This document shows positions 1 to 64,000 of a stretch of 64,000 nt of DNA, in pieces. This stretch comes from a virus (taxonomy: Duplodnaviria; Caudoviricetes), in IMG/VR virus record IMGVR_UViG_3300047160_000980, positions 5,947-69,946 of that record. The stretch is one strand, 5' to 3'. How positions within the stretch are numbered: the first letter of the stretch is position 1; every line of letters begins with the position of its first letter. A program made the position numbers and the translations under genes. The notes beneath the pieces are model-generated. The model did no database searches, was not told where the DNA came from, and saw only the letters and a list, made by a program, of their open reading frames with translations.

Positions 1-354
1 GTTTTTGATGCAGTTCAGTAAATCGGCCTCTGTCCAATGAATACCCTCAAGAATCTGGATGTACAGAGTTTCCTTGCGAATTCTTGGCAGCTTGTAGGCT
101 TCGTTGAAAATGTACATGCGACGAGCCTCTACATAGAGACTGGTGCTCGCATATCCCTTTGGCAGAGAACGTTCGGCCTTGAACGGCGGCGAGCCCTCAG
201 GCAAATCCCATTTGTAGGCTTGCTTGTCGAAGGCCACCTTCAAAATTGTCCGCAGCGCCGGTGTATCATTCTTCTGAAACGTTTCGATTTTTTCCTTCTT
301 GGTCTTTGCGTGCTGAACGGCTTCGAAAATTTCAGGTATCATTAGTTTAAGCAT
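1..354 (-). CDS. Conserved T4-like phage hypothetical protein (DUF6433-like), runs off the left edge
   Basis: Manual translation from ATG at 354: MLKLMIPEIFEAVQHAKTKKEKIETFQKNDTPALRTILKVAFDK...LPEGSPPFK...KETLYIQILEGIHWTEADLL. Open to base 1; not in the ORF track. Confidence 0.75.
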   Translation of the reverse strand, partial: MLKLMIPEIFEAVQHAKTKKEKIETFQKNDTPALRTILKVAFDKQAYKWDLPEGSPPFKAERSLPKGYASTSLYVEARRMYIFNEAYKLPRIRKETLYIQILEGIHWTEADLLNCIKN

Positions 355-359
355 ATTAT

Positions 360-578
360 TCACTCCAGTGTTTTCATTAATCTATCTATCTTTTCTAATG
401 CATAGATTCTTTGTTCTTTCGTAATGGATTCCGAACCGTGCAAACATTTCTTGATTGAAATTAATGCGGCGATAGGATCCAAAGTTCCGGCCAATCCTTC
501 ATCGACACAAACATCGATGACATGAAATTGGTGAAACAATTCGTCCATTAAGTTTCTCATTTCAGAGTTCATTGGCAT
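360..578 (-). CDS. Hypothetical protein
   Basis: 72-aa ORF packed between its neighbours. Confidence 0.55.
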   Translation of the reverse strand: MPMNSEMRNLMDELFHQFHVIDVCVDEGLAGTLDPIAALISIKKCLHGSESITKEQRIYALEKIDRLMKTLE

Positions 579-1089
579 CCATCTTTCTCAGGATTTCTAG
601 CAATGCTTCGGCATTTCCCATTGCATCGTCAACTGGATTGTGTGTGTGCTTGGTCTTGCGCATGTTCTTCCAATCATTAGCCGATCGAAAGTCTCGTTTC
701 AGTCCTGCATAGAAGTCACCGATGCGCCGCGCCGAAAAACCAAATGGGTTTTCGTTTAGACAAAGCCAGAAATAGTAATTGATGAATTGCCAATCAAATG
801 CAGGGTTATCCGATGCAAATGTTGGTCTGGACCCTTCGTTCATTTTCAAGATCCATTCTTGGAACTCGGCCATTACATCATCAGGATTGTCGAACGATTC
901 GTGTTCTTCTCTTGTGAAGCCTGAAACTTTCAATGCTTCGGGTTTCCAATCATCAGTTAATGGTTCGGTCTTTCCGTAGAAAGTACCGGTAATCTTTCGA
1001 TCAGTGATGCACACCGCACCAAAACAAACCATAGAATAGATACCAGGCGCCGGTCCATCTGCTTCCACGTCAACTATAAAGAGGCTCAT
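562..1089 (-). CDS. DEDDh 3'-5' exonuclease (DnaQ/RNase T-like)
   Basis: ExoI motif VDVEADG, ExoII N-x-x-FD (NPAFDW), ExoIII H-x-x-x-DD-A (HNPVDDAMGNA). Start trimmed to MSLFIV. Confidence 0.8.
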   Translation of the reverse strand: MSLFIVDVEADGPAPGIYSMVCFGAVCITDRKITGTFYGKTEPLTDDWKPEALKVSGFTREEHESFDNPDDVMAEFQEWILKMNEGSRPTFASDNPAFDWQFINYYFWLCLNENPFGFSARRIGDFYAGLKRDFRSANDWKNMRKTKHTHNPVDDAMGNAEALLEILRKMDANEL

Positions 1090-1576
1090 ATTTTTCAGGC
1101 AACAATGAATAAGGTAAGTAGAGTGGATGACAAGGGATGCCATCCTTCGATAGTTTCAGAGCCGTAAGTTTGTGACCGTTCAAAATGTTTCTGGCCACTT
1201 CCTCACCACGTCCGTACAGATTGCCGTTCGTTCCCCAGGCACAAACGATCAGATCGGCATTGTTTGCCGCATACTTCAAATAGTAATCGTTCTTGGGACC
1301 CACTGGATCGGCAATTTCAAGTAACCCTTTTGGGTCAGTCGAGCGAAAGGCAAAAATGTTTGTGACTACCAAACAATTGTAACCCATTTGAATTGCCCGA
1401 CGTTGACAACGTTCTACAGTCGGATCGTTTTCAACTTCGTCGGCCGTAGACGGATTCAACATCACAAAATTGACAGTCTTGGTAGATTGTCCGTCAAATA
1501 TGTCCGTCGAACCCCAATAACGATACAGATAGTATCGATACAGTTTGTCCTTCGAAAAAATGGCATCAGTCTTCAC
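1070..1576 (-). CDS. DUF1643 family protein
   Basis: YRYYLYRYW...VMLNPSTAD...DPTVERC...NIFAFRSTDP...AWG...HPLY pattern. Confidence 0.85.
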   Translation of the reverse strand: MKTDAIFSKDKLYRYYLYRYWGSTDIFDGQSTKTVNFVMLNPSTADEVENDPTVERCQRRAIQMGYNCLVVTNIFAFRSTDPKGLLEIADPVGPKNDYYLKYAANNADLIVCAWGTNGNLYGRGEEVARNILNGHKLTALKLSKDGIPCHPLYLPYSLLPEKYEPLYS

Positions 1577-1757
1577 GGCGGATGCAGTCGTCTAGGCTGT
1601 CACGAAGGTAGGTAATTTGTTCCTGATACCGCTTTTCTTTTTCTTCCCAGTCTTGGGTTTTCAAATTCATTATCCAATCGAGAGTTTCTTCCTCTAATTG
1701 ACCATCCTTGATGACGGCATAAATCACGTCACGAATATCTTCTTTAATGTGGTCCAT
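1566..1757 (-). CDS. Hypothetical protein
   Basis: 63-aa ORF coupled to its neighbours. Confidence 0.55.
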   Translation of the reverse strand: MDHIKEDIRDVIYAVIKDGQLEEETLDWIMNLKTQDWEEKEKRYQEQITYLRDSLDDCIRRED

Positions 1758-1759
1758 GT

Positions 1760-2008
1760 TTATCTATCCCAAACATCGTAATCATACTGACAAAAGATTC
1801 CAGATTTCGTTCCGGCACCCCAAGCCCAGCACAAAGACAAAAACCAACAAAATCCGATGAAACAACCCCAACCAATACTGTATACATTTGCAATTGCAAT
1901 TGCGGCAATCAAACCAAACAAAATCCAAGCAAAAGACGAAATAATCAATACAATTTTTAGAATTTCTTTGAAACCAAACCATGTCGTTTCAAGTATCTCT
2001 TTTACCAT
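1760..2008 (-). CDS. Small membrane protein
   Basis: Two hydrophobic segments. Confidence 0.6.
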   Translation of the reverse strand: MVKEILETTWFGFKEILKIVLIISSFAWILFGLIAAIAIANVYSIGWGCFIGFCWFLSLCWAWGAGTKSGIFCQYDYDVWDR

Positions 2009-2009
2009 G

Positions 2010-2906
2010 TTAAAAGTCTCCGGCTAGTTCGATCATGTTTTTCATTCGGTGTTTCATGAAATAGGACATGATCGTCATTCGATTTTTACCCGTGTTCAAT
2101 TTACACTGTGACGCATACTCCTGCTGAATTGCAATTCTAACCGACTCAGGAATGTAGGTAAAGTCAATCAATTCCTCGTTGCGTTTGAACCAAACCAATT
2201 CCTGATCCGTACAGAAGTCCTTAGGATCCTTTGTCAGATACTCTTTCAACTTGTTTTTCATCACCTTCTTTTGTCGAATGTGATTTACAAACGTGTCTCC
2301 CGGCGATCTAAAATTAGGGATGCCGTCTCCCTTGTCTCCTTGCACGATTAGTTCGCGCAATTGGAGTTTCCAATCTTTAGGCTTGATCCATTTCTTTTGA
2401 ACGGTTGCCCATTGTTTCACGTTGCTATATTTTTGCAATTGCTGAAAATCTTTGTCACCACTGAGGATAAGAACAGGCTCGGCTTCGGAGCCAAACATGT
2501 TCTCTCCCCCTGATTGTTGTGACAATTCACACAGCACAGCGATTACATCATCGGCTTCGGCCTTCTCGACAGAAATAACAATGTAAGGAAAATACGTTCT
2601 AATGTCGATCAGGATCTGATGCAGAGTGTCGAAAATCAAACCCCAATCGATCTTGGATACTTGTCTTTCTGAATTGCGATGGGCCTTGTAATGTTGGAAC
2701 ACATCCTTTCGCCAACTACGACTGTCGGTGCAAATTACAAGTTCTCCGAATTCCTGTCCGAATTTCTGACGATAGGAACGCAGACAATTGAACACCATGT
2801 GTCGCAACAGCGAAACATTCTCCTCTGTAAAATTCTCTACTTCCTTTGGACCCATTTGGGCCATCAAGGTCGAAATGACTGTGTGATTGAAGTCAACTAG
2901 GATCAT
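2010..2906 (-). CDS. rnh: RNase H / 5'-3' exonuclease (T4 Rnh, FEN family)
   Basis: ILVDFN, SWRKDVFQHYKAHR, EADDVIA, ILSGDKDFQQL, GDKGDGIPN. Confidence 0.95.
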   Translation of the reverse strand: MILVDFNHTVISTLMAQMGPKEVENFTEENVSLLRHMVFNCLRSYRQKFGQEFGELVICTDSRSWRKDVFQHYKAHRNSERQVSKIDWGLIFDTLHQILIDIRTYFPYIVISVEKAEADDVIAVLCELSQQSGGENMFGSEAEPVLILSGDKDFQQLQKYSNVKQWATVQKKWIKPKDWKLQLRELIVQGDKGDGIPNFRSPGDTFVNHIRQKKVMKNKLKEYLTKDPKDFCTDQELVWFKRNEELIDFTYIPESVRIAIQQEYASQCKLNTGKNRMTIMSYFMKHRMKNMIELAGDF

Positions 2907-3286
2907 TTGCGTTTTTCGTCTAGTGGTTCACCGGTGTTGACTTTGACTTGAACGGCACGGTCATCCCAATACTCATACATGTCAAAATCCTTGATGCACG
3001 TCACTTCCAATTCCTCACCAACATGTTGAAGGCACCAATTCTTGATGACTTGTTCGGCTACTTCACCTTCGGTGCGCATATTAGGATCTTCATGGTACTT
3101 GCGAGAAACCCGCGCCGTGAAAATCTTGACGCGCTTGCCTTTTCGCAGCCATTCCTTTACCCGATTCACCATAGGAATAATCGGTGGTCCGATGAAATAA
3201 ACACTGACCCACTTATCGTAATGGGCCAGTGTTCCATCTAGATCGACACCAATGTATCCGCCGGTCTTTTTATTTTGGTCACTCAT
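2903..3286 (-). CDS. HAD-superfamily phosphatase (nucleotidase/PNKP-phosphatase-like)
   Basis: DLDGTLA motif I, IFTAR, WDDR. Confidence 0.8.
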   Translation of the reverse strand: MSDQNKKTGGYIGVDLDGTLAHYDKWVSVYFIGPPIIPMVNRVKEWLRKGKRVKIFTARVSRKYHEDPNMRTEGEVAEQVIKNWCLQHVGEELEVTCIKDFDMYEYWDDRAVQVKVNTGEPLDEKRK

Positions 3287-3294
3287 GCTTCACC

Positions 3295-4479
3295 TTACAC
3301 AATCCTAATCAGAATCGTGTCCTTGTTGATTCGTCCCTTCGGGGACTTGCTTTTGCATTTGATGTTTTCCATGATGCGTCGCAGAGCAACCTTGCCACCA
3401 TTTTTCACTTCATCCAATTGCTTTTCGGGCTTGCGAAGCTTCTTTGTTTCGCTGGCTTCAATGTCGAAATTCAACAGCGTCGAACCACGCACTGCCAGTC
3501 CTAACGAACCGGATGCTCGAAACACAGTCAACATGCGAGTCTTGACATTGAACACCCACAATTGTTCGGAACCAATGATATCGATTGGAGAAACAGAGTT
3601 CAGTTTATACTCCTTGCTCTCCTTCAGATATTGAAGCTTGGCAACTTGAACACTTGCGGGCTTTGCCTTGCGCTTGCGCGGAGCACGATTCACCTTCTTG
3701 AAATGCGCGTACTTTTCACTTTCTTCCTTTAGCTTCTGGAAGAACTTAATCATCAGATTGAATTGCTTCTTGGTGAAATTGCTGTAGCCATCTTTCAGAT
3801 CCTGATCTTTCGTCAACATCACTGATCCGAATTCCTTGATCTTGAGGTCACACCAGGCGATCACGTCTTTCATGTATGCCTGAGGAATTTCCTTGCCGCG
3901 AAGATAGTTGTAGAACGCATCCTCGTCACTCAGCGTTTCGGAATCATTGATCCAGTCGTCGAACAAACCTTCTAAGTCACCAAGGAAAGATTGAATCTTG
4001 ACCTGCATGTGATCGCGCACCGTTTTCACGGCAGTCGCGACCTTATCTTCGGCGATTCCCTTGAGGTCCTTTTCAATTTCCAGTTCGGCATCGAATCTGG
4101 CAAACAAGGTCTTCATCCTCAAATCCAGAGAAGCCAGATCCTTGTCACTGAACACGGCACCGCGATGCAGCAAACGCATGCACCAACATAAGGCAAGTGG
4201 AACCTCATTCTGAGGTAGCGCTTCCAACTTCCTGATATAGGCTTTTTTCTGCTTCGTCGCAATTGCAGTGGCGACGAGATACTTTTGCGCATCGTTTGGT
4301 GACTTGTTGGCCGAATACCAATTCAAAGCCAAAATCAAATTGATCTTGTAGTTTTCTTTGATCGTCGGAACTGTGCTGTTGGCGTTGACGAACAGAACAT
4401 CAGGTTCGTTGCCAGCAATGTATGATTGCACGTCTTTAGCGCGAGCCATTAGATTCTCCGAATCCCTGATTGGGAACAT
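3295..4479 (-). CDS. Conserved T4-like phage hypothetical protein
   Basis: 394-aa ORF with its own sigma70 promoter; C-terminal LWVFNVKTRML...KKLRKP...GRINKDTILIR block typical of T4-like environmental phages. Confidence 0.7.
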   Translation of the reverse strand: MFPIRDSENLMARAKDVQSYIAGNEPDVLFVNANSTVPTIKENYKINLILALNWYSANKSPNDAQKYLVATAIATKQKKAYIRKLEALPQNEVPLALCWCMRLLHRGAVFSDKDLASLDLRMKTLFARFDAELEIEKDLKGIAEDKVATAVKTVRDHMQVKIQSFLGDLEGLFDDWINDSETLSDEDAFYNYLRGKEIPQAYMKDVIAWCDLKIKEFGSVMLTKDQDLKDGYSNFTKKQFNLMIKFFQKLKEESEKYAHFKKVNRAPRKRKAKPASVQVAKLQYLKESKEYKLNSVSPIDIIGSEQLWVFNVKTRMLTVFRASGSLGLAVRGSTLLNFDIEASETKKLRKPEKQLDEVKNGGKVALRRIMENIKCKSKSPKGRINKDTILIRIV

Positions 4480-4481
4480 CT

Positions 4482-4510
4482 ATTATACTACAAATGGTGA
4501 GACTTGTCAA
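4482..4510 (-). promoter_or_regulatory. Sigma70-type promoter
   Basis: TTGACA-17nt-TATAAT, perfect consensus. Confidence 0.85.
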
Positions 4511-4517
4511 ACGGGAT

Positions 4518-5600
4518 TTATACAGCGTAGGCGTCCCAAAATGGGCCGTAACCAATGTCATCGATCTTCGCAATGCTGGTCCAATCGCGTTGTTTTAACC
4601 GATAGAACATTTCGAGAAGTACACCAGAAGCCGTCGTCATTTGGATGGCAGTGAAAGGTGAATTTCCCATGAACACACATTTCGAATAAACCTCGGACGT
4701 CAGATTGTTGTTTTTCCAGCCCGAAACTTCCACTAGAATTACAACCACATCTATGGGTGCCGAAGGCACGTGTTCGTCCAAAAGTCTGACAACATCATGT
4801 TCGTGAAGATCCAAATCCTTCAAAAGGAATTTCATCAAATGACAATGACCCGGATAACGCAGGGTCTTGTAATTGACGTTAGTGTTCATAGTGGTGCTGC
4901 CCATTTCCATAAACGCATCCAGAACATTTGCCATTCCACCTGAGGTGTTGAAGGCTTCGTACTCAATGCCATTGACAATGACTGATTCCAAACCTGTCAA
5001 GGATTCTGTTTCGACAATGTTACCATGAACAATTGCCTGACCACGCTTGATATATTCATTCACTAGACCATTCGTTGACCATGTGCGATTGTAGCGAAGC
5101 ATGTTGCTCGCGCCCGGGGTCAAGGCACCGACACGAATTTTCACGTCTTTCAATTCGTCGAAATGACTTGCTAAGGTGTAGGCAATATTGCCGACGATTC
5201 CTGGTGCCAGACCACAGTGCGGAAAGAATAGAGGTCGATCACCATCCTTGTCATCGAAAGCAGGATTGTAGCGATTTAGGTCTCGGGTTCTTTTACCGAC
5301 GCGAATATCTTCGGTCAGATCGAAGTAAAGCTTTCCGGCTTCACTAGCAACGACAGATGTTATCTTGTCGTTCATGTTATACGGCAGCGCCGAAATAATC
5401 ACGTCATGATCTTTGACGATGTAGTAAACCAAATCGAGGTTGTCCAAATCAATGTCAACGACAGCGGCACCGTGCTTTGGTTCTTTGTCGTATAGATCAC
5501 TGTTAATTTTGTAATCGGGATGACCATGAATCACAAGCAAATCATGAATGGTCGATCCGATATTTCCTGCACCTAATATTGCAACGTTTAACTCACGCAT
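4518..5600 (-). CDS. Saccharopine dehydrogenase / L-lysine 6-dehydrogenase family oxidoreductase
   Basis: Rossmann GAGNIG, ISALPY, YFDLTED, CGLAPG, VGAL, WSTNGLVNEY, EAFNTSGG, YKTLRYPGH. Confidence 0.85.
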   Translation of the reverse strand: MRELNVAILGAGNIGSTIHDLLVIHGHPDYKINSDLYDKEPKHGAAVVDIDLDNLDLVYYIVKDHDVIISALPYNMNDKITSVVASEAGKLYFDLTEDIRVGKRTRDLNRYNPAFDDKDGDRPLFFPHCGLAPGIVGNIAYTLASHFDELKDVKIRVGALTPGASNMLRYNRTWSTNGLVNEYIKRGQAIVHGNIVETESLTGLESVIVNGIEYEAFNTSGGMANVLDAFMEMGSTTMNTNVNYKTLRYPGHCHLMKFLLKDLDLHEHDVVRLLDEHVPSAPIDVVVILVEVSGWKNNNLTSEVYSKCVFMGNSPFTAIQMTTASGVLLEMFYRLKQRDWTSIAKIDDIGYGPFWDAYAV

Positions 5601-5610
5601 AATGAAACTC

Positions 5611-7155
5611 CTAAAAATCCATTATAATTCCCGGGTTCTTGATCTCTTCGGGTTGTCCATATTTACCGTAATTTCTGAAAGTCTTTGCGACCTTTGAAGT
5701 CATCAACCATTCAATCGTCCTCAATTCAACTGGAAACTCCCACAATGCAGCAACGTGTGCCAGAGTAGTTTCCGCAGAAATTTCATCTAGAGGTGAATGA
5801 TTCAATGGTTCATGATCCATTTCCAGACAACGATCACCTGAAAGATTTACATTGACGATCCTGATTTCAGGGACCATTGCTCCTCTGTGGTATTGCTTTG
5901 AAAGTTTTTCTCTCAAAGCATAGAAGCCTGTTTGATCCTGAATGTTCTGAACTCTGTAATGTTGTCGTCCGTTCTTGTGTTCGACATGGAACAACTTGAA
6001 CTCTTTGACCACAGTCGGAGACAGGTATTGGGCAATGAACGAATCATCTTTGAAATTCACCATCGCATACTTGATTTCATCCACCCAATCCTTGCCGACG
6101 AGATCAGGAAAATATCGTCTGTCTTCCTCAGTTGGTTCCTCACACATGCGTTTGATATCTTTGAAGATAGCGAATCCCAACGCATACGGATTGATACCAC
6201 TGAAATACTTATGGTCGTAGTCTAGTTGTTTCAGAACACCGGTATGGCTCTTGAGAAAACTCATGTACGAGCCTTCGTCGATCAAGCCTTTTTCGAACAG
6301 TCTGGTAACGATGTAGTAATGGGTGAACGAAGCAAACCCTTCGTTCAGAACTTTCGTCTGTGTCTGTGGATAGAAATATTGAGAGATTTTTCTGACGATT
6401 CGAATGATTTCCCTTTTCCATTGAGGAAGCAAAGGAGCATTCTTTTCGATGAAATAGAGAAGGTTTTCCTCAGGTTCTTTAGGGAAACGCTCTTTCTTGA
6501 CTAGGTTCTTGTGCTTCTTGATTAGCTTTTCCCACATCGGATTGTAGTCCGATAGTTCTTTTTCAAACTTCTCCCAGGCTTCTTTCTCCTCGTCTTTCAC
6601 TCGCAATTTCTTTGGACGCTTGAACTTATCTACACCATAATTCGACAGAGCATGACAGGCATCAATAACAGCCTCTACTTCATCCTCACCGTATTTTTCT
6701 TCGCATTTGTGAATGTAATTCTTGGCGAAGTTGAGGTAATCGACAATTGAATCGGCATGTGTGTTGTCTTTGAACAGGTAATTGTTTTTGAACACTGCCG
6801 AGTGTCCGACACTTGCATGTGCCAAAACAAGAGTCTGCATCGTCATATCATTTTCTTCCATCAGATATGCAATACAAGGATTCGAGTTAATCACCAATTC
6901 ATAGGCGAGCGACATGCCTTGATCGTAGTTCTTTTTGTTCATTACGAAATCTTTACCGAACGACCAATGCTTGTAATAAACTGGCATGCCGATAGATGAA
7001 TAGGCATCCAGCATTTGTTCGGCTGACACAATTTCAATCTGTGCCGGATACCATTCCAAACGTAGTTCGTCGCGACCGATGATCTGAATTTCACTCCAGA
7101 CCTTTTCGATCAGGTCAAATGTCCAATCCTCACCGGATTTGAAAAGTAGACTCAT
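5611..7155 (-). CDS. spoVR: SpoVR family protein (YcgB)
   Basis: GMPVYYKHWSFGK, LAYELVINSNPCIAYLME, LVLAHASVGH, YFYPQTQTKVLNEGFASF, INPYALGF. Start trimmed to the ATG overlapping the yeaH stop (ATGA). Confidence 0.95.
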   Translation of the reverse strand: MSLLFKSGEDWTFDLIEKVWSEIQIIGRDELRLEWYPAQIEIVSAEQMLDAYSSIGMPVYYKHWSFGKDFVMNKKNYDQGMSLAYELVINSNPCIAYLMEENDMTMQTLVLAHASVGHSAVFKNNYLFKDNTHADSIVDYLNFAKNYIHKCEEKYGEDEVEAVIDACHALSNYGVDKFKRPKKLRVKDEEKEAWEKFEKELSDYNPMWEKLIKKHKNLVKKERFPKEPEENLLYFIEKNAPLLPQWKREIIRIVRKISQYFYPQTQTKVLNEGFASFTHYYIVTRLFEKGLIDEGSYMSFLKSHTGVLKQLDYDHKYFSGINPYALGFAIFKDIKRMCEEPTEEDRRYFPDLVGKDWVDEIKYAMVNFKDDSFIAQYLSPTVVKEFKLFHVEHKNGRQHYRVQNIQDQTGFYALREKLSKQYHRGAMVPEIRIVNVNLSGDRCLEMDHEPLNHSPLDEISAETTLAHVAALWEFPVELRTIEWLMTSKVAKTFRNYGKYGQPEEIKNPGIIMDF

Positions 7156-8426
7156 TGCTTTTGGAATAGTTCGGCAAACACAGGGAAAATGTCGGCTTCG
7201 TCCATGACCTTCTTGATTCGAAAGTTTTCGAACTCCATCATTAATTCGGCATACGTTGTCCATAGTCCTTTTTCTGTAACCCAGGAACTAATCAACGTTT
7301 TCATTTCCATATTGTGATAATCTTCGACCTGAATGTAGGCATAGTAGGCCGTGTATTTCAGAATACGATCACGCAACAAATCTTCACATCTTGGATTGTC
7401 TCCACCCCAATTGTCTCCATCCGAAACTTGACTGATGTAGATGTTGGTTTTGTGTTCTAGTCCTTCGTTTTTAACGATCCTATCGATCAGTTCCAGACCA
7501 CTCGAAACGATTGTGCCACCCGATTCTTGGGTGTTAAAAAACTCGTCCTCTTTCATTTCACGCGCCAGAATTGTGTGTGAAATGAAACGAACGTCTACCT
7601 TCTCATACTGCATTCTGAGAAAGGTGTAGAGTAGGAAAAAGAACTTACGGGCAATCGTTTTTTCTTTCAAACCCATGCTGCCTGAATTGTCCATCAAGCA
7701 AAACATCGTTGCATGTGTCGTTGGCTTTTGAACAGCCACCATTTGCTTGAATCGCAAATCCAACGGATCGAACATTGGAATGTTCGCAAGACGATTCTCT
7801 AGCTTCTTGATTCCCTCAAGTAGTTGGATTCGCTTGTCGTCATCCTGTTCGACTTCAAGAAGTTCATAGAGGGCTTCGATTTTCTTTTCAATAGAGGCAC
7901 GTGCAGGAACCTTGCGCAACAAGGCTTGTTTGAAAGACCTGATGACACTAAGCTTGTTTGGTGAACCTTCTTTTTGAAAGCCGGCATGGTGCCATTCTGT
8001 TTCGAACAGTTTGGCAATCTGAGTCTTTAGGAGATTAGGAAGTTCGAGGTCCTCAAAGAAGTATTTGAGAAATTCTTCCTGAGAAATTTCAACAAAGAAA
8101 TCATCCAGGCCTTCACCTTCATCTGAGGCATCGTGTTTTCCACCACCACCTGGTTGACGAGGAATCAGGTCCCCAGGAACGTATTCCTTATTTCCCGGAA
8201 CCACATAGTCTTTATTGCCACCATGCCCATGACGGAACCATGGTTCAGAAATTCCTTTCTTTACCTTGATTCGGGCCCCGCCTGCAACGTAATTCTTTAG
8301 TTTACGTTTGGCGAGAATCTTCGGCATCTGTTCCTTGATTGCGCCATGAACGCGCTTGAGGAACTTCTGCCTATTTTCAGTGGACTTGCCTCGACCGTTT
8401 TTACGACGATCAATTATGGATGCCAT
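7152..8426 (-). CDS. yeaH: YeaH/YhbH (DUF444) vWA-domain protein
   Basis: IIDRR.N...KS.ENRQKFL.R, YVPGD.I.RQPGGGG, FFEDLELPNL, MIDAS-type MDNSGSM, ESGGTIVSS, SDGDNW. Confidence 0.95.
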   Translation of the reverse strand: MASIIDRRKNGRGKSTENRQKFLKRVHGAIKEQMPKILAKRKLKNYVAGGARIKVKKGISEPWFRHGHGGNKDYVVPGNKEYVPGDLIPRQPGGGGKHDASDEGEGLDDFFVEISQEEFLKYFFEDLELPNLLKTQIAKLFETEWHHAGFQKEGSPNKLSVIRSFKQALLRKVPARASIEKKIEALYELLEVEQDDDKRIQLLEGIKKLENRLANIPMFDPLDLRFKQMVAVQKPTTHATMFCLMDNSGSMGLKEKTIARKFFFLLYTFLRMQYEKVDVRFISHTILAREMKEDEFFNTQESGGTIVSSGLELIDRIVKNEGLEHKTNIYISQVSDGDNWGGDNPRCEDLLRDRILKYTAYYAYIQVEDYHNMEMKTLISSWVTEKGLWTTYAELMMEFENFRIKKVMDEADIFPVFAELFQKQ

Positions 8427-8428
8427 GT

Positions 8429-10375
8429 TTAGCTAGATTTTCTGTGGCGCATAAAGTATTCGCACAATAACCTAGTTTGTCTTTCAGTGTAACCACGCTC
8501 CATCATTTTTGCCACGAACTGTTGGTGTTTTTCAATCTCGTCCTTTGACTTCTTAGGAGCAAAAGAAATCACCGGAAGAATCTCGTCGGTTGTAGCCAGA
8601 ACTTTCTTTTCTACAACGATACGCATTTTCTCGTAGCTATTCCAACGAGGCATTTGGCCGCCGTGATTCTTTGCATAACGCAAAACGAATTGCGTAATTT
8701 CGTTACGCCAATCCTTTGCATTTGTAATCTCGGCTGCTTTTTCGATCTTCTCTAATTCAAGATTCAAATCCTCACGACTCATTAGCACACCAGTGTTTGG
8801 ATCACGATATTCTGAGTCCTGAACCCAGGCGTCGGCATAGTAAATATAGTTCTCGAAAACATTTTGACACAAATCAGAAAAGGATTCCAAGAATGAGGCT
8901 CGAATGTCCTTTTCCAGTTGTTCGAAATACTTGTCCTGCAGAATGCCCTTAAGATTCGTCAAAAGGATGTTTTCTTTTTCCTTCGCGAATTGTTCCTTGA
9001 TGATTTCGTTTTCAAGAACGATCATCAGATGAATTGGATTCGCTCCAATCTCTTCGGCATCGTAGTTGAAGGTCTTGGACAAGGTCTTAAATGCAAAACG
9101 CACCGACAAACCTTCCATGCCTTCTTTGACACCGGCCTCGTCTTTGTATTCTTGAAGGGGCTTCGCTTTCGGATCGACGTCCTTGATGTTTTCACCATTG
9201 TAAACGCGCATCTTGGAATATGCCGTAGAGTTTTCAGGTTCTACGATGCGAGATAGAATGCATTCTTGTGCCAGAAATTCTAGCGTACCTGGAGCACAAG
9301 GTTTGCTGAAAAGATCCGAATCACGAATCAGTTTCTTGTAGATTTCGACTTCCTCGTTCACCCGCAAGCAATACGGAATTTGAATCAGATTGACACGATC
9401 CAAGAAGGCTTCGTTTGTTTTGTTGTTCCTGAATTGTTGCCATTCAGATTCGTTGGAGTGGGCGATGATGATACCGTCGAAAGGCATTGCCGAAATTGCT
9501 TCGGTACCTTTGTACTGACGATCTTGCGTTGCCGTCAATAACGGATTCAACATCTTGATCGGGGCCTTGAACATTTCGACCATTTCGACCATACCATTGT
9601 TGCCACGATTCAAACCACCCGAATACGAATAGGCATAAGGATGATCTTGAGCATATTCTTCCAGCTTACGAATGTCAACCTTTCCTACCATCGAGGAAAT
9701 GTCTTGGTTGTTTTCGTCACCGGGTTCTACTCGCGTGATACAAACTTGGCGAATGCGTGAAGGATGAATTTTGACAACGTTGAAAAGGCTAATGTCACCG
9801 TTGAAGTCGATCATTTTTTGAACGGCCCAAGGCGACATTACAGAACGCAATGCCCCCGGTGGGATGTTGTAGTCCTCGTGCAGTTGCTTTGCATACTTGC
9901 GACGAGGGAACAACCCAAGGGGAGATTCAAAGACAGGAGAATCTTTCAGAACCCAAACAGGAACGTTTTCGAATAGTTCCTTCATTTTTTCGGCAAGTGT
10001 AGACTTACCACCACCGACAGGTCCCAACAGATAGAGGATTTGTTTCGATTCTTCCAGACCCTGTGCGGCATGACGAAAGAACGAAACTAATTGATCGATT
10101 GTTTCTTCCATACCATAGAATTCCTTGAAATTAGGATAGGTACGGATGATCTTGTTGCTGAAAATCTTAGAGAGGCGAGGATCTTGCTTGGAGTCTAGAA
10201 TAACAGGTTCGCCAATAGCCTGTAGCATTCTTTCGGCTGGAGAAGCGTATGCCGTTGGATCAATCTTGCATAGGTCAAGGTATTCTTGGAGAGTCAATTC
10301 TTCTTGAGAATTGAACCTCTCATAATCATTACGAAATGTCTGGAAAATACCAGCCGTTTTTTCTGCCATGTTCAC
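8429..10375 (-). CDS. prkA: PrkA/YeaG AAA+ serine kinase
   Basis: FYGMEE, KQILYLLGPVGGGKS (Walker A), PGDENNQDISSMVGKVDIRKLE, EMFKAPIKMLNPLL.ATQ, AHSNESEW. Confidence 0.95.
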   Translation of the reverse strand: MNMAEKTAGIFQTFRNDYERFNSQEELTLQEYLDLCKIDPTAYASPAERMLQAIGEPVILDSKQDPRLSKIFSNKIIRTYPNFKEFYGMEETIDQLVSFFRHAAQGLEESKQILYLLGPVGGGKSTLAEKMKELFENVPVWVLKDSPVFESPLGLFPRRKYAKQLHEDYNIPPGALRSVMSPWAVQKMIDFNGDISLFNVVKIHPSRIRQVCITRVEPGDENNQDISSMVGKVDIRKLEEYAQDHPYAYSYSGGLNRGNNGMVEMVEMFKAPIKMLNPLLTATQDRQYKGTEAISAMPFDGIIIAHSNESEWQQFRNNKTNEAFLDRVNLIQIPYCLRVNEEVEIYKKLIRDSDLFSKPCAPGTLEFLAQECILSRIVEPENSTAYSKMRVYNGENIKDVDPKAKPLQEYKDEAGVKEGMEGLSVRFAFKTLSKTFNYDAEEIGANPIHLMIVLENEIIKEQFAKEKENILLTNLKGILQDKYFEQLEKDIRASFLESFSDLCQNVFENYIYYADAWVQDSEYRDPNTGVLMSREDLNLELEKIEKAAEITNAKDWRNEITQFVLRYAKNHGGQMPRWNSYEKMRIVVEKKVLATTDEILPVISFAPKKSKDEIEKHQQFVAKMMERGYTERQTRLLCEYFMRHRKSS

Positions 10376-10405
10376 TCCTAGAATTAATTGAAACTTCTTC
10401 CTAGT

Positions 10406-10413
10406 TATTTATC
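10406..10413 (-). promoter_or_regulatory. T4-type late promoter-like element upstream of prkA
   Basis: GATAAATA versus T4 TATAAATA; the same motif recurs at 17797, 27423, 33187, 41063 and 43563. Confidence 0.55.
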
Positions 10414-10470
10414 ACCTGATGCAATCCAGACACACGGCTCCTGTCAGGAACCACAGCGAAATTTCTGGAA

Positions 10471-10659
10471 CTAACCTACGTAGGCTTCGACAACCACGTC
10501 ATCTTCGATGACCAGATTGAGTCTATTCAATTGCATATCTCTGGTTAAGATGTAGTAATTGGCATCCTCGCGCGCAATTCGGAACCAGATTTGGTTCTCT
10601 TTTAATTGCGTCAAGGCTTCTTGCTTTGAGAGTCCGACTACTTGGATATTTTCGATCAT
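10471..10659 (-). CDS. Peptidase inhibitor I78 / potato inhibitor I-like small protein
   Basis: MIENIQVVGLSKQEA...ILTRDMQLNRLNLVIEDDVVVEAYVG matches the T-x-D-x-x-x-x-R-L-N...G pattern. Start trimmed to exclude the tRNA-Gly sequence. Confidence 0.65.
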   Translation of the reverse strand: MIENIQVVGLSKQEALTQLKENQIWFRIAREDANYYILTRDMQLNRLNLVIEDDVVVEAYVG

Positions 10660-10665
10660 AGATTT

Positions 10666-10741
10666 TGGAGCGGGCGATCGGGCTCGAACCGACCACATCC
10701 ACCTTGGCAAGGTGGCACTCTACCAAATGAGTTACGCCCGC
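10666..10741 (-). tRNA. tRNA-Gly(GCC)
   Basis: Cloverleaf, anticodon loop TTGCCAA, GTTCGA, encoded CCA. Confidence 0.95.
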
Positions 10742-10749
10742 ATTGAATT

Positions 10750-10824
10750 TGGAGGACGATAAGGGAATCGAACCCCTGTAACTAGTTTTGCAGACTAGCG
10801 CCTAAGCCACTCGACCAATCATCC
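10750..10824 (-). tRNA. tRNA-Cys(GCA)
   Basis: Cloverleaf, loop CTGCAAA, encoded CCA. Confidence 0.95.
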
Positions 10825-10830
10825 GTATCT

Positions 10831-11058
10831 TTATTTAGCTGCCTTGCAGAATGCCTGAACTAAGATTCCTAGGAACATCCCGCCAACTACAAACGCATCG
10901 ACGAGTCCGATCCAGAATCCGTATTCTGCTACCTTTTTGTCACCCGATGCAATGCCGGCTGCAAATACGGCGATTGCAATTGCAAATACAAACGCACCCC
11001 ACAAAATCGTCTTGGCAATCTTTTCAACATTGCTCATACAAAAACCTTTTCCTTCCAA
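10831..11058 (-). CDS. Small two-TM membrane protein
   Basis: Two hydrophobic segments. Confidence 0.6.
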   Translation of the reverse strand: MEGKGFCMSNVEKIAKTILWGAFVFAIAIAVFAAGIASGDKKVAEYGFWIGLVDAFVVGGMFLGILVQAFCKAAK

Positions 11059-11438
11059 TTCTTGCCGTACTTCTTGTTCAACCAGTTCAGGGCAAGTTTA
11101 TGGTGACTACAATGACGACGAAAGCCGTAACCAGTGCAATCGCATTGCACCAATCCAGAACTATGGAGAGAAAGCTTATGATCGTGTCCTTTACTTCCTT
11201 GAACGATGACATAACGTGTCCTAGTTGCCAAGGGTTTGTGTTTCACCCCACCCGCAATCTTTTCGATGGAAAGAAGATTTCTCCACAGAAAATTGCTGAC
11301 AGGGAATTCGGGATTGCCGGTCAACAGACAAAACGAATTAGGTGGATCCCACCGATCGTTCTGCACAATAGTCCCTTCAAAAATCTTGCCGGGACCGGTG
11401 ATCTTGCTGACTACTCTGACTCTTTCACCGATGTTCAT
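11034..11438 (-). CDS. SWIM zinc-finger protein
   Basis: CDCTGYGFRRHCSH (CxC...CxH) preceded by an SH3-like N-terminus. Confidence 0.75.
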   Translation of the reverse strand: MNIGERVRVVSKITGPGKIFEGTIVQNDRWDPPNSFCLLTGNPEFPVSNFLWRNLLSIEKIAGGVKHKPLATRTRYVIVQGSKGHDHKLSLHSSGLVQCDCTGYGFRRHCSHHKLALNWLNKKYGKNWKEKVFV

Positions 11439-11737
11439 GCCACAAATCCGATCTGGTTGAGAAATTTACGAACCAATTCGTTCGTGTTTTCACCACGATA
11501 AACGGCCCGACGCATTTCTTCGATCAAACACTTTGTTGGATAATCCGCAATGTTGACAAGCCATCTGAACTTGTCGCCATAATCTTCCGGATAAAAATCT
11601 TCGCGGTCGACCAAAGCATCGACGAGGTCTTCGGTCAAAATGTCGTTCATGTCGATTTCCACATCGACCTCACCGACATAGACATTCTGACAAAACGTGC
11701 GTTTATACGATGTGGGCATACACAGCCCTTTCACCAA
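11435..11737 (-). CDS. Hypothetical protein
   Basis: ORF in a gene-dense minus-strand run. Confidence 0.55.
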   Translation of the reverse strand: MVKGLCMPTSYKRTFCQNVYVGEVDVEIDMNDILTEDLVDALVDREDFYPEDYGDKFRWLVNIADYPTKCLIEEMRRAVYRGENTNELVRKFLNQIGFVA

Positions 11738-11939
11738 GTTGAATCAAACGTTCATGAATCCACTGATCCGGATCACCCGTTCTTGCCTTCGCAATGCCGT
11801 AGGGCATTTCGTTTGTGGACAGGAAATATTCGTACAGATCATTATACAAATCTTCCGAAATGTCATAATCGGTATCGCTCAGATAGAATTCTGCCGCATA
11901 CAAATCGGCAATCTTCTTAACCTGCTCTTGCGTCAACAT
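11703..11939 (-). CDS. Hypothetical protein
   Basis: RBS AGGAG and an upstream sigma70 promoter. Confidence 0.65.
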   Translation of the reverse strand: MLTQEQVKKIADLYAAEFYLSDTDYDISEDLYNDLYEYFLSTNEMPYGIAKARTGDPDQWIHERLIQLGERAVYAHIV

Positions 11940-11980
11940 GTAAATCTCCTTTTCAATAAAGGTGCTATCAGCACTCCGCT

Positions 11981-12009
11981 ATTGTAGACGATTTACCACA
12001 TAGAGTCAA
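11981..12009 (-). promoter_or_regulatory. Sigma70-type promoter
   Basis: TTGACT-17nt-TACAAT. Confidence 0.7.
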
Positions 12010-12031
12010 GAACTATTTTTCCTCTTTAGAA

Positions 12032-14824
12032 TCAAAGACTTATACCAGTTTTCTCAAGTAAATACTCACGAAACTCATCTACCACTCTGTCAACACTGAT
12101 CCCGTACATGCATGCATGCTGTGGTTTGTCGTATGTTTGACCGATTGGATTGATGCAGACACCCCTTGGGTGTACCGTGATCTTTGGATCCTCTTTGAAA
12201 CAGGGTTGACACGACAGACCGAGACTGATGTTCCGATTGTCCGGATAACCTGCAGCCGTGTATTGTGTCGATCCCCACAGAATCAATGCCGGAATCGAAA
12301 TCATCGAACCGTCTGCTTTTTGATAGGTGTAGTTGGTCAGATGATTTGTGAATGAATCGACTCCCAAATGCGCAGTGGCATTTGCAAAGATTGCAATGCT
12401 TTCACGCAATGGTGCACCACGTGCATCGAAAGTTCCTTCAATTCTCGGATCCGTTGCGACCCCGAGTTGAACGAATCTGACTCCAGGGAATCGACTGACA
12501 AATTCTTGCCAACGTTCGATCGGCCAATTCTTGTATGCGGACCAACCTGCCGTTGCATGAATCGTGAAGTATTGACCTTCCAATCTGCCGGCAACTGCAC
12601 TAGGAATTGCCTCTTGTTTGACCAGCAAAGAAGGAATGTGTCCTTCTTTAATGTCAACACCCATTTCGGTTGCAAAATATTCTAGCAAGTGTCTCTGCAT
12701 CGGCTTGTCAGGATAACCTTCTTGTAGAGGATAACCTACAAGATTGTAGACTTTCTGGTAACGGTTCTTTTTTGACTCAAAGACAATCGTATCGTCAACA
12801 ATTTCGACACCGGCTTGTTCAAAGAGGAACAACAATTCGTCACCAATCTTCTTGTTACAGAAGTAATGAACCTCATAGTCTGGATTTTGTTGCTTCCACA
12901 ACGGAATCAGATTCAACGTCATGATGATATCACCAATCGCGCCGGGTCGGTGAAAAGCGACGATCTTCCTTGACAATCTAACCACACGATCATTCCAATC
13001 CTTGTCAGGACCAACAATGAAACGTTGAGCGTGCTTTGCCCAATACAAAGCCTGATCGCGATTACCTAATTCCTCGTATGCCCAAGAAATCAATCGCAAT
13101 GGTTGATCGGTATACTTGTTGGCTTCACGCCACAACAATGTTGTCTTGTTCTCTTGACTGAATGCAACATTGCAGAATCCAATCGCTTCCCAATACTGTT
13201 TTCTTTCGTAGGCGATGAAAGCCAGTTCCATCCATAGTTCTGACCATTCACGATTCTTACTCAGACCTTCTAGCAAAGTAACAGTGGCGCCGGCATCGTC
13301 CTTTAGTTTGCGTTGATTGCGTGCCTTGTACAAATAGGCAAACATCCATTCGTCATGATACTCGGCACCAAACGCAATTCGTTTTGAATACCAATCAATT
13401 GCTTCTTTAGGCCTATCTCCATCCGAATGTGTGTTTGCAATGTAGAATGCACCACGTGAAGTAGGCTTTGTGTCCCATTCGCGTAGTAGAATGCGTAGAT
13501 TTCGGGCGTTGCCTGTTTCGGATCCTGAAGGTGTTGCGTCATGATGAATGAACACATTTGAAAGTTCCATTACCTGATGCCCACCAATCGTTGGATATTC
13601 ATGGATGGCAAATTCAAATTTGACACCCCTCCTCACCTTCCACATTCTATGGTGTGTCCACGACGGACCACCTGCCTGTATTTTCAATCCGTAAACATCA
13701 GGCAAACCAAAATACACTGCACGCTTTAGTTCCCTCGGATTCAGGAGAATATCATCGGCATCCATCCACAGACAGTAATCAGCCGACACAATGTCATTGA
13801 TCTTGTCAACGAAAATGTTTCTTGCCTTACTAAAGTCCCAAAGCTTCCATTCTCCTTTTTCGTCTTTCTCGGATGCGCCAAAGTAGTAACTATATTTGAC
13901 CTCGACCCCTGTTTTCTTTGACCACTCTTTTGCGACGATTTCAGTTTTATCGGTCGAGCCAGTGTCTACAATGACCACACCTTTGACCACATCCTTGATT
14001 GATTCAAGGCACTTTGGAAGATCACGTTCCTCGTTTCTGACAATCATTCCTGCCCAAATCTCAGGTTGTTTGGTAATTGGTTTTAGAATGATATCTGATT
14101 GTCCAATACCTTCTTGCGGTAAGTAGTGTTCGACAATAAAGGTGTTTGTTTCCTGTAATGCCTGTAAAATCGATCCGCTTGTGTGATAGAAAGGATGAAT
14201 GGTGTAATGACCAGGAGTCAAATCACGTTCGAATCCTTTCACCCCATGATCCGGCAATCTCAGATACAAACGCCCGGTGTCTTTCACCAGACTTCTAAGT
14301 TTTTTCAGACCTTCCTTAGGATCATACAAGTGTTCGAACATATGAACCATCGTAATGAGGTCATATCTTTCGTTGTTGCCTGGTAGAAGTTCTCCTCGGG
14401 TAAGGGTTTCAAAATCTCCCTTAATCATTTCGACGCCAAGGTCTTTTGCATAGTCTGGAACAACTTCAATGTTGTCCACAGCCAAAACTTTACATTCATG
14501 TCGCGTCTTTAGAACATGTGACAAGTAAGGATACTTCGAACCAATGTCGAGACACAATCCTGATTGATTTTTCAAGCAATGATTATACAACCAATCTGCA
14601 AGTTGACTGTTGGCCTGCTTTTCTTGTTGGGTCATCAGATGACCCGTCGAGTGTCCTTCTGCGTCCAGTTCATGGTCTGCCTCATAAGTTTTAGGTGGCT
14701 TCGGATCCTGAAACCAACATCCACAATGTTGACATTCAAAATACGGAGACTCTAGAACTTGTTTTTCTGTTTTTGTGTCGCAGATCGGACAATTATGCAT
14801 CATGGTGTACCTCGTCAATGTCAC
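12032..14824 (-). CDS. Fusion protein: Zn-ribbon + SAM methyltransferase + GT2 glycosyltransferase + TPR + GT9 (heptosyltransferase-like)
   Basis: CPIC..CQHCG; LDIGS, MFEHL; MIVRNEE..LPKCLES, VDTGSTD, WMDADD, HEYP; TPR-like helices; RPGAIGDIIM, HLGVDSFTNH, LWGST. Confidence 0.85.
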   Translation of the reverse strand: MTLTRYTMMHNCPICDTKTEKQVLESPYFECQHCGCWFQDPKPPKTYEADHELDAEGHSTGHLMTQQEKQANSQLADWLYNHCLKNQSGLCLDIGSKYPYLSHVLKTRHECKVLAVDNIEVVPDYAKDLGVEMIKGDFETLTRGELLPGNNERYDLITMVHMFEHLYDPKEGLKKLRSLVKDTGRLYLRLPDHGVKGFERDLTPGHYTIHPFYHTSGSILQALQETNTFIVEHYLPQEGIGQSDIILKPITKQPEIWAGMIVRNEERDLPKCLESIKDVVKGVVIVDTGSTDKTEIVAKEWSKKTGVEVKYSYYFGASEKDEKGEWKLWDFSKARNIFVDKINDIVSADYCLWMDADDILLNPRELKRAVYFGLPDVYGLKIQAGGPSWTHHRMWKVRRGVKFEFAIHEYPTIGGHQVMELSNVFIHHDATPSGSETGNARNLRILLREWDTKPTSRGAFYIANTHSDGDRPKEAIDWYSKRIAFGAEYHDEWMFAYLYKARNQRKLKDDAGATVTLLEGLSKNREWSELWMELAFIAYERKQYWEAIGFCNVAFSQENKTTLLWREANKYTDQPLRLISWAYEELGNRDQALYWAKHAQRFIVGPDKDWNDRVVRLSRKIVAFHRPGAIGDIIMTLNLIPLWKQQNPDYEVHYFCNKKIGDELLFLFEQAGVEIVDDTIVFESKKNRYQKVYNLVGYPLQEGYPDKPMQRHLLEYFATEMGVDIKEGHIPSLLVKQEAIPSAVAGRLEGQYFTIHATAGWSAYKNWPIERWQEFVSRFPGVRFVQLGVATDPRIEGTFDARGAPLRESIAIFANATAHLGVDSFTNHLTNYTYQKADGSMISIPALILWGSTQYTAAGYPDNRNISLGLSCQPCFKEDPKITVHPRGVCINPIGQTYDKPQHACMYGISVDRVVDEFREYLLEKTGISL

Positions 14825-15662
14825 CTAGTGTTTCAGGAACATCCTCTATGATTGTGTTCGGTGGTAGATAATTTTGTAGTTCTTCCTTTGTCATTGGCGT
14901 CGGACCCTCTGGCTCTTGTCGTCGTGCAAAGGAGAAATTAGCCGCGAGCAACAATGCGATAGCCAAAGGGTCAAAGACGACAACCAGACATAGTATCATG
15001 TAACGCACTGCCTTGTCAATAGATTCTTGTGAATCATCGAACAAAGTTTTGGCAATGAACGTGATGGGTCCTAGATCGTTTGATGTTGCCGTGTCTGAAC
15101 CTAGAGCAATCTTATCCTTCTGCAAATGGACAATGTTGTCGTTGGCTGACTTGATTGACTGATTCAGTTCGCCTCGTTCTTTAGCCTGTTGCTTTCGGAT
15201 TGCAACACCACGCTCGACCTTGTTGTCTTGGTTTTGAAGGGCATCGACTGATTTGTTCAACTGAGCCAGGGTTTGATTTGCTCTCTCTATGTTTCCCTTT
15301 TCAATTGCAATCTGTTGATCCAGAGCCTGAATCTCGGCAATGTGTGTCGCAACAGGTGCAAGTTTGTCTGTGTAGGCCTTGCTAAGATAACCAAAGATGC
15401 CGAGGCTGGTAATCGCCATCATGATGACGACGGCGATAGACATGAACCACTTAAGGAAACTTGGAGCTATTTTCCACGAACGAAAAAGCCATGTAGAGGA
15501 TACAAGCTTTCCTAGTTCTAACACACCAAAGACTATGACACCTGCCAGCAATGAATCAGTGAAAAGCTTGGCTAGCCCATAGATTGAAAAGTATGCCGCT
15601 ACTCCTGAGATAAGGAGACCGCTGAACAGGGCGAGTGGAGCGAGCCATTTACTTTGCTGCAT
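14793..15662 (-). CDS. Multi-TM coiled-coil membrane protein
   Basis: Three N-terminal TM segments, a coiled coil, and C-terminal TM VVFDPLAIALLLA. Confidence 0.7.
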   Translation of the reverse strand: MQQSKWLAPLALFSGLLISGVAAYFSIYGLAKLFTDSLLAGVIVFGVLELGKLVSSTWLFRSWKIAPSFLKWFMSIAVVIMMAITSLGIFGYLSKAYTDKLAPVATHIAEIQALDQQIAIEKGNIERANQTLAQLNKSVDALQNQDNKVERGVAIRKQQAKERGELNQSIKSANDNIVHLQKDKIALGSDTATSNDLGPITFIAKTLFDDSQESIDKAVRYMILCLVVVFDPLAIALLLAANFSFARRQEPEGPTPMTKEELQNYLPPNTIIEDVPETLGDIDEVHHDA

Positions 15663-16204
15663 GATAATTTGTTAAAGGCATATTTGCACATGTAGAAGGA
15701 ATCGACAAGATCCGATACAGGACTGGCCGTCGATTCTTGATCGAACACATTTTTCAGATTGAATTGTGTTTCTTTGAAGAAGGCATCGTACATTGCATCC
15801 TTGTCCGAATTGCCTTTACCTGTTGCGAATTTCTTGATTGTTGTTGGTGCGGCGACCGAGAATGTTTTGTTGAAACGCCAGAGTTGGTGCTTCAATAATC
15901 CTGTATTCTCGGCAATGTGAAAGACACGGCCTTTTGATCCGAACGAATAATCCTCAATGACGACATATTCAACTTCGTTTAGAATTTCTAGCGCCCAGGT
16001 TGAAATGTTATTGTATCGTTGTTCCTCGATCTTGTAGGTACGATGTTCTTTGCCATTGATCTGACCTTTAGCAAAAGAACCTGAGGCTTTCTTTTTGGCT
16101 GTGAGGAAATGAAACTTGCAGTCCTCAAAACCAAAGGTCTTCTTATACGGCGCAACACATATTGCCGGAGTGGTTAGTGAATAATCAATCCCGGCTATCA
16201 ACAT
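15599..16204 (-). CDS. RuvC-like Holliday junction resolvase
   Basis: IAGIDYS, VIEDYSFGS, PTTIKKFATGKGN, DLVDS; start trimmed. Confidence 0.8.
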   Translation of the reverse strand: MLIAGIDYSLTTPAICVAPYKKTFGFEDCKFHFLTAKKKASGSFAKGQINGKEHRTYKIEEQRYNNISTWALEILNEVEYVVIEDYSFGSKGRVFHIAENTGLLKHQLWRFNKTFSVAAPTTIKKFATGKGNSDKDAMYDAFFKETQFNLKNVFDQESTASPVSDLVDSFYMCKYAFNKLSCSKVNGSLHSPCSAVSLSQE

Positions 16205-16661
16205 CTTCTGGAATTCCGTAAAATGCAACCCCGGCTTCGGTGAACATTTCAGACGATGTTGCCAAGGAATCTTTCCAACGTTCTTGTAATTCTTTGGATA
16301 CTTTTGGAATGTAACCGACAACGCATGTCACGCCGGCTTGAATGGCCATCTTGGCACAGTCTTGGCAAATGCAAGGGATACCGAAAGATGGATAAACATA
16401 CAAAGTCGCTCCGCGGGCACGTTCACCTGCCGTGACAATGGCATTAACTTCGGCATGAACTATGAATTTGTATTTCGTAGGACGATCTTCATAACGTGAT
16501 TGAAGATCAAAAACATTACGGGCGAATCCATTATAACCTACACTCACCACTTCACGTCTTCCATTGACCAGAACTGCACCAACTTGGGTACTTGGATCCT
16601 TGCTCCATGTCGAAACGTGTTTTGCTAATTCGAGAAACCTTCTGTTCCACTTATACTCCAT
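16185..16661 (-). CDS. dCMP deaminase
   Basis: SKDPSTQVGA, GYNG, HAEVNAI, PCICQDC zinc motif. Confidence 0.9.
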   Translation of the reverse strand: MEYKWNRRFLELAKHVSTWSKDPSTQVGAVLVNGRREVVSVGYNGFARNVFDLQSRYEDRPTKYKFIVHAEVNAIVTAGERARGATLYVYPSFGIPCICQDCAKMAIQAGVTCVVGYIPKVSKELQERWKDSLATSSEMFTEAGVAFYGIPEDVDSRD

Positions 16662-16676
16662 AATAAAATCCTTCGT

Positions 16677-17147
16677 TTAGGCTTGGTTTACGTTGTCTCC
16701 ATCTGCAACCATTCTGGCAGATACATTGTCAGGACTGTTCACAGGTTGTTGAATCTTGACTTCGGTTGATTTCTTTTTCTTGGTTGGAGTCGTTTCTTCG
16801 ACGACTGGTTTAGTGTGTTTCTTGATGAAGGCGTCTGCATCTGCCCAAGTTGTATGACCACGAGGTCTGATTCCATGTCGATCTTTGTAAGTATCTGAAT
16901 AGAACGAATGCAAATCTGGATCAATGTGACCAACATGAGCATCTGGACCTAAAAGTTTTTGCAATTGCTTGATAGTGTGTTCGTATTGCTTGTTAAGGTT
17001 ATTACGATTTGTCTTGTCGTTGCGATCAAGAGCATAAATCTTGCGAAGGATCTTATGTTGCTTGGCTTGATATTCCTTGACAACAGGATGTTGTGGTGTT
17101 ACAAATCCTTTGCGTTCAGTCAATAAAAATTGTTGGAAGGTTTTCAT
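16677..17147 (-). CDS. Putative internal head protein with capsid-targeting-like N-terminus
   Basis: MKTFQQFLLTE resembles the T4 CTS MKTYQEFIAE; basic and His-rich. Confidence 0.6.
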   Translation of the reverse strand: MKTFQQFLLTERKGFVTPQHPVVKEYQAKQHKILRKIYALDRNDKTNRNNLNKQYEHTIKQLQKLLGPDAHVGHIDPDLHSFYSDTYKDRHGIRPRGHTTWADADAFIKKHTKPVVEETTPTKKKKSTEVKIQQPVNSPDNVSARMVADGDNVNQA

Positions 17148-17149
17148 TC

Positions 17150-17791
17150 TTATCCTTGATTTACGTTGTCGCCGTAATTGATGTTGCCCGAAATGTCATT
17201 TGACATTGGTGTCGAAGGTGAAATCATTGAAACACTACCTTTGATGCTGACCTTATCGGCATTCTTGTCTTGTTTCTTTGTTTTCTTGGGTGGAGCAGTA
17301 TCTTCAAATTTCACCTTGAACATAGAACCATGTTTCTTGACTGCCGGGATCCATGACCATCCGTATTCAGGGTGGTGATGAAATTGGGCACTTTGACCTA
17401 ACAGATCAGAGGCCTTTTTCCAGGCTCCGGAGCGAACATGTCCCACAATCTTGTTCTTGTGATTGATAACTGGAACTAAGGATTGTTCTAGTTTTCGTCC
17501 TTCGTTGACAAGATCATCCACCGATTTATCTTGAGAGGAATTCGGACGAGAATTTGATTCGATTGGTTTTGCAGCACCAGTGTACTTGACCTTAGACGGC
17601 TTTTTTGCACCTTCTTCTAAGGCTTTCTGATGGCGCTGCATTTCCTTGTTGTGATAATCCCACTCGATGTTCAGCGGGGTGTCCTTCTTCTCAGATTTCA
17701 ATCGATTGACTTCACCCATGTGGAAATTGAACTGACGACGATGGTAGTCTTTGTCTAGGACTTGCTCGCAGAATTGAGAGAAGGTTTTCAT
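17150..17791 (-). CDS. Putative internal head protein with capsid-targeting-like N-terminus
   Basis: MKTFSQFCEQ; CATAAATA late-promoter-like motif at 17797-17804. Confidence 0.6.
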   Translation of the reverse strand: MKTFSQFCEQVLDKDYHRRQFNFHMGEVNRLKSEKKDTPLNIEWDYHNKEMQRHQKALEEGAKKPSKVKYTGAAKPIESNSRPNSSQDKSVDDLVNEGRKLEQSLVPVINHKNKIVGHVRSGAWKKASDLLGQSAQFHHHPEYGWSWIPAVKKHGSMFKVKFEDTAPPKKTKKQDKNADKVSIKGSVSMISPSTPMSNDISGNINYGDNVNQG

Positions 17792-17805
17792 ACTTCTATT
17801 TATGC

Positions 17806-19695
17806 TCAGTTGATGGAGCAAACTCCGGCGACGCAGGCTAGTTCCTGAGAACCTGTAGTCAGATCCGTCTCCTCACTATACCCTGTCCAATCGATGTAGA
17901 CGCTGCCGACTTTCTTAACCATTTCAAGATATTGCTGTTCGGTAATTTCCTCGAATGGTGGTTGACGATATGTACCTGTGTCTCTTGGAAGAAAGGCGAT
18001 TCCTGAGATTTGATCCAGATGCTTGTAGACCCAGGCTCCAACGTCCATCCATTCATCCTCACCGATATGAACAGTGATCGAAGGTTTGTGTTCGCACCAA
18101 TGATCCTGATAGATTTTCCAGAGTTCTAATTGCTGGATCGCAGTCATGTCCTTTGTGACGATACTGCCTTCAGGGGCCTTTGCCGGAAATGCAAACACCC
18201 AATTACTCTTAGAGTAAAAATCTTCCTCGGCTTCGTAACCTTGACGAATCATGTACTCTGCCATCGGATCCTTCTTGTCCATCCTAACACGACGCATGTA
18301 GAAATTTGCATAGCGAGGATGAATACCACTTGACGTGTCGGTCAATTGACTTGTGGTTCCTGAGGGTTTGACGCAGGTGATTGCCGTCGACACTTCGATA
18401 CCAAGAATCTTGGCATAGCGTTTGTTGACTTCTCGGCAATGTTCGCGCAGTTTATTCAGTGTGTCAGACAATTCTGGCGAAGGTTTAGAGAGAAATGCGT
18501 TGTCGCATATACCGGTCATGGAGACGCCGAGCAAACGTTCTTCCTCTGTATTGTTCTTCCACCTTTTATTGATGTAACGAAAGTCGGTCAATGTCGATTG
18601 AATCGTTCCAAGAATTGTTGCCAATTCAGTCTTGCGCATCAGCGATTCGATTGTTTCGTCTTTGCGAATGATGACTTCGGTTAAATTGCAAAACTGGAAA
18701 GGACGCAAAATAATTTCCGAACAAGGATTTGTGCCGTAATCAATTTCAGGATCGCGCAAACCATATTTGCCGGCCTGAATTTGTGAAGCCTTACGCGAGA
18801 AAATTCCACGTTCACCTGATCGTGATTTGTAGATCGAAACAAATTCGTCCATAAAAATTGCCATTGAAGGTTTTTGTTCATAGACGGCGCTGTTGTTTGA
18901 AAGGGCACGTTGTCCATTCTCTTTGTACCACTCACCGGCCTTTGCACGACGCAAATTGTCGTCGTTGAGGTCAGAAAGAGAAATTAGAGCCGATCGTCTG
19001 ACACCACCACAAACTACAATCTCGGCGATCTTGCAGGCAATGTCATGACATTCTAGTGTTGTGAGTCTGCGACCCTTTGCCTGTAGAAAGGTGTTGATAC
19101 AGAATTTCATCAAGTCAATCAATGGTTCAGGACCTGATGCACGTCCACCAAATGTTTTTAGTCGTACACCTGCCAATCTAAGTTTACTCACATCCCACTT
19201 TGGAATTTGTCCATTCCAAAGTAAAGACATGAACTCTTTGTAACCCTTTGCCCAACCAATCTTCGAATCGTGAAAAACAATGGTGGTGTCGGTATCATGA
19301 AATTCCTCAGGAACCTCAGGTAGTTTATTCGTGTAACGAGATTCTACAGAAAATCCACCACCTGTTCCGCACATTAAAATGTACATCATTTCGTCGAATG
19401 CACGAGGGCTATCGATTGGCAGGTATGAACAATTATAGGCCGCAACGTTGTCCTTATCCAATGCCTCACCTGCTGTCATTAGGCAACGCATTGAAGGTAA
19501 AACTTCCAGATTCAGAATTGCATACTTCAAATCATCCCAAGGGATGTGTTTGTTTTGTAGTTTGTCCTTGAAAAAAGTAATGTAACGATTTACAGTTTCT
19601 TCCCATGTTTCTCTGCGAGTCAGTTCATCGACATAACGTGCATAACGGGATTGGTGGATGTAGGATTGAAAAACAGACGGCAGAACAACAGCCAT
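17806..19695 (-). CDS. nrdJ: Class II (adenosylcobalamin-dependent) ribonucleotide reductase
   Basis: SRYAR...RRETWEETV.RY, GGVRRSALI, TNPCSEI, CNLTE, TCVKPSGT, EHKPSITV, C-terminal ACVAGVC; start trimmed to MAVV. Confidence 0.9.
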   Translation of the reverse strand: MAVVLPSVFQSYIHQSRYARYVDELTRRETWEETVNRYITFFKDKLQNKHIPWDDLKYAILNLEVLPSMRCLMTAGEALDKDNVAAYNCSYLPIDSPRAFDEMMYILMCGTGGGFSVESRYTNKLPEVPEEFHDTDTTIVFHDSKIGWAKGYKEFMSLLWNGQIPKWDVSKLRLAGVRLKTFGGRASGPEPLIDLMKFCINTFLQAKGRRLTTLECHDIACKIAEIVVCGGVRRSALISLSDLNDDNLRRAKAGEWYKENGQRALSNNSAVYEQKPSMAIFMDEFVSIYKSRSGERGIFSRKASQIQAGKYGLRDPEIDYGTNPCSEIILRPFQFCNLTEVIIRKDETIESLMRKTELATILGTIQSTLTDFRYINKRWKNNTEEERLLGVSMTGICDNAFLSKPSPELSDTLNKLREHCREVNKRYAKILGIEVSTAITCVKPSGTTSQLTDTSSGIHPRYANFYMRRVRMDKKDPMAEYMIRQGYEAEEDFYSKSNWVFAFPAKAPEGSIVTKDMTAIQQLELWKIYQDHWCEHKPSITVHIGEDEWMDVGAWVYKHLDQISGIAFLPRDTGTYRQPPFEEITEQQYLEMVKKVGSVYIDWTGYSEETDLTTGSQELACVAGVCSIN

Positions 19696-19765
19696 AGCGG
19701 TGCTCCTTTTTAACTTCTTATTGTTTGACTTTGGGAATAGACTACTATTTAGAATTTGGTATTGC

Positions 19766-20422
19766 TTAGGATGCATCGACAAATTCCATCATCATTGGAA
19801 AGAAAGGTGCGATTGCATCGGCACATGCCAAGGCAATTTCACGATGCTCCAACTGTGTCCCATTACCTGAACGGAGTTGTATATAGTGAATCCATGATCT
19901 TAAGGTACCCGCCATATACAATCGACTCATAGTAATTCCCTCAGGCAATACCGCTCTTGCCTGCTCCTTTGCCACGTTGTGGTCAATCGCCCACTTGTAG
20001 GCTTGTGCGGCATCCATCCACACCTTTGCCTGAACTGCCTTCCATTCATTCGAAAGTATTTGATCGTCCACAATGATACTATTTTGTCTGTTCTTTGTGT
20101 CTTGCAATCTTGCTTCTCGAATGTGAAACTCCATTTGCGTTGGGTCGGCATATCTCTGACTGAATTCCTGAAACGAAAAAGAACGATGACGCAGGATTTG
20201 CCTACCAATGTCTCGCGTTGTTTCAATGTAAAGTGTAAAGGATACCGTTTCGAAAGGACTCCAGTGTTTGTTCTTAATCAAATACCGAATCAACTTCGGC
20301 GCCGTGTCATTATTTACTTGGTTCGAGGGGTTCGAGACCCTGGCGAAATGAGCAACTTGCTCCTCGACTGTTTCTACTCCTTGAACCAGTGATGTGGTGT
20401 ATGCAGCGACTTCTACTTTCAT
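19766..20422 (-). CDS. thyX: Flavin-dependent thymidylate synthase
   Basis: HWSPFE, QILRHRSFSFQEFSQRY, EQARAVLP, GTQLEHR. Confidence 0.95.
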   Translation of the reverse strand: MKVEVAAYTTSLVQGVETVEEQVAHFARVSNPSNQVNNDTAPKLIRYLIKNKHWSPFETVSFTLYIETTRDIGRQILRHRSFSFQEFSQRYADPTQMEFHIREARLQDTKNRQNSIIVDDQILSNEWKAVQAKVWMDAAQAYKWAIDHNVAKEQARAVLPEGITMSRLYMAGTLRSWIHYIQLRSGNGTQLEHREIALACADAIAPFFPMMMEFVDAS

Positions 20423-21444
20423 TAACATTTTCTCCACTGAACGAATTTCATTTTTGCTTTCAATCCATTGAACGATTGATCCATAATCAGATCGTAGACT
20501 TCTTGTGCCGTCTTTCCGTTCTGAATCATTTCGTTAATGTCCTTTTCGACAATCGATTCAGGCCAAATGAACACACTGAATCCTTTTTCGATTGCCTTGC
20601 TTACAAACTTGCACACTTCAATATTGCGTGGTTGATTGTCGAACACAAGAATACATTCTTCCTTACCGACATACGGTTCGACCCTTGCCAAATCGGCATT
20701 GCCCACTGCGATTGCATTCGGTAGAAACAAACTATCGATCGGGCCTTCTGTCACAACACAGGTCATGTCCGGATTCATTCGATCCAATCCGAAGATCATG
20801 TCCAATTCCTCAATTAGCTTCACGACAATGTATTTCATTTTCTTTGACGTGTTGCTAAGGGCACGACAGGTTAGACCCATCAACTCTTTGTTCTTGGTAA
20901 AGAACGGGATGACGAGTCTTGGTTCAGTATAACCAGTGAATCGACCTTCGTACTTCTCGGATACATCATTCAACTGTTCGGTGTGTTCGACAAAGTACAA
21001 CAATGACCAAACAGACTCCGGCAGCTTCCTATCCAGAACATAGTTCCAGACAAGATGATTCTTTGGAAGCTTGACAATCGGAATCAGGAAAGGGAACTGC
21101 TCCTCAAAATTCTTGATACGAGGAGCCCTTTTAGTTTCTGATTTTGACTTTGCTACAGAAGGTGATTCGTGAAACGATTCTTTGAGGTAGCGTTTATAGG
21201 CGACTGCATCCAGCATTTGCAAAACTTTACCAAAATTAGTTGCCTTGGCACAGTTATGGCATTTGTAGATCAAGCAATCCTTGCCCTTGAAAAAATATCC
21301 CCGGGCCTTTGTCTTGCTTACCTTAGAATCTCCACAATAAACACACCTAAAGTTAAAGGTGTATTCACCTTGCTTGTCGAATTGGTCTAACCGATAGGAG
21401 ATTTCATTCAGGAACTTCAAGTCCAGGTACAACGACATTCTCAC
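20422..21444 (-). CDS. gp61: DNA primase (T4 gp61-like)
   Basis: FRCVYCGDS...YKCHNC zinc finger; TOPRIM motifs VTEGPIDS, FDNQPRN, KDINEM. Confidence 0.95.
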   Translation of the reverse strand: MRMSLYLDLKFLNEISYRLDQFDKQGEYTFNFRCVYCGDSKVSKTKARGYFFKGKDCLIYKCHNCAKATNFGKVLQMLDAVAYKRYLKESFHESPSVAKSKSETKRAPRIKNFEEQFPFLIPIVKLPKNHLVWNYVLDRKLPESVWSLLYFVEHTEQLNDVSEKYEGRFTGYTEPRLVIPFFTKNKELMGLTCRALSNTSKKMKYIVVKLIEELDMIFGLDRMNPDMTCVVTEGPIDSLFLPNAIAVGNADLARVEPYVGKEECILVFDNQPRNIEVCKFVSKAIEKGFSVFIWPESIVEKDINEMIQNGKTAQEVYDLIMDQSFNGLKAKMKFVQWRKC

Positions 21445-21470
21445 AATTCTCCATTACAAAATGTACATCT

Positions 21471-21499
21471 ATTATACTGGTAAAACGTCAAACTGTCAA
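21471..21499 (-). promoter_or_regulatory. Sigma70-type promoter for primase-thyX-nrdJ
   Basis: TTGACA-17nt-TATAAT. Confidence 0.8.
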
Positions 21500-22002
21500 A
21501 TGGAAGATATGATTCCTGTGAAGGCAGCTTTGAGCAATTCGTTGACCAAGGGGGCACGACCAAAGGCAAATCCAAGAGCCATGCCTGCACCTAATAGCAT
21601 CCAACGCCATTTCTCAAGGGTCTTGATTCTACGTTCCAATGAACTGTCAGGACCTGTCATGTTCGACAGCGTGGTTCGAAGCATTGCAAGTTCATCTACA
21701 ATAGCACGCTGCGTGCTGGCAATTTCATTCGTCAAGTGTGCATGCATATTTTCCATTCTATCGTGCATGTTATCCATTTGGCGTTGATGCTCCCTATCCA
21801 TCTTTTCGATCTTAGAGTCGGTGTCTTTGTTGTCTTTTTCTATTTGTTCTAAACGTTCGTCGTGGACTGCCATTATTTTGACCATGTCACTAGATACGTC
21901 GCTTAGTTTTTCGATGTTGGCAGCCATTCTAGCAATCATTTCCTTGCTTGTTAAAATCTCTTGTTGCATCACTGCAACTGCTACTTCTACGTCGCGGGTC
22001 AT
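21496..22002 (-). CDS. Coiled-coil protein with C-terminal TM (XhlA/holin-like candidate)
   Basis: ATGA-coupled to the i-spanin; ends LEKWRWMLLGAGMALGF. Confidence 0.55.
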   Translation of the reverse strand: MTRDVEVAVAVMQQEILTSKEMIARMAANIEKLSDVSSDMVKIMAVHDERLEQIEKDNKDTDSKIEKMDREHQRQMDNMHDRMENMHAHLTNEIASTQRAIVDELAMLRTTLSNMTGPDSSLERRIKTLEKWRWMLLGAGMALGFAFGRAPLVNELLKAAFTGIISSI

Positions 22003-22604
22003 TTTTGTGTCGAAACTACCGCCGCGTTGAAATCTTTCCAGAACCTCTGCCAATCTTCGACTTGCTTGATGCAGTTCCAATGATTCTTGTTGTTCTCATT
22101 GGCAATCAGCAACATGTCTTGCAACGTGTAATTGACGATAGGTGCAGGAGTTACTTGGTTGTCGGTTGAAGGGACTTGAGGTTTTGTTGATTCAGTTCCA
22201 GTGGAGGCACCGGCTTGGCCATCATTTCCGTCGACGGGCTTGGTAGTTGGGCTGACGTTACTGGTGCCTGTGGAATCGTTGAACAACTGCACAGCACTAT
22301 CAGGAAGCTTAATGGTAGCAAGTATCTTTTCATTTCTAATCCTTTCGGCAGTAGCCTTGGCAAGTAATGTTTGAGCATGTTGCTCATTTGCCAATGACTG
22401 TTCATATTTTCGTGTAATGGCTGCGCTGGCATTTGCCAGTTGTTCGTCTTTATCTTTGATGGTTGCTAGTTCCAGAGTCAGTTCACCATTTTCTTTTTTC
22501 AGATGATCTATCTCCAGACGCATGGATTCGATCCAAATCGCAAATGCGATGATGGCGATTCCAACTGCAATCAGTTTCCAATTACCTAGTAGTAATGCCC
22601 ACAT
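21999..22604 (-). CDS. Inner-membrane spanin (Rz-like)
   Basis: N-terminal TM, coiled coil, AVQLFNDS, C-terminal N...C..QV..WQ.F. Confidence 0.75.
   Translation of the reverse strand: MWALLLGNWKLIAVGIAIIAFAIWIESMRLEIDHLKKENGELTLELATIKDKDEQLANASAAITRKYEQSLANEQHAQTLLAKATAERIRNEKILATIKLPDSAVQLFNDSTGTSNVSPTTKPVDGNDGQAGASTGTESTKPQVPSTDNQVTPAPIVNYTLQDMLLIANENNKNHWNCIKQVEDWQRFWKDFNAAVVSTQK
22151..22333 (-). CDS. Outer-membrane spanin lipoprotein (Rz1-like), fully embedded in Rz in another frame
   Basis: MKRYLLPLSFLIVLCSC signal peptide and lipobox; Pro-rich mature part; 60 aa. Confidence 0.8.
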   Translation of the reverse strand: MKRYLLPLSFLIVLCSCSTIPQAPVTSAQLPSPSTEMMAKPVPPLELNQQNLKSLQPTTK

Positions 22605-22612
22605 AGTAACCT

Positions 22613-23242
22613 TTATTTGTTGTAGTAAGGAACAATCGGAGAAGGTTCTCCAGGAGACTTTCGGCGAAAGGGTTTCTTTTTCAACAGAGGCTTACGTCCT
22701 GCATCACCCCTAAACCCTGCAATCTTACCACTTCCTGCATTGTTCGCAATGTTCTCAATAGATCCGGCATCACCACTGACTGCGGGAGCTCCTGATGGAG
22801 AAGCCGCTCCATCTTCGGTTAAATGATTTGCAATGGCCTTGAATAGTTCAAAGCTTTTGTGTTCTTTGAAGTACAAAAGAATTTCATTCTTTTCTGTTTC
22901 CAAGTCTCGTTCTACTTGAACCATTTCCATCAGAGTCTTGGAATCAGGAAATTCTTTATTGTGAAACTCTTTGATTAACCACAACGCTGCCGCATAGTTA
23001 GTCAGATTTCTGTTCACATAAGGAATCTTTTGTAGAATCCTTTTTAACTTGAACACAAGTCTATCCAACATTGTGTAGGCGGCTTTCTCCTGACCCGTCT
23101 TTAGTTCATCGGAAGATTTTAATGGATTTCCATCTTTATCTATGATGCCAAGCTTGTACGCTTTGGTCGAAGTCCAAGGAGTGACCAAAAGCGCAATGAA
23201 CCTTGCTGTGATCGCGGCATCGATGCCGTTGATTACGGGCAT
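22613..23242 (-). CDS. Conserved T4-like hypothetical protein
   Basis: PW...AYKLGIIDKDG...LVFKLKRIL...YAAALWLIKE block. Confidence 0.7.
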   Translation of the reverse strand: MPVINGIDAAITARFIALLVTPWTSTKAYKLGIIDKDGNPLKSSDELKTGQEKAAYTMLDRLVFKLKRILQKIPYVNRNLTNYAAALWLIKEFHNKEFPDSKTLMEMVQVERDLETEKNEILLYFKEHKSFELFKAIANHLTEDGAASPSGAPAVSGDAGSIENIANNAGSGKIAGFRGDAGRKPLLKKKPFRRKSPGEPSPIVPYYNK

Positions 23243-23634
23243 TAAACCTTCCTCAATACTGTTACGATTTCTAAGTCTAGTGGTATGTCGTCAATCGTGT
23301 GATTCTTACCTGGTTCACCAATAACCTCTGTCGGCAGATAGTTCAGAAAGACCATGAATGTTTTCAGTGGAGACCAAAAATCCTGTTCGATCTTAAAGAA
23401 CAGCATGTGTGTTGCGGCCTCTACACCGAATACATTACAAAGAACGATCAGATGATTCAGAATCAGACGTTCTTTTAATTCTCCGTTTTGCTTATAACGT
23501 GAGAACAAACGTTTGAGGTACTTGAATCTATCCAGGTCTTCCTGAAATTCCTCGATACCCTTACAATGCGGATTGCTGTAATTACGCATCGCATATTGAA
23601 CAAAATTATTTTCAGTCAAGATGATACTCTCCAT
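23242..23634 (-). CDS. Conserved T4-like hypothetical protein
   Basis: LTENNF..YAM.NY.NP.C..IEEF.EDL.RFKYLKRL...ELKERLILNHLI block. Confidence 0.75.
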   Translation of the reverse strand: MESIILTENNFVQYAMRNYSNPHCKGIEEFQEDLDRFKYLKRLFSRYKQNGELKERLILNHLIVLCNVFGVEAATHMLFFKIEQDFWSPLKTFMVFLNYLPTEVIGEPGKNHTIDDIPLDLEIVTVLRKV

Positions 23635-23646
23635 TGCAAATCACTA

Positions 23647-26154
23647 TTACAAATTCAGACCTTGAACGAATCCTTGTACTAACATGATCTGTGGTGAAAC
23701 GGAATTTAGTGCTGTCACAACCCCATACAACATATCAATAGCTCCCGGAGTCGTTGAAAGCGTAGGCGTTGGTACTGTAGATGAAAACACTATGGTGCCA
23801 TCAAAAGTTGCCGTATGATTACCTGTGTTGTGTTGTTGGATCAAAATAGTTATTGGTCCAAAATAGGCATCGCTAATTCCAAGTCTACCACCATCGACTA
23901 CCAAGTGGAACCAAGCACCTATACTTCCTCTAACGTCCGTACTCCAACCACCTGCACCATCAACATTTACATTTACAAAATCAGTTGGTAAATAAACAGC
24001 TCCTGTTGCACCCGTTGCACCGGGAGCACCACCGTTTCCAGCAATTCCACCTTGTGCAAAAGACAAAAGTACGGCATCGCCATCAGACAGGCTCGGTGCT
24101 GTACCTTGTACATATGAAACAAACAATGCAGCGTGATTTGAACCAACACCACCACCGGTCAATTGATAGACAACATAATTCTGTGGATTCGAAAGACTAG
24201 TTTCTCGAATGTATACTGTGACGTTATTGCTCGCATAGAACAGCATTTGATTGATGATTGGTGAAATGTCATTTCCAAAAGCATCATTCAAGCTTGGATA
24301 AAGAGTATTAACGACACCATCCGTTCTCAGATGACCACCATAAGTTCCGTCGCCGTTGTCAGGTTCAGACGTATTCGAACTAAAATTGAACTCGTATGTT
24401 AGAGCATCACCAATCAACTGGGTAATACCTGTAGGACCCGTTGGACCTGTAGGACCCGTTGGAGCACCCGGATCACCCTTGTCGCCGATTTGAACAAAAG
24501 ACAACGTGACAAATTCTTGATCGGTAAGTGTACCACCACTTGCATACACATTCGAAAACGTAATATTCACGTTGTTGCCACCATCGGCAATAATTGTAGC
24601 CTGACCGGTGACGAAAATATTAGGAACTAATTTACTTACGACTTTAAATGCAGCCTTGTAGGGCCCTGGATTAACAGCCGACAAAAGATTCACAATTTCT
24701 GTGCTTATATAGGCACCATTCACATCTTGACGACTTACTGTCAACAACGTGGCACTAGGCAAATTGTTATTGTCAACGTCAAATTGAACGTAACCTTGTC
24801 CAGGATAATGAAAGTCGGTGTTGATTGCGCTGCTGTATTGCATGTCATATGACAACACAGGAGTCGTTGCAGGAGCTCCGGTAGGTCCAGTAGAACCAGT
24901 AGAACCAGGTCCAGTCGCACCTGTTGCCCCGTCTATACCTCTTAACAGTTCGGATTGGTGTAGGTTAAATCCTACATTGTACATTCTTGCAACATCCTGG
25001 GCCGAAAGTTCTTTATCGTAAACCCGAACATCGTCAATCGTGCCGAGGAAGAAGTCAGTCCAAACATTGTTATCGTTAACAGCACCAATGCCGAATGGAG
25101 AAGTTGTTTGACCCAATCCAGAAACTGGTTCAAAAAATTGTGAAGAAGCCAGCAATCCATTGATGTAGATGCTTGCAATTCCAGAATTTTCGTTGTATGT
25201 TCCGACAATATGGACCCACTGATTTAGGGTGTCTCCTGCCGGAAGACCTGAATCAAGAACCAAATCGACGCCGAAAACTTGAGTTCTAATTCTGAAACTG
25301 ATATTGGCAGTGTCTTCATTGAACATTTCTAAAACATAACCACCGGGTGTGGTTCCATCATACCATTTGCCGGCAACTGCCATTCTACCTTCTTCTGGAA
25401 TTCCTGTACAGAAAACCCAGGCCGATATCGTAACGGATGTGCAACGAAGATCAGAGGAGTCTGGAATTTCTAGATAGGATGTGCCATCGAAACCCGCCGC
25501 CTGACTTATTTGTCCGAGCGCCGGACTTACATTACCATGAATGATACCATCATGATGATTATTCGTCGAATCGGCATAGACATAATGACCTTGTGCAAAC
25601 ACATTGGTGTTTGTGTCCAGTGTCCAATATCCGATCAAATCAGGAATATTGAACGCACTGAATCCGGTTGATCCACCACCGGGCTCGCCGGCGACGGATA
25701 TTGATGTATTACCGGCGACCCATACTGATGCCAAACTCACGTCGGTTGAACGAGACAGTCCTGGAGTACGCCACAACGATAATGTGTTTCCAGAAATATC
25801 CGAGATTCGGAAATACTGACTTACGAATCCATCAGTGACATAGACGACTTCACCAATTACAAATCCAGATGAATCGACGACGTTGGCAGTGACGATGTTG
25901 CCGACAGAGGGCTGACCAAAATCGGCAGTTGTTGTTGTGCGTGAAGAAACACCAGTTGCTCCGGCGACACCTGTAGGACCTGTCGAGCCAGTATTCCCTG
26001 AACCAGTGCCGACACCGGCAACTGGAGACGCAGTTTGTCCGAACAAACTCGCGACTGAGACCTTACGACTTGAGGAACCTTGAACAAGGTAAAGGAGGTC
26101 ATCCGCAGCAATAGTGGCTGCGGTACCTAACTCGGTGAGTTTTTGTTCTGCCAT
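23647..26154 (-). CDS. Virion structural protein with collagen-like G-X-T repeats and a LamG/ConA-like domain (fibre)
   Basis: N-terminal MAEQKLTEL..A...A.DDLLY.V; GPTGATG tracts; YWTLD...HDG...FDG..Y...TISAWV...WVHIVGTY...F.GTIDDVRVY. Confidence 0.75.
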   Translation of the reverse strand: MAEQKLTELGTAATIAADDLLYLVQGSSSRKVSVASLFGQTASPVAGVGTGSGNTGSTGPTGVAGATGVSSRTTTTADFGQPSVGNIVTANVVDSSGFVIGEVVYVTDGFVSQYFRISDISGNTLSLWRTPGLSRSTDVSLASVWVAGNTSISVAGEPGGGSTGFSAFNIPDLIGYWTLDTNTNVFAQGHYVYADSTNNHHDGIIHGNVSPALGQISQAAGFDGTSYLEIPDSSDLRCTSVTISAWVFCTGIPEEGRMAVAGKWYDGTTPGGYVLEMFNEDTANISFRIRTQVFGVDLVLDSGLPAGDTLNQWVHIVGTYNENSGIASIYINGLLASSQFFEPVSGLGQTTSPFGIGAVNDNNVWTDFFLGTIDDVRVYDKELSAQDVARMYNVGFNLHQSELLRGIDGATGATGPGSTGSTGPTGAPATTPVLSYDMQYSSAINTDFHYPGQGYVQFDVDNNNLPSATLLTVSRQDVNGAYISTEIVNLLSAVNPGPYKAAFKVVSKLVPNIFVTGQATIIADGGNNVNITFSNVYASGGTLTDQEFVTLSFVQIGDKGDPGAPTGPTGPTGPTGITQLIGDALTYEFNFSSNTSEPDNGDGTYGGHLRTDGVVNTLYPSLNDAFGNDISPIINQMLFYASNNVTVYIRETSLSNPQNYVVYQLTGGGVGSNHAALFVSYVQGTAPSLSDGDAVLLSFAQGGIAGNGGAPGATGATGAVYLPTDFVNVNVDGAGGWSTDVRGSIGAWFHLVVDGGRLGISDAYFGPITILIQQHNTGNHTATFDGTIVFSSTVPTPTLSTTPGAIDMLYGVVTALNSVSPQIMLVQGFVQGLNL

Positions 26155-26165
26155 GCCTACCTCTC

Positions 26166-26198
26166 AAAAAGGCGGCCTACGGTATAACCCGTAGGCCG
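26166..26198 (-). terminator. Rho-independent terminator
   Basis: CGGCCTACGG-loop-CCGTAGGCCG followed by CCTTTTT. Confidence 0.8.
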
Positions 26199-26213
26199 TA
26201 ACCTTTTATATCA

Positions 26214-27395
26214 TTACGCAGTCAGAGTGTTGATTGCAACTAGCGTTTCACCCTTAACAACACCGACCTTGTCGGACATTGTTACAGTTGCCGTTGCTGA
26301 TCCAGAACCACCCGTACCGGCTGTTACGAAAGAAATTGTCGGTGCACCAGTATATCCAGAACCAGGATTTGTCAATGTCAAAGAACTGACAGAACCACTA
26401 ATGGATGATACACCAGTTGCGCCTGTTCCACCTGTACCGACTGGCGTAAACGTTACTGTAGGAGCCGCTGTGTAACCGTCACCACCTGCGCTGATTGATA
26501 CGGATTGAACAGTTCCTGAAATTACTGACGTTGCAACCGCACCAGTTCCACCTGTACCGACTGCCGTGAATGCGATTGTTGGAGCTGCGGTATAACCATT
26601 ACCGTGTGCCGTGACTGTTACGGAAACAACTGCACCTGTTGCCAGGACGGCTGTTCCTGCTGCACCTGCACCACCAGTACCGACAGAGGTAAATGCGACT
26701 GTCGGAGCCGCCGTATAACCAGAACCACCTGCGGATACTGAAACAGATTGAACACCGTTAGAAAGAACGACAGTACCTGCTGCACCAGAACCACCTGTTC
26801 CGACAGACGTGAACGTCACTGTAGGAGCCGCTGTGTATCCGATACCACCTGTACCGACGCTAACAGAACCGACACCGGTCGTAACTGTTGCCGTTGCTGC
26901 CGCTGTGGATGCCGATCCGACTGTCGAGAATGCAACAGTTGGAGCAGCCGTGAATCCGGAGCCACCTGTGGTCAGTGTGATGGATGCAACATAGCCTGTC
27001 ATCACACGACGAATTTCCCAACCAGACAATGCATACGGATCAGAGGTAGACTTTTGTCCACCAGTGACACCAACGATGTTTGCCGGATCATCTTCGCCAC
27101 CTGTTACTGCCCATGCCGGTTTCGACATATTAGCAACAGCAACTGCCGATCCAGAACCACCAGTTCCGACAGGGGTGATAACGACATCAGGAGCCGCCGT
27201 GTAACCTGTGCCTGCGCTTGTTAGTAGAATAGAATTTAGAGAACCATCAGAGTTCAGGACTGCCGTTGCGGCCGCACCTGTACCACCAGTTCCCACTGGG
27301 TTGAAGGAAATGGCTGGTGCTGCGGTGTAACCAACACCCGCAGTAGTCACCACAACATCCTTAACACCTGTAATTACGTTGCCCCAAAGTGCCAT
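26214..27395 (-). CDS. Gly/Thr-rich tandem-repeat virion protein
   Basis: MALWG start; eight G(Y/F)T(A/G)AP..F..VGTGG.GA repeats of about 40 aa; CATAAATA at 27423-27430. Confidence 0.75.
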   Translation of the reverse strand: MALWGNVITGVKDVVVTTAGVGYTAAPAISFNPVGTGGTGAAATAVLNSDGSLNSILLTSAGTGYTAAPDVVITPVGTGGSGSAVAVANMSKPAWAVTGGEDDPANIVGVTGGQKSTSDPYALSGWEIRRVMTGYVASITLTTGGSGFTAAPTVAFSTVGSASTAAATATVTTGVGSVSVGTGGIGYTAAPTVTFTSVGTGGSGAAGTVVLSNGVQSVSVSAGGSGYTAAPTVAFTSVGTGGAGAAGTAVLATGAVVSVTVTAHGNGYTAAPTIAFTAVGTGGTGAVATSVISGTVQSVSISAGGDGYTAAPTVTFTPVGTGGTGATGVSSISGSVSSLTLTNPGSGYTGAPTISFVTAGTGGSGSATATVTMSDKVGVVKGETLVAINTLTA

Positions 27396-27447
27396 TTTGA
27401 TTCTCCTTTTAAGACTTCTTGTTATTTATGCTTTTGGAAAGACTAGA

Positions 27448-30400
27448 TTAAGAATCTGCTGCACCCGTTTGTTGATCTTGATTTGGGTTGTCTTCCTCAG
27501 GCTTGATTTCATCCTTAGGATATGCACCACCCTTACCAGACATTGTGTCAGCTTGAACTGCCGGTGTCGCAGGGTTAATCTTTGCCCAGTATGCATCGCG
27601 TGCAGCATTAGGACCCGTGAAAGTCATTGTTTCTCCGTTTGAGTCTTTCCATTCTTCGTGATCAACCACTACTTTGACTGGAGCAAACATGTCGCCCATA
27701 CGAACGATCTTGACGGTCTTACCACCCATTTGATAGGCACCGACTACGTAACCTGGAGTGCTGTCAAATTCCGAAGAAGGAGCAACCCATGATCCAGGGA
27801 CCGGTGCTGTGGAAGAATAAACACCTACATCTTCCTTAACGGTCTTTTTGACCGTTGCACAACCACCCTTAGCTTCAACACGCTTTTGGATTTCTTTTAC
27901 AGATTCCTTTTTCTTGGCTTCATCCAAACGTGCTTTGAAGAATTGCTTGTAGGCAATCATACGATCTTCTTCAATTACTGGCTTAGACATTTCTACTCCT
28001 TCGTTTTCACCATATTTGTCATTCTCGTTCTTCCAATCAATTTCAACCTTGTTGCCAGGATGCTGCATTCCAGATTGACCTTGAGGGTTGCGAATGTAGA
28101 CCTTAGGTTGCATTTCCCTTGCCGCCATTTGATGTGCGACTTGAATAGCCGAGTTCTTGAACATCGTTGTATGATGAACTTGTCCATCATGCTCAACTGT
28201 GTACAGGCTTCCCCAGGCTTCGTTCAGAACTTCGGATGCGTCGATGTAGTCGGACATATCCATGTTTAGAGCCTTAGTGAAAGGTGTGACTTTGACTTTC
28301 TTGATATGGTATAGATCACCAGACATTTCACCGGCATCTACCTTTGCATCACGCAAATCCTTTGCCAGAGCATGTGCCGACTTCTTGGAGTTTGCAACAG
28401 TCCAGGCCTTGACACGCTTGCCTGCCATCAGACCTGTCTTGTAATGCTTTTCATAGGACACTAGATGGTCGTCTTTACCTTCTTCTAATTCTACGGATTC
28501 CATTGGAACTGCGGCATTCCTGTGAAGATTGTGCATGTCAGGAGAAAACCCTTGTCCCTTTAGATAGACATTGATTGCATCCTCGTCCTTTTCATGATTC
28601 TCGACACTGGCTTCGTGATTTGTAGAAAACGTCTTGTGGTCACGAAAGACGATATCATAGTTATCGCCATGCATGTGGTTGTGCCATACTTCGGCACGTT
28701 CGTTGCCTTTACGATAGACCTGACGTAGTTCTGGAGAAGGTAGAAGTTCATGAGGGATTTCGGCATCATAGGATTCTACAAGCTTTGCGACGTGCCCTTG
28801 AACACGACGAATGTCTGACCAAGGATAGTGAACGCGAACAGGACCAATATCGGCAATGTAACGAGGGGAACCAGGTTCACCACTCTTGACTGTAGTAGGA
28901 GCCGTACGAATGACCATCTTCTCGCCCTTGTGAACGGCGATCAGGGCATTTTGTCCTTTGTGCTTGCCTAGAGTCCAAGACATTTTTGAAGCGGCTTCTA
29001 GTAAAGGATCGACTTCTGTCGATGCTTCAACCCATTCAGGCTTAGAGACAGGCACATTGCATGCCTTGAAAAACTTTTCGTGGCTAAAATTAGGGTTCAT
29101 CTTTGCAAAAGATTTTGCATGCATGAATGCCATTTCACGACGCTTGCCTTCATCCGGAATGTTCTTCAATGTGTCGGCAACCATTTGGAAATGTTTCCTG
29201 GAAACACTTTCGGCTAATTGTTCATGCAGAGATTTTCCTGCAGCGGCTGCCTTTTGAAATTTGTTCTTGCCATACTTTTCGCGACCGATTGCGGCTGCGA
29301 CTGCACCTGGATTCGTGATGCCCTTTCTGTGGGCAAGCTTGTTCTTTAGCTTTGCAAATCCAATGTGCTTTTCATCCAATGAACCTTCGGTGATGGTGTA
29401 AACAATGCCATCTTCATCCGTTGTGCTGAACAGTTCATCCTCGATCAATTGGCATGCATCGGCAAAATCCTGATCCAGTTCTTCGGCATTGACTTTACCA
29501 TGCTTTTTGTTATAGATCGACCATGCCGTTGCAAAGGCCTTTTCATGTTGACCTGGATATTGCTTCTTGAGTTTCATGACCAGGTCTTCCATTCCAGGAG
29601 GAGCCTTTTCTTGAAGATCATCGGCAACTTCGGTAGTGGCTTGGATTGCAGGTTCACCTACAACAAAGTCACGGAACGATTTGATTGTTTTCATTGGTTT
29701 GTTCTCCATTTCTTCTGTAGCATAACCCATACGACGAGCCCATTCTTTACCTTCTATGCCGCCGTATTTGTGTAGATGTTGCATTAAGTGAGTACGCATT
29801 GGGCGTCCTTCACCTTTTGCAAAATCTAGCAATGCAGCCGGGTTCGAAAGAACCATCACTGCTGCCTTTGTAAGACGTTTTTGATTCTTTGTGTCACCTG
29901 ACATGCGATATTGATCCGAGGACTGTAAGATTTTGTGTGCGGCACGAACCAGACCTTCAACCAGAATTTCGTCACTGTCGTCGGTCTCTTCCTTCTTCAT
30001 CGGGGAAAGATGACGAACAACCCTAAGAGCCGCATCCAAAGAAAATCCTGTGTCGCGAAGCTTCTTGGCAAATGCCTGGCGATTGTCTAATTCTGGCTGT
30101 TGTAACGATCTGGCAAATGCCGATGCCTTGACCGGATGCACACCAAATTTGAACAGAGCCATGCGAACCATGTTACGGGTTAAGGAACCGTATTCAAGCA
30201 AAACTTCCATTTCCTCTACAATGCAGTCTTCGTCGGATATGTTGGCTGCTTCTTTCCACGGATTCGTGTGCTGATGCTTCAACAGATCAGGTTGATCCTT
30301 TTTCATGTCGTCCCAATTGCTCGCGAGCAATTGGTTGAACGAACGATGACCTAAATGCTTTCTGGTTGCAATGTTCAAATGCTTCTGCAACGTTCCTGCA

Positions 30401-37985: not shown

Positions 37986-38209
37986 TCGGTTAATCTTTCA
38001 ATGATGTAACCGTTGTCATAAGACTGACGATACAGAACGTCATTCACACCGCCGTCATTTTTACCTGTCTTTGGATTGATGTAGAAATGCGACGGTAAAT
38101 TCTCACCGCCCCAAACATGTGATTTGGTTATTTCAACCACATGCTCCTGACCCTCAGGACAGGTTATTTTGAAGCGACCTTTTGTTTGCATTTTTCTTGC
38201 ACCAAACAT
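37982..38209 (-). CDS. Hypothetical protein
   Basis: Small ORF; true start probably MQTK. Confidence 0.5.
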   Translation of the reverse strand: MFGARKMQTKGRFKITCPEGQEHVVEITKSHVWGGENLPSHFYINPKTGKNDGGVNDVLYRQSYDNGYIIERLTD

Positions 38210-38502
38210 TGACGTTCAAACTCCGCTGGATATTTTGCGATCCAACGTTGGCGTCTTTCACATTCGCGTTTGCCATGACGTTCAGGAAGATATTTACTCT
38301 TGCCGGCAGCCGTCGAATGATACCAAAACTTTGCAGGTACTTTGAAGGCACCCAGCGATTCATAGATGTAATTGGCTAGTGTATCCTTGCGTTGTGAAGC
38401 CTGCATGGCCGCAATCTGCTCCATCACCTGCTCTGGTGTCATCGGAACTTCTTGCTGTTCTACCTCTTCAACAGCACCCGTCACGTTTTCATTCTGATCC
38501 AT
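38164..38502 (-). CDS. Hypothetical protein
   Basis: 112-aa ORF with RBS. Confidence 0.6.
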   Translation of the reverse strand: MDQNENVTGAVEEVEQQEVPMTPEQVMEQIAAMQASQRKDTLANYIYESLGAFKVPAKFWYHSTAAGKSKYLPERHGKRECERRQRWIAKYPAEFERQCLVQEKCKQKVASK

Positions 38503-38689
38503 GTTTCACCGTCTCCACTCTAACGATAATGTCTCCATCATAAGAGACAGGATTTTGCTGTGCAACGTAGAACGATTTGTTCAAATTAGGAACGACAACA
38601 TGACTACCAAACACAACACCTAAAAATTCATCGGCATCTTTTGTTTCATTGAAGCCTTCGATAATCACTCTAGCCATATGTTTCTCCAA
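38489..38689 (-). CDS. Hypothetical protein
   Basis: Small ORF with GGAG RBS. Confidence 0.55.
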   Translation of the reverse strand: MEKHMARVIIEGFNETKDADEFLGVVFGSHVVVPNLNKSFYVAQQNPVSYDGDIIVRVETVKHGSE

Positions 38690-38695
38690 AAGTAA

Positions 38696-38908
38696 AATGG
38701 CAGCCGTAACCAGGATTCTGTTCTATACTATGATTCATCTTTGCCCCGACCCGAAGTCTCCCCGAGTAGGATCGACAACTTCTGTTTGGGTTGCTCCACC
38801 CTCGTTTCAGTTTGATCGACTTTCGTCTCCTGAATTGCGGGTAAGGTCACTCTGTGGAGTCCTGAGTTTCCTCTGACCTATTCGATCAGCCATAGTTCGC
38901 TTGCCATT
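38696..38908 (-). ncRNA. rnpB: RNase P RNA, minimal (catalytic domain present, S-domain strongly reduced, no P18)
   Basis: P1 AATGGCA/TGCCATT; P2 ACTATG/CATAGT; P3; GAGGAAACTCAGG and ACAGAATCCTGGTTA forming P4 with a bulged U; CTCCAC/GTGGAG followed by CAA; P6 GAGTG/TACTC; L15 GGU; AGATGAAT. Confidence 0.85.
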
Positions 38909-38996
38909 CATAAAGCACGTAAATCAAATAACACATTCCCAACATGATTACAGTATAACAAATGTACCACCCAAAGTTATTGGTTGGCCGTCTCAT
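38886..38996 (-). CDS. 36-aa single-TM peptide overlapping the 5' end of rnpB
   Basis: AAGGAG RBS; MRRPTNNFGWYICYTVIMLGMCYLIYVLYEWQANYG*. Confidence 0.45.
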   Translation of the reverse strand: MRRPTNNFGWYICYTVIMLGMCYLIYVLYEWQANYG

Positions 38997-39010
38997 TTGT
39001 CTCCTTGAAT

Positions 39011-39084
39011 TGGTAGACCGCCAAGGTATTGAACCTTGTTCTGTAGGTTAAGAGCCTATTGCATCACCTTAATGCTTGCGGTCC
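39011..39084 (-). tRNA. tRNA-Lys(CUU)
   Basis: Loop CTCTTAA, GTTCAA, CCA; one mismatch in the anticodon stem. Confidence 0.9.
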
Positions 39085-39650
39085 GATGAAATCAATGCTT
39101 GTGGAACTTGAGGTACTAACATCGGATTGTTTGGATCGGGTTCGATCTTCGGGAACCTGTCTCTCAAAAGATCCGATCGAATTTCGTATGTGTCATCCTC
39201 GTCAGGGAAATCTGGAATTGGTCCGTCATGTGCTTTCTTACCATCAGGTTTCTTCTTTGAGAAGATTACACGTCCACCTTTAAGCTTTCGAGCCTTTGCC
39301 GCATTCAATTGTTCTTCCATGTTCTTGGAATATGGAATCAGATACAATCTGGAATGAGCACCTTCGTTGACCCAAACCTCGAACGAATTCTTTTTACCGT
39401 CTTTGGCGATCAACCGTGAATCCAGATATTCAAAGGTCTCTGGTAACTGGTGTGGATATGAAATTCCAATCGACCCTAAGAAGATATTGAATGAAAAGAA
39501 CGCGACAATGAATGCCAAAGGAATTGCCGCAAACTTCAAACCATATCGATCAGGTGTCTTGATGTAGACATAGGCCGTGAAAGCCGTCAAACCAACGATC
39601 CAAAGAATGAACGGGAGAAGCAACCAAAGTAATTGAAGTAGTTGCATCAT
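39069..39650 (-). CDS. Membrane protein, third gene of the MotA-like module
   Basis: Two to three TM segments, then a soluble domain; ATGA coupling. Confidence 0.65.
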   Translation of the reverse strand: MMQLLQLLWLLLPFILWIVGLTAFTAYVYIKTPDRYGLKFAAIPLAFIVAFFSFNIFLGSIGISYPHQLPETFEYLDSRLIAKDGKKNSFEVWVNEGAHSRLYLIPYSKNMEEQLNAAKARKLKGGRVIFSKKKPDGKKAHDGPIPDFPDEDDTYEIRSDLLRDRFPKIEPDPNNPMLVPQVPQALISSDRKH

Positions 39651-40351
39651 CTGTCTCCCGGACCCATCATTTGAGGAGCCACACCTTCACCGGACTTGAT
39701 TCCTTCTTTACGAATGTAATCATGAATAAAATCATCGACTGCATCCTTTTCGATGGTGACGTCACCATTCGAATCGACGTTGAATACGATTGCCGTGTTA
39801 ACCTCGTCTTCCTGCGTCACAGTGATTTCGGCTTGTTGAATATCGACCACTACAGGATTCAATCTGGTCAATGTGACTTTGATCTTGTACGGTAAAGGAG
39901 TCGGTGTTTGAATTCCATTCCAATCTGTACGAACCTTGTACATGTGGGTCGCGACAGAATATCTTCCCGAAACCACTGCCCGAATCGTGATGATTTCTTT
40001 TCGTTCGGCAAACAGGGCTCTTGTGCCATCTTCTTTCACATATGAATCGGTGATCGATCCCTGATCGTCACGTTCCAATGTCGCATAGCCAGCATCCTTT
40101 TGCTTGAAGCAAACTACTCGGTCATCAGGCAGACGCATCCATAGATCAATGTCATCGTATGAATTGTCAGGCCAGGTCAGAGTAATGATGTACTCTGCCT
40201 TTAGCTTTACGGACTTGGCTTCGTTTTGCTGTGGATGAACCTGTGCATATGCGAGAATGAACAGGAACATCGCTCCCATGAACATGTTAAACAACATGTC
40301 CCAAATCAGAATCGTCGATGAAAACTTCCCGTATCTATTCCGCATAGCCAA
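39647..40351 (-). CDS. Single-TM protein with an Asp in the TM (MotB/ExbD-like anchor) and a YfaP-like beta domain
   Basis: WDMLFNMFMGAMFLFIL; LTWPD...DIDLWM.LPD; LERDDQG; EIITIR. Confidence 0.6.
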   Translation of the reverse strand: MAMRNRYGKFSSTILIWDMLFNMFMGAMFLFILAYAQVHPQQNEAKSVKLKAEYIITLTWPDNSYDDIDLWMRLPDDRVVCFKQKDAGYATLERDDQGSITDSYVKEDGTRALFAERKEIITIRAVVSGRYSVATHMYKVRTDWNGIQTPTPLPYKIKVTLTRLNPVVVDIQQAEITVTQEDEVNTAIVFNVDSNGDVTIEKDAVDDFIHDYIRKEGIKSGEGVAPQMMGPGDR

Positions 40352-40805
40352 TCTCGTTTTCTAGGTTAACGAGTTGGGTTCTCAACAGATAGCAACAAAC
40401 CAATCCGACTAAGGTCGTCACACATGATGTTGAAAGTCCTAAAGCCGAATTCATCAGAAACTCCGGAGACACAACCCCGCTCGACAAAGTTCCTGATGCG
40501 CCATGCAACATGTACATGAATCCAACGATAGTTCCGGCCATGCCTGAAACCATCATCAATTCCGAAACAAACCAACTTGCATGTAATGGTGCCTTGAAAT
40601 ACGAAACGTCATTCGATTCTCGGGACTTCGCCGACAACCAACCTACATACAATGACCAACCAAAATAACCTGCCATAGTCACAAAACTCAAATGGCTTTT
40701 ATCAACATCCCACAGCATTTGCATGATGCCCAAGAACCACATCATTGTAACTGCGGCGATACTTCCACAAAACACAAAGAACCATTTGAGGCTAGGCTTT
40801 AGCAT
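40335..40805 (-). CDS. MotA/TolQ/ExbB proton channel family protein
   Basis: GMAGTIVGF...GLSTSCVTTLVGL paired TM motifs. Confidence 0.7.
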   Translation of the reverse strand: MLKPSLKWFFVFCGSIAAVTMMWFLGIMQMLWDVDKSHLSFVTMAGYFGWSLYVGWLSAKSRESNDVSYFKAPLHASWFVSELMMVSGMAGTIVGFMYMLHGASGTLSSGVVSPEFLMNSALGLSTSCVTTLVGLVCCYLLRTQLVNLENEIGYAE

Positions 40806-40822
40806 GCTATCTCCTTAAAAAC

Positions 40823-40900
40823 TGGCACGTCCGGTAGGATTTGAACCCACGATTGTCCCGGGTAGAAGCCGGGTGCATTTGTCCACTCTGCCACGGACGC
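40823..40900 (-). tRNA. tRNA-Arg(UCU)
   Basis: CCCGG-CTTCTAC-CCGGG anticodon arm, CCA. Confidence 0.92.
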
Positions 40901-40902
40901 AT

Positions 40903-40976
40903 TGGAGCCACTGACAGGACTCGAACCTGCATAGACTCCTTAGGACGGAGTTGCACTTCCATTGTGCGACAGTGAC
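40903..40976 (-). tRNA. tRNA-Arg(CCU)
   Basis: ACTCC-GTCCTAA-GGAGT anticodon arm, CCA. Confidence 0.9.
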
Positions 40977-40982
40977 AAAATT

Positions 40983-41057
40983 TGGCACCACTAGTAGGAG
41001 TCGAACCCACCTCTCGACGTTCGAAGCGTCGGATCCTTTCCGATGAACGATAGTGGT
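40983..41057 (-). tRNA. tRNA-Arg(UCG)
   Basis: CGACG-CTTCGAA-CGTCG anticodon arm, CCA. Confidence 0.92.
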
Positions 41058-41083
41058 ACTGTTATTTATTCGACTACAAGTCC

Positions 41084-41383
41084 TTATCCTTTAGAGGGTT
41101 CAAAAGGTTCAATGCCCCAAACGTCACCATTTTCCTTAATCTTTCTATCTTCGTATGGGGCCACCTTGCGTCGATAGAATTCCAACTTCGCACATTCGAA
41201 TGCCTTCACTACATCCGAAAGCGTGTTATAGGATTCACCGTGCTTGGACAAATACATCTTGGCAAGACAGGTCATCAAATAATTCAAATCTCCATTAGAA
41301 ATCCCACCAGAATTCACTGTCTGCTGCAGGGTATCCAGTATAGTAATGAATCGTTTCTTGTCCTCATGCTTAATATAGGGCAT
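41084..41383 (-). CDS. DUF6899-like protein
   Basis: MPYIK...GDLNY...ECAKLEFYRR..APYED.KI.ENGDV. Confidence 0.7.
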   Translation of the reverse strand: MPYIKHEDKKRFITILDTLQQTVNSGGISNGDLNYLMTCLAKMYLSKHGESYNTLSDVVKAFECAKLEFYRRKVAPYEDRKIKENGDVWGIEPFEPSKG

Positions 41384-42113
41384 ACTCTTTCTCCAGATAC
41401 TCCTTCATGAATGTGTAACGATCATACTCCTGATGCGTTTCGGCAACAACATCAACGCATGTTTTGCACAATAATGGTTCGACCTTTGAAACAAATGTCG
41501 GCGGATTCTTTTTGAACACCGCACCACACATGTTACAAAGATATTTTCCATCAACTCCATGATTGCCGTAAATGTCTTTACGAAGAATTCCGAATGGCAA
41601 TTTTTGCATGTAATGGTATAAGGATTCGAAGTCCAAGAAGCAATGCGTTGCCAGACCTTGCAACCATCCGGGAATGTGACCTTGTGTAAATGCCGAAACC
41701 AAGAACAATGGTTTATTCAACAAGTATGTGAACTGACATTCACCTAAAGTTCCGGCGCCGCGTTGCACACTTTCGTCATAATAGACGATGACGGCATCGG
41801 CCTCGTTCCGAATCAATTCCAAATCAGCATGGATGAAATGCTTACGAATAACCGACTTCGAAAGCCAATGCTTGCGAGTGGTCGGAGACGAATCCATGAT
41901 ATCTTTGTAATTCACATGGCCGTGTTTTGCCGAATAAGCCTTGTCCATTGCCGTAATGTCAAGAGGGACGTAACCCATTGCAACCAATTCGCGACTTGCA
42001 TGGAGTCTCCAACTTTCGCCAAGGTCTTTGGAAAATTGCATGCCCCCCGACAGGTAAATGGCCCCACGATGTTTTCGAGGGGCCATTTTCTCTATGGCTA
42101 TATCTTCACTCAT
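41370..42113 (-). CDS. Nucleoside 2-deoxyribosyltransferase-like protein with a C-terminal Zn ribbon
   Basis: IYLSGGM...WR...D..LI...DAVIVY...GT.GE; CNMC...CKTC. Confidence 0.65.
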   Translation of the reverse strand: MSEDIAIEKMAPRKHRGAIYLSGGMQFSKDLGESWRLHASRELVAMGYVPLDITAMDKAYSAKHGHVNYKDIMDSSPTTRKHWLSKSVIRKHFIHADLELIRNEADAVIVYYDESVQRGAGTLGECQFTYLLNKPLFLVSAFTQGHIPGWLQGLATHCFLDFESLYHYMQKLPFGILRKDIYGNHGVDGKYLCNMCGAVFKKNPPTFVSKVEPLLCKTCVDVVAETHQEYDRYTFMKEYLEKEYALY

Positions 42114-43024
42114 TTAATCTCCGTATCAAGCAACAGAACTGGATCGAATGCCTTATCGTGATAACCTCTTGCTTTCGTCACCACTACAGTATCACCAACT
42201 TCTGTGCGTTTGTGGTCGTGTGTATGACCATGAAACCACACATCGATCTTCTTATCATTGTCAAGAATCAGATTGTCCAATTGCGCCGTTGCATAGGCAA
42301 AATCGACATAGTCCATCGTGCCACCACGACGCTGTGGGTTCGCATGATTCATGATTGGTGCATGATGCGTCATGACAATTAACGGCATGTCGGTCGTATG
42401 AGCCTGAATTTCCTTTGTCAGAAAATCCTTGGCCACATCGAACAAATCAGCCGTATCATCCGGAATCAGACGACGAAAGACAGGATCAAGTTCTGTGGGA
42501 TCATTCGTAATCTTGCCGATGTAAAAATAATCATTCATATTGCGTTGAACGACATTCATCACCGTTGAATCACGTTTTTTAAGATCCGTCCACATCACAG
42601 TTCCGACGATCTTCACTGTATCGTCAAGCACGATGGTTTCATTTTCTAGAACGGTAAGGTTCTTAATATGAGCCGTCATTTCTTTGAAATTGGTGAACGC
42701 ATGATCTATCACTTCGTTGTAAAACTCATGGTTCCCAAAAATCAAAACAACGTGCTTGTAGTTTGCACAGATCGTTTCCAAATTATTCATCACTGGGCTT
42801 TTTGCCCGACCGATTTCCGGCTTGCCTTCCGCATCAATCCCCACGATGATTTCACGCCGAACAAATGCCTGAACCTCGGCAGTGTCGCCGGCGATCAATA
42901 GTGTATCGTTTTTGTGATCTTCGAAGAAAGGAGCATTCTTGTCATGATCGACAAGCTTGCCTGTTTGATCGCGCATTAGAGGATTGATATCCAAATGCAA
43001 ATCACTTGTGCCATAGATTTTCAT
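42110..43024 (-). CDS. Calcineurin-like metallophosphoesterase
   Basis: SDLH, AGD, GNHEFY, THHAP, HGHTH. Confidence 0.9.
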   Translation of the reverse strand: MKIYGTSDLHLDINPLMRDQTGKLVDHDKNAPFFEDHKNDTLLIAGDTAEVQAFVRREIIVGIDAEGKPEIGRAKSPVMNNLETICANYKHVVLIFGNHEFYNEVIDHAFTNFKEMTAHIKNLTVLENETIVLDDTVKIVGTVMWTDLKKRDSTVMNVVQRNMNDYFYIGKITNDPTELDPVFRRLIPDDTADLFDVAKDFLTKEIQAHTTDMPLIVMTHHAPIMNHANPQRRGGTMDYVDFAYATAQLDNLILDNDKKIDVWFHGHTHDHKRTEVGDTVVVTKARGYHDKAFDPVLLLDTEIK

Positions 43025-43155
43025 TTTATCCTCTCATGAAATAGTAGTAAAGTAGTAAGGATTTCAGTCTACAGAAACCCAAACGAAAACTCTAAGGCCG
43101 GAGAAAATTGAGTGCCTACCTCAATCGCGGGGGCCTGTTTCCGCGTCTCCTGAGT

Positions 43156-43231
43156 TGGTAGTACCGGTCAGAATCAAACTGACATGTTCTCCCGTATGAA
43201 GGGAGCGCTTCCATCATTCGGCCACGGTACC
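43156..43231 (-). tRNA. tRNA-Met(CAU), elongator-like
   Basis: CTCCC-TTCATAC-GGGAG anticodon arm, CCA. Confidence 0.88.
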
Positions 43232-43240
43232 CTTGTACAA

Positions 43241-43348
43241 TGGATGCGGGTGTGGGAGTCGAACCCACTATCGTGACCTTATGAGAGTCACATGATACGG
43301 CGATCAGTTGCTAAGCAACCTTAGGCCCTTCCGTTTCACTCTCCCGCA
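43241..43348 (-). tRNA. tRNA(CAU) (Met or Ile2) with a 40-nt D-loop
   Basis: Acceptor TGCGGG/CCCGCA, D-stem GTGA/TCAT, anticodon arm TGACT-CTCATAA-GGTCA, T-arm GTGGG-TTCGACT-CCCAC, CCA; 108 nt in total. Confidence 0.75.
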
Positions 43349-43354
43349 ATTGAC

Positions 43355-43431
43355 TGGTATCACCTAGAGGATTTGAACCTCTGTGGGCCACTTTCGTAGA
43401 GTGGTGCCTAAGTCCGCTCGGCCAAGGTGAC
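43355..43431 (-). tRNA. tRNA-Arg(ACG)
   Basis: CCACT-CTACGAA-AGTGG anticodon arm, CCA. Confidence 0.92.
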
Positions 43432-43573
43432 ATAAAAGTTTGCAGACGACTTAATGATAGCTTTGCACTATCGCCACGACACGATGGCTTCGCCTGCGAT
43501 GTTCATTGACCCATATGCTAGGATGAGTCTTTAGATTTAGGGCCTAGCACCCACTGATGAACTATTTATGCGA

Positions 43574-44053
43574 TTACAGACCGGCCTTCTTGAGAATGGC
43601 CAGCACGTCAGGATCTTCTTCTCCTGCAGGAGTTTCCTCGATCACTTCTGCAACCGACTTCGGATTCTTTGGCTTGCGCTTCGACTTCGAAGCCGCAACC
43701 TTCACCTCTTCTTGCACCGTTTCGGCAGCGGCAATGACTTCAACAGGCTTTTCTGTTTCGGTCTTTTCCTTCTTGATAGCCGTCACGGTTGCTTTTGCCT
43801 TCTTGGTTGTCGTCGCGACAACAGGCTTGCTTTCTGCCTTGCCATCTAGCAAACGATAACCGACAACATCGCGACCCTTACGAACGGATTCGATGTTCAT
43901 GCCCTCTGCCTTCAAGTCCTTCAACAGGGCACGCCAATACGCGGCACCGACTGTCGAATGTACTTGCTTCGGCGTCAGCACCTTACCCTTATTGCTTTTG
44001 AGATATTCACGCAAAGCATTCTTGCGTTCTTTAGCTACTTGTGGTCTTGCCAT
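43574..44053 (-). CDS. Winged-helix-like domain plus a Lys/Glu/Ala-rich tail (putative DNA-binding early protein)
   Basis: N-terminal domain shared with the AAA+ ATPase at 55549-56958 (YWRAL.K.L...GMNIE..R.GR.VVGY). Confidence 0.65.
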   Translation of the reverse strand: MARPQVAKERKNALREYLKSNKGKVLTPKQVHSTVGAAYWRALLKDLKAEGMNIESVRKGRDVVGYRLLDGKAESKPVVATTTKKAKATVTAIKKEKTETEKPVEVIAAAETVQEEVKVAASKSKRKPKNPKSVAEVIEETPAGEEDPDVLAILKKAGL

Positions 44054-44077
44054 ATTTACACTCCTTAGATAATGAAA

Positions 44078-44284
44078 TTATTCACTAACCCAAACAGGTT
44101 GAAAGAAATGCGACACTACGGTTTCTTTCGATTCTACTGCCGATTCAGTTTCCGTTTTCAAAAACGCCAGAGCCTTGCTCTGATGCCCCTTGCCCATGAA
44201 CGTTTCTTCCGTTTCACGTTGCGACCCATCGTTGATTTCATTGCGTTTGAAAACGACGAACACTCGCGTACCAAATTCGGTCAT
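44078..44284 (-). CDS. Hypothetical protein
   Basis: RBS AGGAG; promoter at 44309-44337. Confidence 0.6.
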   Translation of the reverse strand: MTEFGTRVFVVFKRNEINDGSQRETEETFMGKGHQSKALAFLKTETESAVESKETVVSHFFQPVWVSE

Positions 44285-44308
44285 TGCTTTCTCCTATTTG
44301 ACCTGACT

Positions 44309-44337
44309 AGTATAACAGACTATGCACCGATTGTCAA
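44309..44337 (-). promoter_or_regulatory. Sigma70-type promoter
   Basis: TTGACA-17nt-TATACT. Confidence 0.8.
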
Positions 44338-44556
44338 CGCACGACTAAAAGGGATTCGGCGAATCTTAGACACCTTGAACAGATCGCCCGAAAACTCACC
44401 CGCGTCAACGCGATGCTCGCGCAATTCTTTCACCGTTTGCTTCGCGCTTGCGTGCGAGTTACAAACAATGTGCGCGTTCTGCACTTTGCCCGTGAACGGG
44501 CCTGTAAGAAACGTCTTGGTGTATACGACGAGAACCTTCACTAATCGACTCCTCAC
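44320..44556 (-). CDS. Hypothetical protein
   Basis: 78-aa ORF behind a promoter-like region. Confidence 0.55.
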   Translation of the reverse strand: MRSRLVKVLVVYTKTFLTGPFTGKVQNAHIVCNSHASAKQTVKELREHRVDAGEFSGDLFKVSKIRRIPFSRALTIGA

Positions 44557-44662
44557 GTTTAGGGAAGTATAATTCTAACACGAATCGGAGAATGCTGTCT
44601 AATTGTTTTTTCTTATTAAGACTCACGGGTTCATAACTAAAAATTTGCAACAAATGCCTTTA

Positions 44663-44712
44663 AAATCAAGAACTTAGAATACCTAAAAACTCCAATGAAA
44701 TCAATGACTTAG
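44663..44712. repeat. Two copies of the AAATCAA(T/G)(G/A)ACTTAG motif
   Basis: 44663-44677 and 44698-44712; related copies at 57034-57084 and 59778-59792. Confidence 0.7.
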
Positions 44713-45020
44713 TCCTCTGTGAGAAAACTCTTTCCGAGAGCATCCGCAAGCATGGGGTTGTTCGTTTCGAGAACCACATTGGATCCAAAGTACCGATCAA
44801 ACGTCTTGACTAGATGAACATAATCACCTGAGGTCATTTCCATTTGAATCTTTCTGTCATTCAAACCTGCTTGTTTAGCCAATTGACGGGCCGCAGCCAA
44901 AAGACAAAAGGCGTTTCCATCCGGACCATCCAAATCAATGACCAGGGTTTGTTCCAAGGACTTTCGTTTAATCGTCATTGTCAATTTCCTCATAAGTTTC
45001 GAAAGGTTTTGTAGTACCAA
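44709..45020 (-). CDS. Hypothetical protein
   Basis: IDLDGPDGNAF.LL..A..LA.Q....I..EM.SGDY.HL conserved-looking small phage protein. Confidence 0.65.
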   Translation of the reverse strand: MVLQNLSKLMRKLTMTIKRKSLEQTLVIDLDGPDGNAFCLLAAARQLAKQAGLNDRKIQMEMTSGDYVHLVKTFDRYFGSNVVLETNNPMLADALGKSFLTED

Positions 45021-45180
45021 AAATCTTCATCGATGCAGACTCTTTTAACCAACCCTTGTTATGCACCACTTCCAACATCGTTGACATTCCTGTAGTCACA
45101 CCGTTCTTCCAAGAAAACCAAACACAAAACGGAATGATTAATAGAATTGCCAGATACTCGTTTGAGATAAAATCGAACAT
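44968..45180 (-). CDS. Small membrane protein
   Basis: N-terminal TM. Confidence 0.55.
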   Translation of the reverse strand: MFDFISNEYLAILLIIPFCVWFSWKNGVTTGMSTMLEVVHNKGWLKESASMKIFGTTKPFETYEEIDNDD

Positions 45181-45182
45181 GT

Positions 45183-45851
45183 CTACTCCTTGTATTCGGG
45201 TATTGTGTGTTTAATCTTGATATCAGGAAGCCACAACCAAGTACGCTTCAAAAATCTTCGCAATACAGGGTTGTTCATGTCTTTCCCAAATGTCACCCAA
45301 TAATTCCTCAATGTAGGTAAACACATTCGATAATTAGGAATCTTGAAATACAAATGCAGAAGCTTCTTGTAGTCCACTCCGGGATAGTAATATTTCATTT
45401 CCATTGCAAGATCGTGAGCCTGAGCCTCTATCTCGTCAAAGTTACCTAGGTATTCTTGGCGTGTGGCTTTCAATCCTGATGCCGTTGCCTTGAAAGCTTT
45501 AGGTGTGTAGGTATCAGGATCGCGATGGACCCATTGATACTTGTGGATCAATTCATGCTGACAGGTACAGTTGATATCGAAAAAGAATTGAGACAACCAA
45601 TTATCTTCGGAGAGGGGATTCGATGCAGCAAGATTTTTGGCACTAAAGATAACGAAGGTTCGATTCGACTTCGGGTCATAACTGCCTGTCACAACCCAAC
45701 GTTTGGTGAATCCTTTATCCACTTTGACGTTGATCGAAAATGGCTTCAAGGCTTTTTGAAGTATCTCAACATGATCCTCTATCACAACCGTTGAGGTCAG
45801 TTTATCCTTTTGACGCCATAATGCGCCTTCGATTTTTTCTTGAAGATACAT
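45183..45851 (-). CDS. HExxH metallopeptidase-like protein
   Basis: QHELIHKYQ...YLGNFDEIEAQAH. Confidence 0.65.
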   Translation of the reverse strand: MYLQEKIEGALWRQKDKLTSTVVIEDHVEILQKALKPFSINVKVDKGFTKRWVVTGSYDPKSNRTFVIFSAKNLAASNPLSEDNWLSQFFFDINCTCQHELIHKYQWVHRDPDTYTPKAFKATASGLKATRQEYLGNFDEIEAQAHDLAMEMKYYYPGVDYKKLLHLYFKIPNYRMCLPTLRNYWVTFGKDMNNPVLRRFLKRTWLWLPDIKIKHTIPEYKE

Positions 45852-45852
45852 T

Positions 45853-47256
45853 TCAAACCTTTATGCCTGATGTGTCAGGTCTTGTTCTGGTACTTCTGAA
45901 AAATTCATCGGTTACAGCCTGTGCCGATTTACCTGATTCGGCGGCAATGACCACAGACTGACCAACCAATTGTGCATTGCTTTCTACGTCATAGTATCTT
46001 TGCTTCTCTGGATCGACTCCAACGACGAATCGTTTCTTATGATTCGGATTTCCATATCGGCTTTTCAATTGCTTAATCATTTGTTGATTCAACTTCTGCA
46101 ATTCTTCCGAAGCAATCAGGGCAATGAAAAAGTCTGCCGTAGAAGGAAGACCCCAGGATTCTGACGTGTCGTCAATATCCATGTCGGTGTTAGAATATCC
46201 ACCACGATTGACTTGGGTTGCCGACACAATAGGGACATTATTCGTCACAGCCAACCCTCTTACTTCCTCGGCAATAGCCTTGACGTATGTATAGCTATCC
46301 GTCCCTACCTTAAATCTCTGTGAACAAAAGATATTTAGATAATCCAAGAAGATAATATCGGGTGTAAACCCCTTCTTGATCTTTAGTTCAGCAAGCAACC
46401 CTTGAATGTGCCCCACATGTGCGGTTGCCGTGGCATATTCCTTGACGAACAAACGACCCTTAGTTTTACTTTGAATCGTTTGAATCTTGCTCATGAACAT
46501 TTCGCGACCGTAGTTAACTAGATCGCTGATCGAAACGTTAAGTATGTTAGCATCTAATCTTTCGCCGATTCTCTCTTCGGCCATTTCTGCCGACACATAT
46601 AGAACGTTGAATCCCTGCAAAACCAGGAACGCAGCCCAATCGGTCATCATCATACTTTTTCCAACATTTGTCCCCGCCATGATGATGTTCAGGGTTTTCT
46701 TTGCGACACCACCATGCGTCACCTCGTTCAGAAGTTTAATCTTGAATGGGATACGTTGTTCTGTGTTGTGGTAAAAATCGTATCGTTCTTCGGCCTCGGC
46801 AAAGTATTCATGACCTACCGAATTGTCGAAACCGACATTCAAGGCATCCTGGAGAATCTGTGGTAAAGAATCCTTTGAATGTTTCTTATCGTTACCCTCA
46901 ATAATGTCAATCGACTGAATGATCGCGTTATTGATCGCCCGATCCTTACAGAACAATTCTGTTTGATCGACCAACCAATCATCGGTTTCTACTATGTCTA
47001 ATTTCGAAACTACGTCCTGTGCCGTTGAATATAGAGCCTCGGGGATTGTCTTGTCGTTCCTGACTGCAACAGACAATGCATCCTTTGGCGGAACCTTACT
47101 GTACTTCTCGAAAATGTCGGCAATCTTTTTATAGAGAATTCCTTCGATCGGATCTTCAAAATATTCTGCCTTAACAAAGGGCAGGACTTTGCGGGCATAC
47201 TTCTCGTCCGAGATTAACCCTCTGATAATTAACCGACTGATTTTTTGTTCTGTCAT
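45853..47256 (-). CDS. gp41: Replicative DNA helicase (T4 gp41)
   Basis: AGTNVGKS Walker A, EMAEERI.ERLDAN, IFLDYLNI, SATQVNR, ESWGLP.TAD, KQLKSRY. Confidence 0.95.
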   Translation of the reverse strand: MTEQKISRLIIRGLISDEKYARKVLPFVKAEYFEDPIEGILYKKIADIFEKYSKVPPKDALSVAVRNDKTIPEALYSTAQDVVSKLDIVETDDWLVDQTELFCKDRAINNAIIQSIDIIEGNDKKHSKDSLPQILQDALNVGFDNSVGHEYFAEAEERYDFYHNTEQRIPFKIKLLNEVTHGGVAKKTLNIIMAGTNVGKSMMMTDWAAFLVLQGFNVLYVSAEMAEERIGERLDANILNVSISDLVNYGREMFMSKIQTIQSKTKGRLFVKEYATATAHVGHIQGLLAELKIKKGFTPDIIFLDYLNIFCSQRFKVGTDSYTYVKAIAEEVRGLAVTNNVPIVSATQVNRGGYSNTDMDIDDTSESWGLPSTADFFIALIASEELQKLNQQMIKQLKSRYGNPNHKKRFVVGVDPEKQRYYDVESNAQLVGQSVVIAAESGKSAQAVTDEFFRSTRTRPDTSGIKV

Positions 47257-47259
47257 GTT

Positions 47260-47739
47260 CTAAACAGTGCCTGTTCGAATTGTTTCGTCACCGCTAACAG
47301 ATTTGACGTCGAAGCGTTCTTTCATCAAAAACAACAAGATGTGTCCAAGAATGCTCATTAGCTCCTTGTTGTCTTTATCTAAATTTATCGATTGTTCAAA
47401 GGCAAGATGCTTTTCGGAATCCTTGTCAACAATATAATCAAAATGTAGACGATACCTGTCATCAGAGGTGCGTTCGACTTTTGGTAATACATACTCAATC
47501 AACAACCCACTATATTTACCATCCGTTATTTTGACAATCCATGTTCGTTTGTCTTTAATAAAATAACTCTTAAAACTGACAGTTTTTAATTCTTCCATCA
47601 TTGCGATGCTTTCGTGTCTATGCGGATCAACCTCGAAACTTGGAACTCGAAGTGGATGGGGGATTTTTACAATTGCCGAAAGAGTAATCGGTACGGAATC
47701 TTCAAGATTATCAAGTCCGACCCATTGAGTAGTATACAT
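47260..47739 (-). CDS. Hypothetical protein (at the syntenic position of T4 gp40)
   Basis: Lies between uvsX and gp41; no diagnostic motif. Confidence 0.5.
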   Translation of the reverse strand: MYTTQWVGLDNLEDSVPITLSAIVKIPHPLRVPSFEVDPHRHESIAMMEELKTVSFKSYFIKDKRTWIVKITDGKYSGLLIEYVLPKVERTSDDRYRLHFDYIVDKDSEKHLAFEQSINLDKDNKELMSILGHILLFLMKERFDVKSVSGDETIRTGTV

Positions 47740-48818
47740 CAGTCAACCTCTTCTTCACCGATCATCAAAGGTGACGGTGTTTCAAGTTTGTATTTTCGTT
47801 CAATAGCCTGATGAAACGTTTTGTCTTGCAAAACTGACTTCCAAAATTCCAACGTGTCTGTGTCGTCCCGCTTTGTCTCAGGACCCATTTCACCGGTCGA
47901 ACCATTCACTGTTGCATAAGTCTCGGGTTTTTGTTTGGTGCGCTTAATGTGTCCGGTTTCCTGAGCAACATCCAGCAGCCCGGACCACGGAGAGATTCCC
48001 TTTTCGAAATCCACTGAAATCAGAATCTTGCTTTTCTCTCGCACGAATCTGGATTTTTCAACATTGATTACAAAGTTGTAACCAGACACCTTTCCGTCTT
48101 CCTTTTCTTGCTGACGCCCAAGAATCCAAACCGTGTTTGACGAATACATCGGCCCAGTTCCACCACTCATAATATCACGTGGGAACAACGATTGTTCCTT
48201 GTATGTGTGATTGACAATGAACATCGGGATGTTCTTTAGTGTCAAATGTGGGGTCACCATTCGGAACAAAGATTTCAATTGCTTTGCCCGAGTCATGTCC
48301 GCTTTTGAACTTCCTTCTAGGGCATCTTCAACTTCCTTGCGTGAAGCAAGATTACCAATCGAATCGATCACAATGATGATTCGGTCATCACGTTCTAGGT
48401 TGTGTAATTGCTGAACAATGTCGTGTTTCAATTCCTCGATATCGGTCACAGGTGTGTGAACGATTCGATTCATATCAATGCCGAACGTCTTCCAATAATT
48501 CTTGGGTGTTCCGAATTCCGAATCATAAAACAGACCTACCGATTCAGGATACTTGTCGAAGTATGCCTTAATGAACGTCAGAGCAAATCCTGATTTGAAA
48601 TGCTTCGAAGGACCTGCCAATGCAGTCACCCCAGGTGTGAATCCACCCGTTAATGTACCTGACCAGGCAACGTTCAACATTGGAATCTGAGTCGGGATCA
48701 TGTCCTTGTCAGTGAATACTTTCGATTCCGAAAGCGTGGCTGTAGCATCGATTGTCGAGTTGCCTCGAATCTTTTCTAGTAAAGCCGATGGAGTTTTCTT
48801 TGCCATATTTCCTCTCAA
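47739..48818 (-). CDS. uvsX: RecA-like recombinase UvsX
   Basis: AGPSKHFKS, YDSEFG, IDSIGNLAS, ADMTRAKQLKSLFR, GGTG. Confidence 0.95.
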   Translation of the reverse strand: MRGNMAKKTPSALLEKIRGNSTIDATATLSESKVFTDKDMIPTQIPMLNVAWSGTLTGGFTPGVTALAGPSKHFKSGFALTFIKAYFDKYPESVGLFYDSEFGTPKNYWKTFGIDMNRIVHTPVTDIEELKHDIVQQLHNLERDDRIIIVIDSIGNLASRKEVEDALEGSSKADMTRAKQLKSLFRMVTPHLTLKNIPMFIVNHTYKEQSLFPRDIMSGGTGPMYSSNTVWILGRQQEKEDGKVSGYNFVINVEKSRFVREKSKILISVDFEKGISPWSGLLDVAQETGHIKRTKQKPETYATVNGSTGEMGPETKRDDTDTLEFWKSVLQDKTFHQAIERKYKLETPSPLMIGEEEVD

Positions 48819-51322
48819 TCAAACAATGAATCAATCTTGTTGATTCGTTCCGTTGTCCAACCGAAGCAATCCAAGATAGAAGTTAAAGGTTCAATGAATG
48901 TCTTATTGAACATTGTATCGTAATCCGCGTATTTGTGCAAATCGAATTCCCTCGGTAAATCATTCAGAAATCCGATTGTGTTGGATCCGATTGTGTTGGG
49001 TTGCTTTAAATACAGATACTTAATCTTGTCACCCTCGTTAATGTACCGGTAAATCTTTGACAGTTCTTTTTTCTTTAGGATATGATTGTACATCAGGGCT
49101 GCCCGTACCTGCATCGGTGTCGCCTTAGAGTAGATATTCTCCGAATCATAATACTTGTCTAGATTGCTGATCGATCTAGGGAACGAAATATTCTCTACTG
49201 ATTCGGCATTGAATTCCTTCCGTTTTGCAATTACCAATTCCCAAAGCTTTTCTTCGTTGTCATCCAGAATGACTTCGATGGCCTCTTGTAGATATTTTCT
49301 CACGACACCGGGTGTGGATGATCTGACAACTTCAAGACCCGTGACTTTCACATCAGGTTCTTTGAACCTGACACCTTCAGAATCCCACACTCGGACAGCA
49401 TAGCGTTTCTTTGCTGTCCAGAAAGCCGCATCACTGATTCCTTCGCGCTTGAACGAAACGGCATTTCGAAATGCATTACTTTTCTTGGCAACTTCCTCAC
49501 AGGTCTGATCCAATAATTGTTGGAGTTTTTCCTTACAGACCTTGTCCAGAAAATTCACTATCTTGACTGGATCGACATATTCAGGAAAGACAGTCTGAAC
49601 TAAATCGTCCAGCGTGATATACAACGAATCTGTGTCGCAGGCAATCACATAGACTTTGGGTGTAGGATTTTTCATCAGTCTATTCAAATAATCATTCACC
49701 TTGCTTTCCATTATCTGAACAATCTCCTGCCCCGAAACCGTGATGGCTTCGGCAATTCTAACTGAAAAGAATCGGAAGTAACCTGATCCCGCGGCACCAT
49801 ACAAAGAGTTGAGCGAAATCTTTCTGGCCTTTTGATAGACATTGTACCGAGACATTTCCTCGACATACTTTTCGTCTTTTGATTCCTCGTACAATTTCTT
49901 GGTTTCGAGATACTTCTTTTTGTACTTCTGTCTGTCGGTAAAGAATCGCTGCACAAGTTCCGGGAACGTTCCAAGCTTATCGTTCTTGAAATACGTACCA
50001 TTCGCAGCCAATCCATAACCTTCACGTTGAAACTTAGGTTCGATAAAACCCATTTCCATTACTTGGAATTCTTTTCTGTCTTCCTTTGGATCACACATTG
50101 TCTCCGGGGAAACATTGTATTGCAACATCAATGATGGATACAGTGACGTGGCATCGAATGAAATCACCCACTTGTACTTGCCGACTTTCGGGTCCTTGAC
50201 ATAGGCTCCACGAAATGCCGCATCCTTGCTTTGAAAATTCTTTTGTGGAACGACTTGCTTCTTTGCTTTCAGGTGATTGCAAATCAACGTGTCCCAAAAC
50301 TTAACCTGAGAATACACATCCTCATAATTGATCTTGGCGTCATAGGCCAGTGTCGCACACAATTCAATCAGACACAATTTCTTTTCTAGACGATAAACTA
50401 GCCAGGCGTCACGGGCATTATACTCCATGAAACGCTGATGGTCCTTAACGTACAAATCGTGCAGTGTTTTATGTGGAGCGAACGAAAGTTTCTTTTCACC
50501 TAATTCAACAGACGAAATGAAATCAAGTCCATAGGACTCTCTCGCAACATAGGTAAATTTTCGATACAGTTCGTAATAGTCTAGAATCGAAATGCCATGC
50601 AACGTATAGGCACGTTGTTCCTTACCAAACTTCTCATACACATCCTCTTCGAGGCCCCAAACCGAAAGCTTCTCGGCTTCTACTTCTCCGAGAACATTTT
50701 TGATTCGATTGACCAGATAAGGAATGTCATAACCTCGAATGTTCCACCCACTAACAATATCCAATTTCATTTCGCGCCAGAGTTTCACAAATCGCAGCAG
50801 GAGTTCTTCTTCATCCTCGCATTTGTGATATTGGCATCCTTCGAAAGGAGAGGTGAATTCGTGCAGTCCAAACACATGAGAGATTTTTGTATTCTTATCG
50901 AGTAAGGTGATTGCGGTGACTTCGGCATCTGCCGTTTCAGGCTTAGGAAATCCGTTGCCCGAATCGACTTCAATGTCCAGAAATCCGACTCGAATCAGGT
51001 TGAAATCCCAAGCAATAGTTTCCTCAGGATATTCATCCGAAAGATAACAATACAGGTATTGGGTAGAACCGTAGATGGGACAGTTATCAATTTCCCGATA
51101 TTCAGACATGAAATCTCGGGCTTCCGAAACTGTCTCGAAAAAAACAGGAGAGACTGGTTCACCATATATGGTTGTCCAGTCACTAGACTTGTCGTCTTTG
51201 GAACTTACATACAGAGTTGGAGAATATGCTTCTTTCTTTTCAAAGGGAACTCCGTTATCATAACCCCTAGAAAAAATCTTACCGTTCTTACGGAGAACTG
51301 CATTCGTATAGAATTTCATCAA
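48815..51322 (-). CDS. gp43: Family B DNA polymerase (T4 gp43)
   Basis: LDIEVD, GWNIRGYD, SFDATSLYPS, KISLNSLYG, CDTDS, KKRYA. Confidence 0.97.
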   Translation of the reverse strand: MMKFYTNAVLRKNGKIFSRGYDNGVPFEKKEAYSPTLYVSSKDDKSSDWTTIYGEPVSPVFFETVSEARDFMSEYREIDNCPIYGSTQYLYCYLSDEYPEETIAWDFNLIRVGFLDIEVDSGNGFPKPETADAEVTAITLLDKNTKISHVFGLHEFTSPFEGCQYHKCEDEEELLLRFVKLWREMKLDIVSGWNIRGYDIPYLVNRIKNVLGEVEAEKLSVWGLEEDVYEKFGKEQRAYTLHGISILDYYELYRKFTYVARESYGLDFISSVELGEKKLSFAPHKTLHDLYVKDHQRFMEYNARDAWLVYRLEKKLCLIELCATLAYDAKINYEDVYSQVKFWDTLICNHLKAKKQVVPQKNFQSKDAAFRGAYVKDPKVGKYKWVISFDATSLYPSLMLQYNVSPETMCDPKEDRKEFQVMEMGFIEPKFQREGYGLAANGTYFKNDKLGTFPELVQRFFTDRQKYKKKYLETKKLYEESKDEKYVEEMSRYNVYQKARKISLNSLYGAAGSGYFRFFSVRIAEAITVSGQEIVQIMESKVNDYLNRLMKNPTPKVYVIACDTDSLYITLDDLVQTVFPEYVDPVKIVNFLDKVCKEKLQQLLDQTCEEVAKKSNAFRNAVSFKREGISDAAFWTAKKRYAVRVWDSEGVRFKEPDVKVTGLEVVRSSTPGVVRKYLQEAIEVILDDNEEKLWELVIAKRKEFNAESVENISFPRSISNLDKYYDSENIYSKATPMQVRAALMYNHILKKKELSKIYRYINEGDKIKYLYLKQPNTIGSNTIGFLNDLPREFDLHKYADYDTMFNKTFIEPLTSILDCFGWTTERINKIDSLFD

Positions 51323-51342
51323 GTACCTTCACGTTGTTCATA

Positions 51343-51894
51343 TTATATAGACTTGCTATTCGTTTCGGGCTCAATTGTATTTGGAATCGAAACAACTTCA
51401 CTCTTCGGTTGATCCTGAATTTCTGTGTATGTCAAAAGCAACTTCTCAGATTTGGAACAATCAACCACATGAATCGGTGCGGCTGAATTAATATCCAACT
51501 TTACTGCACGTAGCATTGCCTCATGAATCGGCATGCCTAATGCCAGATAAGCCAGAACCAAATCACCACCCGTTCCACATGTAAAGAATTTTGATTCGAT
51601 CGGAAAGGGCAACAAAGAATCAAGCAAACCATACGGTGTGCCTTTCCACCAAATGAAAGCACGAAGGTCTTTCATCTTGGGTTTGTCTTCAAGGAAATAC
51701 AACTCCTTGATGTTGGTTATTTTTGCCAATTGCAAACGCAACCATTCACCTTCGCCGGCGTCGCCTGCCGTTGCAACAATTACACCCTTCTTAGGAAACA
51801 AAATCTTCTGACAATATCCTGGGTAATCGTTGACAGTTATTCGAGTATCGGCCGCGAGCAATTTTGTTTCGTGACAATATGCTATGGTGGTCAT
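51343..51894 (-). CDS. Ntn-hydrolase / proteasome-beta (HslV-like) subunit
   Basis: MTTIAY...LAADTRIT, AGD, CGTGG, A..LDINS; N-terminal Thr exposed after Met removal. Confidence 0.7.
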   Translation of the reverse strand: MTTIAYCHETKLLAADTRITVNDYPGYCQKILFPKKGVIVATAGDAGEGEWLRLQLAKITNIKELYFLEDKPKMKDLRAFIWWKGTPYGLLDSLLPFPIESKFFTCGTGGDLVLAYLALGMPIHEAMLRAVKLDINSAAPIHVVDCSKSEKLLLTYTEIQDQPKSEVVSIPNTIEPETNSKSI

Positions 51895-52070
51895 TTTAAT
51901 CCTCGTTGCTATCTTTACCTTTGCCCCTAGCACGTTTTAGTTTTGTTTCATGCTCATGCTTATGAGCCTTATAATACAGGTCTTTGTACATCTTTTGTTT
52001 ATCATGTGGTGCCATGATAATGATTCGCTTCAATGCCTTTGGCATTTGAAGTATGAATTTCTTTTCCATG

Positions 52071-52397
52071 TTACTTCTTGAAAGGAACAACATTCGATGG
52101 AACGTCTCCTGCCTTTGCAAGCACGATGCCACCAAACAGAGATTTGTATTGATTGGCCATATCCGAAACAGGAGCGGCCATGTAGACAATCGTGTTTATG
52201 TTGAAATCGATTTCCTTGTCCTCAGTGAAAGGACAGATCGGACGAAATTGAACACTGACGTTTTGTTCGTCAACTTGCGCCAACAAAACAACAACAGGAT
52301 TCTTTAGTCTCAAAGTATCCTTCTTGGTTTTCACCTCACCCATATTTTCTGCCAGAACTATTTCACCCGACAGAAATTTCACCAGAATCAAATCCAT
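52071..52397 (-). CDS. Conserved T4-like hypothetical protein (Sm-like beta fold candidate)
   Basis: LVKFLSGEIVLAE...LKNP...PF...Y..LFGGIV. Confidence 0.65.
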   Translation of the reverse strand: MDLILVKFLSGEIVLAENMGEVKTKKDTLRLKNPVVVLLAQVDEQNVSVQFRPICPFTEDKEIDFNINTIVYMAAPVSDMANQYKSLFGGIVLAKAGDVPSNVVPFKK

Positions 52398-52398
52398 A

Positions 52399-52860
52399 TT
52401 ATTCTCCTTCGGAACTATAGCGTCCCTTCTTACCAATTGTGTATTTTGTTACTAATGTCCAATTCGATTTGTCTTTGTGCGCAATGATCTTGATTAGACG
52501 AATCGGAGCCAGATCATTCAGAACGGTTTCAGGATCAAGTAGCGTCACCAAACCCCAGTCAGCCAAAAGCTTTGCAATCGTGTTGCGGCGTTGCATATCC
52601 TTGTCGTCAAAATTTGTCATCTTACCATCAAGCGAAAAAAGTTCTTTGAAATGGCAAAGATAGTAACGACCTTGCTTGTGAAGGATGTGGCAGGACTGAT
52701 AGAGAGTGTTATTCTTTTCGGAAGCAATCCCAATGCGCGTCAGGGTTTCTCTGACTTTCAGAAAATCATCGGGGGTGTTAAGCTTTACTTCGAGGGAGAA
52801 GTATTGAGGTAGGTCTTCGAACGTTAAGCCCAAAGCATTATTGTTTTTCATTTCGGCCAC
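52399..52860 (-). CDS. regA: Translational repressor RegA
   Basis: DDFLKVRETLTRIGIAS...LYQSCHILHKQGRYY..HFKELF.LDG. Confidence 0.97.
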   Translation of the reverse strand: MAEMKNNNALGLTFEDLPQYFSLEVKLNTPDDFLKVRETLTRIGIASEKNNTLYQSCHILHKQGRYYLCHFKELFSLDGKMTNFDDKDMQRRNTIAKLLADWGLVTLLDPETVLNDLAPIRLIKIIAHKDKSNWTLVTKYTIGKKGRYSSEGE

Positions 52861-53230
52861 CCTTGTATAGTTTTTCTTTTATGTACTCCAGTTGCTCAGG
52901 TGACAGAATTGCTAATGCTTCGATGGCTTTTTTCGTGCTGTAGCAATAATATTCTTTCACCAGATCCACGTCATCTTGCTTCTCGGCCTTGAACCACTTT
53001 GAACGTCGTTTCCTAGGCGCTAATGTATTTATGAGAAACAAAAATTGCATTCTCCGATCCATGAAATGGAGTTTATTCATTTCATTGGCGAAAGCTACAG
53101 AATCACGAAAATAACTCAACCCCCTATTGGTTAAAAATGCGTTGTACCCTCTCTCTCCTGCCTCGTCGGCAGTCAGGTCTTCTTTGGTTTCATTTATCGC
53201 GTTGAAATAATCGAAAGGATTTCCCGACAT
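52838..53230 (-). CDS. gp62: Clamp loader small subunit (gp62)
   Basis: NPFDY.NAIN..K, FLTNRGLSYF.D, ANEMN, RKRRSKW.K. Confidence 0.92.
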   Translation of the reverse strand: MSGNPFDYFNAINETKEDLTADEAGERGYNAFLTNRGLSYFRDSVAFANEMNKLHFMDRRMQFLFLINTLAPRKRRSKWFKAEKQDDVDLVKEYYCYSTKKAIEALAILSPEQLEYIKEKLYKGGRNEKQ

Positions 53231-53234
53231 GGCA

Positions 53235-54188
53235 TCACACGCCTTTGAACTCTATTCCGGCTGCCATGATTTCCGTACACATTGCAACCAGATTCAATTC
53301 CTGATCTGCAACGAACGGAACCTTGTATTGATACTCTCCCAGGATCAAAACAAGCTGAGGGATAGACTGCGGCTGTACGTTCTTGTTCATACTATCGAAC
53401 AGAGAACGAATTAACCGATTGGGATCATTGTCGCTGTTATGGGCGACCCACTTCCGCATTTCGGTGAAATCCTTTTCACGCAAGGTCTTGACCAAAGCCA
53501 GAATTGCCTCTTCCCCTAAGTCAATTAGGATACCTTCGTCGATTGTACCACTAGACGAATAGCGTTGGAGTTCATTCAGAATCCTACGATAATCCGGGAA
53601 GTATCTTGTGACTACCTTTGCCAGAATGTCTTTGGTGAAAGAGACTCCTTCTTCTTTCAAGATTTTCTGTGTCGCGTGAAAGAAGGCGGCAGCCATTTCG
53701 GCTTTCTCTTCCTTCGAAAGCCCAAATTCCACAACCGTGCATCTTGAATGTAGCGGCTGAATGATTCGATTCTTGAAATTGCAGGTCATGATGAACCTAC
53801 AATTCTTGGCAAATTCCTCAATCGCTCCGCGCAGAGCAGGTTGAGTAGAGTTTGGATTCAGATAATCCGCCTCGTCAAGAATCACCACCTTTGTCTTGCC
53901 AGCCAATGAAACTGACGATGCGAAATTCCGAATCTTGTTTCGTAGAATGTCGATGCCTGAATCTTCTGATGCATTGACTAACAGATAGTCACATTGCAAT
54001 TGTTCGCACAATGCACGCGCAACGGTCGTTTTACCCACACCTGCGGATCCAGCCAAAATCATGTTAGGGATTTCGTCTTGCGCAATGAAATCCTGAAATG
54101 GTTGTTTCAGACGCTTAGGTAAAATACAAGCATCGATGGTTTTGGGTCTGTACTTTTCAACCCAAAGAAATTGGTCACGTTGATTCAT
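53235..54188 (-). CDS. gp44: Clamp loader large subunit (gp44)
   Basis: LWVEKYRP, GSAGVGKTT, ILDEAD, LHSRC. Confidence 0.95.
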   Translation of the reverse strand: MNQRDQFLWVEKYRPKTIDACILPKRLKQPFQDFIAQDEIPNMILAGSAGVGKTTVARALCEQLQCDYLLVNASEDSGIDILRNKIRNFASSVSLAGKTKVVILDEADYLNPNSTQPALRGAIEEFAKNCRFIMTCNFKNRIIQPLHSRCTVVEFGLSKEEKAEMAAAFFHATQKILKEEGVSFTKDILAKVVTRYFPDYRRILNELQRYSSSGTIDEGILIDLGEEAILALVKTLREKDFTEMRKWVAHNSDNDPNRLIRSLFDSMNKNVQPQSIPQLVLILGEYQYKVPFVADQELNLVAMCTEIMAAGIEFKGV

Positions 54189-54203
54189 AATGTAGTTTGA
54201 TTC

Positions 54204-54878
54204 TTAAAGAGTGGAGTCGGCTTCGACTGTTGCGTAGTATTCCAGATCGGTGTCCTTTGCCGTGTTGACCCAATGCAGGACACCGATCGCACCCTTCCTG
54301 GCAACCTGACATTTGTAGGCACCCGGAAGCACCTTAAAATTCTCGGCGCGCAGAGCAACGTCAAAATCCTTTTTGCAGGCTTTCAAAGTTTTGCGATAGC
54401 TGTTGCTTGTGTCATTCTTGCGATCATGCACGCGCAATTCTACCGAACCCTTCTTTGACGTGACTGAAATTGTAGGTGCCGATAGAGCAGCCGTTACCTT
54501 CAGAATTTCATTCACATCATTTTCGGACATGTCCCATTCGAACAATGTTTCGTCGAGATTGATATCCTTTTCAGGCGGGGCCATGACAATCGATGGATCC
54601 GAATAGAAGTATGTGATTGCCGCATCACCATTCGAAATCACGACTTTCTTTTCTCCAAACTCCAGAGTCGGGTCCTTGAAAAAAGTCAGTGCCTGAATGA
54701 ATGCAGGCAAATCATAGATTGCCACTTCGACAGGAAATTCATCCTTCAATTTCGATGTGGCAAAAATATTCTTGGTAGGTGCGACTGTCTTGACAGTTTT
54801 ACCTGGAGCGATTTTCAGATTGACGTTGATTGAAGCAAAATTCTTCAACACCGCCAAGGTTTGTTCACTTAGTTTCAT
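54204..54878 (-). CDS. gp45: Sliding clamp (gp45)
   Basis: MKLSEQTLAVLKNFASIN, IYDL..F, ENFKVLPG.Y. Confidence 0.93.
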   Translation of the reverse strand: MKLSEQTLAVLKNFASINVNLKIAPGKTVKTVAPTKNIFATSKLKDEFPVEVAIYDLPAFIQALTFFKDPTLEFGEKKVVISNGDAAITYFYSDPSIVMAPPEKDINLDETLFEWDMSENDVNEILKVTAALSAPTISVTSKKGSVELRVHDRKNDTSNSYRKTLKACKKDFDVALRAENFKVLPGAYKCQVARKGAIGVLHWVNTAKDTDLEYYATVEADSTL

Positions 54879-55152
54879 CACGGGAATCCTCATTGTTAAG
54901 ATGCATCATTAGTATAGTATAATGTACGGCTTTTAGCAAGTCCTTGCGATTCTTGCCGCTCTTTTTACCATATCTAAGGAGATACTTAATCGCATTACAT
55001 TTGCAGAATGATTCTGCATCATCAGCCGCAATGAACAAGTCCATTGCCTGAATGTTGTTTTTACCGACATAGTGTTGCCCGTAAGTGGACAAAAGATAGT
55101 CGTGCAATTCGCTCAGAATTGCCTCTTCGTCATACTTAAATGGTTTGCTCAT
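54865..55152 (-). CDS. DUF3310 (SaV-like) protein
   Basis: HY...IQAMD...FC..NAIKY..RYGKK...DLLKA..Y. Confidence 0.8.
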   Translation of the reverse strand: MSKPFKYDEEAILSELHDYLLSTYGQHYVGKNNIQAMDLFIAADDAESFCKCNAIKYLLRYGKKSGKNRKDLLKAVHYTILMMHLNNEDSRDETK

Positions 55153-55173
55153 TTTTCACCTCTCCCAATTACG

Positions 55174-55199
55174 AAAAAGGAGACCGAAGTCTCCTTTTT
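55174..55199. terminator. Bidirectional intrinsic terminator
   Basis: AAAAAGGAGAC-CGAA-GTCTCCTTTTT. Confidence 0.85.
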
Positions 55200-55215
55200 A
55201 TCCTCACAACTCCGA

Positions 55216-55443
55216 TTACTGAAATGCAGACGCGCCCAATTTCTTGTAGGCGACGGCAATCATTTCGCGCGAAGGACGACCTAGACGGTATGTTCCACCG
55301 TTGTTGTAGATCGGATAGCCTTCGGTACGCAGTTCGGCGACCCGACCGGCCAGGCGACGAGCACCGAATCGGCTAAAAGCTTGCCTCTGCGTTAGAGTGT
55401 TTCCCTTAGCCAAAAAGGCCAGGATCTTTTCGTTTTGCGTCAT
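55216..55443 (-). CDS. Small winged-HTH protein
   Basis: MTQNEKILAFL..G.TLT...A..RFG..RLA.RV.ELR..GY.I. Confidence 0.75.
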   Translation of the reverse strand: MTQNEKILAFLAKGNTLTQRQAFSRFGARRLAGRVAELRTEGYPIYNNGGTYRLGRPSREMIAVAYKKLGASAFQ

Positions 55444-55548
55444 ACTAAGTTTCTCCTTATCCCCCTGCATCAAATGGTGACACCCCGGCCGCAGGGTACC
55501 TGCCGGGGTGTTGAAAGTTATGTTTGAAATTTGTTTAATACTTTATCC

Positions 55549-64000: not shown

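Follow-up and report, generated by a model that had tools for sequence, protein, structure and literature searches.

A miniature, type-A-derived RNase P RNA gene in phage tRNA arrays

A T4-like phage genome fragment encodes an RNase P RNA of about half the usual size, reduced to its catalytic domain and one remnant hairpin. RNase P RNA is the ribozyme that trims new tRNAs, and it is customarily regarded as a cellular or organellar ribozyme. The ribozyme is a known one; its half-sized viral form is new to the literature that we searched. The DNA analysed (hereafter the window) is a stretch of 64,000 nucleotides, positions 5,947 to 69,946 of the virus record IMGVR_UViG_3300047160_000980. Comparison with published RNAs leads us to consider it probable that the window carries a phage-borne, type-A-derived RNase P RNA that is active, works independently of the tRNA elbow and uses the RnpA protein of the host.

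A catalytic domain in about 215 nucleotides

A search of 601 nt (38500-39100) with the Rfam model RF00010 (RNaseP_bact_a) matched 38692-38908 on the minus strand over model positions 1-367 (67.2 bits, E 2.7e-20). The same place was found when the whole 69,946-bp virus record was searched (E 7.4e-22), and RF00010 is the best RNase P-clan family for this RNA (cmscan keeps the best of a clan). A preliminary description, made from the letters of the window alone, had claimed a type-A-derived RNase P RNA here and had proposed a covariance-model search and a covariation analysis as checks. Both back the claim, though 67.2 bits falls under the curated RF00010 gathering score of 100 bits. Indeed, when Rfam is run on the window with its default gathering thresholds, it returns nine tRNAs only, and the RNase P match emerges with E-value reporting. 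Because the score lies below the cut-off, genes of this miniature type are left unannotated by routine annotation, and a class of RNase P RNA is overlooked wherever gathering thresholds decide.

The RNA differs from the RF00010 model by two whole-module deletions and no others. Only 8 nt stand in for the 106 model positions that follow P9 (P10-P14, including CR-II and CR-III), and no nucleotide stands in for the 24 positions of P18. The absence of P18 is also plain from CR-IV (AGAUGAAU), which begins 4 nt after P15. Both the missing P18 and a strongly reduced specificity domain (S-domain) had been claimed beforehand, and the alignment bears this out, with one hairpin remaining of the S-domain.

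The catalytic domain is otherwise complete (Table 1). We checked every proposed pair in the 217 nt: P1, P2, P3, the P4 halves, P5, P6, the remnant hairpin, P15, P16 and P17 all pair standardly in the window. All the coordinates and motifs given for 38696-38908 in the preliminary description are found in the sequence with their pairs verified, including P1-P3, a P4 with compensated changes, P5, P6 and the GGU of L15. The three CR-I and three CR-V departures of P4 from the family consensus amount to three compensated pairs (C-G for G-C, and A-U twice). The L15 sequence CGGGUC (38748-38753) aligns with consensus CGGGUa, and its GGU (38749-38751) is the predicted partner of the tRNA 3'-CCA.

The remnant hairpin is built from the stems UUCAG/CUGAA, GA/UC and GAC/GUC and is capped by a GAAA tetraloop at 38821-38824. 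In type A RNAs L9 docks on P1; by analogy, this conserved GNRA-capped hairpin, docked on another helix, may brace the fold. We also considered a k-turn for its GA/GA motif and gave it up, since the two strands come in the wrong order. Nor do we accept the ORFs of 34, 40 and 75 aa in the interval as protein-coding. The folding-energy z-score of the window RNA is -1.69, unremarkable taken alone.

Table 1. Parts of the miniature RNase P RNA and its nearest neighbours, in window coordinates.
Feature	Position	Strand	Basis or remark
Miniature RNase P RNA gene, whole	38692..38908	-	RF00010 match, 217 nt; P1-closed core 38696-38908, 213 nt
P1 5' strand, AAUGGCA then GC beyond a bulged A	38899..38908	-	pairs with 38696-38704; 9 of 9 P1 pairs double-changed in 16 homologues
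P2 5' strand, ACUAUG	38891..38896	-	partner CAUAGU; 6 of 6 pairs covary, 96.7% of cells paired
P3 hairpin, CUGAUC-GAAUA-GGUCAG	38873..38889	-	RF00010 alignment; 5 of 6 pairs covary
CR-I, GAGGAAACUCAGG	38861-38873	-	P4 partner is CR-V
CR-I with P4 5' strand, GAGGAAACUCAGGA, bulged U at 38865	38860..38873	-	RF00010 consensus save three positions, each compensated in CR-V
P5 5' strand, CUCCAC	38854..38859	-	partner GUGGAG; 5 of 6 pairs covary; re-predicted on the MAFFT alignment
P6 pseudoknot 5' strand, GAGUG	38848..38852	-	partner UACUC, 38764-38768
Specificity-domain remnant: short P7-like stem and one bent hairpin	38800..38847	-	hairpin stems covary (including P9, RNAalifold)
P5 3' strand, GUGGAG	38794..38799	-	followed by CAA (J5/15) at 38791-38793
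P15-P16-P17 arm with L15 internal loop	38745..38790	-	RF00010 alignment, covariation, RNAalifold
P6 pseudoknot 3' strand, UACUC, the P17 loop	38764..38768	-	pair check; homologous columns
CR-IV, AGAUGAAU	38733..38740	-	4 nt past P15
P2 3' strand, CAUAGU	38727..38732	-	pair check and covariation
CR-V with P4 3' strand, ACAGAAUCCUGGUUA	38707..38721	-	RF00010 alignment, covariation, RNAalifold
P1 3' strand, GC-UGCCAUU	38696..38704	-	AAUGGCA (38908-38902) against UGCCAUU (38702-38696)
tRNA-Lys(CUU), CCA-encoding	39011..39084	-	102 nt upstream of the RNA, same strand
36-aa hydrophobic ORF, AAGGAG ribosome-binding site	38886..38996	-	last 23 nt overlap P1-P3 of the RNA; status uncertain

Diverged homologues and a fold under selection

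The miniature RNA has relatives on viral and metagenome contigs. They are too diverged for blastn: with the window RNA and three homologues (L002, L033 and L006) as queries, nothing useful came back from 50,697 phage records. Among viral contigs, a strict DNA pattern likewise had no match. A size-constrained motif pattern, GAGGAAANTCNGG-(100-130)-AGATGAAT-(5-25)-ACAGAA, gave four further IMG/VR contigs of 89-191 kb and matched 17 metagenome contigs. Each of the four IMG/VR contigs has an RNase P-clan match of about 200-220 nt among many tRNA genes (RF00010 in three, RNaseP_arch in L002), and one homologue, L005, scores 118.5 bits and so exceeds the 100-bit gathering cut-off. We then turned the window sequence and its structure, with the pseudoknots P4 and P6 omitted, into a covariance model, R1. 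It matches 14 of 15 new loci (23-108 bits, G+C 0.31-0.67), most of which are part of a tRNA array or border on one; the arrays have up to 28 genes. Altogether the viral and metagenome contigs hold about 16 distinct homologues of roughly 190-230 nt, mostly in tRNA gene arrays, plus longer intermediates, and S-domain loss recurs in very different phages.

Phage RNase P RNAs span a range of sizes: without the size constraint, the pattern also finds RNase P RNAs with longer spacing on phage contigs. Two viral RNAs are of intermediate size, 279 nt in L006 (8628-8906, +) and 294 nt in L014 (3401-3694, +), and one of these two contigs is a complete 167.8-kb genome with terminal repeats. Their sizes suggest a graded series of S-domain reduction. 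Two other phage contigs have further matches within their tRNA clusters: L002 9612-9801 (-) resembles a group I intron weakly (32 bits, E 1.7e-4), and L003 835-921 (+) matches the tRNA-Sec model at 48.5 bits against a cut-off of 47.

One homologue belongs to a cultured phage. In Stenotrophomonas phage DLP6 (KU682439.2) a 249-nt RNase P RNA at 105774-106022 (+) (L036 1501-1749) lies in the tRNA cluster, where the stretch that separates a hypothetical CDS from tRNA-Arg carries no annotation (RF00010 54.7 bits, E 3.3e-17; R1 54 bits). It has an unusual P4, GAAGUUCGCG with CGCGGCU, and AGAUAAAU as CR-IV. The 3' end of the DLP6 RNA lies 3 nt before tRNA-Arg, and the gap to the 5' end of the following tRNA is 1 nt in L002 and L022 and 5 nt in L032. 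With gaps of 1-5 nt, RNase P cleavage at the tRNA would form the ribozyme's own 3' end, an arrangement that does not apply to the window.

Cellular genomes almost lack the small form. Among the genomes of 185,579 species the size-constrained pattern has one match, in Achromobacter anxifer LMG 26857 (NZ_CAHLAR010000005.1, L038). At 210 nt and 101.7 bits with R1, this member is surrounded by tRNA genes, in an array of 32 that spans 6.4 kb (L038 1460-7859). Neighbouring genes encode an RNA ligase, a coupling protein of the TrwB/TraG type, a GyrB-like protein and a protein with RCC1 repeats (L038, L041, L042). The array, in a cultured type strain, apparently lies on a conjugative element. A. anxifer also has a normal 405-nt rnpB (202 bits) on a different contig, so that the small RNA is an accessory travelling with mobile tRNA arrays rather than a replacement for the cell's enzyme.

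The homologues covary. Plain MAFFT alone misaligned most helices, and we therefore used an R1-guided alignment of 16 sequences, which is biased toward the modelled helices, with P4 and P6 lying outside the model. In that alignment 92.2% of 753 pair cells are standard, compared with 29-41% after a shift of the 3' partners by one to three columns. Both sides have changed in 45 of the 61 pairs, each helix has 80-98% of its cells paired with compensatory changes, and none of 500 shuffles attains any of the observed measures.

Support extends to the two helices that R1 does not model. In P4, two pairs covary (CG in 7 sequences and GC in 7; AU in 8, GC in 5 and CG in 2) and the other pairs are invariant. 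The P6 columns can be aligned in four sequences: GAGUG/UACUC in the window, GAGCG/UGCUC in L033, GAACA/UGUUC in L031 and one imperfect pairing. More distant members (L026, L032, L020 and DLP6) have P6 equivalents of 8-9 bp in the same two places, just after P5 and in the apical loop of the P16/17 arm: GCAAAGGA/UCCUUUGC, GUAAGAGA/UCUCUUAU and ACUGCUUAC/GUGAGCAGU, with GUGAGAAU/GUUCUCAC in DLP6. Shuffles do as well as these four pairings, in that order, in 18, 71, 21 and 118 of 2000 cases. Taken alone, the 5-bp P6 of the window does not stand out from chance (1281 of 2000 shuffles do as well), so its support comes from positional homology and from the longer P6 helices of its relatives.

A check free of any model gave the same picture. 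RNAalifold, run on a plain MAFFT alignment of eight members, recovers P1, P3, P4, P5, P9, P15 and P16, and double changes preserve 22 of the 38 predicted pairs. Judged from these alignments, the fold is under selection as an RNase P catalytic domain, because covariation includes the unmodelled P4 and P6 and because the model-free prediction recovers the helices.

Genomic setting and proposed role

The virus record is a T4-like phage fragment with a CheckV completeness of 39%. The DNA polymerase shares 44% identity with gp43 of T4-like cyanomyoviruses, and there are phage-family matches for the helicase, the ribonucleotide reductase and the SbcC-like genes. Several soil metagenomes contain near-identical DNA at low depth; the sequencing runs listed for it are all of soil DNA, with no RNA run among them, and four of these runs gave four short, identical, low-depth contigs with zero variants. 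A 234-aa neighbour protein used as a query retrieved no related phage and hence no close syntenic relative.

Ten tRNA genes lie in the window, all on the same strand, and all ten encode 3'-CCA. Eight have ordinary elbow motifs. The other two, an amber-suppressor tRNA (CUA) and one tRNA-Met (36012-36082 and 43159-43231, both -), have UUU for UUC in the T-loop (U for C56), and the amber suppressor is also without the D-loop GG. The nearest likely substrate, and likely co-transcript, is the tRNA-Lys of Table 1. We found no promoter-like or terminator-like site in the flanks of the RNA gene. The RNA is most likely cut from a long transcript.

The 36-aa ORF that overlaps the RNA has two N-terminal arginines, a 20-residue hydrophobic stretch and a stop codon inside P2/P3, and it matches no Pfam family; should the ORF be real, its translation would be in competition with processing of the RNA. 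The ribosome-binding site of the next ORF comes about 3 nt past the RNA end. Some 1 kb downstream of the RNase P RNA is a gene for a 485-aa protein with DUF2828 and DUF7788 (TROVE/vWA, Ro-like; 36302-37759, -), preceded by a perfect 12/12 sigma-70 promoter match at 37985-37957 (-).

An RnpA gene (PF00825) is absent from the window's 39%-complete record and from five related virus records, which include a complete genome of 167.8 kb with terminal repeats. This is consistent with the suggestion in the preliminary description that the phage probably borrows host RnpA. A host partner is the simplest reading; given a record that is 39% complete, a different phage protein could still take that place.

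We infer that the RNA is transcribed, that it assembles with host RnpA and that it is catalytic. In the RNA, the catalytic domain (P1-P5, with the bulged U of P4, P6, P15-P17 with its GGU, CR-I, CR-IV and CR-V) is complete, and P10-P14, which read the T-loop/D-loop elbow of the tRNA, have been lost together with P18. According to the mechanism that we propose, it would be co-transcribed with the phage tRNA genes, would assemble with host RnpA and would then cleave the 5' leaders of phage pre-tRNAs. Its contacts with the substrate would be the acceptor stem, the -1 nucleotide or leader, and the encoded 3'-CCA, leaving the elbow unread. The phage would thereby gain a tRNA-maturation capacity of its own during infection. 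Phages carry other translation-related genes (tRNAs, synthetases and tmRNA), which this ribozyme would join.

We rate an active ribozyme as most likely because the phage RNA repeats the design of published active RNAs: the S-domain and P18 are gone, and P6 is conserved. What the phage would gain is not obvious, since engineered S-domain-less RNAs are about 100-fold less active and host RNase P is probably still there. In an alternative reading, the ribozyme is active but elbow loss is itself the purpose, and the RNA would cut substrates with which the host enzyme copes poorly: tRNAs with odd elbows, packed arrays, tRNA-like or non-tRNA RNAs, or its own 3' end. The amber suppressor and the tRNA-Met of the window, with U for C56 and, in the suppressor, no D-loop GG, would suit such an enzyme, as would the RNAs that abut a tRNA and might release themselves by cleavage (L002, L022, DLP6 and L032) and the repeated loss of the S-domain across very different phages. 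We nonetheless hold this altered specificity to be unlikely: eight of the ten window tRNAs have ordinary elbows, no specific alternative substrate was identified, and the tRNA dimers of T4 are processed by host RNase P (PMC11143913). A wider proposal, which we think rather unlikely, is that large phages and conjugative elements spread a portable tRNA maturation kit together with their tRNA arrays. Its ribozyme, purposely devoid of elbow recognition, would capture host RnpA, free itself from the array with a cut at the adjacent tRNA and mature tRNAs that the host enzyme rejects or processes slowly, for instance suppressors with odd elbows. If so, a mobile tRNA set would work in any host, even under host defences that target tRNAs.

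The RNA might instead do no useful catalysis. As a decoy or hijacker, it would bind host RnpA or pre-tRNAs, titrate RnpA away from M1 RNA and disturb host tRNA maturation. In the bacterial holoenzyme, as seen in the T. maritima structure, RnpA contacts P3, CR-IV/CR-V and P15, and these regions are kept in the phage RNA, while the phage records examined have no rnpA of their own; for an inactive RNase P-like RNA of a poxvirus, a possible decoy role has been raised (PMC3001073). Yet a protein sponge would not need all of the bulged U, the P4 geometry, the CCA-binding GGU and P6, which are under selection, and a block of RNase P would hurt the tRNA-carrying phage itself. We regard a decoy as highly unlikely. 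A non-functional remnant of a captured host rnpB, or a chance resemblance, is strongly disfavoured and, to our minds, scarcely credible. The score below the Rfam gathering cut-off and the modest folding z-score would fit such a relic, but the E-value of 2.7e-20 would not, nor would compensatory changes throughout some 16 diverged homologues of 31-67% G+C. Moreover, the deletions are precise, remove whole modules and leave their junctions intact, and the small form is nearly absent from cells, the single match among 185,579 species being on a mobile element. Our preferred reading is still an active, elbow-independent ribozyme that works with host RnpA. Having a member in the cultured phage DLP6 makes activity, protein partner and the benefit of elbow-independent cleavage testable now.

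Relation to known RNase P RNAs

In a full-text literature search that covered few subscription journals, we found no description of a phage-encoded or an S-domain-less bacterial-type RNase P RNA, in agreement with the preliminary description, whose author knew of no characterisation in a phage. In a 2024 RNase P review, phages come up only because they supply tRNA substrates (PMC11143913). Two tools for finding rnpB leave viruses unmentioned, and one of them places the minimal T type in Thermoproteaceae only. No such gene is reported in a study of RNase P RNA and tRNA clusters in mycobacteria.

The one viral precedent in the literature searched is the RNase P-like RNA of camelpox, an orthopoxvirus, which has some similarity of secondary structure and does not cleave pre-tRNA in vitro (PMC3001073). 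The phage RNA, unlike the camelpox RNA, is a clear homologue in both sequence and structure and has all the conserved regions of the catalytic domain (C-domain).

With type A RNA (E. coli M1 RNA, rnpB, RF00010) the phage RNA shares CR-I, CR-IV, CR-V, P1-P5 with a bulged U in P4, P6, and P15-P17 with the L15 GGU, as well as a P7 stem and a GNRA-capped hairpin. It differs in length (about 215 nt rather than 350-400) and in having no P10-P14, no CR-II or CR-III and no P18. It also differs in being encoded by phages beside tRNA genes, and in one cellular genome it is a second copy beside a normal rnpB.

Archaeal type T RNA is a natural parallel in design: it is of similar size, keeps the catalytic domain and has lost most of the specificity domain (PMC3579882). 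It is reported to be active in this state (PMC7191817; PMC3579882). The catalytic domain of type T is nevertheless of the archaeal type, its P2 is 3 bp long, and several archaeal proteins are its partners (PMC3579882); it is also the sole RNase P RNA of its cell. In the phage RNA P2 has 6 bp, and the bacterial model gives the best score. On these grounds the resemblance is one of convergence, not membership. Evolution has thus arrived at a minimal form independently of type T, and a conserved, half-sized viral form would be a natural experiment on the minimal RNA for RNase P catalysis.

That form matches what has been made in the laboratory by deleting the S-domain and P18. On model substrates, cleavage by the isolated E. 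coli C-domain is about 100-fold slower than by full-length M1 RNA, with or without the C5 protein; once the S-domain is gone, deletion of P18 costs nothing and a P6-type pairing is needed for efficiency (PMC5839562). The constructs Eco CP RPR and Eco CP RPRdelP18 are like the phage RNA in having the catalytic domain only, a dispensable P18 and a P6-type pairing (PMC5839562). They are laboratory deletions without the P7 stem and the GNRA hairpin, whereas the phage RNA is a natural, conserved gene that has both.
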